Assembly: GCA_046861655.1 (NCBI GenBank)
Contig: JBHIAI010000036.1
Coordinates: 1-14,981, forward strand
Source of the DNA: Fidelibacterota bacterium
GTDB taxonomy: Bacteria > Fidelibacterota > Marinisomatia > Marinisomatales > S15-B10
Length of the DNA: 14,981 nt
Direction: 5' to 3'
Below, in pieces: positions 1-14,981 of the stretch; within the stretch, counting starts at the first letter, position 1; every line of letters begins with the position of its first letter. Below the pieces are notes generated by a model. The model did not search any database. It was not told where the DNA came from and saw only the letters and a program-made list of their open reading frames with translations. The position numbers and the translations under genes were made by a program.

Positions 1-12
1 CAGGAGAAACCC

Positions 13-2445
13 ATGACTGACAATGACCTGAGAATAGGGGTATTTGTCTGCGAGTGCGGCACCAACATCGCAGGGTCACTGGATTGCGATGAAGTCACAG
101 GATTTTCGTCCACGCTTCCCGATGTGGCCTTTGCCGTGAAGAACAGATACACCTGTTCAGAACCGGGTCAGGAAGAGATCAAGAAGGCCATCAAGGAGCA
201 CGATCTTAACCGTGTTGTTGTGGCCTCGTGCACCCCTCGGATGCACGAACCGACGTTCCGACAATGTGTCTCCGAGGCAGGGCTCAATCCCTACCTCATG
301 GACATGGCCAACATACGGGAGCACTGCAGCTGGGTTCATCTGGACGACTGGGACGGTGCCACCCAAAAGGCAAAGGATATCGTGAAGGCGGCGGTGGCAA
401 GGGCAAGATACCTTAAACCCCAGGTTGAAACGGAGGTCCCAGTTGTGAAGGACGTGCTGGTTATCGGGGGCGGGGTGGCCGGTATCCAGGCCTCCCTTGA
501 TCTCGCCGATGCAGGGTATCAGGTCCATCTGGTAGAAAAGGAGGCGTCCCTCGGTGGGATCATGGCCACCCTGGATAAGACCTTTCCCACCATGGACTGT
601 TCCATATGAATACTCGGACCGAAGATGATGGATGTCGGTCGACATCCCCGAATCAACCTGCTGACCTACAGTGAAGTAGAGGATATCTCAGGACATATCG
701 GCAACTTCCACGCCACCGTACGGAAGAAGGCCAAGTATGTGGACGAAGACGAATGCAATGCTTGCGGTGAATGCGAAATCGTGTGTCCGGTAGCGGTTCC
801 CGATGAATTCCAGCAGGGATTTTCATCCCGGAAGGCAATCTATATGCCCTTTCCCCAGGCCGTCCCCTCCAGTTTCATCCTGAACATGAACGACTGTCTG
901 GGACAGAATCCCATCGCCTGCGGGAAATGTGCGGATGTGTGTGACAAGGACTGCATCGATTTCGACATGAAAGACGAGATCGTCAAGCTGGATGCCGGGG
1001 CCATCATCGTGGCCACTGGAATGGACGTATACGATCCCACCGAACTGGACGAATATGGCTACACGCGCTTCGAGAATGTCATCACAAGCATGGAATTCGA
1101 AAGATTGATTTCCGCAGGGGGTCCCACGGAAGGTCACTTCATTCGACCCACGGACAGAAAGACTCCAGAGCGAATGGCATTTATTCAGTGCGTGGGGTCC
1201 CGTTCCTTGAGTGGGAGGGGTAACCCTTACTGCAGCACTATTTGCTGCATGAATACCATAAAGGACAGCCTGCTCATCAAGGACCATCATCCTGACACGG
1301 ACATCAAGGTTTTCTACATAGACATCCGGGCATACGGAAAGGGATTTGAGGACCTGTACCGAAGGAGTAAGCAACTGGGGGTTGAGTATATCAGAGGGCT
1401 GCCCGGTGAGGTTTTTGAAGATCCTGACACAAGGAACATCACGTTGGCAGTTGAAGATTCGGCCACGGGAACGGTGGAAGATTACGAATTCGACATGGTG
1501 GTCCTGGCCGTTGGTGTAATCCCCCGGAAGGACAGCGAGGTCATCAGAAATCTACTTTCCCTTTCCCGTTCTGAGGATGGGTTTTTCATGGAAGCTCACC
1601 CCAAACTCAAGCCCGTGGAGGCGCCCACCGGTGGTATCTATTTCGCCGGTGCGGTGGAGTCCCCCAAGGATGTCAAGGAAAGTGTCACCCAGGCCAGCGC
1701 GGCATCTTCCCGGGCGCAGATTCTTCTGAACGCCGGCCAGATCCGTATTGAGGCCATCACGTCCGAATGTCTGACCGACCTCTGCACAGGGTGCAACGTC
1801 TGTGTCAAGGTATGTCCGTTCAATGCCATCATAGAGGGCGATGCCAAAGCCAGGATCCCGGTGGAAATGATTGAAGCCGCCTGTCAGGGGTGCGGGACCT
1901 GCGCTGCCGAGTGCAATTTTGACGCTATCCTCATGCGGCACTTCGAGGACGCCCAGATTATTGCCCAGATTGATGCCATTACAGAGGACTATCCCATGGA
2001 AAAGATCGTGGTATTCGCTTGCAACTGGTGCTCCTATGCCGGTGCGGACCTGGCGGGTCTTTCCAGGATGCAGGTTCCCCGGTCTCAACGGATCATCCGG
2101 ACTATGTGCAGCGGCCGGGTCGATTCCAGGTTCGTCCTGTACGCCTTTGAAAGAGGAGCACCCATCGTTCTGGTATCCGGCTGCCACTTCGCGGACTGCC
2201 ACTATATCGATGCGAACAGGTGGACCCAGAAACGGGTGGACAAGCTGTGGGACAAACTGGAAAACATGGGCATCCGGCCTGAGCGACTCCAGCTGGAATG
2301 GATCAGTGCGGCCGAAAGCGGTAAGTGGGTCCAAACCATGGTCGATCTGGAGGAGATGCGGAAACAGGTTTCGGCAGAGGAAGTGGAATTTACGCGAAAG
2401 GTCTTGAGGGTTCATAAGCGCAGGATTCCAGCCCTATCCTCCTGA
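13..2445 (+). CDS. hdrA: Heterodisulfide reductase subunit A (HdrA)-MvhD fusion flavoprotein, 810 aa, with probable selenocysteine at codon 199 (TGA 607-609)
   Basis: ORFs 13..609 and 625..2445 share a frame and join as TFPTMDCSI-[TGA]-ILGPKMMDVGRHP, matching the HdrA motif FPTxDCxxCILxPKM. N-terminal motifs CECG, CSEPG, ASCTPRMHE, NIREHCSWVH. FAD motif GGGVAG. Ferredoxin motifs CNACGECEIVCP, CTGCNVCVKVCP, CQGCGTCAAEC. Also FIQCVGSR and YCSTICC. From ~1996 an MvhD-like domain (FACNWCSYAGAD, MCSGRVD, SGCHFADCHY, WISAAE). RBS AGGAG at 2-6. Confidence 0.93.
610..651 (+). promoter_or_regulatory. Putative bacterial SECIS element directly downstream of the in-frame UGA
   Basis: Perfect 7-bp stem GGATGTC (630-636) / GACATCC (641-647) with a GGTC loop (637-640) starting 27 nt after the UGA. 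Possible lower pairing TCGG (614-617) / CCGA (648-651). A G at the start of the loop and this spacing fit the bacterial SECIS model. Confidence 0.72.
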
Positions 2446-2470
2446 CAGCGGACTGGCGAGGATCTGCAGA

Positions 2471-2626
2471 ATGGACGAAGTGGATTTCAGATGTTTGCGA
2501 TGCGGGCACGAGTTCAGGGGACCGTATGACAGGAAGATCCCCATGGAACGGACATGCCCCAGATGTTCAAGCAACAGTGTGAGAAAAACCGGTAAGACTT
2601 CCAGGAAACCGGAGGAGAAATCATGA
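2471..2626 (+). CDS. Small zinc-ribbon / rubredoxin-like protein, 51 aa (FmdB-like), absent from the ORF track
   Basis: Manual translation: MDEVDFRCLRCGHEFRGPYDRKIPMERTCPRCSSNSVRKTGKTSRKPEEKS*. Two CxxC knuckles (CLRCGHEF, CPRCSS). RBS GAGGA at 2458-2462. Its stop overlaps the next start (ATGA 2623-2626). Confidence 0.85.
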   Translation: MDEVDFRCLRCGHEFRGPYDRKIPMERTCPRCSSNSVRKTGKTSRKPEEKS

Positions 2627-3204
2627 AGAGGGAAAAGAGCGATTTTTTCCGGGCCTTCGTTAGGGTAAGCAAAGCCATCAGTTCAACACTTGAACTGAAA
2701 GAGGTTCTCCATCTGATCCTGGAGAGTGCCGTGGAAAGACTGGGTCTAAAGGCGGGCGCCGTCAGCCTGTGGAACAAACCGACGAATCGACTCGAAATGA
2801 TCGCTCATCTGAACCTTAGCCAGGAGTTTCTGAACAAGGGACCCGTGTACGCGGACAGGAGCATGCCCCGGGCCCTCACCGCGAAAAAACCGGTTATCAT
2901 CCCCAATATTGAACACGATGACCAACTGCAATATCCAGAAGCCTGCAGAAAAGAAGGAATCCAGGCACTCCTTTCCATACCCATCATTTTCAAGGATGAT
3001 GTCATCGGTGTCCTCCGGCTATTCGACTCCCGGATTCGCCAGTTCACAGGGGAAGAAGTTGAGTTCATGGTGGCCCTGGCTGAGCAGGGGGGAGTCGCCA
3101 TCAAGAATGCCCTCATCATGGACCAATTGAAAAAGGATCATCAGCGGGAGATGGATGATTTGTGGGACTGGTTTAGCGACATGGTGGAAACGCCCCGGTA
3201 CTGA
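2623..3204 (+). CDS. Stand-alone GAF domain protein, 193 aa
   Basis: GAF hallmarks: ISSTLELKEVLHLILESA, EGIQALLSIPI..KDDVIGVLRL, FTGEEVEFMVALAEQGGVAIKNA. Strong RBS GGAGGAG at 2611-2617. No kinase, cyclase or HTH domain follows. Confidence 0.88.
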   Translation: MKREKSDFFRAFVRVSKAISSTLELKEVLHLILESAVERLGLKAGAVSLWNKPTNRLEMIAHLNLSQEFLNKGPVYADRSMPRALTAKKPVIIPNIEHDDQLQYPEACRKEGIQALLSIPIIFKDDVIGVLRLFDSRIRQFTGEEVEFMVALAEQGGVAIKNALIMDQLKKDHQREMDDLWDWFSDMVETPRY

Positions 3205-3350
3205 TCCCCAGTGGATACTCTTACGGCGATGCGCGTTATGGGCTTTACACTCGCAGGAATCATTGCCGCGGGGGAGGTGAGTGAGAAAACCAGTCGCCTC
3301 GGGAGAGGGATCGGACCCCCTGGGTCCTGACGGCTTCGTCCGAAGGGGGT

Positions 3351-3392
3351 GGAAAACAAAACGGCCCGCCAGCAGGCGGGCCGTTCTTCTTC
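3351..3392. terminator. Rho-independent terminator, probably bidirectional
   Basis: 11-bp perfect stem AACGGCCCGCC (3360-3370) / GGCGGGCCGTT (3375-3385) with loop AGCA. The A-rich left flank gives a U-tract on the minus strand (citrate synthase) and the right flank is T-rich. It lies between convergent genes. Confidence 0.85.
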
Positions 3393-3413
3393 AGGTCCGT
3401 TCAGGATGAGGGA

Positions 3414-4688
3414 TCACTTCCGCTTCTCTATGGGGACGTAGTCCGTTAGGGTATTCCCCGTATAGATTTGGCGGGGCCGGTATATCCTTCTCTTAGGATC
3501 GTCGCGCATTTCCTTCCACTGGGCGATCCACCCCGGCAGTCTTCCCAGGGCAAACATGACGGTGAACATCTGGGTTGGAATGCCCATGGCCCGGTAGATA
3601 ATCCCGGAGTAGAAGTCCACGTTCGGATAGAGCCTCCGGTCGATGAAGAACTCATCTTTTAGGGCTATTTCCTCGAGCTCCGTGGCGATTTCAAGCAGCG
3701 GGTCGGTGACTCCCAGTTTCTGGAAGAGCCGGTCTGCCGCCCCTTTCAGGATTTTCGCCCGGGGATCGAAGTTCTTGTACACTCGGTGCCCGAATCCAAA
3801 CAGCTTGAAGTCAGAGCCCTTATCCTTGGCCATATCCACGTATTTCTGGTAATTCATTTTATCGTCCCTGATCATCCTCAGCATTTCGATAACCTTCTGG
3901 TTGGCGCCGCCGTGAAGCCGTCCCCACAGGGCAGCAATACCGCCGGCAATGGAGATAAACAGATTGGCCTCGCTGCTTCCCACCATTCGAACGGTGGACG
4001 TGGAGCAGTTTTGTTCGTGATCCGCGTGGAGTATGAGGATTAGCCGCAGGGCGTCTGTTACCACAGGATCAACCTCGTACTCTGCGGAGGGAACGGCAAA
4101 CATGGTATACAGGAAGTTCTCCTCAAACCCAAGATCATCCCGGGGATAGACGAAAGGCTGACCGATGGATTTCTTGTAGGCAAAAGCCGCCAGGGTCTTC
4201 AGTTTGGCAAGAATCCGCACGATGTTCAAGTCCATATCCGTCTCCTCTTCACCGGGATAGAACGTGGACAGGGCGGCCACCGTGGACGCCATGACCCCCA
4301 TGGGATGGGCATTCATGGGATAGCCGTCGAAGAACCGCTTGAAATCCTCGTGAATCATGGAATGGTGGGCCACCTGATCCGAGAAGTCATCCAGCTCCTT
4401 CCTGGTGGGAAGATGCCCGTAGATAACGAGGTAGCACACCTCCACGAAGGTGGAGTTTTCGGCGAGTTGCTCTATGGGGATGCCCCGGTACCTGAGTATC
4501 CCTTCCTCTCCATTGATGAAGGTGATTTTGCTGGAACAGGACCCCGTATTCCCGTAGGCGGGGTCGAATGTGATGTATCCGGTGTGAGTCCTCAGTTTGG
4601 TCACATCGATTCCCCTCTCACCTTCCGAGCCTTCAATGATCGGGATTTCCACCGTTTGATCCTCAAGAACAAGTTTTGCAGATTTCAT
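3414..4688 (-). CDS. gltA: Citrate synthase, 424 aa (GltA type)
   Basis: Motifs DPAYGNTGSC, GILRYRG, HPM, LHADHEQNCST, LHGGAN, GFGHRVYKNFDPRA, YPNVDFYSG, RPRQIY. RBS GGGAG upstream of the ATG. Confidence 0.97.
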   Translation of the reverse strand: MKSAKLVLEDQTVEIPIIEGSEGERGIDVTKLRTHTGYITFDPAYGNTGSCSSKITFINGEEGILRYRGIPIEQLAENSTFVEVCYLVIYGHLPTRKELDDFSDQVAHHSMIHEDFKRFFDGYPMNAHPMGVMASTVAALSTFYPGEEETDMDLNIVRILAKLKTLAAFAYKKSIGQPFVYPRDDLGFEENFLYTMFAVPSAEYEVDPVVTDALRLILILHADHEQNCSTSTVRMVGSSEANLFISIAGGIAALWGRLHGGANQKVIEMLRMIRDDKMNYQKYVDMAKDKGSDFKLFGFGHRVYKNFDPRAKILKGAADRLFQKLGVTDPLLEIATELEEIALKDEFFIDRRLYPNVDFYSGIIYRAMGIPTQMFTVMFALGRLPGWIAQWKEMRDDPKRRIYRPRQIYTGNTLTDYVPIEKRK

Positions 4689-4804
4689 TTTGATCTCCCA
4701 TTCATTTTAGCCGAGCGTCTGTGATGCTCTAAAGGGACTTACATGTCCGCTTAAATTTAGCTCATTTCCCCGTAAGCCGAAAGCCTTCCTGGAAAACGGA
4801 AGAC

Positions 4805-4833
4805 TTGACCGTCATTCCGGGATAACCTACATT
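4805..4833 (+). promoter_or_regulatory. Putative sigma70-type promoter for the USP gene
   Basis: TTGACC (4805-4810), 17-nt spacer, TACATT (4828-4833), ending 28 nt before the ATG at 4862. Confidence 0.55.
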
Positions 4834-4861
4834 TCCCAGGGTTAATCATACGGATTACTGC

Positions 4862-5332
4862 ATGACGGAACCTCCCGAATTCAAGAAAATCCTGGTCACC
4901 ACCGATTTTTCCGACTATTCCAAGTACGCCTTTCAACATGCCATATCCATAGCGAGAAAATTCGATGCGGATCTCATCCTCATGCACGTTATCCAGCCCA
5001 CCATCACCCCCGCGGATTACGCCTGGGCTTCTCCCCCGCCCGATGTGGCCAGTCAGCATGAAAAATACTGCCGGGAATCGCTGTCCAAACTGGTGAAGGA
5101 ACGGATTCCAGAAGATATCAGAGCTGAGACTCTCCTTGCCCACGGGGCTCCTTTTCGGGAAATCATTGAGGCCATCCGGAAAAACAGTGTGGATCTGATC
5201 GTCATGGCCACCCACGGACTGGGAGGTTTGAGCCACGTTCTTTTCGGAAGTACCACGGAAAAAGTCGTTCGTAAGTCCCCCTGCCCGGTCCTGACCGTCA
5301 GACACCCTGAGCACACCTTCAAAATGCCGTAG
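4862..5332 (+). CDS. Universal stress protein (UspA family), 156 aa
   Basis: KKILVTTDFSDYS..A, LILMHV, DLIVMATHG..G..HVLFGSTTEKVVRKSPCPVLTV (G-2x-G-..-GS motif of ATP-binding type USPs). Confidence 0.95.
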   Translation: MTEPPEFKKILVTTDFSDYSKYAFQHAISIARKFDADLILMHVIQPTITPADYAWASPPPDVASQHEKYCRESLSKLVKERIPEDIRAETLLAHGAPFREIIEAIRKNSVDLIVMATHGLGGLSHVLFGSTTEKVVRKSPCPVLTVRHPEHTFKMP

Positions 5333-5344
5333 GACCCCGGGCCA

Positions 5345-6076
5345 CTACCGGTAGGGAGACTTCTGAACAAGCTCCCTGGCCCTTTCCAGATCTTCCAGGA
5401 AGTCAATCTCTATGCTGGGCAGGTCCGAAATGTCCACGTAGGAGACGTTTGATGTGGCGAGAAGAGGATGGACGGCGGCTTCAAAATAATCCGCCTTTCC
5501 CCCGGCTTCCACGAGATCGGTCAACGATTGGGACAGTTTCCCGTTGAAGGATCGGGAGAACTTCGCCACTCCGATGAATTCTCCCAGTGAATTCTCTTGA
5601 ATCAATTCCTTGCCGATAGCCACAATCCTGTCCCCGTCCCCGGCAATGACTTTCACCTCCTCCCGACCGCACGGTTTCGGTTCCACCGCCAGAACATTGC
5701 TGGCGGGAGAATGAAGTACCCTTTGTATCAGGGACTCCGGGAACAGGACATCGGCGTTCATCAGAAGAATATCCGATTCACGAATGGTCTCGCGGCAAAG
5801 ATAGAGGGAATACGCCGTATTGGTCTCGAAGAAGTGATCATTGGTGATCACGGAAAATGTCATTTCGGGAAAGCTGTGTTCCGCATGGGCCACCACCATC
5901 TCGCGGAAGTATCCTACGACCAGGACAACATGAGAAACACCCAGGGACTGGAGGGCCTCAAGCTGGTAGTCAATGATGGGTTTTTCTCCTACTTCCAGAA
6001 GGCATTTGGGCCTGTCGTACGTAAGGGGATACAGCCTGCGGGCCACTCCCGCGGCCAGGATAACCGCCACCATCAT
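5345..6076 (-). CDS. Phosphocholine/phosphonate cytidylyltransferase-like nucleotidyltransferase (LicC/PntC-like), 243 aa
   Basis: AVILAAGVARRL.PLT..PKCLL, VVGY, TNTAYSLY, LMNADV, EEVKV, GEFIGV, EIDF.EDL.RA. The start overlaps the upstream stop (ATGA 6073-6076). Confidence 0.8.
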   Translation of the reverse strand: MMVAVILAAGVARRLYPLTYDRPKCLLEVGEKPIIDYQLEALQSLGVSHVVLVVGYFREMVVAHAEHSFPEMTFSVITNDHFFETNTAYSLYLCRETIRESDILLMNADVLFPESLIQRVLHSPASNVLAVEPKPCGREEVKVIAGDGDRIVAIGKELIQENSLGEFIGVAKFSRSFNGKLSQSLTDLVEAGGKADYFEAAVHPLLATSNVSYVDISDLPSIEIDFLEDLERARELVQKSPYR

Positions 6077-7179
6077 GCTGCCTTTCTCCCGGATTCCCGG
6101 AGCCTGGTCTCGACGGTATCCACAAGCCGGCTGGATGCCCTTCCGTCGATTCTATAAAGATATCTGTCCCGGGCCACACGTCTGGCCTCTTCAAGATTGT
6201 GGGGATCCTCCAGTGCTTCTTCCGTCACTCGTACCAGATCCTCAGGACGGGCGAGAGGATGGGTGAAATCAACCTCCCGGGCCCGGAGAGAATCCAGTTT
6301 TTTTGCCAGCCGGGATGGGAACAATCGATGCTTCAATTTGAGGGAGAAGAAATGAGTCTGAATGATGGGCCGGTTCAGGGCTAGATACTCGAACAACGTG
6401 GAAGAAATGTCTGAAATCAGAGCATCGGACGCCACATAAAAAGGAAGTATGTTGTACTCCTCTTTCGGAAGAAGACAGATGCCCGCGTTCCCCCGGGCCA
6501 CATTCTCGGCCTTCCTGCTTTGATGCTCAAACCGGTGCTTAAACCAGCTAAAGTTATGGAGCTTGATTATCACGTTCGCCTTTCTGGCCAGAACTGGCAG
6601 GAAGGGCAAGACTTTTTCCAGGGACGAAGGATAGAAAGTGGGAGCGTACAGGACCGTTCTCCTGGATGGATCGAGTCCCCAGTCCTCCAGGTTGGGACCG
6701 GGATGACTCTTCATCAAGCGGGAAATGGGATCCAGTTTCGTAAAGCCCACCAGGGCCAGATTATCGGCGCCCTGGACTTTCAAATCCCGGAACCTGGACT
6801 CACTTTCTACCGCCCGGATATCGACCCGGGGGACCGTATCCCTGTAGTAACTCCATTTCAGTCCAATCCCGTGGTAGATCATGACCGTTACGGCCGGGTC
6901 AGTAGCAATATCTTCCAGCTTTCCGACGTTGCCCACCACGATCACGTCAAAGCCTCGATCCCGGAGCCGCGTCACCCGGTCGTCTTCCGAACCGGCAGTA
7001 ATAAACTCGACCTGGAGGTTGGCTGACGCTTTCTCAAGGAGGACCTGTTCCCACGGATCCACCGTCGTGGGCATGGACAGGGAAACGGCGTACCCACCCC
7101 GGTTCTTGAGTTCTTCAATCACCGGCCTGAACTGGGGAAGGTAGTAGAGGTGCTGCGTTTCAAAAAGAACGGTGATCAC
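6073..7179 (-). CDS. CDP-glycerol glycerophosphotransferase (TagB/TagF-like) family protein, 368 aa; start revised to GTG 7179
   Basis: Motifs IYHGIGLK, GFTKLD, LYAPTF, KLH, ISDISS..FEY..L.RP. GTG 7179-7177 overlaps the upstream stop (GTGA). The N-terminus VITVLFETQHLYYLPQF aligns with the paralog start PITVVFDAYHLYHLPQF. Confidence 0.85.
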   Translation of the reverse strand: MITVLFETQHLYYLPQFRPVIEELKNRGGYAVSLSMPTTVDPWEQVLLEKASANLQVEFITAGSEDDRVTRLRDRGFDVIVVGNVGKLEDIATDPAVTVMIYHGIGLKWSYYRDTVPRVDIRAVESESRFRDLKVQGADNLALVGFTKLDPISRLMKSHPGPNLEDWGLDPSRRTVLYAPTFYPSSLEKVLPFLPVLARKANVIIKLHNFSWFKHRFEHQSRKAENVARGNAGICLLPKEEYNILPFYVASDALISDISSTLFEYLALNRPIIQTHFFSLKLKHRLFPSRLAKKLDSLRAREVDFTHPLARPEDLVRVTEEALEDPHNLEEARRVARDRYLYRIDGRASSRLVDTVETRLRESGRKAA

Positions 7180-8222
7180 GGCCTCAGCCCCATCATCCGG
7201 CGAACCTTCCACTTTCGCACCAGGTTCAACGGCTTTTTCTTCAGTTTCAGGTGGAGACCGTTCTGCAGCACGTTCTCGATGGATTCCAGTACTCTTCGGG
7301 ATGAATTCCCATCCCTGTAGGGATGGATTTGGTCCAGGATCCGTCTGCGGTTTTCTTTCCATTTTTCCGGCGCTTTCAGAGATTCTTCAATGGCTGCCGG
7401 GAGGTCGTCTGGTTCCAGGATATTGGTACCCTTGTCCAGGTGAGCTCCTGCCCGGTAGGTCACCACGGGACGGTCCAGCATCAGGAATTCGTAGGCGACC
7501 GAAGAAGTGTCGGTGATGAGTAGATCCGCCGCCCTTAGGAGGGGCAGGACGTCCTGGGCGGTGGCGACACGAAGGGTCCCAGACTCGAGCTCTGTGTAGT
7601 CCTTCACCGTACGAGGATTCGCCAGAGCGTGAAACTTGACCACCCACTGATAGGATCCTGAGGCAAGGGACCTGATAACGGGAAAAAGATCGGGTGCGGA
7701 GGTATACGCTGGCCTGAAGTTGGGGGCATAAAGAATCACCGGTAATCCGGGAGTCAGTCCGAGTTCCTTGAGTATGGCCTCCCGTTTCTTCGGTTTCACA
7801 AGAGGGTCGAGTTTCGGCCACCCGGTTTGAGCCACCATGAAATGACCGGATTTTCCGGCCAGCCCCACGTACCGCCGGGTTATCCTGGGCCCGGGCGTAC
7901 AGTACAGGTCGAAGAAGCCGGTCACGCGGTAGTATCCCTTTTTCTCTTCACTCAAGCTATGGAACAGGTGTACTTTGACTCCGGGCCAGGTGTGAGGAAC
8001 CACATTCCCCGGAACCAGGATCGCGTCCGGACGAAACTTATCTACCTCTTCCGGGTTCTCCAGGGACTCTCCGGGGGGATTATGGTCCCGGGCGGTGCTG
8101 GCCGTGAACCACCGGACCTCTCCCCGGGTCTGTTCCCGCACGAACTTTTCCACCGGTTCCAGAATCGGGAAGGAGTATGGCCTGGTGACGAACATCAGAT
8201 AACGGCGGGACGGAAACTTCAC
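7176..8222 (-). CDS. CDP-glycerol glycerophosphotransferase (TagB/TagF-like) family protein, 348 aa
   Basis: Motifs VHLFHS, TGWPKLD, LYAPNF, KFH, ADLLITDTSSVAYEF..LDRP, DGNSSRRV. The GTG start directly follows the upstream stop. Confidence 0.85.
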   Translation of the reverse strand: MKFPSRRYLMFVTRPYSFPILEPVEKFVREQTRGEVRWFTASTARDHNPPGESLENPEEVDKFRPDAILVPGNVVPHTWPGVKVHLFHSLSEEKKGYYRVTGFFDLYCTPGPRITRRYVGLAGKSGHFMVAQTGWPKLDPLVKPKKREAILKELGLTPGLPVILYAPNFRPAYTSAPDLFPVIRSLASGSYQWVVKFHALANPRTVKDYTELESGTLRVATAQDVLPLLRAADLLITDTSSVAYEFLMLDRPVVTYRAGAHLDKGTNILEPDDLPAAIEESLKAPEKWKENRRRILDQIHPYRDGNSSRRVLESIENVLQNGLHLKLKKKPLNLVRKWKVRRMMGLRP

Positions 8223-9344
8223 TCAGCCCACCCGGTCCAGCAAGTGGTCTCGGATTCGTTCGGACGCTTTCCCATCCAGTTTGAAAAGCATATCCTTCTT
8301 GTAGGCGTCCCGTTTTCCCTCCGCGGGGAGGCTCTGACTCAGGCTGGAATCCACCGAATCTTTCAGATCATCGGGGTGCTCGAGCCGGGTGCAGAATTCA
8401 GTCACCTCCCTTTCCATTTTCTCACTCAATCGTTTTCTGTACAGCCGGCGGCGAAACAGGCGATGGGAGACTCGCAAACGGTGAAATCGACACAGAATCA
8501 CCGGTTTGTCCAGTGCCATCATTTCAAAGATGGTGGAAGAGGCCTCGGTGATCAGGAGATCGGCAGCCCCGTACAAGGGGACAATGTTGTAGAATTCTGG
8601 AGGCAGGACACGAACGTGGGAAAATCGTCTCTCTGCCTCCTCGACGATCCGTCTCTGGTGTTTCAAGCTTAGCCCCCCGAACTTTTTTCGAAAGTAGACC
8701 CAGGTGTGCAATTTGATGATGAGGTTGAAATCCTGGGTATTCTCTGCCAGCTTCATGCCAAAGGGTTCCACCGAACTCGGATAGAACGTCGGTGCGTAAA
8801 CGATGGTCCTTTTTGTTGAATCCAGGTCGAGTTTGGCCAGAACCGACGGCGGGCTTTCCGTCCGGCCGTTGAAAAGAGGGTCGAGCTTGGCGAAACCGGT
8901 CACTTCCAGGTCCGTTTCGATCCCCTTCTCCCTCAGCTGACGTTTTCGGTAAGGTCCCTCCACGAACCGAAGATCCAGACGGGGATGATTGTCCAGCCAG
9001 TAGGAGGGTTTCACTCCAATTCCATGGTACGCCATCCCCACCAGGGTGGAATCAGGCACAAACGTCTCGAGGGGATACCGGGACCATCCGCAGATGAATA
9101 CCTGGGGCTTCAGGGCCCGAATCTTCCGGGCCCTTTCCGATTCATTCTCAGCGGTTATCACCGGACTTTCCCGGTGGCTGAGGATTCGCTGCACCAGCCG
9201 TTGTTCTTCAGGAAGGTTTGCCGAGGAGGTGGTCAGAAACACGCCGAAACGGTCATCAGATTCAAGCAGATCGATGACAGGATCAAACTGAGGAAGGTGA
9301 TACAGATGGTATGCGTCGAAGACGACAGTAATGGGCGAACTCAT
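8223..9344 (-). CDS. CDP-glycerol glycerophosphotransferase (TagB/TagF-like) family protein, 373 aa
   Basis: Motifs YHGIGVK, TGFAKLD, YAPTF, KLH, ADLLITEASS.IFE..ALDKP, DGKASERI. Clear paralog of 6073..7179. Confidence 0.87.
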   Translation of the reverse strand: MSSPITVVFDAYHLYHLPQFDPVIDLLESDDRFGVFLTTSSANLPEEQRLVQRILSHRESPVITAENESERARKIRALKPQVFICGWSRYPLETFVPDSTLVGMAYHGIGVKPSYWLDNHPRLDLRFVEGPYRKRQLREKGIETDLEVTGFAKLDPLFNGRTESPPSVLAKLDLDSTKRTIVYAPTFYPSSVEPFGMKLAENTQDFNLIIKLHTWVYFRKKFGGLSLKHQRRIVEEAERRFSHVRVLPPEFYNIVPLYGAADLLITEASSTIFEMMALDKPVILCRFHRLRVSHRLFRRRLYRKRLSEKMEREVTEFCTRLEHPDDLKDSVDSSLSQSLPAEGKRDAYKKDMLFKLDGKASERIRDHLLDRVG

Positions 9345-9345
9345 A

Positions 9346-10368
9346 CTACACGAGAAGCGAATCTACGGCATCCTTAACGTCGCTGAAGGTCACCTGTCGA
9401 AGGCATTTGTATTCATAGGGGCACCTCCGAAAACAGTCAGGTCGTCGGCAGGACATTTCTTTGGACAGTGCCACCCGGCGGGAATTCCTTCCGTCGTTCC
9501 AGGTTTCAGCCTTTCCCGGTCCGAAAATCGTGATCGTGGGCACCTTTGCTGCCGTGGCCAGATACTGAATGCCTCCGTTATTCCCGATGTGAAGCGTCGA
9601 CCGGCTCAAAACATGAGCCAGAACCTTCAGCCTGTCAAACTCGATGGCAGCATCGGCCTCATACCTCATAAGACGGCCGACACTTTCCAGGAAATGAGAC
9701 TCTCCTGGGCCACCCACCAAAACAACCTTTTTTCTCCGTTCTCCAATCAAGTAATCAGCGACCCTCGCGTAATCCTCAGAAGGCCACAGTTTCCACCTCC
9801 GCAAACTTACAGGAGCAACAGTTACGAATCCATCCTCCGGGACGATCCCATTGTCAGCAAGTAAATCGTCTCCCTTCTTTCTGGAGGGATCATCGACGAA
9901 AATGTCCAGGTCTGTCCCGTCCGTTTCATCCGCGAGCTCCCTGGCCACTGACAGACGCTCGTCCGCGATGTAGCCGGAAGATTCCCTGGATGAAGGGAGG
10001 GAGCGGTTGTAAGCCCATTTCCGGATCCTCCGGTCGGGACCGAACCGGATCGGTGCACCGCTGAAAAGACTGATTAGGGCACTTCTGGGATTGGCAAGGA
10101 CATCCACGGTCACATCGAAGTCCATCCTGGCCAGCCTGAAGGTCTTGCCCATGAACGCGAACGGGGAATCTTCCGGGTCCAGGGTGAACACACGGTCAAC
10201 GTATGGATTGCCCACCAGGACTTCCTCATATCCCCCGTCGACGACCGCGGTGATCTCGCCCCGGGGATAGGCCTTTTTGAGGGCACGAATCAGGGGGGTA
10301 GTCACCAGGATTTCCCCCACTCTCTTGACAACAAGAATCAAAATCCGGAAGGGATCCTGCCGTATCAT
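9346..10368 (-). CDS. Glycosyltransferase family 9 (LPS heptosyltransferase-like), 340 aa, with atypical catalytic motifs
   Basis: RILI....VGEILVTTPLIRALKKAYP, NPYVD, WKLWP...Y..V, GGPGE, VPTITIFGP and a Cys-rich tail (CRRPDCFRRCP..KC) typical of WaaF-like proteins. Confidence 0.85.
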   Translation of the reverse strand: MIRQDPFRILILVVKRVGEILVTTPLIRALKKAYPRGEITAVVDGGYEEVLVGNPYVDRVFTLDPEDSPFAFMGKTFRLARMDFDVTVDVLANPRSALISLFSGAPIRFGPDRRIRKWAYNRSLPSSRESSGYIADERLSVARELADETDGTDLDIFVDDPSRKKGDDLLADNGIVPEDGFVTVAPVSLRRWKLWPSEDYARVADYLIGERRKKVVLVGGPGESHFLESVGRLMRYEADAAIEFDRLKVLAHVLSRSTLHIGNNGGIQYLATAAKVPTITIFGPGKAETWNDGRNSRRVALSKEMSCRRPDCFRRCPYEYKCLRQVTFSDVKDAVDSLLV

Positions 10369-10383
10369 GAATCTGTTCCGGAC

Positions 10384-11415
10384 CTATTTTTCGAAGGCCT
10401 GGAGAATCGAGTCCACGATCCGGTTGGCGGCCTTTCCATCTCCGAACGGATTCTCGCCATCCCACCGCGGATCATCGTTCGCCCACGAAAAATTCTTTTC
10501 GATTTCAGTCCCCACCACCCGGGCGAGTCCCGCCTCCACACCTTCGGGTCTTTCCGTTTTATCCCGGCAGACCAGCACTCTTTTCCGGTATGCGGCACAC
10601 TCCTCCTGAATGCCCCCGGAGTCGGTGATGACGAACTTTGCCTCACTCAGAAGGCGGAGGAATTCCCGGTATTCCAGCGGTTTCACCACCGCCGTTTTCT
10701 GGAGAAGATTCCGGTGCCGCTGGACTTCGGGATTGGGGTGCATGGGAAACACGAACTCAAGTTCAGGATACGTTCGGGCCAGGTTCTCAATCTGTTGAAA
10801 CATGGATTCCATTCGTTCCCCAAAATTCTCCCGGCGATGGAGAGTGATGACCACTTTCGTGCCGTACCGGACCGGGAAGCCGGATTCAAGGCACACATCC
10901 ACCACCGTGTTTCCGGTGAGAATCGCATTGTCCACTCCCTCCCGGATCAGGTTTTCCAGAGCCCGCTGGGTCGGGGCCCAATGGATGTGGGCGACCCTGG
11001 AGATGATCTGACGGTTGACCTCCTCCGGAAAAGGGGCCCCGGGGTCGTAGGTTCTCAGACCTGCCTCTATGTGGCCCACTTTCGCCTTCTCATAGAATGA
11101 AACCAGTGCCACAGCCATGGCTGTGACGGTGTCCCCCTGAACGATGACAATGTCGGGAGCGGCCTCCTGAACGAGAGGCCTGAATCTGGCCGCCACCTGG
11201 GCCAGGACCCGGGCCGGGGACTGGTTTTCTTCCATGATCTCCAGGTTGAAATCCGGTGCCGGAATCAGTGCCTGAACGTAGTGAAAAAGTTCGTGGTGTT
11301 GACCCGTAAGAACGGAGGTGAAAGAAATCTTCCGCCGGGACAGTTCGGACAGGGTCGAGGCCACCTTGATAACTTCGGGACGGGTCCCAAAGCACACCAT
11401 CACCCTGGGCTTCAT
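10384..11415 (-). CDS. wecB: UDP-N-acetylglucosamine 2-epimerase (non-hydrolysing), 343 aa
   Basis: GTRPE.IK, TGQH, QGDT, HIEAGLRT, PFPEE.NR, GNT..D, TLHRREN, TDSGGIQEE, TERPE, NPFGDG. Confidence 0.95.
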   Translation of the reverse strand: MKPRVMVCFGTRPEVIKVASTLSELSRRKISFTSVLTGQHHELFHYVQALIPAPDFNLEIMEENQSPARVLAQVAARFRPLVQEAAPDIVIVQGDTVTAMAVALVSFYEKAKVGHIEAGLRTYDPGAPFPEEVNRQIISRVAHIHWAPTQRALENLIREGVDNAILTGNTVVDVCLESGFPVRYGTKVVITLHRRENFGERMESMFQQIENLARTYPELEFVFPMHPNPEVQRHRNLLQKTAVVKPLEYREFLRLLSEAKFVITDSGGIQEECAAYRKRVLVCRDKTERPEGVEAGLARVVGTEIEKNFSWANDDPRWDGENPFGDGKAANRIVDSILQAFEK

Positions 11416-11433
11416 GGAATCCTCTCACGCAGA

Positions 11434-13284
11434 TCAAGCACGGGAGGCCAACACTCGGGCATTCGGTCCGAACTGAGCTTCGTACAGTCTTCCGTAGTAC
11501 CCGTTCCTTTTCAAGAGCTCTTCGTGCGTGCCTGACTCCACAATCCGGCCCTCCTTCAATACGATGATCCGGTCCGCGTTCAGAACGGTGGAAAGGCGGT
11601 GGGCAATAACAAACACGGTCCGGGCCCACATGAGCCTGTCGATGGCTTCCTGAACCTTTTTCTCCGATTCTGTGTCCAGGGAGGAGGTGGCCTCATCCAG
11701 GATGAGTATGGGGGGATTCTTGAGTAGGGACCGGGCGATGGCGATACGCTGACGCTGACCCCCTGAAAGCATGACGCCCCTTTCGCCAATCACGGTTTCG
11801 AATCCCTCGGGCTGGTCCTCAATGAACTCGAGAGCGTTGGCTGCCATTGCCGCCTCACGAATCCTCTCCGCATCCGTATCCAGCTCCCCGTAGGAAATAT
11901 TGCTCTCAATGGTGTCGTTGAACAGGATGGTCTCCTGGGGCACGATGCCCATCAGCTGCCTCAGCGACTTCAACCGGATGTTCCGGACGTCCACACCATC
12001 CAGGGTAACTGCACCATCATTCACATCATAGAACCGTGGAATGAGATCGGCGACGGTCGACTTGCCCGCACCGCTTTCCCCCACCACCGCAACCACATCC
12101 CCCTTCTTGATCTCAAAGGAAATGTTCTTGAGAACCTTTTCATTCCCTCCATCATAGGAAAAGGAGACATTTTCGAACCGGATGGATTCTTTGAACTCAG
12201 AGACTTCCAGGGCGTCTTCCGCTTCCACGATTGTTCTGGGTGCGTCCAGGACGGAAAACACCCGTTCGGCCGAAGCCATGGCCGATTGAATATCCTGGGC
12301 CACCGTGTTGAGACCTTTGATGGGATTCAGAATCGCAAAGAGCAGCAGAATAAACCGAATGAAATCTTCCGGATCCATGGTCTGGTGAAGAAGGACCTCC
12401 GAACCCCCGATCCACAGCAGGATCACCCCCATGGTTACACCCATGATTTCAGTCACCGGCGTGGAAGCATACCGGAGACCAAACTGCCGCCGTAACAATC
12501 GATAGTGCCGGGCCGTTTCCCTCCTGAATCGTCTCCGCTCCACCCGTTCGGTTACGAACGCCTTGACGATCCGGATACCGCTCAGGGTCTCCTGAAGGAT
12601 GGACACGATCCCGGAAATCTGTTTCGATGAGCGCATGGCCTTCCGGCGAAGGCTCCTTCCCACGAAGGTGATGAGAACAGCAGCCACGGGAAGAATCAGC
12701 CCGGCGGCAAGGGTCAATTTCCAGTTGATGAGGAATAACAAGATCGCAAACGTAAGGATGTTGATGGGCTCCACGAACAGTTTGTGAAAGCTGACCGACA
12801 GGGACCGTCGAATTGCGTTGACGTCATGCAGAACAATGGATGTCAGTTCACCGGAACGAGTTCGGTCGAAAAAGGAAAGGGACAATCCTGTCAGATGATC
12901 GAATATCTTGTTCCTCATATCCCGGATGACATGAAACTGGACGATTCCCATCAGGACATTCTTGATGTACAGGAAAAAATTCTTCAGGAAAAAGATGAGA
13001 AAGATGACCGTGCACAGGGCCTTCAGGGTGTCTATGGGTGTGTCTTTCAGGACCAGTAGATTGGTCCACATTTTCAACGTTTCATTGGCGGATCTGACCG
13101 TGGATGTTTCCAGGGCCAGCTGGTTTTCTACCACGGTCTGAAAATCGGTCAGGATGTTGTTGATCAGGGATGCCGTCACCCACACGGAAAGGGAATTGAA
13201 AAAGACGTACACAACCGAAGCAATCACCGAGAAGATGACGAAATGCCAGTAGGGCTTAACCAGTTTCAACACCCGGGTGTACAT
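11434..13284 (-). CDS. msbA: MsbA-like ABC exporter (fused TMD and NBD), 616 aa
   Basis: N-terminal transmembrane helices. Walker A GESGAGKS, Q-loop IVPQE, signature LSGGQRQR, Walker B ILILDEATS, H-loop IAHRLS. It sits in an LPS/surface-glycan operon. The lipid A substrate is inferred, not shown. Confidence 0.85.
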   Translation of the reverse strand: MYTRVLKLVKPYWHFVIFSVIASVVYVFFNSLSVWVTASLINNILTDFQTVVENQLALETSTVRSANETLKMWTNLLVLKDTPIDTLKALCTVIFLIFFLKNFFLYIKNVLMGIVQFHVIRDMRNKIFDHLTGLSLSFFDRTRSGELTSIVLHDVNAIRRSLSVSFHKLFVEPINILTFAILLFLINWKLTLAAGLILPVAAVLITFVGRSLRRKAMRSSKQISGIVSILQETLSGIRIVKAFVTERVERRRFRRETARHYRLLRRQFGLRYASTPVTEIMGVTMGVILLWIGGSEVLLHQTMDPEDFIRFILLLFAILNPIKGLNTVAQDIQSAMASAERVFSVLDAPRTIVEAEDALEVSEFKESIRFENVSFSYDGGNEKVLKNISFEIKKGDVVAVVGESGAGKSTVADLIPRFYDVNDGAVTLDGVDVRNIRLKSLRQLMGIVPQETILFNDTIESNISYGELDTDAERIREAAMAANALEFIEDQPEGFETVIGERGVMLSGGQRQRIAIARSLLKNPPILILDEATSSLDTESEKKVQEAIDRLMWARTVFVIAHRLSTVLNADRIIVLKEGRIVESGTHEELLKRNGYYGRLYEAQFGPNARVLASRA

Positions 13285-13287
13285 GGA

Positions 13288-13740
13288 TTACTTTCCTGAG
13301 GCCTTCACTCTGGCAGGAGAGCGGTAGATCATTCTTCTATGTGAAATACCGGCTTCCTTGAACGGCTTTTCCACACAGGCGAATCCGTATTTCTCATAGA
13401 AAGAAATGACTGAGGTTTGGGCGTGAAGATAAATCTGGTCCCCGTTGGTGACCCTGTTCAGAATGAACATCAAGATTGCCTTTCCGATTCCCTTTCCCCG
13501 CATGGCTGCCGGGACGGCAAAGCGCTCCAGCTTTATTCCCTTTTCTGTTTTCCTCCACCGGGCTGTGCCCACGGGTTTGCCGTCCAACCAGGCCAGGGCA
13601 TGGGAGGCAGCACCATCATGGCTGTCCATTTCAATTTCCTCCGGGACGGATTGTTCCTCGATAAATACCTCCCTGCGAATAGCAAGGGCGTGCTGAACTT
13701 CCTCATCCGACTCAGCCACCTTTACATGGACCCGGCTCAA
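13288..13740 (-). CDS. GNAT N-acetyltransferase (ElaA/YjcF-like), 150 aa, TTG start
   Basis: IRREVFIEEQ.VP, GTARW, acetyl-CoA motif RGKGIG, YLHAQ, FYEKYGF, F.EAGI.H..M. Confidence 0.9.
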   Translation of the reverse strand: MSRVHVKVAESDEEVQHALAIRREVFIEEQSVPEEIEMDSHDGAASHALAWLDGKPVGTARWRKTEKGIKLERFAVPAAMRGKGIGKAILMFILNRVTNGDQIYLHAQTSVISFYEKYGFACVEKPFKEAGISHRRMIYRSPARVKASGK

Positions 13741-13821
13741 CTGCTATCTCTTTCTGATGATGGAAGGTACTCAAGAATCGCCGTTCTTCTCCAATTCATG
13801 TGCTCCCGATGCACCGGCCTG

Positions 13822-13925
13822 GTCATTCGGAGGGGGGGAGCGACCGAAGAATCTCAAGCCTGGATGAAGGAACAAATGTCTGAGATTCTTCATCGCCCCG
13901 CTCCGGCGGGGCTCCTCAGAATGAC
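13822..13925. repeat. 104-bp nested palindromic element (REP/RPE-like)
   Basis: Terminal IR GTCATTCgGAGG (13822-13833) / CCTCaGAATGAC (13914-13925), 11 of 12 matching. Inner perfect IR GAAGAATCTCA (13846-13856) / TGAGATTCTTC (13881-13891). Side hairpin GCCCCGC-TCCG-GCGGGGC (13895-13912). Confidence 0.75.
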
Positions 13926-14078
13926 AACAAAAAAAGGGTTGACGGGTTCCTCAGATTGGACAAACTATGTTCTGTCAGGACCGTCACGTTCACAGAACTT
14001 GCAACCAGATCGCACAAGACCAACGTTGATAAATGTATTACTCTAAAAGGAAGAATTCATTATTTTTGCTCTGGAGAG

Positions 14079-14444
14079 ATGAAAATCGGAAAAAGGCGCA
14101 TCATCGTAGTGGGAGACAGGCTTCTCATCCGGCCGGATGAAGCCTCGGAAAAGAGTCCGGCCGGTCTCTATCTTCCGCCCACAGTTCGCGAAAAAGAAGA
14201 CGTCTGGGGTGGCGTGGTGGTGGAAGTGGGTCCGGGTATTCCCCTATCGGAACCTTCCAACGTTGAGGAAGAACCCTGGAGGACCGACACGGAAAACATA
14301 AAGTACATTCCCACCCAGGCCGAGACGGGGGATTACGCCCTTTTTCTAAAGAAAGCGGCTGTGGAGATCAACTTCGAGAGCAAAAAGTTCCTTATCGTCC
14401 CCCAGGCCGCCATCCTGGTCCTGGTCAGAGAAGAAATCGGCTGA
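14079..14444 (+). CDS. Co-chaperonin GroES family protein (divergent orphan), 121 aa; start revised to ATG 14079
   Basis: VGDRLLIRP, mobile-loop-like EKSPAGLYLP, GVVVEVGPG, GD..LF, and a C-terminal I.F....FLIV....IL pattern. GGAG at 14073-14076 (short spacing). The extension from 13956 is AT-rich and not GroES-like. Confidence 0.82.
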   Translation: MKIGKRRIIVVGDRLLIRPDEASEKSPAGLYLPPTVREKEDVWGGVVVEVGPGIPLSEPSNVEEEPWRTDTENIKYIPTQAETGDYALFLKKAAVEINFESKKFLIVPQAAILVLVREEIG

Positions 14445-14475
14445 ATCTCCCGATTCCCACCCTAAACATCCATGT

Positions 14476-14981
14476 TTATCCAGAAGTTTCCGGAAGCACC
14501 TGGAGAATCGTCTCTTCCTTGAACGGTTGGAAGGACTTCAGCCCGATCCGGCTGTACAGGTGAGGCGGAACACCGATGTCGGCCACATAAAGATCTCCCG
14601 TATACCGACTGGAAGAGGCTTTCATCAACCCGGTCTTGGGCAGCGCCAGAGTCATAGTGGCTCTGGCGGCAATGCAGTCTCCGGGGACATTCCCGGTGGT
14701 GGAATCCAGACCGGATGGGACGTCCAGAGACAGGATGGCCCCATTGCCCGATTCCAGAATCTCCCCGATAACTTGAGCCTGCCGGCCCCGGGGGGTGCCT
14801 GATAATCCGTAACCCAGTATGGCGTCCACGATGAGGTCCGCCTCTCTGAACCGGTCTTCGGGCGTTTGGGTACCGGAGTAAACCCGGTCCGTGGGAAGGA
14901 GCTTTAGTGTCTTCCACCGTTTTGCCGGGACCGGTTTGAGACGGGATTCTTCCCCGGCCAGCACCGCGGAAACTTCGATCC
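14476..14981 (-). CDS. nnrE: NAD(P)H-hydrate epimerase (YjeF_N domain), 5'-truncated by the window edge
   Basis: ADLIVDAILGYG, LSLDVPSG.D..TG, ATMTLALPKTGL, GDLYVADIGVP. The frame stays open to the window end. Confidence 0.88.
   Translation of the reverse strand, partial: IEVSAVLAGEESRLKPVPAKRWKTLKLLPTDRVYSGTQTPEDRFREADLIVDAILGYGLSGTPRGRQAQVIGEILESGNGAILSLDVPSGLDSTTGNVPGDCIAARATMTLALPKTGLMKASSSRYTGDLYVADIGVPPHLYSRIGLKSFQPFKEETILQVLPETSG

Follow-up and report, generated by a model that had tools for sequence, protein, structure and literature searches.

A predicted selenocysteine-containing HdrA-MvhD fusion protein of Marinisomatota, annotated as two open reading frames, and its probable operon context

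Closest described systems

HdrA proteins carrying selenocysteine (Sec) have been described in Methanococcales and in bacteria. In M. maripaludis HdrA the residue is Sec197, which according to the accessible part of PMC13518236 may belong to a selenylsulfide relay linking FAD to the A3 cluster; section 10 of the same paper calls the role of the HdrA Cys-Sec motif unresolved. For Deltaproteobacteria and Clostridia, 16 bacterial HdrA selenoproteins are given in the accessible text of PMC1794560. The initial annotation of the locus had named Sec-HdrA from Methanococcales and from some anaerobic bacteria.

Fusions of HdrA with MvhD are found in non-methanogens, and HdrB2C2 is the partner of HdrA2 in M. 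acetivorans (both from the available portion of PMC5296606). Another relative is BamDEFGHI of class II benzoyl-CoA reductase, in which, as far as the accessible text goes, a HydABC-like input feeds electrons into a fused HdrA dimer, one half of which is non-bifurcating, and BamD hands electrons on to ETF (bioRxiv 10.64898/2026.04.10.717634). Genes for hdrABC have been noted in Black Sea MAGs including a Marinimicrobia bin (PMC8359207), and amino-acid degradation by Marinisomatota has been reported (PMC7382037), each source being available in part. Our literature search, whose coverage was incomplete, found no paper on Sec-HdrA in Marinisomatota.

The hdrA-mvhD gene and its probable operon

The window, i.e. 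the whole stretch of 14,981 nucleotides analysed here, begins with an hdrA-mvhD fusion gene (13..2445, + strand) whose product has 810 aa if the TGA at 607-609 is read as Sec. The product scores 1181.9 bits against NF040770 (HdrA2; cut-off 1100); a full-length HdrA with a C-terminal MvhD above this NCBIfam cut-off classes it as HdrA2. The HdrA part (13..1989, +) comprises an N-terminal Fe-S domain, an FAD/TrxR-like core and inserted and C-terminal ferredoxin domains, and read-through residues 6-659 match residues 4-652 of 5odc_A (E 6e-239). It is followed by a fused MvhD/FlpD [2Fe-2S] adaptor domain (2005..2355, +; PF02662, residues 665-781, E 1.8e-43) with Cys throughout and without a second TGA, of which residues 664-779 match the MvhD chain 5odc_D. 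In the alignment, K417 of the core falls on K409 of 5odc_A and E363 on E356, residues which we take to have a role at the bifurcating FAD site. Lys280 of BamE is a comparable lysine in the accessible text of the Bam preprint (bioRxiv 10.64898/2026.04.10.717634).

The locus resembles the Sec-HdrAs of Methanococcales and bacteria in the position of its CxxU motif (X197 of 9sfi_A). It is unlike them in that MvhD/FrhD is fused and Cys-only, that no hydrogenase genes were found, that the predicted SECIS lies in frame, as bacterial ones do, and that the host, by its nearest relatives, belongs to Marinisomatota. With the M. acetivorans HdrA2 (NF040770; PMC5296606, accessible part) it shares the domain order and a score above the family cut-off; unlike that protein it has a predicted Sec at the CxxC site, and its partner would be a single HdrD-like protein and not HdrB2C2. 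The gene is a further member of the selenoprotein family published for bacteria since 2006.

The window opens at a contig start (1..12, +) that is probably adjacent to the end of contig C36, where the upstream operon genes lie. The last 4 nt of C36 match the 4 nt with which the window begins, and the spacing obtained by joining them lies within 1 nt of that at the contiguous locus of a same-genus genome, in which hdrA'-hdrD-hdrA(U) follow one another in nearly the same arrangement. From this overlap and the synteny, hdrA(U) likely closes the operon on C36. That contig ends within a gene for an HdrD/GlpC-like protein (Fe-S dicluster plus two CCG domains) and carries before it, in order and labelled mostly from best matches under curated cut-offs, glutamate dehydrogenase, four subunits of 2-oxoacid:ferredoxin oxidoreductase, NuoF-, NuoE- and NuoG/HoxU-like proteins and a 687-aa HdrA'-MvhD. 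The HdrA' is degenerate: its CxxC segment and inserted ferredoxin domain are both missing, and so is an equivalent of K417. On the downstream side, a 51-aa zinc-ribbon gene, an unlisted ORF (2471..2626, +; PF09723 at E 1e-5, below the cut-off), overlaps the start of a gene for a stand-alone GAF-domain protein (2623-3204, +) and likely belongs to the same operon; the GAF protein, a possible regulator, also lies downstream in several Marinisomatota loci.

A wider set consisted of the 80 best among 591 stretches confirmed in a GTDB scan, and neighbours were counted only at those loci with enough flanking DNA. In these best 80 of 591 loci MvhD is fused in 70/72, an hdrD-like gene stands upstream in 44/47, kor in 34/46, and the zinc-ribbon gene is downstream in 53/65. 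A GltD-like-MvhD gene was present at 25 of 46 loci of the same best 80 of 591. The input module thus varies, a NuoF-like gene being present at only 1 of the 46 loci whose upstream flank was long enough. Several phyla share the kor...hdrD-hdrA(U)-mvhD layout, which was seen in Marinisomatota, Ignavibacteria, Zixibacteria, Calditrichota, Chloroflexota and others. No title or abstract describing a kor-hdrD-hdrA operon came up in a literature search that covered few subscription papers, and the accessible parts of PMC5736913 and PMC9012183 hold nothing on it.

The arrangement is like that of BamDEFGHI, as described in the accessible part of the preprint, in its HydABC/NuoEFG-like input, MvhD adaptor, complete and degenerate HdrA units and HdrD-like output. 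It is unlike BamDEFGHI in several respects on the same partial source: no BamB/AOR gene was found (PF02730, no match in the 92.8%-complete genome), each HdrA unit has a gene and an MvhD of its own, the Sec is in HdrA and not in the adaptor, and the HdrD-like protein has both CCG domains.

With its Sec codon, the protein might instead serve in a complex of the classical HdrABC-hydrogenase kind, or in one linked to DsrC, whose other genes would lie elsewhere. The partnership of M. acetivorans HdrA2 with HdrB2C2 (PMC5296606, accessible part) speaks for such an assignment, as do further CCG-domain genes on C112, C160 and C139 and the incompleteness of the assembly. Against it, the 92.8%-complete genome gave no match to a NiFe hydrogenase large subunit (PF00374), and neither FeFe hydrogenase nor DsrC was found in it; with no match to MvhA and an HdrD-like neighbour in place of separate HdrB and HdrC, the gene set found around hdrA is not that of HdrABC-MvhADG. 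The recurrence of hdrD-like and kor genes upstream among the best 80 of 591 loci also argues against a complex encoded elsewhere. We regard a classical complex, which concerns function and leaves the Sec reading untouched, as unlikely, and prefer a partnership with the HdrD-like protein of the operon.

Elsewhere in the window, a surface-polysaccharide cluster occupies 5345-13284 (-), with genes for a nucleotidyltransferase, three CDP-glycerol glycerophosphotransferase-like proteins, a GT9 protein, UDP-GlcNAc 2-epimerase and an ABC exporter, and a Cpn10-like gene lies at 13956-14444 (+); no groEL was seen in the window. Contigs C43 and C48 of the same genome (G000) both match elongation factors, with almost the same scores and spacing, which points to a duplicated segment or to a copy from a second strain in the bin.

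Predicted decoding of the internal TGA

The first open frame (13-609, +) encodes 198 aa and is terminated by the TGA at 607-609. The second, of 606 aa, opens in the same frame at ATG 625, five codons (ILGPK) past the TGA, and reading the TGA as Sec joins the two into a single product with the motif C196-S-I-U199 (598..609, +). Neither half-ORF is present in the exact-sequence collection. Five solved HdrAs align across the TGA without a gap, with Cys in four of them (Cys197 in 5odc_A) and X at 197 in 9sfi_A, so that residue 199 falls on Cys197/Sec197, where the initial annotation had expected C or U. The two adjacent frames are almost certainly one intact HdrA-MvhD gene, wrongly split, with an internal UGA predicted from the sequence to be decoded as Sec.

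A sequencing error had been named as one way in which this reading could fail. The TGA is also covered, without any difference, by a 546-nt contig assembled independently from a public run. This contig may represent the source sample, and the sequencing runs matching the TGA region come from one hydrothermal-vent study which may include the source; no RNA data set was among the runs listed, which bears on expression neither way. The codon is no artefact of assembly, since this contig is identical and the 12 other relatives that have the gene share the TGA. Among 41 genomes, its own and those of 40 relatives, the orthologue was found in 13, each with exactly one TGA, at the position of codon 199.

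Alternation of TGA with Cys codons, a further check that had been proposed, was found in the wider set: among the best 80 of 591 GTDB loci 69 have TGA and 11 have TGT or TGC, a spurious TGT row without the motif (L108:2738) having been removed ahead of the Cys counts. All 11 Cys records of these best 80 of 591 loci are from Chloroflexota. A tree was built after 12 short proteins and 3 duplicates had been removed from a set of 93, with 6 rows as outgroup to the remaining 78. Its deep supports are modest; ten Cys rows and one TGA member form a single clade in it with support 1.0, nested among the Sec forms. The 11 Cys copies are thus not 11 independent controls, as they are essentially one Chloroflexota clade. 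A selA match is still present in 8 of the 11 Cys-carrying genomes, and in 13 of the 14 TGA-carrying Chloroflexota tested. The TGA copy at L110:8208, with an intact hairpin, lies inside an otherwise Cys Dehalococcoidia clade and may reflect retention, reversion or transfer.

A second Sec-HdrA gene stands upstream at 14 of the best 80 of 591 loci (L069, L071, L077, L081, L082, L084, L099, L103, L105, L106, L107, L112, L128 and L133), mostly in long tandem forms. Thirteen of the 14 are about 1,000-1,470 aa long, with CxxU near the N-terminus and a similar hairpin; they recall the permuted fused HdrA dimer BamE.

The predicted bacterial SECIS (630..647, +) is a 7-bp stem with arms at 630-636 and 641-647 and a GGUC loop at 637-640; GGUC also occurs in the SECIS loop of E. 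coli fdhF. The hairpin had been placed in the initial annotation 27 nt downstream of the UGA. It is present as claimed, with the correction that 27 nt is the distance to the loop, while the stem begins after 20 nt. The bSECIS model in the accessible part of PMC13188914 allows a loop of 3-9 nt with G, a stem of 4-16 bp and a loop 16-37 nt from the UGA, ranges that include the 4-nt loop, 7 bp and 27 nt observed here.

The significance of the hairpin comes from its conservation, since as a single sequence it is not beyond chance: its z-score alone is -1.4 to -2.1, and at the genome's 12,510 TGAs that can be read through a similar strict hairpin occurs 167 times and a loose one 1,811 times. An ab initio scan of the genome for UGA plus hairpin was too noisy to give a list of the selenoproteome. 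Pairs were counted over distinct 60-mers or rows, since the sets L023-L035 and L057-L136 overlap in some genomes, and the TGA input also took in the 14 second-copy genes found upstream. All seven pairs are formed in 86 of 90 distinct TGA 60-mers, and six pairs in the other 4, vs none of the 11 Cys 60-mers with all seven. In a formal count on 86 distinct TGA rows, 99.3% of cells are paired, a value reached by 0/500 shuffles; in the 11 Cys rows 62.3% are paired, and 455/500 shuffles are as high. Pair 6 appears in the TGA rows as U-A (58), C-G (17) and U-G (10), and slid controls pair at 21-56%. Compensatory change is confined to one column pair and is tied to a Val/Ala change. Synonymous codon choice within the hairpin is fixed among TGA copies (GAT 90/90, CAT 90/90, GGT 89/90) and flanking codons vary; 7/7 pairing is possible in 128 of 1,536 synonymous codon combinations. 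The hairpin is thus kept in TGA copies and degraded in Cys copies.

The genome contains the expected machinery, with selB above cut-off and with winged-helix domains, a Sec-type selD above cut-off that has its own in-frame TGA and 9-bp hairpin, and a tRNA-Sec with UCA anticodon above the Rfam gathering score. The initial annotation, which had asked for such genes, is supported in these three. A whole selA was not found in the 92.8%-complete assembly, nor was archaeal SepSecS found. Among the 41 genomes selA is present in 37, including the same-genus one and all 12 others with the hdrA gene, and in 5 of 8 loci examined in relatives the order is transporter-like gene, selA, selB. A homologue of the transporter-like gene runs off the end of contig C89, and selB begins 52 nt into C100, the first 17 codons of which resemble the C-terminus of the same-genus SelA, with the same overlap with the selB start. 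C89 and C100 are probably neighbouring contigs, and from the gene order and the apparent 17-residue SelA tip selA most likely lies in the assembly gap between them. A weak selA match on C13 was rejected, as the 447-aa ORF reads like, and is presumably, a cysteine desulfurase of the SufS type.

Taken together, these results leave little room for the TGA as a true stop, which would make the locus a pseudogene or a natural split with a C-terminal piece starting from the in-frame ATG at 625. Split or permuted hdrA genes are on record (PMC1794560, accessible part), and the incomplete recovery of selA fits a stop as well. Yet in the best 80 of 591 loci the TGA is found in 69 and in several phyla, in a catalytic Cys column where it alternates only with TGY; the five codons from the TGA to the ATG are conserved as protein; and the hairpin persists in TGA copies but has decayed in Cys copies. 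A true stop is accordingly very improbable. Equally improbable is a UGA read as another residue, by genome-wide recoding to Trp or Gly or as Cys (which works at the site in homologues), for TGA is the terminator of 432 among 867 open frames with at least 350 aa, the hdrA gene included, as an ordinary stop would be, and the UCA-anticodon tRNA passes the tRNA-Sec cut-off.

Other in-frame TGAs were seen. In the same genome a frame of about 114 aa (G000:C155:5037, +), which we take to be DsrE-like, has one in the motif A-U-G-T-C-C and is another likely selenoprotein. NiFe hydrogenase large subunits at G033:C16:10553-11986 and G024:C7:5379-6812 have one in-frame TGA each and are likely NiFeSe enzymes of Marinisomatota.

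Proposed mechanism and significance

The hairpin would recruit SelB-tRNA-Sec, leading to insertion of Sec at codon 199; on the conserved codon, hairpin and machinery genes we hold this with high confidence as a prediction. By analogy with the M. maripaludis structure paper (PMC13518236, accessible part), C196 and U199 may then serve as a selenylsulfide relay next to the bifurcating FAD. Gene order points to the upstream HdrD-like subunit as the partner replacing HdrBC, and to an NAD(P)H input made up of NuoEFG-like proteins and the degenerate HdrA'-MvhD here and of GltD-like-MvhD in many relatives. Such an assembly would balance the pools of ferredoxin (2-oxoacid oxidation) and NAD(P)H (glutamate dehydrogenase) under anoxia, and electrons would leave at HdrD to a putative acceptor, a disulfide or ETF. 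We moderately favour this assembly with the HdrD-like subunit and NAD(P)H input, its balancing role and its putative acceptor. The genome has matches to heme-copper oxidase subunit I, so strict anaerobiosis is not implied.

More tentatively, the protein may lie at the centre of a bifurcating complex that is widespread and works without a hydrogenase, with the order korDABG, MvhD-fused exchangeable NAD(P)H input, HdrD, Sec-HdrA-MvhD and zinc ribbon. In this organism it could be a BamDEFGHI-like double-bifurcation machine without BamBC, with a heterodimer of HdrA(U) and non-bifurcating HdrA' and with 2-oxoacid:ferredoxin oxidoreductase replacing the ring-reducing module. We consider this extended scheme possible and somewhat doubtful.

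The single 810-aa HdrA selenoprotein put forward in the initial annotation is borne out by the frame, the alignment, the conservation of TGA and hairpin, and the presence of selB, selD and tRNA-Sec; the fused MvhD and the larger kor-nuoEFG-hdrA'-hdrD operon had escaped that annotation. A split annotation is thereby repaired, and Sec-HdrA is extended to Marinisomatota. Room for novelty lies only in the conserved kor-hdrD-hdrA operon. For the family, close Sec and Cys forms of one bacterial protein offer a natural pair with which to address the role of the Cys-Sec motif.
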